This document shows, piece by piece, positions 1 through 64,000 of a DNA stretch of 64,000 nucleotides. The stretch comes from Cetorhinus maximus. Its lineage: Eukaryota. A program made the translations under genes and the position numbers. Numbering within the stretch: the first letter of the stretch is position 1; the number at the start of each line of letters is the position of its first letter. The stretch is from positions 15,376,001 to 15,440,000 of the forward strand of contig NC_135908.1 in NCBI RefSeq assembly GCF_964194155.1. Reading direction: 5' to 3'. The notes beneath the pieces were generated by a model, which searched no databases, was not told where the DNA came from, and worked only from the letters and a program-made list of their open reading frames with translations.

Positions 1-1294
1 TAAAAATATATGGGTTAATCACAAAAGCATTTTTTAAATCAGTCTAGTCCAATATGATTCGCTCAATTTTAATTAAGTGAAGATAACTTTAAACTGACAG
101 AATTGTGATTTTATTTAGTGTGTAATGTACCTTTAAGAATAATACTTGTTAAGAAAGATCACATGATCTGTAGTAACCAATAGAGTAGCGTGGGCTACCT
201 CAGCAGTCAGTGTAGAGATAGAGTTGGAGTTGAAAGCACATGTGTAGTTGCTGCTGAGTATATAGTAAACAAACTTAATGTTTCCACCCAAGAAGCGACT
301 GATCAACTCTGTCATTAACAGCACAACTCGGCCACCCTACAACAGAACCGTTTACAAGTTACATTGTGCATTATAGCAAATAAATAAAAAAGGGTACCCA
401 TAGTGTCCTTGCATCATTAGGAGCTCAACTTTTAGAGCCAAGGCCTTCAAACATGCACAATTAGCAGAAAACGTTGGCAATTCAATCCGAGGCCGTGCCC
501 AGGTGTGAGGGGGTCTGGCTCCCAAACTTTTGGAAACTTCCACAAAAGCTGGCAAAAACTAGATTTGTTCTCGAAATCCCCCCCCCACCACCCCCTTCCC
601 CAACCTTATGCATTGGATTTGGTCGAATTGTTCCCCCCCAAAAAAATAAATAAATAAAAATCAGCACAGCCTAGCAGAAACTGCAGGCCTTAAAACGCAA
701 CTAGTCCAATTACACAAGTGATCGGTTCAGTAGATGTTTCTGCACTGAAGACTATGTCCAATATTAAGAACGTAAACTCCCAAGAAATCATTGCCAGATT
801 TTAAAACTTGTACAATTCTATTGCTGAACTGCCCTGTTGGCCAGGGTTGTAAATGAATGCCAGAAACCCCCTGCAGATTGCTGGGGTCAATGAAAAGGTT
901 ATACATTCATTAACTTTGATGCATGACACAGAGGTCCACTAAACCATCCAAGTTAGGAGTAGGAGTCCATGTACAGTCCAAACCTTAAGTAATTACATCT
1001 GAGAAAGAATTACCAAGAGATAAATATTTGGTTGCGTTAGCTCTTGAAGATCATGAGGCTAAGCTACATTTGACAAACCATGTTAAATATAAATACTTTT
1101 GAATTCAACCCTGTGGTTTAATAGTTGAACACATTGACTATCTGCCAATTGGAAAGACAAACATTTATAACTGGTGAGAATAAGTGTAGCTTTAGTTTGG
1201 TCATTGGCGATGAAGTTCAACTTGAAGCCAATTTAAAAAAAAAGGTACAGTTCATCTCAGCCTTTTAAATAACTTTTAAAAAGCACTTGCAAAC

Positions 1295-1470
1295 ATATAG
1301 GAGCAAGCCATTTCGACCCCTCTAGTCTGATCTGCCATTCAACTAGAGCATGGCTGATCTAACTTAAACACCATTTTCCCACACTATCCTCATAGCTCTC
1401 CATGTCTTTACTATCTAGAAAGATCTTGCTTCCAACACCACTCAACTTGAGGTTTGTGGGTAGTGAAGTA
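1295..1470 (-). mobile_element. CR1 3'-UTR fragment
   Basis: ataggagcaagccatttcgacccctc...ctgccattcaactagagcatggctgatc, as at 48095. Confidence 0.55.
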
Positions 1471-2156
1471 TTCCTTAAGTGAAACAGAAAACTGTAGAAC
1501 CTTTCCAAGAATTACTTCTCATGGTTAAAGATTCTCCAGCGCTACAACAACGCATCTGCAGCCCATTCCCACAAACTCCCAACTTACCCAATACCATCCC
1601 ACTCAAACCCAACGCTCCCAATGGACCTTTTGGAAAAACAAATACAATCGGTTCCCAATAAATTCAAAAATCCTTGTCCATAAACCTCTAAATGAACTTC
1701 CCCCCCACCCCCATCCTGCTGGCAAGTCTTAACATTTGTTAACACAATATGCAGGAAAAAAATCATACAAAATATCATTCACACCTCCCTCCGCCCAGCA
1801 CAACCTTCCATCCCTCTCCAAGTAGGAAAGGGAAGCCGTGCTGAGCAATATTGTGTGTACATCTTGGATTTTCACATTCAAGCTACTGTCCCTTATAAAA
1901 TTTGGTAGATGTCAAATTCAGTTTGGAGTGGCAGGTTGTACAAATCCTGCTACAATAAAACCTGCTTCAAGTGGCACTACCACCCCCCGAGCTTGATACA
2001 TCCAAGCAGGGTAGCAACTCGTGCCAGAGTATCTGCATGATCCAGATTCCCCATTTTATGTGAAAAGGTCTCAGTTATGTCTCAAGTTAGACGTAGTGGG
2101 ACATGCAGAAAATTCCACATCTGGCTAACTTATGGTTAAATAAAAATAATAATTAC

Positions 2157-2195
2157 CTGTTTTGATGTTAGCTTGATCAGTGACCCTTCATAACC
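2157..2195 (-). CDS. RBPMS2: RBPMS2-like coding exon 3 (GYEGSLIKLTSKQ)
   Basis: 39-bp exon: cacag|GGTTATGAAGGGTCACTGATCAAGCTAACATCAAAACAG|gtaatt. Matches the conserved third exon. The next exon (PVGFV...) was not found in 1-2156, so it lies outside the window. Confidence 0.96.
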
Positions 2196-2824
2196 CTGTG
2201 GGGGAAAAATACATTGCAATAATGGAATTTTTACAATTCAGGTCACAGGTTCGTGTTAAAAAGGTGTTAGTACTTCTCAAAACAAAGCGCACAGTTTGAA
2301 CTGTTGAATTAAACCAGTTCAATACCAGGTGAGATTAAATAGGCAAATTCAATACCAGGCTTCCAAAAGACATGTTTCAATCTCTAAAAGGAAAAACTAC
2401 AACTGAAAACGAAGGTAGAGAGATTATAATTAAGCTAGCCTTGAATTTAAAATGCTAAAAGCACACCTCTAGATTTTAAAAAAGTGGAAATCACTTTGGA
2501 CAAGTACAACTAAATTGAACGCATTGTCTCAAGTTTATAAACAAACATCTCGATTTTTGCACAAGTCTCACCCGTTGGGTGCAAAACTTCAAATGCAGAG
2601 ACCTAAAGTGAGGTTGTGAGGTTGACAAAAATTTGTGGGCCTGTTGATTGCAATATCAATGTTTTAAGGTCAAGGTCTTTGTAGGTCACACAAGGCTTCT
2701 CTCCTGTCCGCTCCTATTTTTAAGGGGTGGACGAGGAAGGGGTCCTCAACTTTGGCAGCATATCCCTTTACAAGGCCCAGGTAGGAGGAGAGCTAATGTG
2801 GTTCAGTGAATAGTGCTTGTGCTC

Positions 2825-3230
2825 CAAGCTTCACTAAAGTCCTGGGAAATCCCAATCCAGAGACTTGAGCACAAAAATCCAGGCCAACATACCAGCACCG
2901 CACTAACGGAAATGCTGCACACAGTTGGAGGTGCCATTTTTTTGGATGAGATGTTAAGCCGAGGACTCACCGGCTCTCGGGTGAGCAGAAAAGCATCCCC
3001 TTGGCACAATTTGAAGGAGGGAGTGAGAATTCAGCCTGGCCAAAATTTATCCCTTAAGCAACACCCCAAATCAGTATCTGATCATATTGCTATTTGAGAG
3101 ATCTTGTGTGCCAATGGACTGCCACTTACCCCTGCGTTACAACAAAGATGACACTGCTAAAAGCACTTGAATGGCTGCAGAGAGCTTCTGAACGCCTTGA
3201 AGCTGCGAAAGGCACCAAGACTATTGTTCT
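2825..3230 (+). mobile_element. tRNA-head SINE (DeuSINE-like)
   Basis: cccaatccagagacttgagcacaaaaatccagg...gctgcacacagttggaggtgccattttttggatgagatgttaagccgagg, shared with 44330 and 45200. Confidence 0.65.
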
Positions 3231-3959
3231 TTTTAAAACAAAACCCAGTGATTTAAACAGCACCGGGGTTGCTGAGGAGACTCATTAGAACGAAGAGTCA
3301 CTCAAGTCAAAAGATAAAACGCAATTTGAAAAAAGGCCAGTTAGACTGAATGCTCAGCTTAGAGCACAGTTATTGTGCCTGCCTGCAAAGTTGATATTGC
3401 TCACAGAGCATTACATTACATTGTTCAACAGGAATTTATCTTGCGCAAGAGCATTTGTCAACCTGCCCACAAAAGCTGCACGGCCCAAGTCTATCAATTT
3501 ACTTATGTATGCGTTGCTACTGCAGCCAAACAGCTGACGGATTAACCCAAGGATACATTACCGGTCTGTGTATTGTTAGTCTACAATACTAAAACTTAAT
3601 GGCTAGGGCTTTGCAGTCAGTGGTAAAAGGAAGAGAGCTTGCTGCTGCCCTTGAAGGGAGCGGAGAGATCTAGTGACTTGTGGGGGGGAAAAGCACATTC
3701 TCCGCAAGCGATTGTGGAGTATTCCTTATTGGGAATTCTTGGCGTTGAGCTGTAGAGATGCTCAAATCGTCCAGGGTGACCACTTACATCAAAAAAATGA
3801 ATCCTCATGAACCCACAAACCAGAAGAAACAAAAATCATTAATTATCAAATCACAATTGTATTATGCTCTCCAAAATAAAAGCAAAGATTGTCCATACAT
3901 ATAGGATGGCACATCATGAACGTTATAAAAAAAAACTTAATAATCTAGCAAATATTATT

Positions 3960-4410
3960 AAGACGGGAGAACGTTAGCTATCAGGAGAGGCTGAGGGCTT
4001 TACTTTTTGGAGCAGAGATGGTTGAGGGGAGATTTAATCGGAGGTGTAAAAAATGACGAGGGGCCTGGATAGAGCAGAAGGTCCCATTTCCCTCAACAGA
4101 GGGGGAGAAGTCAATAACCTGGGGTGGGGGGACAGGTGGCAGAGTTTTGTTTTTAAGTAACTGGTAGAAGGATTAGAGGGGAGCTGAGGAGAATTCTTTT
4201 CACCCGGAGGGTGGAGAGAGTCTGGAACCCACTGCCTGAAAAGGTCACAGAGGCTGAAAACCACTCGGCTACGCACTTGGGAAGGGCTGTAAACTACAGG
4301 GTTATAGACCAAGAGCTGGAGAGTAGGATTAGGCTGGATAACACATTTTTGGCTGGTGCAGGCATGAGCTGAATGGCCTCCTCCTGTGCTGTAAATTTGA
4401 TGTGAGCAAT
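3960..4410 (+). mobile_element. CR1-clade LINE 3' fragment
   Basis: ttggagcagagatggttgaggggagatttaat...gctgaatggcctcctcctgtgctgtaa. Confidence 0.75.
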
Positions 4411-4789
4411 TAATCATAAGAAACACTTAAGGGCCAAATGTAAAAATGAGCTTTTCCAAGACCAGCTCAAATTGTTCGGCAGTGATGCTACTCAAATCGC
4501 TGTTTGAAATGGTTATACCTAATCAAGCAGGCTTAACTTTTGATGGGGTTTCTAACAACGATATGGGGGGGGGGGTAGAAAAAGAGGAATTTCACCAGGT
4601 CAATTGATTTTACCAGCTTGGGGTGGGTTCCAGGTTCCGCAGCACAGCCTGTGAAGGGTCCATGTGTGAGACACCCACCAATTCAGGATTTCTACATTAG
4701 CCTGCGATTTGGCTAAATCCTGAAGATTCATAATGATAAGGATGATGGATGCTAACAACACACACACACTGGACTAATTAAAAAAAAAA

Positions 4790-4915
4790 TTCTGTCACAG
4801 GATGTAGGCGTTTGTCGCCCATCCCTAATTGCCCTTAAGGTGGCGGTAGCGAGTCCCCTGCTCGAGCCGCTACAATCCATGGGGCGCAGGTACACCCATG
4901 GTGCTGTTAGAGAGG
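4790..4915 (-). mobile_element. LINE family A 3'-end fragment
   Basis: cccatccctaattgcccttaaggtggcgg...tacacccatggtgctgttag, as at 5830-5920. Confidence 0.65.
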
Positions 4916-5784
4916 AGCCAACCTTTCCAAAATAAAAAAACAGGGGCACACAATCCACTAACTGCCTTTAGCAAACCAAATTGAGTCTATGGACCACATT
5001 TGAAGGTCGTTAAGTGCTTATCAAATTCCATAAACCCAAGCAGCACCTAATTAGTCCAAGCATTAAAACACACACTTTATACACAAACCAAACTATGGTG
5101 CAAGATCGGCAGTTGTTACCGGAAGCCATAGTCCAAGCCGAGCAGTAATTCTTTCAAAACAAAAATTAGCACCTCAGACTCAAATGTTAATTGCTCGAAG
5201 CAAACCATGTTCAACATGTTATCCAATTTCAAGAACCACTTGCGCGCTGACCAGCCAAACGGACTGAACTCTTACGCACCAGTGAGGGAAAGACATCTTT
5301 CAAGGGTGGCCTTATAAACCAGAACCAGTCTTCAGAAAAACAGGCTCAAAAAGCATCCCATTGAAGAAAGAGAAACAGCCAGGTGCATGGAGTGTAATTC
5401 ACTTGAGTTACGTGTCATTCTAACATTGTTCAAAGTGAAGCAAACTATTCCCCTTGCAGGGTTCCCTGCAATATGTAACATCTGAGGTCCTGTCAGTTAT
5501 CCAAGGATTCATATCGTTATTCTGCAGACTTTACAATTGTATTTTTGCAAACAAGATTTTTTAAAAATAAATAGTATTTGCATTAAATTAGGTACCTGGT
5601 TATCTAGTTGATACAACATATTAAATGCAGCTCCATGTCAATACAACCTCATTATACGGAAGTAATGGAACTCTCCCCCCCACTTAAAGACTACCAACTC
5701 CTTTTGGGTGCAGTTCAAAGAATCGGTGACCTGGAGGTCCTACCGAGCAATGGTAGTAGGCTGTCATCCTAGAAAGTTTTTTTT

Positions 5785-8520
5785 TTATTCACATGACATG
5801 GGCCTCGCTGGCTGGGCCAGCATTTATAACCCTTCCCCAATTGCCCTCGAGGTGTCGGTGAGCTGCCTTCTTGAACTGCTGCAGGCCATGTGGTGTAGGT
5901 ACACCCATGGTGCTGTTAGGGAGGGAGTTCCAGGATTTTGACCCAGCGACAGTGAAGGAACGGAGATATATTTCCAAGTCAGGATGGTGATGGCTTGGAG
6001 GGGAACTTCCAGCTGGTAGTGTTCCCATGTGTCTACTGCCCTTGTCCTTCTAAGTGGTAGAAGTCACAGGTTTGGACGGTGCTTTCAAAAGGAGCCTTGG
6101 TGAATTGCTGTAGTGAATTTTGTAGGTGGTACACAGTGCAGCCACTGTGTCAGTGGCAGAGGGAGTTGATGTTATTGTAGTGGATGGGGTACCAATGAAG
6201 CGGGCTACTTTGTCCTAGATGGTGTCAAGCTAGAGTGTTGTTGGAGCTGTACTCATCCAGGCAAGTGGGGGGTTATTCCATCACACTTCTGACTTGTGCC
6301 TTATTAGATGGTGGACAGGCTTTGGGGAGTCAGGAGATGAGTTACTCATTGCATGATTCCTAGCCTCTGACCTGCTCTTGTAGCCACAGTATTTATATGG
6401 CTAGTCCAGTTCAGCTCCTGTTCAATGGTAACCCCCAAGGATGTTGGATTATAGGAGATTCGGCAATGACAATGCCATTGAATGTCAAGGGGAGATGGTT
6501 AGATCCTCTCTTGTTGGGAGATAGTACTCGCACTTGTTTGGCATAAATGTTACTTGTCATATCAGCCCAAGCTTGAATGTTGTCCAAGTCTTGCTGTGTA
6601 AAGACATGGACTGCTACAGTATGAGGAGTTGCAAATGGAGCTGAGCACTGTAATCAGTGAACATCTCCACTTCTGACCTTATGATGGAAGGAAGGTCATT
6701 GATGAAGCAGCTGAAGATGGTTGTGCCTAGGACACTACCCTGAGGAACTCCTGCAGTGATGTTCCAAGATGGAGATGATTGACCTCCAACAGCCACAACC
6801 ATCTTCCTTTGTGCTGGGTATGACACTAATCAGCAGAGAGTTTTCCCCGATGCCCATTTACTCCACTTCTGCCAGGGCTCCTTGATGCCACTTTGCTGCT
6901 TTGTCAAGGGCAGTCACTCTCACCTCTGGAGTTCAGACCTTCTGTCCATGTTTGGAACAAGGCTGTAATGAGGTCAAGAGTCAAGTGACCCCAGCATGTG
7001 CAAAATGGAGCATCAACAAGCAAGTTATCACTGAGTGAGTGCCACTCAATAGCAGTTAATGACCCCACCATCACTTTACAGATGGGACAGTAGTTGGCCA
7101 GGTTGGATGTGCCCTGCTTTAGGTGGACAGGATGTACCTGGGAAAATTTCCACATTGCCAGGAAGATGTCAATATTGCAGTTGTACTGGAATAGCTTGGT
7201 TAGGGGCGTGGCAAATTCTGGAGCACAAGTCTTCAGTGCTATTGCTGGAATGTTATCAGGGCCATAGCCTTTGCAGTATCCAGTGGCTTCTGCCATTTCT
7301 TGATTTCACAGAGTGGATTGAATTGGCTGAAGACTGGCATCCGCGATGCTGGGGACCTCCGGAGGAGGCCAAGATGGATCATTCCCTCAGCACTTCTGGC
7401 TGAAGATGGTTGCGAGTGCTTCAGCTTTATCTTTTGCACTGATGTGCTGGGCTCCCCCATCATCAAGGATGGGGATATTTGTGGAGCCTCCTCCTCCAGT
7501 GAGTCTAATTGTCCACCACCATTCATGACTGGATGTGGTAGGACTGCAGAGCTTAGGTCTGATCCATTGGTTATGGGATCATTTAGCTCTGTCTATCACT
7601 TGCTGTTTGGCACGCATGTAGTCCTGTGTTGTAGCTTCACCAGGTTGACCTCATTTTTAAGCATGCCTGGTGCTGCTCCTGGCATGCACTCTTCATTGAA
7701 CCAGGGTTGATCCCTGGCTTGGTGGTTATGGTAGAGTGGGGAACATGTCAGGCCATGAGGTTACAGATAGTGGCTGCATACAATTCCGTTGCTGCCCCAC
7801 AGCATCTCATGGATGCCCAGTTTGGAGTTGCTAGATCTGTTTGAAATCCATCATATTTAATACGGTGGTAGTACCGCAATACACGATGGAGGGTATCCTC
7901 AATGTGAAGGTGGCACTTAGTCTCCACAAGAGCTGTGCAGTGGTCACTCCTACCAATACCATCATGGACAAACATCTGTGACAGGTAGACTGGTGAGCAC
8001 GAGGTGAAGTAAGATTTTCCCCTCTTGTTGGTCCCCTCACCACCTATAACAGACCCAGACCAGCAGTCAAGCCCTTTAGGACTCGGCCAGCTTGGTCAGT
8101 CATGGTGCTACTGAGCCACACTTGGTGATGGACATTGAATTCCCCCACCCAGAGTACATTCTGTGCCATTGCCACCCTCAGTGAACACCAAGTGGTGTTC
8201 AACATGGAGGAGCACTGATTCATTAACCCAGGCAGGGGGGCAGAAGGTGGTAATCAGGAGGTTTTCTTGCCCATGTTTGACTTGATGCCATGAGACATCA
8301 TAGGGCCTGGAGTCGATGTTAAGGACTCCCAGGGCAACTCCCTCCCGACTGTATACCACTTTGGTGCCACTTCTGATGGGCGTGTCCTGCCAGTGGGCCA
8401 GGACGTGTGTTCGTGGTATCTGGGACATTATTTGCAAGGTACGATTCCGTGAGTATGGCTGCGTCAGGCTGTTGCCTGACTCATCTGTGAGATTACTCAA
8501 TGTTCGCACAAGCTCCCAGA
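5785..8520 (-). mobile_element. Decayed non-LTR retrotransposon (CR1/L2-group LINE, family A), ORF2 endonuclease + RT + 3' end
   Basis: Minus-strand fragments GPDNIPAIALKTCAPE, ITAGVPQGSVLG..FSCFINDLP, GIGRSDH and VRGPTRGEN, with frameshifts. The 3' end near 5785 is shared with other copies. Confidence 0.88.
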
Positions 8521-8529
8521 TGTTTGGAA

Positions 8530-8845
8530 AAAGAACTTGCATTTATGTAATGCCTTTCACAACCATAGCACATCCCAAAGCACTTTACAGCCACTGAAAT
8601 ATTTTTGGCAGCTAATTTGTGCAGAGCAAGCTCCCAAAACAGCAACGTAACAACCTGTTTTTTTTGCAAAGCGAATTTAGGTATTAATTTTGGACAGGGG
8701 CCTCAGAACTCCCCTCCTCCTCTTCAATAATAATGCCATGCAATCTGGAGGGGGGCATATGGGGCCTTAATTTACTAATCATCTGAAAGACAGCAACTCC
8801 GACATTGCAACACTCCCACGCTGGAATTGAAAACGCCAGCCTAGA
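8530..8845 (-). mobile_element. Decayed SINE of the same family
   Basis: aacttgcatttatgtaatgcctttcac...catcccaaagcactttacagcca...catctgaaagacagcaactccgacattgcaacactccc. Confidence 0.6.
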
Positions 8846-8856
8846 TTCTTTGAGAG

Positions 8857-9436
8857 TGAGCGAGAGGAAGAGGGGGAAAAGGACAGAGCGAGAGGAAGAG
8901 GGGGAAAAGGACAGAGCGAGAGGAAGAGGGGAAAAAGGACAGAGCGAGAGGAAGAGGGGAAAAAGGACAGAGCGAGGGGAAGAGGGGAAAAAGGACAGAG
9001 CGAGGGGAAGAGGGGAAAAAGGACAGAGCGAGAGGAAGAGGGGAAAAAGGACAGAGCGAGAGGAAGAGGGGAAAAAGGACAGAGCGAGAGGAAGAGGGGA
9101 AAAAGGACAGAGCGAGAGGAAGAGGGGAAAAAGGACAGAGCGAGAGGAAGAGGGGAAAAAGGACAGAGCGAGAGGAAGAGGGGAAAAAGGACAGAGCGAG
9201 AGGAAGAGGGGAAAAAGGACAGAGCGAGAGGAAGAGGGGAAAAAGGACAGAGCGAGAGGAAGAGGGGAAAAAGGACAGAGCGAGAGGAAGAGGGGGAAAA
9301 GACAGAGCGAGAGGAAGAGGGGGAAAAGACAGGGCGAGAGGAAGAGGGGGAAAAGACAGGGCGAGAGGAAGAGGGGGAAAAGACAGGGCGAGAGGAAGAG
9401 GGGAAAAAGACAGAGCGAGAGGAAGAGGGGAGAGAG
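8857..9436. repeat. 28-bp purine-rich minisatellite, ~20 copies
   Basis: Unit AGAGCGAGAGGAAGAGGGGAAAAAGGAC repeated head to tail. Confidence 0.95.
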
Positions 9437-9801
9437 AAAGCTGCCTACTGATAAAGTTAGTGAGCAATGGTTTAAAAAACTCAAGGGGAGATGGTCACAT
9501 TAAAGGAGGAAATTAGAAGTGTGTTTTTTTTTTAAAAATGTCACAGCCACATCAACACCATCTCCCTGGAAAAAAAAACAGACAGCTGGAAGTTGGGGTT
9601 GAATATTGATTGTCACCCGAGGACCCATTGCACATAACTGCAAGAAAATGGAGAAAGCAGATATGTAGATCAATATGCATAGCCTCTTAATTACAAAAAC
9701 TCAAACTACAGGGCTGCACTGCTCAAAACACAGAACCCAGGGAGGCAAACATTTATATATCCCAAGCTAGACACCAACCTGCAGTCATAACAAGTCCTTA
9801 C

Positions 9802-9879
9802 CTTAAATGGCCGAAAAAGAAGATAAAGCTCACGGGGTTTAATATCCATGGGAAGCCCACTCACAAAAAGGGTACGGAC
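9802..9879 (-). CDS. RBPMS2: RBPMS2-like coding exon 2, start of RRM ([26 protein letters not shown])
   Basis: 78-bp exon with ctgcag| acceptor and AAG|gtaagg donor. The peptide is the conserved RBPMS/RBPMS2 RRM start. Confidence 0.97.
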
Positions 9880-12464
9880 CTGCAGATTTAAAAGAAGCAA
9901 AGCTGAGTTAAAATGCAATGCCACCTTCCCCAGTCACAGCCATCAGGCCAGGGTGAGTACAAGGTCATCCTCTACTGTTCAAATGCAAGAAAGCAGTGGA
10001 TTCAAAATTTGCTGAAAACATCTGATACCGATGTCTAGAAGATTCATTAGCCAAAATGTAGATTTACTGCATTCTGCACAGGATGCTTGAATCTGGTTCA
10101 AGAGGAAAGCAAGATTAGACAGCCAATACCATCAAGTAGGCCAGAAAAGCACCCATCTGTTTAGCATATCACAAAACGCATTACGACCAACATATTCAAG
10201 ATGCACGGCCAATTTGTGCAGTGTTCCCACGAACAGTACCCAACTGGGTCAAGTCAACACCACTTTGTAAATGCAAGTATAACTCGGGTACCCTGGTCAT
10301 CCCAGTCGGTGAAGACCAGTAGAATGAACCTGGAAGACCGATCTCACTTGCTGTCTTGGATTTGAGTAGGTTAGCAGATTTCACCTCTCGATTCAGGCTA
10401 ATAGCCACAATCCTTGCAGCTAGCTATCGAGGACAATGAATAGCTTTGAACAGTCAAGGTTGTGGTTGAAACGAGAATCTAAAAAAAAAAGGCAGGCTAC
10501 AAAAAGTGCAAGAGATCCCATATCTGACGTGGCCTGAACACTACCAGGTTGCACCGTACTTCCTTTCAGAGCAGACAGGTTGCTCCCACCACTCGCCTAG
10601 AAACACAGTACATTGGAAACGACACTGTGAATGGTGTCAAAGAAGCTCGCTTACACTAAATTGCTCTTTAGTCTACATATTAAAACTTCAAGCTAACTTA
10701 TTTCTATCCTCTCCTTTTTAAAAGCTCAAAAAAGGTCATTGCAAAGGCAGCCATATCCACACTTAAAACCTTCCAGGATAAAGGCTCGATTGAATGCTCA
10801 GCTAAAGCCAGTGTCACATTCAACACTGTTTTGGCTTGTATAGAGATTCAGATTGCTTGCCCATCTGTGCAGTTGGAATGCATTACAGTGAGGAAAATCA
10901 AAAGGCAATAGCTTGTTACTGCTTGGACAGTTAATCGTAACATTTTTTGAGCAGGTTTACTACAGAAAAATAGTCCAACTGAATCTTTACAGGCTGAGAA
11001 TGAGTAATTGAGTCTTTAATTCTAATGCCAAAAGGACAAATCTGCTCATATCCAGTAACTTACCAAAACGTTGATCCACACTTTTGAAAGCATGTTAGAA
11101 AAAAAAAGCCAAGCCCCAAAGCACTACAATAGTGTGTTCCGGCATTAAATTCATTAGCCCTAATTCGATTGAGTCCCAAGATTAGCAGTACCAAGTTACA
11201 ATAGCAATATTATGTGCTACAAATGCATAATTAGGATCGAAATGTTTTAGGATTGTTTAACTTTTGGTTTGTAAGATAGTGTTCTGGTTCAAGAGACCAA
11301 TTTTAAACATGGGATAGATGAAAGGAAAGCAGTTTGTAGTACATTAGATAGGCCAGGAGTTGCAGATCAAAAAGGGGAAGACTCAATAGTGTTGCTGGGA
11401 TGGTGGAAAGAGCTATTCACACCGAAGGTTAGAGTGGCCTTTCTGAATAGCGCAAGGAGACAGGCTGTCTGTTGGCATTTCAGCAGAGGGTTTGAAGTTA
11501 AGATATAAAATTAAGGGGTTTAAGTCATTCATGTAATTAACCATAATCAACCATAATCTACAAAGGATTACAGGCACCTCTCTCTCCCCATTAGAGGCAC
11601 AGTTGATTACATAGCCTGAGGGACACCACTCCACATCAAGTGTGGGTAAGGCAAGAAGCAGGCCTCCAGGGACACCAGTTGGCATAGGCATTGAACCCAT
11701 TCTGTTGACATCATTCTGCATCATGTGCTAGCTGCTAACTGCCACCCACAAATTAGCGTAACTTCTCCAGGTCAAAGGTTAAGGCAGCTGGTTAACAAAG
11801 GTAGGTTTTAAAATACCCGTATAGTTGATGACCATCTCTTGCGTAAAGCAAAGTGGCATTTACTTTTTAATGTCTTTAAAAAAATTAAAAGAACTGTCAA
11901 GGATCAACTTGGTAAGAAGCCAAATGTTGGTTTGTACAGAACACAAGGAATTCAAATTTCTTTTCAAAATTTACCAGCCTCGACAGAGATCATGACATAC
12001 GCTCAGGGTCAATGCCTGGAGGTTACAAGTTCAGCATCGGATAATAAGCTGCTGCATTTTATCCACAAGATTGTTGCATTCAGTGGACACTGTGCCGAAA
12101 TCACGTTTTGTTTGCCATTCAGGAAGCCGCTTTGAAATTAGGTTCGCAACAACTTAAAGCCAACGCTTGTCCCATTTGGAGTCATGCAATGCTTCTCAGA
12201 TTACACTGGCAGCCTCACCAGGGTAAGAAAGTCCACATGTACAGGAAGTACGGCCAGCCTTCTCTGTTTAGGATATTGGACTAGCAGCCAAGAGGTCATA
12301 ACAATTGAAAAATCAATTAAAAATCTGGTCATGTGGACCAACAAACAAGATGTAAAAACCCAGCTGGTTTACTCAGGTTGAGAGAGAAATATGGTAATCC
12401 ATCGAGACTGGTTCATGCCACCTAATGCCCTCAGGGCAGCTAGAGATGGACAATTTTTTCCCTC

Positions 12465-13690
12465 CACTCTCACAGGATATGGACATCGCTGGCTAGGCCA
12501 GTGTTTGCTGCCTATCCCCAATTGCCCCTGAGAAGGTGGTGGTGAGCCACCTTCTTGAAAACACTGCAGTCTATGTGACGTAGGTACACCCACAGTGCTG
12601 TTAGGGAGTTCCTGGATTTTGACCCAGCGACAGCGAAGGAACAGTGATATAGTTCCAAGCTTGGTGGGGAACTTGCAGGCAGTGGCGTTCTGCTGCCCTT
12701 GTTCTTTTAGGTGATAGAGGTTGTAAGTTTGGAAGGTGCTGTCGAAGGAGCCTTGGTGAGCCACTGCAGTGCGTCTTGTAGATGGCACACTGCTGCCACT
12801 GTGTGCTAGCAGTGAAGGGAGTGAACGTTTAAGGTGGTGGATGGGGTGCCAATCGAGCAGGCTGCCCTGTCCTGGTTAGTGTCAAGCTTGAGTGTTGTGG
12901 GAGCTGCACTCATCCAGGCAAGTGGGGAGTATTCCATCACACCCCTGACTTGTGCCTTGTAGATGATGGACAGGCTTTGGGGAATCAGGAGGTGAGTTAC
13001 TCATCACTGGATTCCTAGACTTTGACCTGCTCTTGTATTCACAGTATTTATATGGCTAGTCAAGTTCAGTTGCTGGTCAATGGTAACCCGTGGGGTGTTG
13101 ACAGTGGGGGATTCAGCAATGGTAATGCCATTGGATGTCAAGGGGGAGATGGTTAGATATTCTCTTACTGGAGATGGTCATTGCCTGGCATGTGTGTCAC
13201 AGATGTTACTTGCCACTTATCAGTCCAAACTAGATAAGTCCAAGTCTTACTGCATATGGACAGGGGCTGCTTCAGTATCTGAGAAGTCACAATGGTGCTG
13301 AACACTGCAATCAGCAAACATCCCCACTTCTGACATTATGATGGAGACAAGGCAATTGAGACAGTAGCCAGCCTAGAGGAACTCCTGCAGCAATGCCCTG
13401 GAACTGAGGTGATTGACCTCCAACATCTTCCTTTTGTGCTAGGTATGACTACAACCAAGTGGAAGATTTCACCCCCCCAACCCTGCCTCTACCCACCCGA
13501 TTTCCATTGGTTTCAGTTTTGCTAGGACTCCTTGATGCTACTCAGGTCAAATGCTGCCTTGATGACAAGAATGGCAGTCGCTCACCTCCCCTCGAGTTCA
13601 ACTCTTTTGTCCACGTCTGGATCACTACCAGTGATGAGGTCAGGAGCTGAGTAGCCTTGGCGGAACCCAAACTGAGCTGTCAAGTGAGCA
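12465..13690 (-). mobile_element. LINE family A, 5'-truncated copy
   Basis: Colinear with 5790-6990, including the 3' motif gctggctaggccag...gcccctgagaaggtggtggtgagc. Confidence 0.85.
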
Positions 13691-14819
13691 GGCTAACCTG
13701 CCAGCCAAGTAAAATAGTGTTATCTATAGGGAAGCAAATGTTCTTAACTGCTACCAGGGAACGCAAAGCTCCCCTTCACTATTCATTGTCCAATTTTGGA
13801 TAATTCACACCCAAAACAGACAATCTGATTATTATTTATATTGAAGGTTATGACAGCATTTTGCAATAAGGAACATTCATCCAAATTGTTGATTTGAAAA
13901 ATCATTTCTATATTAGTAAGCTATTTAAAATGGTTGAGAACTTTTTTTTTTTAAACTGGTACAGTTTACTCAACTATTCTGACAACAACGTTCTACATCA
14001 TTTAGCCAATTTGCAGAGGTTGAATCAACATTATGAACAGCCCTGAACATTGGATAGCTCTGGAACACAAGTCAAAACTTCATGGCCAGAATAAAGTAAG
14101 TTTCTCTGAACCCAAGGGCCATGTTAAGCTTTCCAAAGAATATCACCACCAATCTGGTATGCAGAGTGAAAAAGGATCACTTGGTGTACATATACTATTG
14201 AACTCTATGGCGGAATTCAGTCATTATGACTGATGCACACTAGAGCATAAATAGTCATGAACTTGGTCTAAATCAGACCCAGTGGAATTATTAAAACAGT
14301 TGTTCTCTTTCAGTTATCATACTGAGACACATTGTGCTAAGATTACTTGTTTTAAGTCGGATATTGTAAACAGTCAACCAGAAAGCTGAGCTCTAATTGG
14401 CTGCAGGATTAGACAATGTTATGAACTGCAATTTATTGGCAGTCTTGCCTATCAACACAGGAGGGAGAAATGATGGAATAATTCATCAGTCCAGCCTAAA
14501 CCCAAATTACACTTTGTTCTAAAGGTGTATTCACCCGAAATACAGGAGGGGTACAGCTCTAACATCCTTGCAGGAAGGTGAGGAAATGTGCAGAGCAGCA
14601 AACAAGCTCAAGGGCTCGGGTTATTTTTTCCCTCCTCATAACCAGGGAGGTTTAGAGAATAGACAAGAAGTTCAATGGTTGAGTGCACGGCACAGCAGTC
14701 CATTGTCATGTATGGAGTGGAGCTGAGATCTACAATGTTTTTAGTCTTAGCAGAAGCTTCACAAATGCTTTGAGAAGTCTGTATATCAATATGGCATGGC
14801 ACAATTTCACAATTCAGTT

Positions 14820-16890
14820 GGGGTTGAGAAATATGGGTCTAAGACTAGTGTCTTAAAAGTAAATAAAGGCAATTGCAAGAGTATGCGGAGTTGGCTGAAG
14901 TTAACTGAGAAAATAGGTTAAAAAAAGGACAGTAGAGGAGCAGTGGCAGATATTTAAGGGGATATTTTATAACTCAAAAGTTACATGAAATATGAGAAGG
15001 ATGCATTATCCATGATTAACTAAAGGATAAAAGTTAAGGATACTATCAAATTGAAAGGAAGTACACAATTCTGCAAAGATTAGCAGTAGGTCAGAAGATT
15101 GGACAGGTTTTAGAAACCAGCAAAGAATGATTTTAAAAAATGAGTGAGACATTAGAGTATGCGAGAAAGCTAACTAGAAATGTAGAAACTCTTGCTGTTT
15201 TTATAAGTATTTAAAAAGGAAAAGAGGCATTGGTCCCTTAGAAGCCAAGACTGGGGAATTACTATGGGAAACAAGGAAATGGCAGAAGTGTTGAACAGAT
15301 ATATAGTGTTTGTTTTCACAAAGGGAGAATCATCAAATCATTATTAGAGAAAAAGGTACTGAGAAAACTACTAGAAATAAAAAAATGACAGGTCCCCTGG
15401 GCCTGATGGCCTTATAAGACCCTAGGATGCAGAAGTGGCTGCAGAGATAGTGGGTGCATTGGTTGTGATCTTCTGAAATTCCCTAGACTCTGGAAATGTC
15501 CATGAGGATTAGAAAAATCGCTAACGCAACACCTGTATTCAAGAAAGGAAACTCGCCGAGCAGAAAACTGTAGGCCAGCTATCCAAATATCTATCGTTGG
15601 GACAATGCTAGAATCCATTATTAAGGGAGGTAATAGCAGGACCTTTAGAAATATCACAACACAAATCAAGGCAGAGTCAACATGGTTTGCCTTTGACTAA
15701 TTAAGAGTTCTCGCAAGGTGGATAAAGGGGAACCTGTAGATGTGGTGTACTTAGATTTCCAAAAGGCATTTGAAAAGTTGCCTCAAAAGGTTACTGCACC
15801 AAATAAGAGCTCATGGTGTAGGGAGTGGCCTATTAACATGAATAGAGGATTGGTTAGCTAACAGGGAGCAGAGAGTAGACAAATTTTCAGGTCAGCAAGC
15901 TGCAACTAGTGGATCACCACGGGGATCAGTACTGGAGCCTCAACTATTTACAATCTAAATCAACAACTTGAATGAAGGGATCAGATGTATGGTAACTAAA
16001 TTGGCTGATGACAAAGATAGGTAAGAAACTAAGTTGTCAAGGGGACATAAAACATTTACAAAGGGATATAGATAGGTTAAGTGAGTGGGGAGTATAATGT
16101 GGGAAAATGTGACCTTGTTCACTTTGGCAGGAAGAATAGAAAAGCAATATATTATTTAAATGGAGAGAGATTGTAGAATACTATGGTACAGAGGGATCTG
16201 CGTGTTCTAGTACATGACTCAGAAGAAGTTAGTAAGCAGGGATAGCAAGTGATTAGGAAGGCAAATGGAATGTTGTTTATTGCAAGAGGAATGGAATATA
16301 AAAGTAGGAAGTTGTGTCACTGTTGCACAGGGCGTTGGCGAGAATAGATCTGGAGGACTGTGTACAGTTTTGGTTTCCTTATTAAAAAAAGGATAAAATT
16401 GCATTAGAAGTTCAGAGTCAGAAGGTTCACTCAACTGATTCCTGGGATGAAGAGGTTTTCATATGAAGGAAGGTTGAACTTATACCCATTGGAGTTTTAG
16501 GAGAATGATTGCTAATTTTATTGAAATATAAAAGTTCCTGAGAGGACTTGACAGGGTGGATGCCAAGAGGAAGGTACCCCTTGTGGGGAGAAGTCTAGAA
16601 CTACGAAATTAAGGGTCGCTGAAAGACAGATGAGGAGGTTTTTTCCCCCCCCAAAGGGTCGTAAGTTTGTGGAATTCTCTTCCCCAGAAAATGGTGGGAG
16701 TGGATAGGGGCTGGGTCATTGAACCTATTCAAGGCCGAGTTAGATAGATTTTTGATCAAATGAGTCTAAGGGAGGGGGGTGCAGGGAAGAGAAGTTGAGG
16801 CCACAATCAGATCAGCCATGATCTTATTGGATTGGCGAAGCAGGAGAAAGGGACCCCAGTGGTCCACTCCTGCTCCCAATTCTGGTGTTC
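14820..16890 (+). mobile_element. Decayed CR1-clade LINE (family B), RT and 3' UTR
   Basis: Relics of VDVVYLDFQKAF, SGxPxGSVLEP, LADD and YCVQFWFP motifs, with a typical CR1 3' end (ccactcctgctcccaattct). Confidence 0.85.
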
Positions 16891-17721
16891 TCTAAAAGTG
16901 TGAAAAATTGAGTTTCGCACCTGTAGTGTTATGAGAATTCTACGAAGCATTCAACCTGAGGCAAGCGGATTATAAAAGCATGAACTGCCACTTATCAGAA
17001 GGACAACACATTAAATTTGATTAACTTTACCCACAACAGTGCTTTCAATACCAATGCATCCCAGGTGCCCTTCAAACTAATTTGCACATCTCCAGGGAAG
17101 TTTATCACCATGTGATAAGTCAGATGGTGATTACACTAGTTGGAGCTCGTTTAGTCAACATTCTGATGATATCATGTCCATTGTGTTACATGTGACATTT
17201 CTAACCAGGTCATTCCAGTAGGGTTTACTCTGGAACACAGCCAGGCTCAGTCAAGCATCTCAGCAGGTGGTTTTCACCAGTTCAACTTCAACTGCCTGAA
17301 AGATACATTCAACTTTAACCAGGACATTTTTGGGAAAGCAAATGGGCGAGACGCCTTATGCGAAAGTGTGACCTTTGCGAGGGAAATTTTTTCCTCGATC
17401 CATTTGCAACAGGTTCATATCTACCCTGCTGTCTGGTAGCCAATTGAAATATTACAAGATTACCAAAATGAAAGTTTGATTACAAGAGGTGTTAAGCAGT
17501 TTACTGCAGTATTGAGAATACAGCCCAAAATCTGGTGTGCAGTCCTGGCCTCACTGGAAGAAAATTCCTTGGAAGCTACACTTCAAGTCGATTCAAGCCA
17601 AAACTCCCGATTTACAGTCAGAGTATTGAAGCCACTATGAACAGGCATTAAACTCACCATGTGACTATATCCTATTGAGAACACATTGTAAAAGCACTAT
17701 AAATAGAGATACCTTTATTCA

Positions 17722-18043
17722 AAGATTTGCTGGGTAGCACAGAACTTGAATATTGCTGAAAAGGAGGCCTGCTGTTGAAGTTTTAATCCGGCACTCATTA
17801 GGACAGATGCAAGAATGCCAAATTTCAAAAGGAGCAACAATCATGAGAAGAGGGTGCCGATTGGTTGGTAGGTAGGCTTTGATTGCATTCTCCATGGCAA
17901 CGGCTTGACCAGGAGTCAACTTGCCAACCAATCAGCACCCTCTTCTCATGCAATATAAGTTGTGGTTCCCTTTGAAATTCAGTACTCTTGCATCTGTCCA
18001 GATGGGTGCAAGAGGATCACCTTCAACTGCATGTCTCTCTTTC
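17722..18043. mobile_element. Fold-back Penelope-derived non-autonomous element (PLE family 2)
   Basis: ~125-bp imperfect inverted arms and a 17-bp flanking direct repeat AGAGATA(C/T)CTTTATTCA at 17705-17721 and 18044-18060. Arms are homologous to the 3' end of the PLE at 20.7 kb. Confidence 0.75.
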
Positions 18044-18819
18044 AGAGATATCTTTATTCATTGTGGTTGTATGGTTACAGCAATGCCAATACACAATGGA
18101 ATGCCAATAATCAGATTTAAAGTACCTTCAGGGGCAAAAAGGACCATATAAAAGTTTCAGGGGGAGGTCACATCTCATCCAAGTTAGTGATCACACCAAG
18201 CATGAACTATACAAGCAAGATGCAACACAAGTTAGTATTTCAAGCTGGATATGCAACAAGACTCAAACGAGAAACAGTTTGTGCAACATCACCCCTCATG
18301 AAATACTCTCTAGAGCAGTAACATCCAGAAAACCTTTAACTAGTTTCAGTACGAAGCTACCAGTAGCGTGCTCTAAACGTACATTGCAGGTTGTAACATT
18401 CTTACCCTTCATTTGTGTCGAGCAAGTTATTTCAGAATCCTATACTCAGGCATCAAGGAAATTGAGGCAAGCTTCCAAATTTTTATTCAGCTGCACTATA
18501 AAATAACAGCTACGAGCTCTGCTATTCCAGATGATGAAAATAACTTAAGCAATGGAGACTGGCTGTTTACTTCACTGATTGCCAACGTTTTTGAAGGAGA
18601 GAGATTTGGCTTGTTCACACAGCATGCAGCTGAGAGTAGACTAGGCACGGCCTAGATTTAGTCGTCATGAGGGTGGGGATGCACCATGGACAGTAGAACG
18701 AACTCAGACAGACATGGCTGCAACAACTGGGTTGGTCACTACCTACTGGCAAGTGGGCTTGGGATGTGTCAGGCCAAAATTTGTAAATCTTTCGAGAAAG
18801 GCTGAGGTTCAGCCTCAAC

Positions 18820-19765
18820 CATTTTGCAATCTATATTAATGACTTGGATGAAGGGACCAGCAAAGTTGCAGCCAAATTTGATGATGATTCAAAGATAGAC
18901 AGAAGAGCAAGATGTGTGGAGGATACAAAGAATCTATAAAGGGATATGGATAGGTTAAGCGAGTGGGCAAAAATTTGGCAGATGGGACTTTAATGTGGGA
19001 ATATGGGAGGCTGGTTTCCCAATTTGGCAGGAAGAATAGGAAAGCAGCACATCATTTAAATGAAGATACTAGTACAGAGACATCTAGGCATCCCAGTACA
19101 ACAATCACAAAAACGTTAGTATGCAGATGCAGCAAGCAGTTAAGAAAGCAAGTGGAACATTGGACTTTATTGCAAGGGAAATGCAGTAGGAAAGCTTTGT
19201 TACACCAGTACAGGGTTATTGGTGAGACTACACCTACAGTACTGTGTACAGTTTTAGTCTGCTTACTTGAGATGGGGTGCTGGGTATACTTGAACTGGAA
19301 GCAGTTCAGAGAAGGCTCTCTAGGCCAATTCCTGAGGTGAAGGGGTTGCCTTTGAGGAAAGGTTGAACAGGTTGGGCCTATAGTCATTGGAGTTTAGAAA
19401 AATGAAAGATGATCTTATTCAAACAGGGGACTTGACAGGGTGGATGCTGAGAGGATGTTTCCCCTTGTGGGGGAAAATCTAGAATGAGGTGAACAGTTTA
19501 AAAATAAAGGCCCTCCCATTTAAGATGGGAATGAGGAGGAATTTATTCTGATGGTCGTTAGCATTTGGAATTCCCTCCCGCAGAGAGCAATGAAGATTGG
19601 GCCATTGAATACGAGGCCGGGTGAAGACAGATTTTTGATTGACGAGGGAATCAAGGATTATGAAGGGCATGCAGCAAAGTGAAGTTAAGGCCACAATCAG
19701 GTCAGCCATGATCTTACTGAATGGTGGAGTAGGCTCAATGGCCTACTCCTGATCTTATATTCCAG
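18820..19765 (+). mobile_element. CR1-clade LINE fragment
   Basis: Colinear with 15950-16880. Confidence 0.8.
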
Positions 19766-20699
19766 GTTAGAAAGGTTGGCAGTTTTGTTGGAGACTCAGT
19801 CTGGCTAGCTATTATACTAGATGTGAGTTAGAGAGCCTAAAACTAGAATTAAGCCATGTTAGTCACAGCACAGGTTTCATTCTTGTGCTACCACAGGGAA
19901 CAGTTGCGACAAATAACATGGTTGCATCTGAGGGAGAAGCTAAGTAAGCACAAGAGGGAGAAGGGAATGGAGTGTTATGCCGGTTGAGTTAGATGAGGGA
20001 GGATGGGAGGAGGTATAAATGTCAACAGGGGTTTGTTGAGCCATATGACCTGTTTCCGCGCAAGTAATTCTAGAAATATATTTGACTTTTATACAGCATC
20101 CGACTGCGCTGCTTCCCAAACTTTTTCCCCATTGAGGCTTGAAAATTACCACAATCCGTCAGTGGGAGCCGAGAGCGCTGGGAAAGGGGGAGAAAGGGAC
20201 AGAGTGTTTAATCTTCAGGTGAAATTTTAAAAAAACCTATCTTTTCACTGGATTTTTGGGAGCATTAATCAAACAAACATCAGTCTGTTAGGCCAAACCC
20301 ACCACTAACAAAACTGCGGGGGAGGGTTTAAAAAGGGGTCTTACAGCTGTTAACATCCAGTCAGAGCTCCACTGCAGCCATTGCTGCCTCAGAGCTCAGG
20401 GCCCCAGGTCTAGTCGGCAACCAACAGTTTGGGACATCCTATCCTGCTCAATGTTGGTTTGTATAACCCCCAAATTCTTGCCGGCTTCTGTGCTTCCCAT
20501 TTCCCCTGTCCTCTGCCTCACCATTGGCAGCTACATCTTGAAACACCGAGGCCCCACACTTCAAATCCTTCCCTCCACTCCACCTGACCAAACCCAAGCC
20601 ATTTCTTTCTCCCAGTCTCCCATTAAAAAGTACGAAACATAATGGGATGATCAAAACAAAAAAAGACACAATATACAAAAAGCTGTGCCATCACTTTCT

Positions 20700-21690
20700 C
20701 ACTTACTGAAGCACATTTTTGGCATACCCTCTAATCAGAGGCATGCTGTCAAAAGCTTTTTTTGTCTTGCACTCATCAGGACAAACAGAAGAATGCCAAA
20801 TTTCAAAGGGATCAACAATATATGCTGCACGCGAGAAAAAAAGTGCCGATTGGTTGGTTGGCAAGTTGGTCAATTCTCCATGGCAACCCCTCGGCCAATG
20901 AACCAGGGAGCTGTTGTTCTCCACACTTTCAAACAAAAAAAAAAGGCGCAATATCCGGACAAGTTCCTTTTGCTGCAGAGGACAGGCCCCGTGTATGAAT
21001 ATATGTAACTCCCAGCAAGGACAAGTGAGCCTGACTGAATCTTAAATTGGTTGTTCGTGTAATTCTTAGCACACGTTGTTCAGCAAACGCTGGCGAATTA
21101 CAAAAACACATCTTGACGTTAGACGTGCTCGGAGTTTTGCAAGCACGGGCTGTTTGAACACAGTCAGCACCTCGGCCTATTGCGAACAGCCGAAGAGAAA
21201 TGCTGTTTGATACGATCCGCCAGTCATAGAGACATACAGCTTATCCACCCTGCATCGCAGTGACACCGAAATTCATATACCATATTGCTCGTGTAACACA
21301 GAAAATAGGAGTTCGGCCCTTTGAGCCCGTTCCACCATTCACGATCATGGCTGATCATCCAACTCAAAAGCCTGCTCCTGCTTTCTCCCCATACCCTTTG
21401 ATCCCTTTCGCCCCAAGAGCTATATCTAACTCCTTCTGGAAAACATTCAACATTCTAGTACGTGTAGCACGCAGCATCCTTAAAGTGGAAAACACCACTG
21501 GTGCTACTACTGCATCGTCGCAGTGTGAAAAGACGAGCTTCACCTGTTGCTCAAATTCTTGCGATGCCTGTCCCTTCATTTGAGGTAGGCTGGGCACTTC
21601 AGCAGAAAATGGCAGCCTTAGGCCCATTTGTGCCCACTTGCTGTGTATTGCGCACAATCATCTGGTCGGGATAGCCATTAACCCACAGCA
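20700..21690 (-). mobile_element. Decayed Penelope-like element (family 2): thumb, GIY-YIG relic and 3' end; interrupted by a CR1 tail at ~21296-21455
   Basis: Minus-strand relics NGYPDQMIV, KGQASQEFEQQVKL and SNMVYEFRCHCDAG...LADRIKQH. The 3' region has tgtcCTGATGAgtgcaagac, a hammerhead-like motif. Confidence 0.75.
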
Positions 21691-21955
21691 TAGCTTCTCC
21701 AAACCTCCTGGCTCTTGTGCTTTCCTACTTACCCCGCAGCTTAGTCGATTCATCTCCCCTGTTCAAACTGACACTTCTCTATTGCCACCCATTTCCCTGG
21801 ATTTTTGTCTTCCACACCAGTTGACATTTCTCGCTATTTTTCCCCCCTTTGCCCACATTCTGCCTTCTTTCGTTTCCCAAGGTTCATTTCTCTACCCCAC
21901 CTGACTCAGAACGCACTGATTGCTCAGACTTATTTTGTGAAGGTGGGCACCCCTT

Positions 21956-22396
21956 GGGCTGGAGTTTACATCAACGTGGTGACCTTGGTCATGGGGCAAG
22001 CCCACATCTGCTTGGCTGGGTCAACCCAAGCCTGTTTTAAGGTCTGATTGTTAATTGGCTCAGGAGTTAATGGGCTCAGGGGGTCTTCCACCCTCATTAG
22101 GGAGCACGTACTGCCTCAAGAGAGATGCCAGCCAATCGGATGGCAGTCGGTTCTCTAGTCTCAGCCAGACCACCAAGAACAGTGGCCACTGCTGGGGCCA
22201 CAGGCTGTCCAGCACAAGGAGTGCGGAGGCCAGATTAGAAGGTTGGGGGAATGGTTTCAGCTTGTGGCTTCACCACGTGGCTTGTGGACAACCTGGTACT
22301 GACAAAATATTAGAGTCGGGTCAGCATAGTGCTACCATGGCACCCGATTTCACGCCCCCCCAACCGGTTTAGAGGTGGGGGCATAAAATTCCACCT
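21956..22396. mobile_element. Decayed TIR element of the GGGCAGAATTTT family
   Basis: Ends gggctggagtttaca...taaaattccacct; internal similarity to the GC-rich elements at 61-62.6 kb. Confidence 0.45.
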
Positions 22397-23984
22397 CGTT
22401 TTAGTCCTAGTGTACAGAACTATCTGGGTCATTGGCACCAAGAGAATAGGTTTGGCCACTTGACTCTGAAGGACCAGATGGGGGCCTAGCTATGCCAATT
22501 AGACAACGATGCCAGTTGGTAAGTATGACAAGGCGACATTTCTGAATGAAAGAAAACATGTCAATTTTATAGACATCGTGCCAACAAAGTTTGCATTGGA
22601 GGAATATGAGAAACATGGTTCAAAGGTACGGAGGTATAGGGCAACAGGTAAACAATATTTATGCAAGATTTTAAAAAACTGAAAGGTTGCTTCTCCTTCT
22701 AAAGAGAAGAGGTAACATTTCCTTTTCATTCTGCATCTTGAATGCCCAATTGGACCACAAATGTACATACTGCCTAAAGCTGCCCGAGTGCAATTGGCTA
22801 GATGTCGTGGTGCTATAATGACTTAAAGTAGCATCAAGCTGTTGGGTGCAGGACTATGCTTTGATAGCTATTCGCTTAGACTCCAGTTCTTTATTCATCT
22901 AACTGACTACTTTCAAGGTGTCTCAAGGCAGACCAAGTGCCCGGTCACTGAAGGGCACCTTTCTCCTTTTTCTCCCACCTCCAGCCCCCCTACTCCCAAA
23001 AGGCACGAGTGTAAAAAATCCAGGCTCCTGCTCCCTTCCACCAAGGCAGCAGCAAAGGGGAATCGTCAGCCACAACTTGGAAACCCAAAGCCCATTCAGG
23101 ATTCAAATAAATAATCTGGAACCTTCCTGCAGACTCCGGGCAAACCAAGCTCCAGTCCACACAAGTCAGTCACAGCTACACCCACCCCAACTGGTAACTG
23201 GAAATGTCGTGGATCACTCTGGCAAGCGGTTTAACAATGGAAATGTTTATCGACAATATATTCAGGTAGACGGCTCAAAAGATAACTGTCCAAAAAAAAC
23301 CTCAGGTATATCCATGAGCCCTTTCAAACGGCATGTTCAATCTTGCACCCAAATCTTCATTTTGGAGTACCAACTCATTGAGCCTATCCTCGTAACTAAA
23401 GCCTTTAGTTTAGTACTTTCACCACCTCCTGCACCTTCTACAGAGCTTTAACCTCATAACAAAACTACGAACAGTTCAGCCTTGCCAAAAGATCTTAACT
23501 ATAGCAATCCATTTTCTACTTGATAGCCCTAGTACACAACCCAAAATCCAATAGGGCCCTTAGGCTGCTTGTGTATTTGACTGACTATTAATCCCCTGAT
23601 CATTACCCTTAAATGGACATCCCTGCATGATACAAAGAAGCCTGGAATTTCTCCAGCCCCTAATGCATGATACCATTTAAGGCAGCAAATTTACTGCCAA
23701 CCACAGGTCCACTCTCCCAAATCGCTTTACATAACTTGCAACCTTCGATCAAAGTTACTCATCCCTGTTCACTCCTGCCTCAATTAATTGTCACGACATT
23801 TAAGTCTTCATCTCACGTCATTAATACAAACAAATTTAGGACCACATTGGAATGTGCAGTGTTTTAAACTACCAATCCATGTGCAGAATGACATGCATTC
23901 TTAAAATCAACTTTCACTCTGCACAAGCAATGGCCTACATTAGTAAATTTGTACCTCACTTTTAATCAACTACTTTATACTTGG

Positions 23985-24270
23985 GTCACTTTCGCATTTG
24001 GGTCAAAATCCCGGAAATCCCTGTGGGTGTACCTACACCACGGGCTACAGTAGCTCACCAAAGGGCTATCAGGAATGGATAACAAATGTTGTCCTTGCCA
24101 GAAATGTCCACATCCCACGGACATAAAATCAGAAGTGTTCATTGTTGAAATCAGTCAAGGGCTCAATACAGTATTGCCGAATGGCATCATGAAATTCTCA
24201 AGGGCAATTCGGGATGGGCAATAAATGCCATCCTAGCCAGCGACGCCCACATCCCTTGAACTAATATTAA
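23985..24270 (+). mobile_element. Two short LINE family A 3'-end fragments
   Basis: Contains gggcaattcgggatgggcaataaatgcc...gacgcccacatccc and a more decayed upstream copy. Confidence 0.65.
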
Positions 24271-25934
24271 AAGAAAAAGATGTTGATAGCCAATAGGCTA
24301 TTTCATGTTCAGAATGCAAAAGTGTTAAGGACATCCACATTGGTAGTATTTTTGAACATGGTCAAGTTTGAGAATCATTTTGCATGTGTTTGCATATGCA
24401 AACACTTGAATACACTTAAGATGAAAGCAGTTTTTGCATCAACTAATGCCACAATCTGCCAGTAATCAACTTGTGTAGCTGCTATATCATTATCCCAGCT
24501 TTGCTCTGTACCAGTTGACTAGGGTAGCAGTTGGAACATTAATTTGCCGTAGCATCCGATAGAGAAGGGGAAAGGAGGTGAAAGTGAGAAAAAAAAACTT
24601 TGAGATTGCCAGCTCACTAGCCTAAAACCTAACAGAGGTTATGGGAATGTGGCTTAAAATGCAACTTGCATGACATATTGAAGGGTGATCAACCTGGAAC
24701 CAGAGATCAGTGAGCAATCACTTAACACAAAAGGAAGGAAAATGTCTAAATAAGCCACACCAGTTTCAAGACAAGGTCCTAATTCTACAAATGGGTTAGA
24801 ACAAAGTCCTACATTCAGGCCACATGGCAATATCCAACTGTACTTTGAATCATTCCATCCACTAACTTGAACAATTCCTGTTCGGTCTCACTGATTAAAT
24901 AGTGTACAAGAGAATAAAGCCCGCACTCAGAACAGGTACACCATTCAGATCAAGGTTTGGTACAAAGTGCAGAGGCTGGCTTAAACAAGCTTGCTTCCAT
25001 GGGTCAGAACGTTCATGGGGGTGGGTCAAACGTTTCAGGTGTTGCCCTTTAACTATTAAATGCAGTTTTACTGATTTTCTACTAAAATTAGAGACTAACT
25101 CCTGTTGTAAACTAGGCCAATTATTGTGCCTAGTGAAACAAAATCAGAGACATATTAGAAACTTAAAGCTACTTTTAATCTTGATGGCAAGTTTGTCTAT
25201 AGCTATTTACTGATAAAATTAGTAAAAAAGGAAGCCAAGGATTGAATGCTAATTTTAATAGCTTGACAAAAGAGTTGTCATGAAGCTTTTTTTTAATGTC
25301 GATTAAACATCGCCAAATAGACTAAATTTCAGAAAAAGATCAAGCCTCTTTCTCTAAAAGGAGGAAAGCAGAGTTTTGTGAAAAGCTAACCGCATTAGCT
25401 TCATTTACTTTTGAAGAATGAATGCTAAACACTGGGTATACTGTCTATCCAGTGCTGCACCAGATGTTGCAGTTCGGAAATGGTAGCAATGAATTTAAGC
25501 ATGTGGTCAACCAACTCATACCCATGTCTTTACATAACTAATCTTTCTGGTTCTTGCTATGTGTAATCAGTAAGTTACATTGACTTGGGGAGAAATAAAT
25601 TCATCAACTATCTAAACATAAGTCTGGATATCGACACTGGCAATTCTGCAGACCGAAAAGGATTCTTCAATTCCACAATTACTGTAACATATGACCAAAT
25701 GTAGCCAGATATTCTAGAGGCAGTTGTTAAATTGGCAGTGATTGAATGAGCCAGGCTGGATGGCAGTCTACAGACTAATCTATCCTGCACTGCAAGATAT
25801 TGTAGAATAACTCCTCCAGTTAGGTAGTTAAGATCTTTTAATATAAAGATCTTATAGGTCCTGTTTGATAGTCAGCTCACAGAATGAGAACAATGACAGA
25901 TGAAATTTAACTGAACTTTAGAAAGACTAAAAAG

Positions 25935-26940
25935 GAGCGATAGTGTTTGATAAATGTAGATTTCTTTGAGGATTAAGATGTATAAAGAGGAACCAGTAGA
26001 TGTAGTGTATTTGGATTTCCAAAAGGCATTTGATTAACATTTTGTAAGTGCCACATGAAAGGTTACTACACAAGGTTAAGAGCGCATGGTGTTGGGGTAA
26101 TATATTAGCATGGAGAGAGGATTGGCACCTAACTGGAAAGAGTCAGGATAAATAGGCCATTTTCAGGTTGGCAAACTAACTAGTGGGGTGTCACAGGGGT
26201 CAGTGCTGGTACCTCAACTATTTACAATCTAGATTAATGAATTGGACAAAGGGACAAACTGTATTGTAGCCAAATTTGATGATACATAGAGAGATTGGCA
26301 AGCAAGTTAAGGAGGACACAGTCGGTGTAGGGACATAAGTTAAGCGAGTGTGCAAAAAATTGGCAGATGGAGTATAATATGGGAAAATGAGGGGTTCTGG
26401 TGAAGTACTGTAGATAGTTTTGGTCTCCTTACTTGAGGAATATACTTGCATTGGAGGCAGTTCAGAGAAGGCTCACTAAACTGATTTCTGGGATGAAGGG
26501 GTTTGTCTTATGAGAAAAGGTTGAGCAGGTTGGGCCTAAACTCGGTTTAGAAGGATGAGAGGTGATCTTATTGAAACACAAGATTTTGAAGGGGGGGGGT
26601 GGGGGAAATGAGGAGAGGAGGTTTCCCCTCATGGGGGAATCTAAAACTAGGGGGTACAAATTTCAAAATAAGAGGTCTCCTATTTAAGACAGATTAGGAG
26701 GAATTTCTTCTCTGAGGGTCATTAGTGTTTGGAATTCTCTTCCCCAGAGAGCAGTGGAGGCTGGGTCACTGAATATATTTAAGGCCAAGTTAGGCAAAGT
26801 ATTGATCAACAATGGAGTCAAGGGTTATGGGGACAGGCGGGAAAGGAGAGTTGAAGGTCACTACCAGATCAGCCAAGATCTTAATGGATGGCAGCTAGAG
26901 CAGGCTTGATGGGTCAAACGCTGCCCCTATTTCACATGAT
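25935..26940 (+). mobile_element. CR1-clade LINE fragment
   Basis: gatgtagtgtatttggatttccaaaaggcattt (DVVYLDFQKAF), agtggggtgtcacaggggtcagtgctg and a CR1 3' UTR. Confidence 0.82.
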
Positions 26941-29609
26941 CTAATGCTATCATTTGTTGTTTGTGGTTTACACATTACAGAAATAGGCTTTTCAGCTGAA
27001 CCAGTCTAAACTCCAAATCATCGCCCAACCCTATCAACATTTCCTTCTCTTCCTTTCTTCATGTGTTTATCTAGCTTTCCCTGAAATACATTTGCGCTAT
27101 ATTTTCCTGAGTCAACGCGCCACGTTATCTGGTAATTGTACTTGCTGCTGTTTATGCTAAAATTGGTTGTTCTGCTTGTGACATTGTAAAACGCTTTGGG
27201 CATCCAATTCATAAAAAAGGTGCCATAGAAATGCAACTTCTTTTGAGCACACCCACATACACTGTGGAGCGCAATCGTATGCTATTATCCAGCGCAACAC
27301 CACAACTCCAGCTCCAAACACAAATCAGCCAGCGGAAGATGTTAAATAGCCCAATATGGATTTTACCCAAAACAGAAAAATGTTAGTTCATTTTGAGTGT
27401 ACAAGTATTTAGATTAAATCAACAGTTCAAAAAGCTGCTAAGACTTGCAAGTCAATTTATGGAAGTTCTGATCCAAAAATAGCATTTTTGGCAGCGTAGC
27501 TTAAATCTCCTGTGAATCATCTGTACCAGTCTTATTCTGCTCGATAAGCAGACAGCCCAGTCCCAGCCAAGTTTACATGCACACTAGATATAGCCATGTA
27601 TGGATCTTTCAGTTACACAAGGCGGTTTGGTAGATAAGACTTAAAGATCCAAAACATTACCAGTTATGGTAGTACTGGCATCAAAATCTGGACCTTCAAC
27701 ATTAGCTTCGTTCTCAAACCCAGAGCAGACAAGTCTTCTGTATGCAATCTTAAAACTGTTTACTGCATTTCTGGGCAATGGAGGATGAACAATTGAAATG
27801 GAAGGAACATTCAGCATTAAAATTCCAATATAGCTGGCTAGCAGCACAGAACGAGGCCATGTGGGCCCATTGCATGTGCTGACTCTGGGCTGTAAGAGTC
27901 CAAAACTTCACCAGGCTGACGGTTAACCACCCTTGTACACCAATTAAACAAAAAAAAAAGTCAGTCTCTGCACCAGAGAGGCTCTCCCACGTGAACAGCG
28001 CGCACCAGTGCACTAGATTGAAATGTCAGCTGGCTCTATAGCAACAGAGCTCACCTTCGGAATGTACCTTCCACTCCCTTGAACTTCTCAGCTGACCTTT
28101 TCTGCAGCATGTGACTCGATCCAGCTATTGAAGTGGAAACTTACTGTGGTAGAGTGCAAAGAAGCTGTTCAGCTCTGCATCAGTATAATGCGCTTTATCA
28201 AATGAAACATTTCAAAGGCTGATGGTAAGAGCTTCCAATAAAGGGGGGGTGGGTGGGGAATACAATTAAAAGTTAATCTGAAGTTGCCTAGGCATGAGAA
28301 TTTACCAGCTTGCTGGGAAATCGAGGATCTCCAGATGCATGCATTTTGAAAATGTTTTATTTATATAATAAAAAGTCAGATATAACTTTAGATTTTAAGA
28401 AGTGGCTTTAAAAAAAAAAATAAGTGGCGTGGTTCAGGGATGGAAATACTGAGTTTAAGGCCTAGGCAGTTGAAGGACAAGGTCACCAATAGTGGAGCAA
28501 TGAAAATCTAGGAATGCACACAAGAGGCGAGAATTGCAATGCAGAGATTGTAGTGGGTGGGGGTGGGGGGAGGGGAGCGGAAGACAAGTGATTTGGAAGA
28601 TGAAAGTTTCGAAGATTGCGGTGGTGTCAAACAAAGAACCAATAGAGATCTGAAGCACAGAGGCAATGGGGGACTCTGGACAAGGGCAACAGGGTTCTGG
28701 ATGAGCTCAAGTTTAAGAAGGATACTGAAGTGATGATAGGTTTCAACATCATGTATTCTGCAAAACGAGAGTTAAGATACTGCAAAGGTGAATGTGTCAA
28801 AAAAACAAGTGAGTTTCTAGTAAGCCACATTTATAGCAAATTTGGCATGAAACTGGAGTGAAGTCACAAGAATGGGCTAGTATGCTCATTAAGACAAAGT
28901 ATTTAATTTCCCCAGTACTGATACTTCAGAGAATGAAGTCTGCGCAACTAAAATCACAAACAAAACAAACAAAACATGCTGGAATCCGATGATAATGCTA
29001 CGTCCAGTGTGAAGGGATGGTTTTAACCCAGCTCACTGGTTGGGGGGTGTGGGTGGAGAAAAAGGTACAAAGCCCACAGGATTGGGTGGAATGTTTTTTT
29101 TATTTAAAAACATGCCCAAAGACTCTTAACTGACTTCATGGAGTCTAAAAATCAGACAGGATTTAAAACATGCAGTGCACCTTATTCAGTCAGTCAGTCA
29201 GTCTTCAGAAGGTCAGACTGGGTTTAAGTTGCTCCAAAATTTTACCAGGAGGTTATTTCAGAGGCTTCGTTAAACCAAATGGAATCATTTATAGGAATGC
29301 AGATCACTGGTAACAGTCAGCTCAATCTCCCTCCATAAAGTGACCTTTAATGCTCCCTCTCGAAAGATAAAACTCCAATATTATAAATATAAAACCCCAA
29401 TCGTTGCTAAATTCCTGGCCAAAGATATTCTGCTATTAAGAGTTGTGTTTCCACAGTTACTCAGCATCCTTATTCAGGTAGCAGGTCGTGCACATATACA
29501 AGGTTAACATAAATGCCTAGACCGCTTGGCAAATTTGCCTAGATTATAGGATTTCCAGCAAGTGCAAATCTTGCTGACCAGAGTGGTAAACGAGCACTTT
29601 GCATTGTTA

Positions 29610-29844
29610 TAAAAGCAAAGAACTGCGGATGCTGGAAATCCAAAACAAAAACAGAAACACCTGGAAAAACTCAGCAGGTCTGGCAGCATCGGCAGAGAGA
29701 AGAGCACAATTGACGTTTCGAGTCCTCATGACCCTTCAACAGAACGGAAGGGTCACAAGGACCCGAAACGTCAACTGTGCTCTTCTCCGCCGATGCTGCC
29801 AGACCTGCTGAGTTTTTCCAGGTATGTCTGTTTCTGTTTTTATG
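29610..29844. mobile_element. 235-bp fold-back Penelope-derived element (PLE family 1)
   Basis: ~95-bp inverted arms and an 11-bp TSD TTGCATTGTTA (29599-29609, 29845-29855). Homologous to the termini of 50384-53372. Confidence 0.9.
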
Positions 29845-31954
29845 TTGCATTGTTAATTGGACCAACAAGAACTAAAAAGTTTAAAGCATTACAGGACAGT
29901 TCTAAACCAGTTTGTAACGGCGCAACTCAGTTTTGGCTTTTTGGATCGTTTCGGAGTTAGACCATCTGCAATGGAGGCAAGTCTCACTGCTTTCCAGGTT
30001 ACAGCAGCTTCAGGTTCCAAAGACCAGAAGCATTGGGCTTTAAAGCTGTGTGCGGACAACAGCAAATGTCCCATTGGTTCCTGGCCAAAAATAAAAATAT
30101 AAATCAGCATCGCATCTGGATGTTGGGTGTGCAGAGTTCTGCACATACATGTCAAGCTCAGTTTTTTTTGACTGGGCAGTGCATCCAAGTCTGCCAGCTG
30201 TCACAGCAATAGCAACCCGTCTGTCTCAATGAAAGAAATGCTAGCCCTGAATGGGGCATTTTGTAGCAGATCATCGAAAACAATTCAAAGGGTCAAAACT
30301 GGGTCTGGCTGGAAATCCATGTGTAGATTTAAGAGGCAGTTTTCCTGGCACCTCGTGGGGCATTAATACCAAGAGCAAAACACACCTGGTTGCTGCAGAA
30401 ATCTACCCGAGTCATTTGAGTCCACTTGGTCAAGTGGGCCAAAGTGTTTTGTGGACTCTCGCCAACGAAGTGTATTTGGAGGTGTGTATTTCACAGGGCA
30501 GTATTTACAAATATTGACATTTAATGGTGTTCTTTTCTAGTGTGATGAAAGAAAACTCTTTAGAAGGCACCCTTTACCAGCTGAGCTGCTCGTGCACCAA
30601 TCTGAGGCCACTCGGAGTTTAAGGGGGATCATCTCGGAGTACTCGCGCACGTTTCCAGCCACCAAGAATGTGCGGAGGCTGGGAAGAAAGAGACCCCCTT
30701 GACAAAATTGGAAGCAGATTTAAGCTTCCTCCAATCTCAGCAAGCTTCCATTTCAGGGAACAAGCCACTGGTGGTTAAATAGTTGATGTTGTGACAAAGT
30801 TTGTAGTTGTATAATCTTGTCCCATCACCTCCAAGTGTCCCAGGGAGGACACGTGTTATCAGGAGCAAGTATCACAGGTTACCTGTGTGCGCCCTCAGTA
30901 AGCCTCCGGTTAAAGGTTATGGATAGCCTCGGGTATGCTTTGAATAGGTGGGAAAACTAAAAACTGTGCAAGGAAAGACTGGGAGATAATTCAAAAACAG
31001 TGGTCAGCCATCAAGGTCGGTGGACTTCAGTTTAAGCAGATCTGCTCCTCCCTTGATGCTTAAGAGTCCCAAATCCCAAAATATTGTCAAAAATCAGCCA
31101 AAATATTAATAATAAATAGATCACTACTTTAAATGTTAATCATCTTATCAGATGCAGACGGGTCATATGCAAAAATCCAGTATTTACTGTTGCAACTTAC
31201 TTTAACTTTCAATGGAAAATCAAAAGTTTACGAAGTGAAATCTTTGCTTTGTGCCCCAGGCCCTCCGATTTACAATTGATCCATTGATTCAACTTTAATT
31301 CGAATCAGTCCTTCCAGGGACTGGTGTTCAACTCCCAAAGCAGGGATTGTAAGTGCTCACCCAAGGAGTTCTTTATGTAGCAGAACAGACCTGAACTAAT
31401 GCTTGATGAATTGTTTCCTGCTAGGAACAGAGGTTGGAACCTTTCCAGTTCCATACCAGCCCAAAACAAATGGATTGCTGGAATTCCTCACTTCAGTGAC
31501 ACTCGAGGTAAAACGACCCATGTTCTTTCCTTGGCCAAACCCCAAGGAGGGAAAAACATAACCTCTCCTGTACGCGAGTTAAAATTTCTCTGCTTCTTCT
31601 ACATCGTGCTATCGACTTAGAAAATGTCCCCTAGTCTAATAGAAGCCGGCTACGTACACTTGCTGTGCAGGGTCGCTCTAACCCCACATCCCTGCGAGTG
31701 TTGTTATTGGAGACGGGTCCACGTTCCCAACACTAGCCGTCAGCTCAGTCAGTCCACTCACTTGACACGTTGAAACAATTACACTCTCCAGATTACGTCG
31801 AAATGCTCTCAAGACCTAGGCGAGAGGTAGATAATCGATGGCCTTTGTGCACAGGAACTGCAGAACGGTTACAACACAGGAGGCCATTCAGCCCATCTGT
31901 CTGTGCTGGCTCTCCGAAGGAGCAATTCGCCCGTAGCCGCCACTCCGCCTTAGA

Positions 31955-32690
31955 GCCATAGAGGTCTACAGCACAGAAGGCAGCCCTTCGGCCCATCGAG
32001 TCTGCACCAGCCAAACAAGTATCTAACTATTCTAATCCCATTTTCCAGCACTAGGCCCATAGCCTTGTGTGCCATGGCATTGCAAGTGCACATCCAAATA
32101 CTTCTTAAATGTTATGAGGGTTTCTGCCTCTATCACCCTTTCAGGCAATGGGTTCCAGTTTCCCACCACCCTCTGGGTGAAAAAATTCTTCCTCACATCC
32201 CCTCTAAATCTCCTGCCCCTTACCTTAAATCTATGCCCCCTGGTTATTGATCCCCCCACCAAGGGGAAAGTTCCTTCCTGTCTACCCTATCTATGCCCCT
32301 CAATTTAAACACCTCAATCATGTCCCCCCCTCAATCTCCTCTGCTCAAGGGAAAATAACCCCGGTACATCCAATCTCTCCTCATAACTAAAACTCTCCAG
32401 CCCAGACAACATCCTAATAAATCTCCTCTGCACTCTCTCTAGTGCAATCACATCCTTCCTATAATGCGGATTCCAGAACTGCACGCAATATTCTAGCTGT
32501 GGCCTAACCAGCATTTTATACAGTTCCAGCATAACCTCCCTGCTCTTATATTCTATACCTCAGCTAATAAAAGCAAGTATCCCATATGCCTTCTTAACCA
32601 CCTTATCTACCTGTCCCACTACCTTAAGGGACCCGTGGACATGTACACCAAGGTCCATCTGACCCTCGGTACTTCCCAGGGTCCTACCAT
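31955..32690 (-). mobile_element. CR1-clade LINE 3' part, relatively young
   Basis: ORF pieces MLELYKMLVRPQLEYCVQFWNPHYRKDVIALERVQRRF and TRGHRFKVRGRRFRGDVRKNFFTQRVV. Confidence 0.9.
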
Positions 32691-32924
32691 TTTCACCATC
32701 TGCCATGGTGGGATTCGAACCCAGGACATTACCCTAGGTCTCTGGATTGTGCAGCAACAATACCACATTGCCACCGCCTTCTCTTAACCCTGCACGTTCT
32801 TCCTTTTCAGATAACAATCCCAATTCCCTCCAGTGACTGGACTCCCACATACAACAGGCATTCCAGAGCTTAGGCGTGAAAAGGAATTTCCTCATGTCCC
32901 TGCTTTTGCCGATTACCTCAAATC

Positions 32925-33015
32925 TGAAAAGTTCCAAGGAAGAGTCATATGGACTTAAAACATTAACTGTTTCTCTCTCCAAAGATGCTGCCTGACCTGA
33001 TCTTCTCCAGAGTTT
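32925..33015 (+). mobile_element. Decayed PLE family 1-like terminal remnant
   Basis: gaagagtcatatggacttaaaacattaactgtttctctctccaaagatgctgcctgacctg resembles 29746-29810. Confidence 0.55.
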
Positions 33016-33029
33016 TATTTTTAATTACC

Positions 33030-35570
33030 TTAAATCTGTGCTCTGCTCTTGATCCTTCTACCAATGGGAACAGTTTGTCCCTATCTACTCTGTTCAGGCC
33101 CCTCATTATTTTGAATACCTCTATCAAATCCCCTCTTCAAAGAGAACAGTCCCAACTTCTACAATCTTTCTACATAACTAAAATTCCTCATCCCTGGGGC
33201 CACTTATGAACCCTTTCTGCACCCTCCCTAATGCCTTCACATCCCTCTTTAAAAAAAAGTGTGATGCCCAGGACTGGAAACAATACTCCAGTTGAGGCAG
33301 AACCAGTCTTCTGTACAAGTTTAACATAACCTCCTTGCCTTTATACTCTACACCACAATTAAGAAAGCCTAGACTGTTATATGCTTTATTAACCTGACCT
33401 GCTACCTTCAATGACATACACCCAGGTCCCTTCGCTCCTGTACCCACTTTCGAGTTGTAGCCTTTATTTTGTACTGTCTCTCCACATTCTTCCTACCAAA
33501 ATGAATCACTTCACACTTCTCTGCATTCAATTTCAGCCGCTTGTCTGCCCATTCCACTAACCTGACTGTCTTTTTGAAGTTCTACACTATCCTCCTCATG
33601 ATTCACAATGCCTCTAAGTTCCATATCATCTGGAAATTTTGAAATTGTGCCTTGTACACCAAGGTCCAGGTCATTAACCTATATCAAGAAAAGAAAGTCC
33701 CTTCACTGACTTCTAGGAAACTCCACTACAAACCTTCCTCCAGTCCAAAACAGATCCATTAATCACTACCATTTCCTGTCACTCAGCCAATTTCGTATCC
33801 ATGTCTCTACTGTCCCTTTTATTCCATGAACTATAACCTTCCTCACCAGTCTGTTGTGTAACACTATCAAATGCCTTTTGGAAGTCCACATACACTACCA
33901 CAGCAGCATTATCCTCATCAAACCGCTGTTACCCTCTTCACATAACTCCAACAAGTTACTTAAACACAATTTCCCCTCAAATCAGTGCTGATTTTCCTTA
34001 ATTAACCTGCATTCGCCCAAACAACTATCAATTTTGTCCTGAATCATCATTTCTAGAGGACTCTCCACCAATGCTAAACTGGCTGGCCTGCAGTTGCTGA
34101 GCTTATCTTTACTTCCTTTATTGAAGGAGAGTGTAATATTTGAAATTCCTCCATTCTCTTAGGCTACCTGAGTCTAAGGAAGACTGGGAAATTATGGCCA
34201 GTGCCTCGAATTTCCACTCTCGCTTTCCTCAATTTCCTTAGACGCATCACATCTGGTCCTGGTGCTTTATACAGTCGGCCTATCCAACATGTCCTCCGTA
34301 CTAATTTTAAACTCTTCAAGGTGTCTGAATTAGCTCTTCTTTCACTATGACCTGCACAGCATCTTGTTCCTTGGTAAAGACAGATGCAAAGTATTCATTC
34401 ATAGGATGTGGCATCGCTAGCTAGGCCAGCATTTAATACGTCAGCAATACTCTCTGCCTCCACGTGTAAATCCCCTTTTTGGTCCCTAATCGGCCCCACT
34501 CCTTTTACCGCCCTCTCACTATTTATTCAAAACCTATAGAAGACTTTTTGATTCCCTTTTCTAGTAGCTGCCAATTTCATTTCATACTCTCTTTGCTCCT
34601 TTTATTTGCTTTTTCAATTCCACTCTAAACGTTCTATATTCCTGGCTCTTCAATTGTATTGTCCACCTGACATCTGTCATAAGCACACTTTTTCTGCTTC
34701 ATCTTAATCTCTTTTTCCTCATCCAAGGAGCTCTGGATTTGTTTGCCCCTGCCTTTCCACCTTCATGGAAACATACCTAGGCTGTACCTGAACACACACT
34801 TCTCTAAAAGCAGCCCATTGTGCAGATACCAGTTTGGCTGTCAATCTTTGACGCCAATGAATCTGGGTGAGATCCATTCTTAAACCAATGAAGTTGGATT
34901 TCCCATAATTAAATTATTCTTACTCTGGATTGCTCCTTCTTCTTTTTCATAGTCAACATAAACTCTAATGATTGTCTCCTATATGTTTGTTTACTGACAC
35001 TTGATCCACGATATTCCCAAAACCAGGTCTAGCAGTGCCTCATTTCTCATTGGCCTGGAAGCACACTGTAGAAAATTCTCATGAATTATACTCGAAACTC
35101 TTGCCCCTCTCTACTCTTTAGATGACTAAAGTACCCCTGTCTATATTCAAATAATTAAAGTCCCTCATTATAACTACTCTACAATTCTTGCACCTCATTT
35201 CTTTGCAAATTTGTTTCCCTACATCCTTCCCACTAGTTGGTGGCCTTTCAACTACACAGATCATGTAATTGCTACTTTTCATTTCCCCTTCGCTCTAATA
35301 ACCAAATAGATTCTGCCCTTGACTCCTCTGGGGCACCCTCCCTCTCCAGCACTGTAACGTTCTCCTTAATCAATACTGCCACCCCTCCCCGCTTTTGTTT
35401 CTTTCCTATCTTTCCTGAACATCTTGCATCCAGGAATATTTAATACCAGCCCTTCTTTAAGCCGGGTCACTGTTATAGTCGTATCATATTCCCACATGTC
35501 AATCTGTGCCAGTAACTCACCAATCTTATTTACTACACTCCGCGCATTCACATACATGCACTGTAACCCT
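33030..35570 (-). mobile_element. Decayed long CR1-clade LINE ORF2 (endonuclease to RT)
   Basis: MYVNARSVVNKIGEL (APE endonuclease start) at 35557, and LNLYRRLVLPQLEYCFQSW at ~33300. Confidence 0.82.
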
Positions 35571-35888
35571 CACTTTAGGCTTCTTTTCCTCTGGTACACT
35601 GAACCCACCTAAAAACTTCCTATATCCTCTTAGTCCAATCCCATCCAATATGGAACTATTCCCTTCTCTAGCACTGCCTAGTATTCCAAAGTTAGAATGT
35701 GCACCTTATTCCCCATCTCTATTTCTACAGGACAGTGCCCATCTCCCCACAAGAATATTGGCCCCAATCTAGTAGAGTACAACCCATCCCTTTATAGCTA
35801 CCCCAGACCTGGTCCCAATGCTCCAAGAATCTGAAGCCCTCTCTCCTGTACCAGGCATTGACCCTCCCATCTTCCTATTTCTGCTTGC

Positions 35889-35893
<5 letters not shown>

Positions 35894-35929
<36 letters not shown>
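35894..35929. repeat. (TG)n microsatellite
   Basis: Uninterrupted TG run. Confidence 0.95.
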
Positions 35930-35930
<1 letters not shown>

Positions 35931-36989
35931 AGCACTAAGAGTAATCCAGAGATTACTATCTTTAAAAGTCCTACTTTTTAAAAACACATACAGAGGTCAG
36001 CTAAGAGTTTAAAGCTAGTATCATGTACTTGGGAGATTAAAAACAAACTGTCACTAATTCAAGTGAGGCCTTCAGAGAAAGGGAAGGATAGTAATAGAAG
36101 CATTTTTAAGTGCGTACGTTAGAGGGCCATCTGTAGAGGCAGTCATCGAAAGAGGTCCTCTAGGGAATGACAACTCTGGCATGTTTGCTAATGAAATTCC
36201 AACAGTAGATTCTTCTCATCCCAATATTACTGTTACAATGCAGCTGCACTTACAGCTCGAGTTCAGAGACTCTTGCTGAATGTTCTGAGTGACACAGGGC
36301 CCAGTTGAAGAGGAACCTTCAAAACCTGCCCTGGAAACAACGAGAGAGTTTGCGTACAGGCGACAGTATTCCCAGATCTGTACAGCGGAACCATTCCAGA
36401 GCCCGCCGCCCTCGACACTCGCTTTTGAACAGCTCCGGACTCGATTTGCCTCAGCTACTACGAGTCAGGATTTAAAACGTGGTCTAAGGCAGTAACAAGC
36501 CGGCCAGGAAAAACACGCGGTGCAGGGTGGAGAGGTTTGTTTGCTGCCCTTTGATCAGGTAGCTGGTCTGTGCAAATACCCTGCCGTACAAGACCAATTA
36601 CGAGTTACTAACTTGCTGCAATTGAAAGTCAGAATCAAAAGCCCTTGGAGGGCGACATTAAGCATATTTGCAGCACAATGCTTTCAGGCGCTGGTTTTAA
36701 AAGTTTGCTAACATGTCCAATCAAGCCCTTGCTATGAACCAGAGCACTTAGGTCAGGCAACAATAGTTCTCCGCCATCCCTACAGACTCCTCTCACAGCA
36801 AGGGAAGGGGAAGTTGTTTAAAGATTGCAATCTAGATTTAGTTTCCATCAATTCAAATGGAAGCTAGCAACTAATCATTATTCTGACAACTTGTGTGTCC
36901 AGACTCGAATTAATTGGGATAAACACTGGAACAATTTAGACAGAGGCAGGCTTGAGATGCAAGTTTTTTTTTCCCTTTCAAAAAATGTA

Positions 36990-37355
36990 TGTGGTCTTTT
37001 TAAAAAGGCATTGACCAGGATCAGTTGGAGAATTAAAAGCGATAGGACAAAGAGTGGGGGGGGGGGGGGGGGGAGTTTTCCCAACAGCCGGAGGGATAAC
37101 CGCAGGACACAAACTCAAGGTAATTCACTCAAGAACCAGAGGGCACGTGAGAGCAGGTCACACAGCGAGTTACCACGGGGGCGAGAGCAGATTGAGAAAG
37201 GGGCAAAATTGGATAGACGCTCGGAAAGAAAACCAAACGCAGGACCGGGTGGGTAAGAGAGCAGTGGAGTGGGACCAATTGGGATAGCTTTTTCAGAACT
37301 GCCACAGGTATAATGGGCCAAATGGCCTCCTTCTGCCCTGCATAATTCTATGAAT
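36990..37355 (+). mobile_element. Decayed CR1-clade LINE 3' fragment
   Basis: Ends atgggccaaatggcctccttctgccctgcataattctatga. Confidence 0.6.
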
Positions 37356-37565
37356 TCGGAAAAAAAAAAACTGGGCTTCAACACAAGCTCTGACCCCAGA
37401 CATCATAACCATCTAGGCCACTCTCTCTCCCCCCTCCCACCACCCCAATGGAGGTGAGAAATTTAGCCCAGGAGTTTAAGCCCCACCACATCACGGAGAT
37501 ATAACTTCAGCTGTGGCAGGGACGAGACGGTATTATAGCCAGAAGCCACGAGCTGTAAAGATAGA

Positions 37566-37567
<2 letters not shown>

Positions 37568-37604
<37 letters not shown>
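37568..37604. repeat. (TG)n microsatellite
   Basis: Uninterrupted TG run. Confidence 0.95.
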
Positions 37605-37606
<2 letters not shown>

Positions 37607-38496
37607 GCTCCAGGATACTTCGGAGGGGGTTAGGGCACATTTTTCAGGTGCTTGCATGCTCCGACAAACCAACTCCCACCCCTTCTTGCCCCTCTACATG
37701 GATTTGCCCCAACAGGGCTGCAGTGAGGATGCAGGCGTCCCTCCCTTGGCCCAGGTTACCCAGGTTGGCACACTTTTGACAACCAAAACTGTGCAGCGCT
37801 TCCTAAAAGGAGGACGGGAATGCCAAACAGTGGCAAAGTAGTAATGCCCGCCGCATTCTATCTAGCAAGCCTGGGAGTGCCAGCCTCCCACACATCTGGG
37901 ATACAGAGTCTCCCCACCTCACCCCAGAAACAAACTCGGGGGGGTCTCAGAAGCTGAGGAATTAAAACTGCCCGGGACAGTCCCGGTTTAAGAGACGTTT
38001 ATCCCATGACAAAACAATTCAGGACACGAACTAAATTCTCGGCTCTGGAGAGAGAGTGTCAGAGCGTGACCCGGGGGGAAGAGAGAGAGAGAAAGAAAGC
38101 AACATGAGTCTCTGATACATGCATCTATAAATCGCAGCTTTAATTAGTAGCTGCTCAGTTAATAAACTGCACACCCCCTCAGTATTAAAGAACTTCCGTC
38201 TTAAATAGGTAAGAAATTAGGCTTTTAAACAGGGCAGGGTCAGGGAGGCAAACTCTCTCACCAGGAAATGGGAGCCCTGGAGAAAGTGGAACTTCAGAAG
38301 AATTGGACTCTTCAGGATTCTCTGCCCCCCACCTCTCCCTGGTTAGAGCTTTGGTGAAGAATATTCCAGTAGATTTTCGAGTCGAACATTAAAAAAGAAA
38401 CTTTTAGGGCCACTGCATTTAACAATGAGACGGATTAAGGGTGGAAATGGACAAGAGGGGGGCCGGCTGAAATGGACCACCTCGTTAGTTCCTTAC

Positions 38497-38550
38497 CTCT
38501 TCCTCGTTGTTGTTGTTATTATTATTGGGTTCATCACTTTTCGTACTCAT
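38497..38550 (-). CDS. RBPMS2: RBPMS2-like RNA-binding protein, coding exon 1 (MSTKSDEPNNNNNNNEEE)
   Basis: Minus strand reads gagccATG AGT ACG AAA AGT GAT GAA CCC (AAT)3(AAC)4 GAG GAA GAG|gtaagg: good Kozak context and a phase-0 donor. The EEE end joins VRTLF as in RBPMS-family proteins. The N-terminus resembles fish/amphibian RBPMS2 (Hermes) more than RBPMS. Confidence 0.9.
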
Positions 38551-39560
38551 GGCTCGGGTTCCTCCTTCAGGGGCTGGACGCTTTCTCTCGCTCGCTTACC
38601 AAGGGAGGCAAAAGGGGGGTCTCTCTGTGTCTCTGTCTCTCTCTGTCTCTCTCTCCGCAGTGCGAAAGGTCAAGAGCTGCTGCCGCCGCTAGTGCTGTCC
38701 AGGCGAAACAGTTAAGACCAGTGTCCTTGGTGAAGCTGGTGCTGGGGAAGTGGGGAAGGGCGGAATGTTGTAACCAAAAAAAAAATAAACACCATACATA
38801 TAAAAAAAAGAAATTAAAAAAAGGACTAAAGGTGTTGGGGGTGCATTTGGATGTGCTACAAGCAAGAAGTGGCTGCTTTATTCCTCCCTCCAGCCAACCA
38901 CCGCCACCCGTTGCTTTTTCCTTCCACCTCAAACCTGGTTCCACGTGTTTCGCAGTTTTAAGAAAAGGGGAGGGGGGAAATAAAGGGGGAGGAGGTGGGT
39001 GGGGGGTGCAAAAATTAAAACAAAAGCCAGCAGGGGGCTGGGAAGCTAGTTTTGGATAAGGTGGGGAGGTGGGTGGGGGGTGGTTGGTGGGTGGTTAGGG
39101 GAGGGGGGGAGAGACGATCAGCTCTGGTCCCAGCGAGGATCCTCTCCAATTTGATCATCAATTAGGGCAGAGAGCAGGATTTCAATGGAACAATGTACTC
39201 CAGCTGGGAGGCTATCCAAACTGCCTGCGTCATGGTCTCCATTGGAAACCTGGCACCAATCAGACCGCGTCCTGCACCTCTTTTTTTTAAAAACCCAAAA
39301 AAAAAAGTTAACTTTGATGTGCTTTTTTTTGCCTGAACTTTCTACCCTCCCCTCCCCTAAGCCAGGCAACTTTTTTTTTCTCAGCAGAGATGCTGCTAAA
39401 CGATTAAACCGATTGGAATCACTTCCAATGTATCTCACCTGGAATTGCAGGTTTAACTCGTTGGCTGCCGCTCTCTCCCTTTCCCCTCTCGCACATCCCA
39501 ACACACGCACCGCCTGGCATAACATGGAAACGAGGAGTGGGGGGGGGAGAATGTTGACCA
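38551..39560 (-). promoter_or_regulatory. 5' UTR / promoter region of the RBPMS2-like gene
   Basis: Transposon-free, CpG- and G-tract-rich sequence directly upstream of the start codon. The TSS cannot be determined from sequence. Confidence 0.55.
39439..39525 (-). CDS. Candidate alternative first coding exon (MLCQAVRVLGCARGERERAAANELNLQFQ)
   Basis: ATG at 39525, 29 open codons, then CAG|gtgaga, a phase-0 donor compatible with exon 2. No homology support. Confidence 0.25.
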
Positions 39561-39561
39561 C

Positions 39562-39782
39562 CCGGTGTCATCGGGTTAACCCTCGCCTTCACTCATCTCC
39601 TGGTGTCATCGGGTTAACCCTCGCCTCCACTCATCTCCCAGTGTCATCGGGTTAACCCTCGCCTCCACTCATCTCCCAGTGTCATCGGGTTAACCCTCGC
39701 CTCCACTAAACACCCGGTGTCATCGGGTTAACCCTCGCCTCCACTCATCTCCCGGTGTCATCGGGTTAACCCTCGCCTTCAC
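39562..39782. repeat. 38-bp tandem repeat, ~6 copies
   Basis: Unit CCGGTGTCATCGGGTTAACCCTCGCCTCCACTCATCTC with 38-bp period (GTGTCATC at 39565, 39603 and onward). Confidence 0.95.
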
Positions 39783-41401
39783 GAAATCGTCCTTCCTCAT
39801 GGACTTTGGGTGAAAAAAAATGATGGTTTTGGGAAAAGGGGGAGTGTGCTGGGAATGTCTGGGTGTGCAACGCTTCAAATGCATCCCTGTCCAACCCTGC
39901 CAAGGTGACTATAAGAGACAGAGGCATTTTTTTTTTTCTAAAGCTGTATCCAGTTATATTGCAGTTACCTGCAATCTGTGTACTGTCTCCCTTATCAGCT
40001 TATCAATGGTTTGACTATTGCAGTGTAAGTATTATAGTCAGAGATTTACACAAGGCACTTGGAAAAATACAGGGTTTACAGAGTTTATGGTAAATGACAT
40101 GAAGTGCATTAAGTGCGACGAATTCACTGGAAGATATTTTATGTAAAAATAAAATGGTGTTGGTTTAATAATTGTCACCTATAAAAATATTTTCCAAATA
40201 GTTTAGGAGGGGGGTGGGGGATCCAATATAGCAACTCGGGGCCAAACTGAAAGGTTAAGAATACGGGAATAAGCTTGTAAGATGCCATCTTCGCTGTAAG
40301 AACATTTAAAGTCACTTACTGTGGAGGTTAGTAAAGTTAAGAAATAAGGGTCTTATTCAAACAGGGTTGCAAACTGTTCCCTTTAACCCGAGGTTTGGGC
40401 TGGCTAATGATTCACAGACACCGAAACGTTTTAATTGTCTCACTCTGACCTTCAGTCCGGTTGTAATGCGTTAAAAAAAAAAGTCAAATCCAACTGTTTG
40501 GATTTCTGTTTAGTTTCTCATCCCTCAGAAAGAAAGTGGCATTGGGAGATTTGAAGGGGGGGTGGGTGGGGGGGGGAGAAATATTTCCAGATTGCCAGGC
40601 GAATGCTTTGGATCACGCGTGATTAATTAAACAGTAAAATTCAGTCTCCAGGTCCATATATAGGTGTAATTAAAGCTCTGGACCTGACAGCTCGTTGTTT
40701 CTGTCTTGGATTAATCCCAGGAGAGTGTAGTGGCAACACAGCGAGACAAATATAGGCATTTAGTGTTGGAATTGGGATGAGGGAGAGCAACACAGGGGGA
40801 GAACAATAGCGAAACAGTTAAAAAAAATAGAAGCAATATTGGGAAAAGGAAGGCTGAGAAAATAATAGTGACCCACTCAACATGGGATCTAAACTATGTT
40901 GTAAATATCAACACTGGAGAGAAAATGCGTCATTGAAAAGCAAAGAGGTCACGAATAATTTGTACCATTTAGAAGTTTGAAATAGCAAAAAAAAAATGTT
41001 ATTGCGTGGTCTGTCTATTTTTAGACAGCCGCTGAGGGTTCCATCTTGTACTTTTATAAATTCATGAAAGTTCTTTCAAAGGTACCTTATCTGTTCAGAT
41101 CCAAAAAAAAAACGCTGTCCTTGCCAACAAAAGCTGCCCTAACATCAGGTCCAAGCGACTAAATACTGAAGTAAAAGGGCTGATCGCCTCTGGGAGGGCA
41201 ATAACAGAGAGAGAAAAACCATCGAGAGAACTGTAAAGCAACATTGTAAAGGAATGGGAGGCCCAATTGGATAGTCAATGTTCAAGGTTAATTCTGTCCT
41301 CCATCTGCATTTCACCTCTTTGCATCATAAAATCAGAGCAGGGGGGCGGTGAGGTTCAAAGTGTGATTATGTGGCCAATAGCAAACTAGAGAAGGACCCG
41401 T

Positions 41402-41616
41402 CTAGGGTTGCCAACTCTTGCTTGGATGTATTCCTGGAGGTTTCATCGGATGAACTCCCGCCTTGTCCAGTCCAACACCATTTTCCCATTCTCCAACATT
41501 CTTATATCCAACAGTCTAAAGTGTTCAAAGACTTTTTGTTTTAAAAAAAAATGTAATTTCTAATACTCCTTTGACTTTTTTTCCCCACACCAGTTTCCTG
41601 GAGGGTTGGCAAACCT
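41402..41616. mobile_element. Short TIR element (TAGGGTTGCCAAC ends)
   Basis: tagggttgccaac...gttggcaaaccta; inverted relative of 46168-46514. Confidence 0.65.
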
Positions 41617-42654
41617 ATAGTCCCACTTTCTCTCCTACACTTCTCAAATCCTAATGGAGCAATATTGGAAATGGAGCCTGGGGTGGTGGGAGGTGGGGGA
41701 TTGCATCATTTGAAAGTTTTCCCCGCTTTCTAGACGGGGCACATTAACACAAGGAGACAAGATAAGGTGTTAGGCGTGGAGCCGGCTGTATGGTAACTTT
41801 TAGGGCTGAGATATTAAAGAGAACCACTCCACAGTTTTATAATCCCTTGTCAACAGCTGCCCTTTTTTTACATCTCACCGGGGTATATATATTTTTTAAA
41901 GTATTGGCCACTATACAATATTCCACATGTATTCCTGACAATTTAAGCCTGTAATCAAATTATGCAACTACGTGGAACAGTAATTTCGAAATTAGCTAGG
42001 GAAAATCTTTGCAACTAACAGGATTTTATATATATATTTTTTTTTAATTTCCCTAAACGCTGTTACTTCTATTACTAAAGGAAAATGTGAGATTGAACAG
42101 GCGTATAACCTGTTTGTATACAAAGCTTCCGAACGAAATCAAGTATTTTTAGTCACTATTTCATACTTAACGAAAATCGCCTTAATCGTAGCTCTCGCCA
42201 AATTGGTCCCCGACTTGTTTCGGAATGTCTTAAGATGATGCATCCGTGCAATGGGCTCCTGCACAATCTCTGACGGCACAGTCCACTGCACAAGTGCTTA
42301 CCCAAGTGCTTAAATGCAAATAAATAATTAATGGCAAAAAGAGTTGGAGCGAAAATCGCCCCACACGGTTCTTTCCTATGGAAACCTGTTCTGTTGACCA
42401 CTGTTGGGTATCTCCCCAAGTACAAATCATTAACCATTAAAAGCCCAAAGTCCAGTAACAACTGAAGCGAAACACTATTCCCAATATACACAGGATACCA
42501 TGTATTTTTTTTCTCTCTGCTTGCAAGGTAGTCAAAATAATTAAAAACTGATAACGTCCCACATTGCCAGAGTGATTCTTGCTCAATTTGTCCCTTAACC
42601 CCGAATCTGCCATTTTGTTAAACTCTGTTATACCATAGCCTCCTCCTCCCCCCA

Positions 42655-43015
42655 CAACTACTTACATTTATATAGCGCCTTTAATGCACCAAAACATCCC
42701 ATAGGGTTTCACAGGAACATTATAAAATGAAGTATGACTCCGAGTCACCATAAGGAGGTATCAGGTTCGATGACCAAAAGCTTTGTCAAAGAGGAAGGGG
42801 GAATGTGATGTTGGGAGGTGGAGAGGTGTAGGGAGGGAATTCCGGAGCTTGGGGCCTAGACAATTGAAGGCACAGCCACCAATGGTCGAACAGTTCCAGT
42901 TGGGGATGCACAAGAGACCAGGATTAGAGGAGCTCCGATATCTCAGAGAGTTGTGGGGCTGGAAGAGATTACAGAGATAGGGAGGGCTGAGGTCATGGAG
43001 GGATTTGAAACCAAG
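42655..43015 (-). mobile_element. Decayed LINE/SINE 3' fragment (L2-like tail)
   Basis: caactacttacatttatatagcgcctttaa...agggaattccggagcttggggcctagacaattgaagg; related to 28450-28720. Confidence 0.55.
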
Positions 43016-43164
43016 TTATTTTGGCCCATGAATGACAGAAGGAGTCATAATTTTGATACAGTATCATTCAACAGGACCTGTCTATTAGGTCTGGTCTGTT
43101 TGGCCATGTGACATGGTGTAAACCTGGAGTGTATAACAAAATAACCATAATAACATTAAATGCC

Positions 43165-44175
43165 TCCTTTTTTATTTATTTGTTCATGGGGTGTGGGTGT
43201 CGCTGGCTAGGCCAGCATTTATTGCCCATCCCTAATTGCCCTTGAGAAGGTGGTGGTGAGCTGCATTCTTGAACCATTGACCAGAAACTGAAATGGACTA
43301 GCTGTATAAATACTGTGGCTACAAGAGCAGGTCAGAGGCTAGGAATCCTGCGATGAGTAACTCACCTCCTGACTCCCCAAAGCCTGTCCACCACCTACAA
43401 GGCACAAGTCAAGAATGTGATGGAATAATTCTCACTTGCCTGGATGAGTGCAGCTCCAACAACACTCAGGAATAACCATAAACTGCAGTCCGTGTAGTGT
43501 AGGTACACCCACAGTGCTGTTAGGGATTAAGTTCCAGAATTTTGACCCAATGACAGTGAAGGAACATTGATACATTTCCAAATCAGGATGGTGAGCGGCT
43601 TGGAGGGGAACTTCCAGGTGGTGGTGTTCCCATCTATCTGCTGCCCTTGTCCTTCTAGGTGGTAGTAGTCGTGGGTTTTGAAAGTGCTACATAAGGAACC
43701 TTAGTAAGTTTCTGCAGTGCATCTTGTAGATGATACACACTGTTGCTACTGTTTGTCAGTGGTGGAAGGAGTGAATGCTAGTGTAAGGGGTGCCGATCAA
43801 ATGGGCTGCTTTGTCCTGGATGGTGTCAAGCTTCTTGAGTGTTGTTGGAGCTGCACTCATCCAGGCAAGTGGGGAATATTCCATCACACTCCTGACTTGT
43901 GCCTTGTAGGTGGTGGACAGGCTTTGGGGGGTCAGGAGGTGAGTTACTCATCGCAGGATTCCTAGCCTCTGACCTGGTCTTGTAGCCACAGTATTTATAT
44001 GGCTAGTCTAGTTCAGTTCCTGGTCAATGGTAACCCCAAGATGTTGATAGTGGGGGAATTCAGTGATACTAATGCCATTGAATATCAAGGGATGATGGTT
44101 AGATTCTCTCTTGTTGGAGATGGTCATTGCCTGGCACTTGTGTGGCATGAATGTTACTTGCCACTTGTCAGCCCA
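43165..44175 (-). mobile_element. LINE family A, 5'-truncated copy with an internal inverted templated insertion
   Basis: Same 3' end as 5790 and 12480. Segment 43273-43471 is the reverse complement of 43832-44030. Confidence 0.85.
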
Positions 44176-44324
44176 CAGTGGTTTATGTGTTTTAGTGTCA
44201 ATTTTTATCTGCTCACATTCTTGTGAAGTGCCTTAGGGTGTTTTACTTTGTTAGAGGTGCAATATAAATGCAAGTTATCATTGTCTTTACTAACCAATAA
44301 TTCAGCCTTTATGTCCTGTGTGTT

Positions 44325-44735
44325 GACCTCAGTTGGTAGCACTTGCCTCTGAATCGGAGGTGGATTCAAGACCTACTCTAAAGATTTGAGCACAAAAATC
44401 AAAGCCCAACACTTCAATGCCATATTGCAAGAATGCCACAGTGTTGGAAGCACCATTTTTTGGATCAGATATTAAGCCAAGGTCCAGCCTGTCACGGCAC
44501 TATTTTGAAGAAGAGCAGGGGTGTTCTCTCCAGTGTCCTGGCCAATATTTATCCCCCAAACAACATCACACAAAACCTGGCCATGATCACATTGCTGATA
44601 GTGGGAGTTTGCTGTGCACAAATTGGCTGCTGTGTTTCATTACAAGAGGGATTGCACTTCAAAAGTATTTCATTGGCTGTAAAGCACTTTGGCTCATCCT
44701 GTGGTCATGAAAGGTGCTATAGAAATGTACATTTT
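44325..44735 (+). mobile_element. tRNA-head SINE (DeuSINE-like)
   Basis: A/B-box-like head (ctcagttggtagcac...ggattcaagacc), central domain and 3' tail cattggctgtaaagcactttgg. Confidence 0.72.
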
Positions 44736-45194
44736 TCTCTTTTCTTTCTTAATGGAATACAGCTTGAAGAAAGAAATTAGACTGACACCAAACCTATAAA
44801 TTGGGGTGTTCTAAATCACTTCACAACCATCAAATTACTTCGGAAATATACTCACTTAGACAAAGATGGTAGGTGGATTGCACAAATGCTGTCCATAGAT
44901 CATTTAGGGATTGGATGAATGTGCCAAGTTAGGCTCATCTGACTGGGAGAGAGTCATAACAAACTCCCCTCACAACACAAACATACTGAGTAATTTAAAA
45001 TTATTAGAAAGACAATCTGACTTTTGTATTCTGATTTCACAATAACGCTCTTCTATAATCAACTTAATGACACAGTATGGGAGGATTGCGACAGATCGGC
45101 AGTTCCACAATTCTCTAATGAATATTGTAAGAAGTGGAATTTCCAAAGTATACAACAAGCAACTCTGAAAAGGAATCATTACGTTGAATGTCAG

Positions 45195-45725
45195 TTTAAG
45201 CTCAGTTGGCAGCATCTTTACCTCTGAGTCACAGGGTTTTGGGTTCAACTCCAACTCCAGGGCTTGACCACAAAAGTCAAGGCAGCACCGAGGGAGCGCT
45301 GCACTGTAGCAGGCGTTGCCTTTCGGATAAGACGTTAAACTTAATCTGCTTGCTCAGGTGGATGTATAAAATTCCATCCCATTATTTCACAGAAGAGCAG
45401 TGGCATTATCCCTGGTGTCTTAGCCAGCATCCATCCCTCAATCAACATCACAAGAGAAAATGATCTTGTCATTATCACTTTGCTGTTTGTGGGAGCTTGC
45501 TGTGTGCAAAGTGGCTGCCACACTTCCTAAATTGCAGCAGCGACTTCAAAAAGATCTTCATTGGCTGTAAAGCGCTTGGAGATGCCTGGTGGTCATGGAA
45601 ATTGCTATGTAAATGCAGGTCCTTCTTTAACTTGCCCTAAGAGAGGTGTCAGCTGTGGCTCAGTTCATAGCACCCTCGCCTTTGAATCAGAGGGTTGTGG
45701 GTTCATGTCCCACTCCCGGAAACCA
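45195..45725 (+). mobile_element. tRNA-head SINE plus a second SINE head
   Basis: gctcagttggcagc...gggttcaactcc head, same body as 44325, and a second head at 45650-45720. Confidence 0.72.
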
Positions 45726-46167
45726 AGAACTGTGATTGTACTCGAAAGAGTTGCAATCTGTGACTGTTGATAACTGGAAAGAATTTTTTTTAACTTGCCC
45801 TAAGCTCCCCCTGTATTGCTACATATTAAACAGTGTAACCTGAACAGATGGTCAAATGCTGGGGCCAAGGACAGCATTTCTGAGTAAGACCAATATAAGT
45901 CAATGGGGCTTCCTCTATAAATCTCTGTGGCATTTATTGAAGTCAGTGTAGAAGTTTGGTTAGTAATTCCATGTGTGTGTAAGAGTCAGTGGCTTATAAA
46001 ATCACACACACTATGATAAGCCATATTGTTAAATCAATTGGCCAATATTGTTTTCCCCTTTTGATTGATCAGCAGCATTCCACACTGTCCAGCATGTGTG
46101 ATTCGAACCATATGGGTGCTGGGGAGGAGTTCAGTGTTCACTTAAATAAACATCATGAGGGCTATTT

Positions 46168-46514
46168 AAGGTTGCCAACCCTCCAGGATTGGCCTGGAGT
46201 CTCCAGGAATTGAAGATCAATCTCCAGGACATGGCTGTGTGAAATCTTGGAGAAAAGTCATTTGGATATTAAAAAAAGATTGTTCTTTTTAAAATTTTTC
46301 TTTGAATGCTTATCTTTACCAGATATTGAAAATGGGGGTAAAAAATAAAGGGTGTTTGGCTGAGTCAAGCATCATCCAACTGGGCAATGAGCGTTTTTGC
46401 TTTCCAGTTGGTGTAGGAAGGCTGTGCGTCACAAGGATGGACCTGTGGCCGTCTAATGGCTGGAGCATGTGATAAAACCTCCAGGAATGCATTGAGTCAC
46501 AGTTGGCAACCCTA
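46168..46514. mobile_element. Short TIR element (TAGGGTTGCCAAC ends)
   Basis: taaggttgccaaccctccagga...cctccaggaatgc...gttggcaacccta. Confidence 0.7.
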
Positions 46515-47089
46515 CCTCCGGGGTGCTGCACAGAAGTGTCAACCTAGATTGCCCAATGTGCTGAAGTATGGTTTGAACCCACAACTCGCTGACTCTGATG
46601 TAGAATGCTGCCACTGAGCCTAGCCAAACTCCATGCCGCGTCGGTGTGATATTTTCCCGTTTCGGTGAACCAACCGCCACTGTTGCCTTTCTTATCGGGA
46701 TTTCAATTTGGTGCACGTTAGCGCTAAATTGTGTCTCTGTGAACTTATGCCTTCCCGGCTGTTTTGACTCTGCCAAAACTCATTTCAGAAGATTCCAGCT
46801 TCTGGTGAATTGAAACCCAACCTTTTTTCCTTTGGTCGGCTAGGCTACCGAATCACTTCAAAACCTGTTCCCATGCTAAAGAAGCCTCCAAACTTAAGTA
46901 ACTTGGAATTTCAGATAGAGTCCCTGTTTAGCTATTGGAACACAACTGATTTACCTAAATCTGGAGAGAAGAGATACAAATTGGCTATGGCCAAGGATTA
47001 GGGATCCTCAAGTGGGCACAGGAAGTTTAACTGATTGAAATTGCACAGCTTAGTACATTAAACATTAGTAAGTCTTTCTCAATTGGCTG

Positions 47090-47655
47090 AAGGCCAAAAA
47101 GCAAGATGACTGCATCTGCAGTGGAACTGCAGTATGGTGATGTGATGCACAAGGTAGTGTTCAGTCTGAAGAAGAACTACAACAGGTAGCTGGCGTATTT
47201 ACGGAAGCCGATGAGAGCATGGGACTTCCCACCAGGGAAGGACCAAAGTTCCTGACCAACCTATGCCAAATGTATCAAATCCAACACCTTCAATTGGGAT
47301 TCATGGTGAGGTGTTGGGAATGTTCTAAAATCCCCAGATTGCAGAAGCTATCCATCCTGAAAAGCTGACATTGATGAAGAGGTACACCACCAAATCCTGC
47401 GTGTTAACTCAGCCTATGGTAAAATATGTACTTGCACTTTCGAGAATCATGGTATCAGACCCGACACAATACTCATAAGTCTATTGGGCATGGTTCTCCT
47501 GATGCCCCTCACAGTACTGAAGATTGGACAACTTATACACGCCCATGGGCCCTAAAAAACATCACCAACGCTGTCTTAGAAAGATCTTGCGAGTCAATTG
47601 GGAAGACAAAAGACCAAACATGAGTGTCCTCCATGATGTAGACATGCCTTCCATA
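47090..47655 (+). mobile_element. Decayed RTE-clade LINE RT fragment
   Basis: Relics SEEELQQVAGVFTEADESMGL and HQRCLRKILRVNWEDKRPNMSVL, typical of RTE/BovB-like ORFs. Confidence 0.7.
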
Positions 47656-47935
47656 GAAGGACAAGGGCAGCAGATACATGGGAACACCACCACCTGCAAG
47701 TTTCCCTCCAAGCCACACACCATCCTGACTTGGAAATATATCGCCGTTCTTTCACTGTCGCTGGGTCAAAATCCTGGAACTCCCTCCCTAACAGCACTGT
47801 GGGTCTACCTACACCACATGGACTGCAGCGGTCCAAGAAGGTGACTCACCACCACATTCTCAAAGGCAATTAGGGATGGGCAATAAATGCTGATCCAGCC
47901 AGCGACACCCATATCCCATGAACGAATAAGAAAAG
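47655..47935 (+). mobile_element. LINE family A 3'-end fragment
   Basis: Reverse complement of 5790-6050, ending gcaattagggatgggcaataaatgc...catcccatgaa. Confidence 0.8.
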
Positions 47936-48403
47936 ACTTTGAATGACAAGGTAATGTTGTTCATTTATAATGGGCATATAATCAGATTTACTCCACACAA
48001 TTTTATGATCCTCCAGCATTCCCGTTGTCTGGTGGGTATTATACACAATAATCAGGATTACATTGGTGCACCTTTGTATCCATAGGAACATAAGAAATAG
48101 AAGCAGGGGTAGGCCATTCGGCCCCTCGAGCCTGCTTCAACATTCAATTAGATCATGGTTAATCTTCTACCTCAACATCCCCTTGCACACTATCCCCATA
48201 TACCTTGATGTCTTTACTATCTAGAAATATATTAATGACAGTCTTGAACATTCTCAATGACTGAGCCTTTGCAGCCCTCTGGGTGAGAGAATTCCAAAGA
48301 TTTCTGAGTGAAGAAATTCCTCCTTATCTTAGTCCTAAATGTCTTACCCTGAGACTGTGTTCCTTGGTTCTAGACCCCCCAGCCAAGGGAAACATCCTTC
48401 CTG

Positions 48404-49807
48404 TGCTATGATCCCAGCTGATGTTAATACTGGACAAGTCAGATCCCAGAATGAAACCTGGCTTGGTAGATCCTAACTTTTATTTTTTTGTAGAAACTGT
48501 GGAGGTAGATTATGAACAAATTCACAGGAGTGTGCTCATGAACCTTTAACACAAAGAATAAATCATTTATTAAACAAAAAAAATGAATGATATTACACCA
48601 GACAAATAGATTGGAAAGATCTCAATCCAAACACAAGAAAATGATTCAGATATCCATTATTCCTTCACCCTCGCTTTTGCTTTATAGACACATACAAATT
48701 TGGAAAGAGAAAACAATTTACCATATCTATCTTATACTCTAATATTCAGGTTAAGTACATGGTGCGTGTGAATTAACAGATGAAATATGATTGGACATCC
48801 CAGACCCAAAACAAGTGACAGATGCAACCAAAACGGATTCCATGGATTTCTCATCAACCCATCCAGATGCTTGTCACATTGAGAGCCAACCAGTCTCACT
48901 GAAACTCTATCTTTCTCATGAGGGTTTCCGATCTCTCCATGTTCAAAGAACTTGCCTTGGAATTCTCTCTCAAATGTCACTCCCACTCGGGCGGCTTCAG
49001 CAAGGACCCACCCCTAGGGTTTAAACCTCGCCTCCTGAGATTCTTTCCTCCTGGATCTCCACATACACTCAAGCTTCACCGCCCGAGCACACTTTCAGAT
49101 TTTCAGCTGTGCCAAGCAGAGCACCAATGCTCCAAAAGGGTACCTTTGCCCTTACGGCCCGCAGCACAGCATCACCAATCTTCAGCTGCCCTCTTGGATC
49201 TTCAGGCTTCTCTCAAGCCCGCTTTGCTTCAAGTCTGCTCCCCGCAGTGCCCTCTTTAATTTGGAGCCTATTGCTCTGCTGCTTTCTCTCAACTTTGCTT
49301 AACAGGGTATGTTTCTGATCTCTGTCCTTGTCCCTTACCTGGGACTGTCTTCTGGGGCCTGGGGCAGAATTTTACAGCCCCGTTTCGGTGGGGATGGGGC
49401 CATAAAATGCGGCGAGCCATTATAGGCCCCATTGACTTCAGCGGGAAGGTAAAATCCCACTGTCGTAAAATTCTGCCCCTGGGGTTTCTGCCCCACTCCC
49501 TGGTTTTGGATCTTCACCTTTGTTTGGGACCTCTTGTCCCCTTCCCTCCCCGTGTCCTGTTCCCTTGGACACCTTCCTTCTAATGACGCTCCTGTTCAGG
49601 TCACCTGACCTGCAGTTTTGCGCCGTTTCACTTTTCTCCTTTTATTTCTGCACTTGTGTGCAGGGCTGGTTCCCCGCCCAAAGGTGTGAAAATGGACAAA
49701 CTGCGCATGTGCGGCCCTTTCCTGCACAGAAGCCTGAAGGCCCAAAGGGAACTGTAGTTCCCAAACTCCCGATCTAAACTTGAGGTAAGCATCGGAGTTC
49801 GTTACGG
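48404..49807. mobile_element. Solo-LTR-like insertion, unclassified
   Basis: Non-coding 1.4-kb block interrupting a CR1 copy. Ends tgctat...gttacg resemble decayed TG...CA termini. Flanks cctg/gctg resemble a 4-bp TSD. Confidence 0.5.
49362..49478. mobile_element. 117-bp MITE (PIF/Harbinger-like by 3-bp TSD)
   Basis: Perfect 14-bp TIR GGGCAGAATTTTAC...GTAAAATTCTGCCC, with a CTG duplication on both sides. Confidence 0.85.
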
Positions 49808-50896
49808 CTGCATCTACCCTTTCGAGCCCTGTGAGAATTTGGCCTGTTTCACTGAGCCTGCCTCTCATTTTCCTAAACTCTAGAGAAGACAGGCCCTGTC
49901 CCCTCAACCTCTCCTCATAGGACAGTCCCGCCATCCCAGGAACCAGTTGATTTAGCAAAAGGGCGTCATGGTTGTAATAACTTGATGAGGCAGTAGGTCT
50001 AGTGAAGAAAAGGCTGAGCTTTATTTAGGAGATGCGTAGAGGCGCTTGCACTCTAGACCTGATCGCTCCATCGGAAGCCCCGCCCACAGGATTACCCACG
50101 CAATAAGCTTATTGGTCGAAGCCCCACCCCGCAATCATATCAAATGCTGAGTGGCTGACAGGAGGGAGGGACAATACACTCGCTCCCCCTTTAAATTCCT
50201 TATGTTTACAATTTTAAAAAAATGTCAGAAACACCAACAAACATTTGTACGGTTTCTGGTGATTGCAAATCAAGTCTTTGAGAAGCTGAAACAGGCAGAT
50301 TCTGGCGTTGCTGGTAAAGAGAACAGTGTTTAACCATGCTCCCGATGTCACTGTCTATTCCTGGCCAGCAGACGCAGCTACACAGAGATAAAAACAAAAA
50401 GCTAAAAGCTACTGCGGATGCTGGAAATCCAAAACAAAACAAAAACAGAATTACCTGGAAAAATTCAGCAAGTCTGGCAGCATCGGCGGAGAAGAAATCA
50501 ATCAACGTTTCGAGCCTCCATGGCCCTTCGGCAGAACTGCAGCATAGTTTCAACAAGGGAGAAATATAAATTGGTTTAAGGTGGGTGGGGGGCGGGGGGG
50601 AAGAGACACATTGAGGGTGTGGTGTGAGCAGATAATAATCAAAAGATGTCAGAGACAAAAGGGTCAAAGAGGTGTTGAAGGTGGTGGTCTTTGTCTGAGA
50701 AAAGTGCTAATTAAGAATGGAAAACAGGATATTCAAAGTACAGCTCTAGTGGGGGTGGGGTGGAAAGACTAAAGGTTTTAGTTTTAGATTTAAAAATAAT
50801 GGAAATAGGTGGGGAAAGAAGAATCTATATAAATTATTGAAAAAAAAGCGGGTGGGGGGGGAAAAGAAATGGGGTGGGGATGGGGGGAGGGGGAGT

Positions 50897-51869
50897 TTAA
50901 GATCTAAAGTTGTTGAATTCAATATTCAGCCCAGAGGGCTGTAAAGTGCCTAGTCGGAAGATGAGGTGCTGTTCCTCCAGTTTGCGTTGGGCTTCACTGG
51001 AACAATGCAGCAAGCCAAGGACAGACATGTTGGCAAGAGAACAGGGTGGAGTGTTAAAATGGCAAGCGACAGGGAGGTTTGGGTCTTTCTTGCGGACAGA
51101 CCGCAGGTGTTCCGCAAAACGGTCGCCCAGTTTGCGTTTGGTCTCTCCAATGTAGAGGAGACCGCATTGGGAGCAACGAATGCAGTAGACTAAGTTAGGG
51201 GAAATGCAAGTGAAATGCTGCTTCACTTGAAAGGAGTGTTTGGGCCCTTGGACGGTGAGGAGAGAGGAAGTGAAGGGGCAGGTGTTGCATCTTCTGCGTG
51301 GGCATGGGGAGGTGCCATAAGTGGGGGTTGAGGAGTAGGGGGTGATGGAGGAGTGGACCAGGGTGTCCCGGAGGGAACGATCCCTACGGAATGCCGTCAA
51401 GGGGGGTGAAGGGAAGATGTGTTTGGTGGTGGCATCATGCTGGAGTTGGCGGAAATGGCGGAGGATGATCCTTTGAATGCGGAGGCTGGTGGGGTGATAA
51501 GTGAGGACAAGGGGGACCCTATCATGTTTCTGGGAAGGAGGAGAAGGCGTGAGGGAGGATGCGCGGGATATGGGCCGGACACGGTTGAGGGCCCTGTCAA
51601 CGACCGTGGATGGAAAACCTCGGTTAAGGAAGAAGGAGGACATGTCAGAGGAGCTGTTTTTGAAGGTAGCGTCATCAGAACAGATGCGACGGAGGCGAAG
51701 GAACTGAGAGAATGGGATGGAGTCTTTACAGGAAGCGGGGTGTGAGGAGCTGTAGTCGAGGTAGCTGTGGGAGTCGGTAGGCTTGTAATGGATATTGGTG
51801 GACAGTCTATCATCAGAAATTGAGACAGAGAGGTCAAGGAAGGGAAGAGAAGTGTCAGAGATGGACCAT
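50897..51869 (-). CDS. Mirror copy of the truncated PLE ORF
   Basis: Same peptide from WSISDTSLPFLDL to the stop. The N-terminal residues of the listed 339-aa ORF come from reading through the inversion junction. Confidence 0.8.
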
Positions 51870-51871
51870 CT

Positions 51872-52906
51872 CGTCGGGACCTGGAAAAATTTATTAATTT
51901 TGCTTCCAATCTCCACCCCTCCATCATCTTCACATGGTCCATCTCTGACACTTCTCTTCCCTTCCTTGACCTCTCTGTCTCAATTTCTGATGATAGACTG
52001 TCCACCAATATCCATTACAAGCCTACCGACTCCCACAGCTACCTCGACTACAGCTCCTCACACCCCGCTTCCTGTAAAGACTCCATCCCATTCTCTCAGT
52101 TCCTTCGCCTCCGTCGCATCTGTTCTGATGACGCTACCTTCAAAAACAGCTCCTCTGACATGTCCTCCTTCTTCCTTAACCGAGGTTTTCCATCCACGGT
52201 CGTTGACAGGGCCCTCAACCGTGTCCGGCCCATATCCCGCGCATCCTCCCTCACGCCTTCTCCTCCTTCCCAGAAACATGATAGGGTCCCCCTTGTCCTC
52301 ACTTATCACCCCACCAGCCTCCGCATTCAAAGGATCATCCTCCGCCATTTCCGCCAACTCCAGCATGATGCCACCACCAAACACATCTTCCCTTCACCCC
52401 CCTTGACGGCATTCCGTAGGGATCGTTCCCTCCGGGACACCCTGGTCCACTCCTCCATCACCCCCTACTCCTCAACCCCCACTTATGGCACCTCCCCATG
52501 CCCACGCAGAAGATGCAACACCTGCCCCTTCACTTCCTCTCTCCTCACCGTCCAAGGGCCCAAACACTCCTTTCAAGTGAAGCAGCATTTCACTTGCATT
52601 TCCCCTAACTTAGTCTACTGCATTCGTTGCTCCCAATGCGGTCTCCTCTACATTGGAGAGACCAAACGCAAACTGGGCGACCGTTTTGCGGAACACCTGC
52701 GGTCTGTCCGCAAGAAAGACCCAAACCTCCCTGTCGCTTGCCATTTTAACACTCCACCCTGTTCTCTTGCCAACATGTCTGTCCTTGGCTTGCTGCATTG
52801 TTCCAGTGAAGCCCAACGCAAACTGGAGGAACAGCACCTCATCTTCCGACTAGGCACTTTACAGCCCTCTGGGCTGAATATTGAATTCAACAACTTTAGA
52901 TCTTAA
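51872..52906 (+). CDS. PLE ORF C-terminal part (RT thumb, Cys linker, GIY-YIG endonuclease), 5'-truncated
   Basis: Open frame RRDLEKFINFASNLHPSIIFT..LPFLDL..YKPTDSHSYL..CPRRRCNTC..NLVYCIRCSQCGLLYIGETKRKLGDRFAEH. The RT catalytic core is absent. Confidence 0.85.
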   Translation, partial: RRDLEKFINFASNLHPSIIFTWSISDTSLPFLDLSVSISDDRLSTNIHYKPTDSHSYLDYSSSHPASCKDSIPFSQFLRLRRICSDDATFKNSSSDMSSFFLNRGFPSTVVDRALNRVRPISRASSLTPSPPSQKHDRVPLVLTYHPTSLRIQRIILRHFRQLQHDATTKHIFPSPPLTAFRRDRSLRDTLVHSSITPYSSTPTYGTSPCPRRRCNTCPFTSSLLTVQGPKHSFQVKQHFTCISPNLVYCIRCSQCGLLYIGETKRKLGDRFAEHLRSVRKKDPNLPVACHFNTPPCSLANMSVLGLLHCSSEAQRKLEEQHLIFRLGTLQPSGLNIEFNNFRS

Positions 52907-53263
52907 ACTCCCCCTCCCCCCATCCCCACCCCGCTTCTTTTCCCCCCCCACCCGCTTTTTTTTCAATAATTTATATAGATTCTTCTTTCCCCACCTATTT
53001 CCATTATTTTTAAATCTAAAACTAAAACCTTTAGTCTTTCCACCCCACCCCCACTAGAGCTGTACTTTGAATATCCTGTTTTCCATTCTTAATTAGCACT
53101 TTTCTCAGACAAAGACCACCACCTTCAACACCTCTTTGACCCTTTTGTCTCTGACATCCTTTGATTATTATCTGCTCACACCACACCCTCAATGTGTCTC
53201 TTCCCCCCCGCCCCCCACCCACCTTAAACCAATTTATATTTCTCCCTTGTTGAAACTATGCTG

Positions 53264-53304
53264 CAGTTCTGCCGAAGGGCCATGGAGGCTCGAAACGTTG
53301 ACTG
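53264..53304 (+). ncRNA. Minimal type I hammerhead-ribozyme-like motif (variant core); mirror copy at ~50499-50539 on minus
   Basis: cagtt-CTGCCGA-a-gggcc-atgga-ggctc-GAAA-cgtt-gactg: stem I, stem II and a palindromic ACGT stem III. The core deviates from CUGANGA. Confidence 0.55.
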
Positions 53305-55726
53305 ATTTCTTCTCCGCCGATGCTGCCAGACTTGCTGAGTTTTTCCAGGTAATTCTGTTTTTGTTTTTTTTTGACGCAGCTACACGCCTGCATCTTCATC
53401 TTCGATATGCCTGGGTGCGCACTGTGGAGCGCTGCCAAGAGTGACTCCCTACCCTGTGATGGGACCACGACTCTTGAACCCCACATCAAAATTCCATCTT
53501 GACAACTCAGCTTAGTGTTCCTGGAATAAAATGGCGGCAAGTCATCAGGCACAAGAGTTCTTGGCGCTCCTTGTAAAACAAAGTCTTTGACTTTTGACAG
53601 TACCAGGTCTCGGTTCATCCATTTCTTGATCTGAGTGACACATATAGGTGATGACTCCAAGAAACGGAACAATAACACTAACACTTGTGGAACGGGTGTT
53701 TGACATGACTACCCGGTAATGGAAGATGATTAAGTGCGTCTGCATTGGCTATATGCGAGGCAGGGCAGTACCTGAATGTGTATTCATAAGCTGATAGCGT
53801 CAAAGCCCAGCATTGGATTCTCGCTGGAGCTATCAGCCGAATAGCTTTGTCTTCACTGAACAACCCTGTCAGCGGCTTATGGCCAGACGCAATTGTAAAA
53901 TGTCATCCGAGTGGGTATTGGTGAAGCTTCTTGACATGAAATACAACCGACAATCCTTCTTTTTCCACCCTAGAGTAGCCCCTTTTCAGTTTGGGAAAGT
54001 GTTCTTGAAACATAGCCAATGGGTCTTTCTGATCCGTCTTCCATTTGATGTGATCAAACGGCTCCTACTCCATATGGAGAAGGATCACACTTCAACACCA
54101 GCTCTTTAAATGGGTCATAACGTTCCAACAAGCATGATGAACGATGCAGTTTCTTCGCTGTTACAAAGGCTTCTTCTTCCTTTGAACCCCATAACTAGCA
54201 GTGGGTCTTTCTCAGCAACAAGTGTAGTGGTGCCAGTACAGTGGATGGATCAGGTCAAAAACAGCTGTAGTAATTAATTATAGCTAGGAAAGATTTAAGC
54301 TCTGTCACATTACAGGGTGATGGTGCATCTTTAATTGCTTGGACCTTGTCTTCAACAGGATGCAACCCCATAGCATCCACTCTGTGACCCGGGTAGGTTA
54401 CCTCCGATTCTTGAAATGTGCCTTTTTCTCACTTGAAACGCACACCAGCTTCCATAAATCTACTCAGCACTTTCTCAAGGTTGGCTAAATGTTCAGCTTC
54501 CATCAGCCCAGTGATGAGGATGTCATCTAAGTACACGACCACACGTGGAAGTCCTTGCAGGAGACTCTCCTTGGTGCGCTGAAAAATAGCGCATGCTGAT
54601 GAAACTCCAAAAGGTAACTGGGTGTACTGGGAGAGGCCTTTATGTGTATTAATTGTCATGTATTCTCTTGACGTGCTATCCAATCCCAATTGTTGATGGG
54701 CATGACTCATGTCTAGCTTTGTACATGACTTGTCTTGGGGTACAAGTCATCGATTCTAGGAATGGGGTATTTGTCTAACTTTGCACTTCGTTGACCTTCA
54801 GTTTGTAGTCGCCGCACCTACTTATAGTCTGGATGGCTTGACAGCTGGGACTATGGGTGCGGCCGACTCCAAAAACTGGACAGGCTGAATTATTCCCGGG
54901 TTTTCCAACCTACACAACTCTGTTTCCACTTTTTCTTTTAGTGAGCAAGGCACTGGCCTGGGCCTGGGTGAAGTGCGGTGTTGCCTGGGGATCAACGTGC
55001 GTTTCAGCTTGCACATCCTTCAGTTTTCCCCAATTCGTCTTGAAAAACAATGTCACTTCTTCAAGAGCCTCTGGAATTCCATCGGACTTCAAATGGAACA
55101 TTTCTGACCAGTCAGGTTTTATCTCCTGCAGCCAAATCTCGACCTAGAAGACTAGGTCCCTCCCCCATTAAGGTTATCACAGGCAGTTGGGCTGTCTGTT
55201 GTGTGTAGCAGACTGGGGCAGCAGCTACGCCTTTGACCTGAATGGATTCTCCAGTGTAGGTTCTCAGCTTGGCGGAGGTCCGCTCCAATGTCAATGGCCG
55301 AATCCCTTCACTGAGGCACTTGAACGTCTGCTCCCCAACTACAGTAGCTGAAGCGCCAGTAACCACCTCCATCTGCGGCTGCTGGCCATTCACTGGCACC
55401 GTCACTGTAATGGGCCCAGATTTAACAGCAGTCACATGTTGCAGAGAGTATACGTCAGTAGTAGCAGCCTCACCCTTTGCTGTCTCAGTTAGCTCAATCA
55501 GATTCATTTGTTGTCTTTCTGTTTGCCTATCTGTAATGATTGTAAGTTAAACCATTTCTTACTGTTATGGGGATCATGTGACTGTATAGACCAATCAGCC
55601 AATCTTAGGGGCAGAGCTTTTTAGCCTCGGTCTTGGAGCAAGTGTGTAGTCTCCTCCGAAGTCTGTTAATAAAGTTTACTGCTTCTTACAAGAAACCCGT
55701 CCTGCACTCTCCAAGTTTATTCCAGC

Positions 55727-55739
55727 TGGTGACGAGGAT
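55727..55739 (+). promoter_or_regulatory. Primer-binding site (tRNA-Ser-like) of Gypsy B
   Basis: TGGTGACGAGGAT, 2 nt after the 5' LTR, one mismatch from TGGCGACGAGGAT (complement of the tRNA-Ser(GCU) 3' end). Confidence 0.75.
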
Positions 55740-56069
55740 AAATAGTGCATCACCTTGCCCCGCCACTGTGAGTATTCCGATATTTTAAGGGAAGAACAGA
55801 AAAGAAGTATACTCACCAGCAATGCCTCTCTTTGGCAGCATTGACCCGTACGTCTCACCCATTGAGGACTGGAGTCAGTACTTTGAGTGATTAGGATTCT
55901 ATTTTGTAGCCAATGAAATAACAGCGAAGGAGAAACAGAGGGCAATTCTCCTGACTGTCCGTGGGAGCAAAACCTGTAACCTAACCCGTAATCTCACAGC
56001 TCCAAACGCGCCAAATTCCAGATCCTTCACCGAGCTAGTCGACCTCGTGAAAGGGACATTTTCAGCAAA

Positions 56070-56309
56070 AACTTCTTTAGCCAGAGAGTGGTGAATCTAT
56101 GGAATTCATTGCCACAGAAGGCTGTGGAGGCCAGGTCATTGAGTGTATTTAAGACCGAGATAGATGGGTTCTTGATTGGTAAGGGGATCAAAGGTGACGG
56201 GGAGAAGGCGGGAGAATGGGGTTGAGAAACTTATCAGCCATGATTGAATGGCGGAGCAGACTCGATGGGCCGAATGGCCTAATTTCTGCTCCTATGTCTT
56301 ATGGTCTTA
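56070..56309 (+). mobile_element. CR1 3' fragment inserted in Gypsy B gag
   Basis: ttctttagccagagagtggtgaatctatggaattc...gctcctatgtcttatggtctt interrupts the gag frame. Confidence 0.85.
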
Positions 56310-57123
56310 AATCCTCAGTGATCATGCAAAGATTCAAGTTTAACTCTCGAGTAAGGGCTCCCGATGAGTCGATTGCAACGCACATCACGAAGTTAAAACA
56401 GTTAACGGAGCAGGGTGACTTCGGCGATACTTCAAACGACATGATGCGAGGTCGTTTAATTTGTGGGATAAGTGACGATGCCATTCAGCGCCGTTTGCTT
56501 GCAGGGGTTGAGATAGACCTGAAGCGCAGCATGGAGAGAGCGCTAGCAATGGAGAGAGCGCTGAGAGGGCCTCACAGGCTTTGCAGAGTGAGCAACATGG
56601 CCGCTGTTTCACAGTTAGGGCGGGAACCTGCCACCGGGCGTGGCGCCAAGATCAGGGAGGTTACTGCGAAGCGGGACATGGTCCCCACCGCTAGAAACAT
56701 AAAAAGAAACGCTGGAAGCAGCTCACCAGTAACCCAGAAGTTAAAGTGTTACCGTTGTGGGGGGAATCATGCACCCGAGGTCTGCAGATTTAAAGAGGCA
56801 GAATGTCACTAGTGCCACAAAATAAAGGCATGTTGTTAAACAATGCAGGACTCCATCAAGGCAGCCATTCAGACATCAGGTCACATGAAGTGAAATGCAC
56901 ACTGTAGATGAGCCAGAAGTCACTGAGGCTGATGTTTATTCCCTACACAATCTGAAGGCCAGGAAAACTGAACCAATCACTCTTACACTTCTAGTGAATG
57001 GGAAGCCTCTGCTCATGGAGGTGGACACAGGAGCATCGACTACAGTGGTGGGGATAACACATCTTTAAATATCTCAGAGAAGGTACCCAGCCATTGAGTT
57101 TGGAGAAAACCGCTGCTCAGTTA

Positions 57124-57463
57124 CATAGAAACATAGAAACTAGGAGCAGGAGTAGGCCATTTGGCCCTTCGAGCCTGCTCCGCCATTCATTATGACCATG
57201 GCTGATCATCCAACTCAATAGCCTGCTCCCGCTTTCTCCCCATATCCTTTGATCCCTTTCGCCCCAAGAGCTATATCTAACTTCTTCATGAAAGGATACA
57301 ATGTTTTGGTCTCAACTACTTTCTGTGGTAATGAATTCCACAGGCTCACCACTCTCTGGGTGAAGAAATTTCTCCTCACCTCAGTCCTAAATGGTCTACC
57401 CCATATCCTCAGACTGTGACCCCTGATTCTGGACTCCCCCACCATCGGGAACATCCTTCCTGC
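57124..57463 (-). mobile_element. CR1 3' fragment inserted in Gypsy B protease region
   Basis: catagaaacatagaaa tail and the peptide RGHSLRIWGRPFRTEVRRNFFTQRVV. Confidence 0.88.
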
Positions 57464-58015
57464 AAAAACATATTGAGGAGAAGCAATACAGGTGAAAGGT
57501 ATCACCTCTATGCCTGTATCGTACAGACAAACAGATGACCCAGTTGCCAATGATGGCTGTAACGCGGGAAGTACCGAGCCTTCTGGACCATGATTGGTTG
57601 AAGGAAATCAAACTAAATTGGTCAGAAATTTTTCAGGCCAGGACAGGAGGAATACCAGGGTTACTAAAAAAAAAATGACAGGGTATTCTGAGGGGAGTTG
57701 GGAAAAATCAAAGGTCTGCAAGCCAAGATAAACGTGGACCATGAAGCAACACCCCGGCTTTTAAAGGCAAGACCTGTGCCTTACACTCTGAGAGAAAAGA
57801 TTGATACGGAATTATGTCGTTGGGAGAAGTTAGGGATAATACAGCTAGTCCAGTTTTCAGAATGGGATGCACCCACAGTCCCTGTACTAAAGCCAGACCA
57901 AACCATTCGCATCTGTGATGATTATAAATTAATGGATGCAAAATTAGACAAGTACCCAATCCCAAAGGTTGAAGATCTGTATGCTAAACTCACAGGAGGA
58001 AGATCCTATGCCAAA

Positions 58016-58116
58016 CTAAAATGGCGGCGCGGCGCCGATCGGGTTCGCGCCCGCCCCCGCCCGCTCCTGCAAGACCCCCCCCCCACCTCCAAACAGGGTT
58101 GGGGGGGAATATTTTT
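58016..58116. mobile_element. Fragment of the GC-rich TIR family replacing part of Gypsy B RT
   Basis: taaaatggcggcgcggcgccgatcgg matches 61755-61780. The RT segment normally between YAKL and VYLD is missing. Confidence 0.6.
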
Positions 58117-59817
58117 CCATTGTGTACCTGGACAACGTCTTAATCACAGGATCCACAGGAGCAAGAGATTTTTAGAGGCTGGCGTTCATTTATGAAAGGA
58201 AAAGTGCACCTTCCAGGCAAAGGAAGTTGGGTATCTGGGTCATCGAGTGGATGCCCGAGGATTGCATCCATTAAAGGAGAAAGTCAGGGCAATCAAGGAA
58301 GCTCCCTCTCCTGTCAACGTCACGGAGATCAAGTCTTTTTTGGGCATGGTAAACTATTACGGTCGAACTTTGCCTAATCTATCTACAGTAGCCCCTTTGC
58401 ATTTATTATTGAAGAAGAATCACAGATGGTCCTGGAAGGCACAGCAAGAGGAAGCCTTCACAAGAGTCAAGAAACTTTTACACTGGCCATGTCTGCTGGT
58501 GCACTATGACCCGTCTAAGGAATTGATGCCTACTCGTGATGGATCTCCCTATGGAATAGGAGCACACGATGGATGATGGATCTGAAAGACCAGTAGGATA
58601 TGTATCCAGAACCTATTCTGCAGCTGAGGAAGGTTACTCGCACATTGAAATAAAGGGCTTATCTATCGTATATGGAGTAAAGAAGTTCCATCAATATTTA
58701 CACTTCACCATAGCGTTAGATCACAAACCACTGTTAGCGTTGTTTAATGAAGGTAAGGCCATCCCACCTATAGCTTCTGCTAGAATTCAAAGATGGGCTT
58801 TAATTTTATTAGCATATGATTTACAGTTTTATGCACCGTCCTGGTGTGCAGATAGCAAATGTAGACACCCTCAGTCGTCTCCCTTTGCCCAGTAGTATTA
58901 CACACATACCAGTACCTCAAGAGGTAGCACTTGCATTAAATTTCCTGGACTCCTCACCAGTCTGCACGAGACAGATAAAGAATTGGATGAATCAGGATCC
59001 AGTTTTTAGCAAGAGTCCGTGAACAAGTGTTTCAAGAATGGTCAAATGCACAAGTCCTTGAAGAATTGAAACCATTCTTTGCACAGATCTGAACTGATTT
59101 GTCAAGATGGTATCTTATTATGGGAGCAAGGGTCATTATCCCTGTCCAAGGAAGAGAACCATTCTTAGAAGAACTTCATAGTGCGCACCCTGGTATTTCA
59201 AAAATGAAGATGCTCACATGAAGTTATATCTGGTGGCCAGGTATAGACAGTGATATAGAAAAGATGGTGAGACACTGTCTCCAGTGTCAGCAACAGCAGA
59301 AGTTGCCCGTTTCAGCTCCACTGCATCCGTGAGAGTGGCCTGGTCCACCCTGGGTTAGACTACGTATGGACTATGTCGTTCCATTTCTAGGTACCATATT
59401 TCTGGTGATTATCGAGGCACATTCCAAATGGATGTACGTGTTTGAAGTGAGATCACCCACTCTGCAACCATTGAAAACCCGCGCCAGAGTTTCAGCGTTC
59501 ATGGTTTACCTGAAGTTATTGTGTCAGACAATGGCATAGCTTTCACTGGCACTGAATTCCTATGATTCGTGAACCTAAATGGGATTAAACACGTCAGAAC
59601 AGCACCGTATCACCCCTCTTCTAATGACTTGGTGGAAAGAGCGGTGACAAACCTTTAATACAGGCATGAAGAAACAATGAGAGGGAACATCAGAAACTCA
59701 AATTTCAAGATTCCTGTTCAGCAATTGCACAAATCCTCATGTGACCACTGGTTTAACACCTTCAGAATTGTTAATGAAGCGCCGACTTAATACGAGATTG
59801 AGTCTAGTATTCCTAAA

Positions 59818-60155
59818 TACCACAGGGATAACTGGCTTATGGGCAGCCAAGCGTTCATAGCGATGTCGCTTTTTGCTCCTTCGATGTCGGTCCTTCCTAT
59901 CGTTGTGAAGCAGAATTCACCAGGGGTTGGGCTGTTCACCCACTAATGGGGAACGTGAGCTGGGTTCAGACTGGTTGACACAGGTTAGTCTCCCTCTACT
60001 GATGATGGTGTCGTTGCAATAGTAATCCTGCTCAGGACGTGAGGAGCTGCAGGTTCAGACATTTGGTGCGTGTGCTTGGGCTGAGGAGCCAATGGTGCGA
60101 AGCTACCACCTGTGGGATTATGGCTGAACGCCTCTAAGTCAGAATCCTGCCTAAA
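59818..60155 (+). pseudogene. 28S rRNA 3'-region fragment (diverged), peptidyl-transferase region through the sarcin-ricin loop
   Basis: taccacagggataactggct...gccaagcgttcatagcga...ccttcgatgtcgg...gcagaattcacc...gttcacccactaat...gaacgtgagctggg...aatcctgctcag...gaacgcctctaagtcagaatcc are conserved eukaryotic LSU motifs, here with scattered substitutions. Confidence 0.95.
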
Positions 60156-60167
60156 AGTTGCACCAGG

Positions 60168-60198
60168 AATCCTGCTCAGTGCGAGAGGAACTGCAGGT
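60168..60198 (+). pseudogene. Second copy of the 28S sarcin-ricin loop hairpin
   Basis: aatcctgctcagtgcgagaggaactgcaggt versus canonical aatcctgctcagtacgagaggaaccgcaggt. Confidence 0.85.
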
Positions 60199-60271
60199 GG
60201 AGAGAAAGGGAAGGTGGAGAGAAACCAGGGGAGTCAGAAAATGAATCATGACATTTACAGTAAAGGTCGAA

Positions 60272-60411
60272 CAGCTCACGTTCCCTGTTAGTGGGTGAAC
60301 AGCCCAACCCACGGTGAATTCTGCTTCACAACGATAGGAAGAGCCGACATCGAAGGAGCAAAAAGCTATGAACGCTTGGCTGCCCCCGCTGAGCTAGTTA
60401 TCCCTGTGGTA
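60272..60411 (-). pseudogene. Inverted 28S rRNA fragment
   Basis: Reverse complement of 59818-59962, continuing into inverted Gypsy sequence to 60468. Confidence 0.93.
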
Positions 60412-61159
60412 TTAGGGAATATTAGACTCAATCTCTTATAAAGTCGGCGCTTCATTAACAAGTCTGAAAAGAGAGAGACAGTTTTTGTACAAAATTTTGC
60501 AACTGGACCGAGATGGGTCCCTGGTCCAATGGTCTCTGAAACAGGACCTGTATCTTATCAGGTCGAAGTGGAAATCGGGATTGTTAGGAAACACGCAGAT
60601 CATCTCGGAAGTTGAGAAACCCTCCAAAAGCCAGTTAATCCACCTGAAATCAAAGTTGAAACTTTGACACCTGAGGTGCCAGATCGACAAAGAGTAGACA
60701 TACCGGATATCTCTGCTGAAGTAAATCATTCTGATCTGCCAGTGTCCAGGGATGTCCCTGTGGCTGCAGTTCCTGTGCATGTCGATCCAATGGAAGAACC
60801 TCCTGTCGGAGAGTAGCGTCGCTCTACCAAAATCTGAAAACCCCCTCAAAGGCTGAATTTATAATGGTATGCACTATATATAATTGTACATAATATGGAT
60901 TCAGATGTTTTGCAAATAAGATGGTAAAACTTTTGTAAAATAAGACAGCAAAGGGGGAGGAATGTAATAATTGTAAGTTAAACCATTTCTTACTGTTATG
61001 GGGATCATGTGACTGTATTGACCAATCAGCCAATCTTAGGGGTGGAGCTTTTTAGCCTTGGTCTTGGAATAAGTGTGTCGTCTCCTCCGACGTCTGTTAA
61101 TAAAGCTTACTGCTTGTTTCAAGAAACCCATCCTGCACTCTCCAAGTTTATTACATTAT

Positions 61160-61856
61160 GGCCAGGATTTCCCGGTGTCCGCTCACCGACGCGTGAAATG
61201 ATACAGGATGACATCGGGCGGAACTCCCAACGTTACCCCGCCCCATTTCAATTTTCAGGTCATTGGGGGATCAACCGAATCATCAGTGCGCCCGCCGACC
61301 TGTCAATGGCCAATCGGAGCCATTGACAAAGTAGTTAAAGTAATTAATGGACCTGCCCGTCCAACCTTAAGGTTGGCGGGCAGGCCGGGAGCCCTGGCAG
61401 GCTTCAGAGAAAGCATGGAACCCTCATCCACGGGCGGGATGAGGTTTCATGTAGGTTTTAACATTTTTAATAAAATTGTCAATAAAAGTGATGGACATGT
61501 CCCAACTCATGAGACAGTGTCACATGAGGGGACGTGTCAGGGGAATTTATTTCTTCTGTTTTTAAAATTCTTTCATGTGGAGCCGATCTCCCTGAGGCCG
61601 CACTTAACCTCAGGGAGATGAGTGCGCTATTTCCTGTGCATGTGCGAAGGAGCGCACTCCCGGCTCAGGGATTCCCCTCCCCGCCTGCACAGGGAGTGCA
61701 CAGCGCTGCCTTGCGGACGTCAGGCTGGGCGGGCCTTAATTGGCCCACCCACGTAAAATGGCGGCGCGCCCCCGATCGGAGGCGCGCCTCCACCCGCCTG
61801 CTCCTAAACATCCCCTCCCCCCACCCCCCCCCCCCGAGGAAGGGAAAATTCTGCCC
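61160..61856. mobile_element. GC-rich non-autonomous TIR element, 3-bp TSD TAT
   Basis: Ends GGCCAGGATTTCCC...GGGAAAATTCTGCCC, with TAT at 61157-59 and 61857-59. Confidence 0.82.
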
Positions 61857-61947
61857 TATCCTTTGTTCTGCACCTGCCTAACCAGGTGTCCTTTCCTGTG
61901 GCAATAATTACATTTTGCCTCTTTGAATCCAGAAATGTCTGCTCCAC

Positions 61948-62599
61948 GGGCAGAAGTTTACGTCCTGCGGGCGGACGCAAAATCACGCGAGATGATGCCA
62001 GGCGAGCGTCCCGACGCCATCGTGCACTCGCACGACATTTCATTTGGCGGGAGTGCACAAATTTCGGAAGCGCGCCCACCGACAATTAAGCCCATTAATG
62101 GCGCAATTGTCTGTGATTTTTCGTGGCCCGTCCAACCTTATGGTTGGCGGACGGGGCGAATCGGCCGGGCGGCCTTTACATTTTTCAGCAAATCTCATCC
62201 AAGGGCGGGATGAAATCTCCGTAACAAATAAAATCAAAATAAATATCCGGGGGCGGCATTTTTACGAGCTGTGCTTTCAGGTGCTTGGTTGTGATGCGTG
62301 GACATTTTTTTTGCAGCTTTTTAGAGCTTTATTTCATTATTTGCAGGTCTGCAGCTCCCTGAGGCAGCTGCCTGCCTTCGGGGAGCTCTCTCTCGCACAG
62401 CGCTCACCCACGCCCGCAGTGACATCATCGCCCGCCCTCTTACCCCAGCAGCGCTGAGCTTTTCAGCGTGCGTTTCACACTGGCTGTCCATTCATTGGCC
62501 AGTCAGGGTGAAATCACAGACGGGGGCTAATCGTGGTCGGGGGGTGTGGGGTCCATTTCCTGGCCACTCCAGGCGCCTGATGACCAAAAAATTCAGGCC
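61948..62599. mobile_element. GC-rich non-autonomous TIR element, 3-bp TSD CAC/CAT
   Basis: Ends GGGCAGAAGTTT...AAAATTCAGGCC. Removing it restores the host gag frame CYRCGGNH-GADISGFKEAKCNYCHRKGH. Confidence 0.82.
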
Positions 62600-64000
62600 C
62601 ATGATTTCCTCCACATCTGTAGCAAATACATATCTTATTGGCCGACGTGTTACCATTGGGCTTCCTAAGGTTTCGTGTGGTGGGCATTGAATTGTCTTTA
62701 AAACCTGCTGTTCTGTTTTTCACACCACGCTCAGTGGCAACACGGAGTACGGCGCCACTCTCCACGCGCTGCAAAGCCTGCACGTCGTTTGCGGCACTTT
62801 CCATAGCGAGAGGAAGCCGCCCGGGCGCGCTCAAAACCGATGTCGGATTTGGCTAGCAAGCGGCGCTGTATGGCGCCATCCTTGGCTCCGCCTACACGTC
62901 TGTCCCGGGGCACGTCATCCACGGCATCCCCAGACTCACAGTATTCGGTTAACTGTTTCAGATTCGCCCCGGAGGTGGCGATGGACTCTCCCGGAGCGCG
63001 AACTCTCGAACTGAACCTGAAGCGCTGCATGATGCGCGGGCGGTTTGGGCTGAAAGCGCGATTTCACGGGTTCCGGTAACTCACCGTACGACTTGGAACT
63101 GGCCGCTTTCGGGGCAGTCAAGTTTCCAATCAGGTCACGCGTTTTGCCTCCACTGGCACTCAGCGGGATAGCTTGACGTTTTTTTTTCAGCCGTAATCTC
63201 GTTCTCCACGAAATAGAACTCGAGTCGCTCGACATACTGACTCCGATCTTCAGCGTTAGCATCGTATGAATCGATTCTTCCAAACAGCTGGTAGGTATGG
63301 TTCAACTTTGTTTTACTCACATCAGCCAGGAGCAAAATACTTGTTGCCAAATGTAATAACTTGATGGAGTAGCAGGTTCGGTGAAGAAAAGGCTAAACTT
63401 CATTGAGGAGACGTGCAGAGGTCCTTGCACGTTAGACGCGGTCCTCTCTGTCGGAAGCCCCGCCCACAGGATTACCCGCACAATAAGCTCATTGGTCGAA
63501 GCCCCCCCCATCGCATCACATGATGAGTGATTGCCAGGAGGGCGGGCCAATACACCGAGTTGCTACAATGGTGAAATCGAGTTCCAACCTACTGCGTCTG
63601 GCTTCCCTCCCTTTTTAAAGGAGATTCTGTTCATTGATTCTCCTAATTATGAAGACTTGTGCCCTATAATTATAAACAAACCGATGTTTCCCATGAGCGA
63701 TTGCACTTAGGTGACATTCAAGATGGGTTAATCAATCAGTGTTTCTAACATGTAGGGCAAATTACAGACAAGTTTACCACCTTGGATGTTGACTGTTAAA
63801 CCCCAGTTCACTTACAAAGCTAGCCCGAGCCAGGATTTCTCATGTTCACAACTCACCATCAACAAACCTGAGCTAATATACTATTTGTCACCTCCCTCAG
63901 CCCTATGACCCGTGTTGGGGGGTGGATTCAACTTCATGGAAAATTATGAAAAAACTGAAAAGAAAGGAGAGCCCAGGAGAGGCTGTTAAAGTCTCCAGAA

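Follow-up and report, generated by a model that had tools for sequence, protein, structure and literature searches.

One dead copy of a Gypsy retrotransposon, here named Gypsy B, carries a captured piece of 28S rRNA in the 64,000-nt stretch of Cetorhinus maximus DNA that was analysed (the window; G000:C31:15376001-15440000, from an assembly of 3.99 Gb in which C31 measures 25.4 Mb). The insertion is real, apparently single-copy and decaying, involved several template switches, and adds one more case to kinds of event already known. The reading that we prefer, with a probability of about 0.5, is microhomology-guided templated repair of a break after the element had landed, followed by a fold-back inversion; the product is probably functionless.

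Anatomy of the 28S insertion

Gypsy B resides within an older Gypsy of opposite strand, Gypsy A, of which nine other copies present the empty site without Gypsy B. Its insertion duplicated CTATC, and the 3′ copy was subsequently split by a TIR element, past which (after 61856) the Gypsy A sequence picks up again. The 28S cargo is flanked by the two LTRs of an element that integrated with a target-site duplication, as is the case in LTR-mediated retroposition chimeras. The features, in window coordinates, are as follows.

49973-50179 and 63352-63555: LTR-like ends of Gypsy A, 80% alike
55527-55531: 5′ target-site copy CTATC of Gypsy B
55532..55724, + strand: 5′ LTR of Gypsy B, 193 nt
55725..59817, + strand: decayed interior of Gypsy B with gag-, RT-, RNase H- and integrase-like frames containing stops and shifts
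55725..59817: LINE and TIR-element pieces nested within this interior
59761..59962, + strand: left arm of the inverted repeat, 57 nt of Gypsy and 145 nt of 28S
59818..60158, + strand: 28S piece 1 from the 3′ domain region (Rfam model ~2820-3150), sense to Gypsy
60157..60198, + strand: 28S piece 2, 42 nt from within piece 1 copied again after a 143-nt jump back
60195..60207, + strand: 13-nt duplicate of downstream Gypsy sequence, by comparison with uninterrupted copies
60208..60270, + strand: native Gypsy integrase-tail segment (63 nt) separating the two insertions
60272..60468, - strand: right arm, inverted copy of the Gypsy/28S junction (197 nt)
60473..60962, + strand: remaining integrase tail of Gypsy B, 3′ spacer and purine-rich tract
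60963..61155, + strand: 3′ LTR of Gypsy B
61160..61856, unstranded: multi-copy TIR element inside the 3′ target-site copy of Gypsy B, with a 3-nt duplication TAT

In the Gypsy B interior Pfam recognised RT_RNaseH (E 6e-18). The gag and integrase labels are presumptive, given by motif resemblance; Pfam returned no match for the pieces so labelled, and four of the seven short broken frames were without one. A LINE piece nested in Gypsy B at 56069-56305 is young, being 96-98% identical to five other copies.

The first-pass annotation had described a sense 28S fragment of ~340 bp in the integrase tail and an inverted recurrence of 59761-59962 at 60272-60468. Both were confirmed. Rfam matched LSU_rRNA_eukarya at 59766-60173 (+, E 6.7e-63) and at 60250-60396 (-, E 6.1e-20), the first fragment extends over 59818-60158, and the two arms align at 87% with indels of 8 nt and 3 nt. 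The main parts had thus been recognised correctly, while 28S piece 2 and the 13-nt Gypsy duplication had been missed. The inverted block contains the Gypsy/28S junction, which bears out the claim that capture preceded duplication.

Six joins make up the scar. The left join of piece 1 overlaps Gypsy by 1 nt (T), and piece 2 overlaps by 2 nt (GT) on its left and by 4 nt (AGGT) with Gypsy on its right; these three joins, with overlaps of 1, 2 and 4 nt, are the cleanly readable ones (rough P 0.014), and microhomology across the joins amounts to 1-4 nt. At the fold-back priming join the inverted microhomology is 0-2 nt, varying with the placement of a later small deletion. The right arm takes the place of ~13-14 nt of Gypsy and is followed by ~4 additional nt at 60469-60472. 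Its 197 nt were templated 309 nt upstream, and the nearby template and the short deletion are those of a fold-back event.

The anatomy was read against 48 other family copies, 43 of which display the uninterrupted segment, the other five giving no displayed empty junction; by this comparison few Gypsy bases were lost here and 13 were duplicated. The cargo therefore interrupts the Gypsy ORF region, whereas retroposition chimeras replace part of it. Both 28S ends are truncated, poly(A) is absent, microhomology is short and the pieces are serial, all as in break insertions of either the RMDR or the non-RMDR type. The sense orientation of the cargo and the microsimilarity at its joins are shared with retroposition chimeras, although the overlaps lie below the 6-bp median given in PMC5131818.

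Copy number and other 28S scraps

The 28S-bearing Gypsy B appears to be single-copy in this genome. The search for siblings was non-exhaustive, the best 40 candidates of each query being scored, among which a close sibling would rank first. None of the 48 other family copies had rRNA within 1.5 kb. A 76-nt junction query matched in full at the two arms only, and 38 non-self matches ended at the join (best 40 of 53 candidates). A 23-nt variant pattern with one mismatch permitted matched the two arms only, a 31-nt loop pattern with three mismatches permitted matched this locus only, and the LTR form with the 12-nt gap described below was absent from 38 other LTRs (best 40 of 1492 candidates). 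Junction, variant and LTR searches thus revealed no sibling copies of the kind left by secondary retroposition among the best 40 candidates each, and family, junction and variant searches gave no dispersed copies with the same rRNA join such as Cassandra, Ajax or SINE28 possess. The idea of an rRNA-carrying master element or mobile family accordingly found no support, and the simpler alternative offered with it, a one-off scar, is favoured by the searches.

A decayed 28S pseudogene was considered as donor and rejected: none better than rDNA occurred among the best 40 of 1549 candidates, none was found via the variant patterns or within 10 kb of flanking sequence at each end of the window, and the scrap L093 has only two sites in common with the cargo.

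Three narrow patterns found five further dispersed 28S scraps of 59-438 nt, none of which has an inverted repeat or lies within Gypsy B sequence proper. Two of the five break otherwise colinear LINE copies, namely L119:1378-1710 (333 nt; 10 nt of the LINE lost) and L120:1472-1530 (59 nt; 3 nt duplicated), so that patching with 28S in place does occur in this genome. In L119 the LINE RT frame is antisense to the 28S on both flanks, and in L120 it is probably so as well. The antisense case speaks for patching in place, because switching templates while copying the RNA of the element itself would not produce that orientation. The other three scraps are L116:1430-1594, with a LINE adjoining on its 3′ side, L093:1485-1923 and L121:1417-1598.

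Divergence, timing and substitution bias

Aligned to the species' own 28S, as had been recommended, piece 1 differs from the rDNA at 33 of 336 sites (89% identity over 59818-60158), the reference being identical across the compared region in 28 of 29 fetched units. This corresponds to 9.8% (CI 6.9-13.5, five CpG transitions included), or to ~8.6-9.2% after dropping two to four sites that resemble older 28S states. Three variants shared by the arms had been regarded as non-canonical. Two of them are indeed absent from all three dispersed relics, and the third, tatcGttg, is present in two of the three relics covering the site and is probably an older 28S state rather than a diagnostic one. At L002 positions 1584 and 1752, non-rDNA letters are common to two of three old control scraps at each site, which suggests that the rDNA itself may have altered after the old scraps were copied.

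The arms differ by substitution in 15 of 194 columns (7.7%). For their Gypsy part the first reading of about six differences in 61 nt holds as to the differences, the aligned columns numbering 57 (6/57). Since the arms have five derived changes in common and have drifted by ~3.9% each, the inversion was either later than the capture or has been partly converted. The arm-arm value of 7.7% plus two indels lies near the LTR-LTR difference and below the full neutral age, for which conversion or a later origin is as good an explanation as selection for pairing. Piece 2 against piece 1 was discarded as a clock, as 42 nt are too short and three of the differences cluster at the join.

Folding of 59761-60468, another of the proposed checks, predicts a structure of -430.8 kcal/mol (z -27.75 vs 20 shuffles). 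Of the 205 columns of the predicted duplex, 179 are Watson-Crick and 7 are G-U pairs, 8 are mismatched and 11 have a gap; perfect runs reach 29 bp. Compared with today's 28S, the antisense arm has one exact run of 25 nt, all others being at most 19 nt. Judging from the letters of the two arms, there seems to be no sign of upkeep of the hairpin. Nor was a trace of A-to-G editing found in the arms: although the arms contain 103 A, the + strand has just two arm-private A>G changes, both of them in rRNA sequence and neither in Gypsy sequence.

The LTRs of Gypsy B differ at 14 of 193 sites (7.3%, CI 4-12), precisely the count given at first, and the median in comparison copies is 12.7% (7.8-17.0; 13 of 20 fetched copies, the other seven being without an LTR pair). 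Both LTRs have a private 12-column gap and four substitutions that are rare among 45 other LTRs, and none of nine control pairs had a rare gap common to both LTRs. The common gap points to one of three histories: the element re-inserted from a parent that had already mutated, the RT made an error, or the LTRs were converted where they stand. For the TIR element in the 3′ target-site copy, three-way comparisons give a divergence of 7.1%, and its distance to the 19 closest fetched copies is 11.4% or more; the Gypsy B interior is diverged by 7.3-7.7%. Dating by LTR-LTR difference is unsafe here because of the private gap in both LTRs and the 7%-diverged TIR element; the suggestion that chimera and element are of roughly equal age is supported, its dating from the LTRs is not. 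The simplest reading of the timing is ~7% of residence with LTR conversion, and the LTR clock was probably reset in place by conversion, LTR gene conversion being a process described in PMC4921805. The TIR element gives no strict lower bound on residence, as a cut-and-paste element can move late with an old divergence. The 28S capture is about as old as Gypsy B, and the timing data do not separate capture from integration.

Transitions in the 28S piece are biased, with 16 A/T-to-G/C changes against 8 reverse, as compared with 23 against 59 in the five control scraps (P 0.0013), whose C>T count is slightly raised by search patterns that each require one change (two at a CpG). The ratio of W>S to S>W changes is 2.83 for Gypsy A (0.45-0.87 in nine others), 1.03-1.49 across estimates for Gypsy B (0.41-0.86 in 55 others, compared with 1.03), 1.20 for the TIR element (0.23-0.82 in 19 others) and 2.0 for the 28S piece. 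The underlying rates are 0.117 (W>S) and 0.041 (S>W) in Gypsy A and 0.110 and 0.055 in the 28S piece. Across 54300-63560 (C31) the elements have the top ratio of their families, the older element being the most biased. The bias of the 28S piece is mostly regional; its A/T-to-G/C excess (19/172) lies above the Gypsy B rate (P 0.008) and is only partly explained. Regional bias of this kind may stem from GC-biased gene conversion on a small chromosome, a process for which a literature search gave no shark-specific paper. Other causes were tried and rejected. ADAR hyper-editing does not account for the A>G/T>C excess, since both strands are affected alike (8 A>G, 8 T>C) and the duplex is not enriched in such changes, and error-prone copying is unneeded, as the host Gypsy A has the same bias at this locus. 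The lower ratio of Gypsy B (1.03 vs 2.83) was dropped as a sign of re-mobilisation, since that of the TIR element is likewise low.

Proposed break repair, its alternatives and known systems

From the anatomy, the joins, the divergences and the single copy within the searches made, we infer a repair route, the type of template, an order of steps and conversion as follows. Soon after integration, a break would have opened in the integrase tail of Gypsy B. The free end may have primed on 28S rRNA, its cDNA or rDNA and copied 340 nt, after which copying would have slipped back and re-copied 42 nt of 28S. The end would then have annealed to the far side via AGGT and, after another 13 nt of copying, been re-joined. 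At a distance of 63 nt a further break, of the same episode or of later date, could have folded back onto the other strand; the folded end would have copied 197 nt, the first junction included, before joining the far end with the loss of ~14 nt. Afterwards the locus would have decayed neutrally, its substitutions biased locally towards GC; gene conversion is likely for the LTRs and possible for the arms.

Break repair is favoured because Gypsy was interrupted, as opposed to the ORF replacement seen in the chimeras of PMC5131818, and because the join overlaps fall within the 1-7 nt of microhomology reported by Ono et al. 2015 (PMC4516963) for RT-product-mediated (RMDR) and non-RT capture at double-strand breaks. 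The interruption of colinear LINEs by two of five other 28S scraps, one of them antisense to the RT frame, points the same way, as do the failure of the junction, variant and LTR searches to find a sibling or donor among the best 40 candidates and the arms free of an editing trace. An age acquired in place is favoured by the TIR element, which in divergence (7.1%) and substitution ratio (1.20) resembles Gypsy B. Several points count against break repair. The 28S is sense to the element, as capture by RT needs and as repair would give with a chance of 1 in 2; at 9.8% it is not measurably younger than Gypsy B, and a patch could come later. The private LTR gap could stem from one sloppy RT event or from a re-mobilised parent, the TIR element is no strict lower bound on residence, and the part of the A/T-to-G/C excess left over by the regional bias also weighs here. 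In addition, PMC4997597 describes a 'patch repair' in which retroviruses use host RNA while reverse transcribing.

An alternative that the first-pass annotation had raised is switching of the Gypsy RT onto co-packaged rRNA. Here a break in the Gypsy RNA would have halted the RT, which stuttered and passed over to 28S rRNA before returning; the chimera would have integrated a single time, the inversion being a later DNA event. Sense orientation, a capture as old as the element, microhomology at the joins and the presence of both LTRs with a target-site duplication all agree with it; one RT error during that event could account for the gap common to the two LTRs, and the mechanism is known for mRNAs (PMC5131818) and for host RNAs in retroviruses. 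It is not the best fit since hardly any Gypsy sequence was replaced, unlike in the chimeras published in PMC5131818, and since the 28S scraps in LINE copies share the same anatomy, one of them in antisense. As rRNA is intronless, with no intron in this piece, an RNA template is not demonstrable by intron loss. We regard RT switching as the main rival, at a lower probability than break repair. It is unlikely that an older chimeric parent, after decaying for some time, was re-mobilised once to this site with inversion and has since been lost. The coincidence of the LTR-LTR (7.3%) and arm-arm (7.7%) values, both below the 28S divergence when taken per copy (P 0.0008), would suit such a parent, and so would the LTR gap with its four rare substitutions, unseen as a gap in the nine control pairs, and the five derived changes common to the arms. 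Against it, no parental or sibling junction, variant or LTR was found among the best 40 candidates, the TIR element is diverged to the degree given above and carries the local bias, and the hairpin is without an editing trace.

Transcription of the hairpin from the 5′ LTR might yield regulatory small RNAs in antisense to 28S rRNA. The strength of the predicted duplex, its long perfect runs and the one 25-nt antisense run identical to today's 28S would suit this, and antisense rRNA siRNAs have been described in nematodes and plants. The arms, however, drifted like neutral DNA (15 substitutions and two indels), the other antisense matches are short, nested insertions separate the 5′ LTR promoter from the hairpin, and RNA runs contained at most 0.09 of the words in a weak and uninformative search; we consider such a role most unlikely. 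A combined scenario, in which the Gypsy RT copied 28S in the germ line, the element re-inserted once with a fold-back and a hairpin read from the LTR yields anti-28S small RNAs in a vertebrate, is very improbable. An assembly artefact from a fold-back or chimeric read is scarcely credible: the joins are those of the assembly and the best public run, with 0.26 of the words, is uninformative either way, but in such an artefact the arms would be almost the same and the 28S would match rDNA exactly, and here the arms differ at 15/194 plus two indels and the 28S is 10% from rDNA. The lowest probability of all goes to membership in a mobile rRNA-bearing Gypsy family. Families of rRNA-bearing elements exist, with 5S in Cassandra and Ajax and 28S in SINE28 (PMC10946416), and the genome searches score the best 40 candidates only; yet rRNA occurs in none of the 48 family copies, the 38 non-self junction matches (best 40 of 53) end at the join, and the variant patterns match this locus only.

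Compared with known systems, the insertion resembles the captures of PMC4516963 in its truncated ends, lack of poly(A), 1-7 nt microhomology and serial pieces. It differs in being natural and old, with 28S cargo in a Gypsy interior and a subsequent inversion; the main text of PMC4516963 does not mention rRNA. Tan et al. 2016 (PMC5131818) reported RT-made chimeras that replaced part of ORFs in all 15 Drosophila cases, with a median microsimilarity of 6 bp. Sense cargo between LTRs, microsimilarity at the joins and possibly several switches are common to those chimeras and to Gypsy B. Their cargo is mRNA, it replaces an ORF part and the copies re-transpose, whereas here few bases are lost, 13 are duplicated and one copy was found; rRNA goes unmentioned in the text of that paper. 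The inverted copy is like the fold-back or MMBIR-like insertions of PMC11724301 in its local inverted template, short or absent far-join microhomology and lengthened inverted repeat. The yeast events described there range from 2 to ~150 bp with a 41-nt loop, unlike the 197 bp with 309 nt between the arms found here. Primate 28S rRNA/LINE-1 chimeras (bioRxiv 10.1101/2025.02.02.635956) likewise fuse 28S to a retrotransposon (50-482 nt, median 269, 83% sense), but they are reported at LINE 5′ ends and via target-primed RT, and not within an LTR element. Cassandra, Ajax (5S in LTRs) and SINE28 share rRNA-derived sequence within a retroelement. According to PMC10946416 these are multi-copy and the 5S is kept as an LTR promoter; the 28S of Gypsy B is internal, decayed by 9.8% and present in one decaying copy, and is not a kept rRNA module in an LTR or head. 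A narrow look at the literature found no report of an LTR element capturing rRNA through RT and none of a 28S piece inside a Gypsy interior.

On the most likely reading, the locus would be a well-preserved record of germ-line break patching in a fish, with an rRNA donor. It would also provide a local example of a reset LTR clock, in a genome where 28S scraps recur as patches. The locus would gain in weight if an LTR element were proven to have captured rRNA through RT, or if the hairpin made antisense rRNA small RNAs.

Two other repeats of the window are recorded here as observations in their own right. Gypsy A is broken by a perfect inverted repeat of 1440 nt (50430-51869 / 51934-53373; 100% complementary, 64-nt spacer), a Penelope-like 3′ end with a weak GIY-YIG match (22.5 bits vs a cut-off of 22.6), which is either an insertion of very recent date whose ends mirror each other or an artefact of assembly by fold-back. 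A tandem array with a unit of ~56 nt occupies 8858-9431, its adjacent units being ~96% alike.
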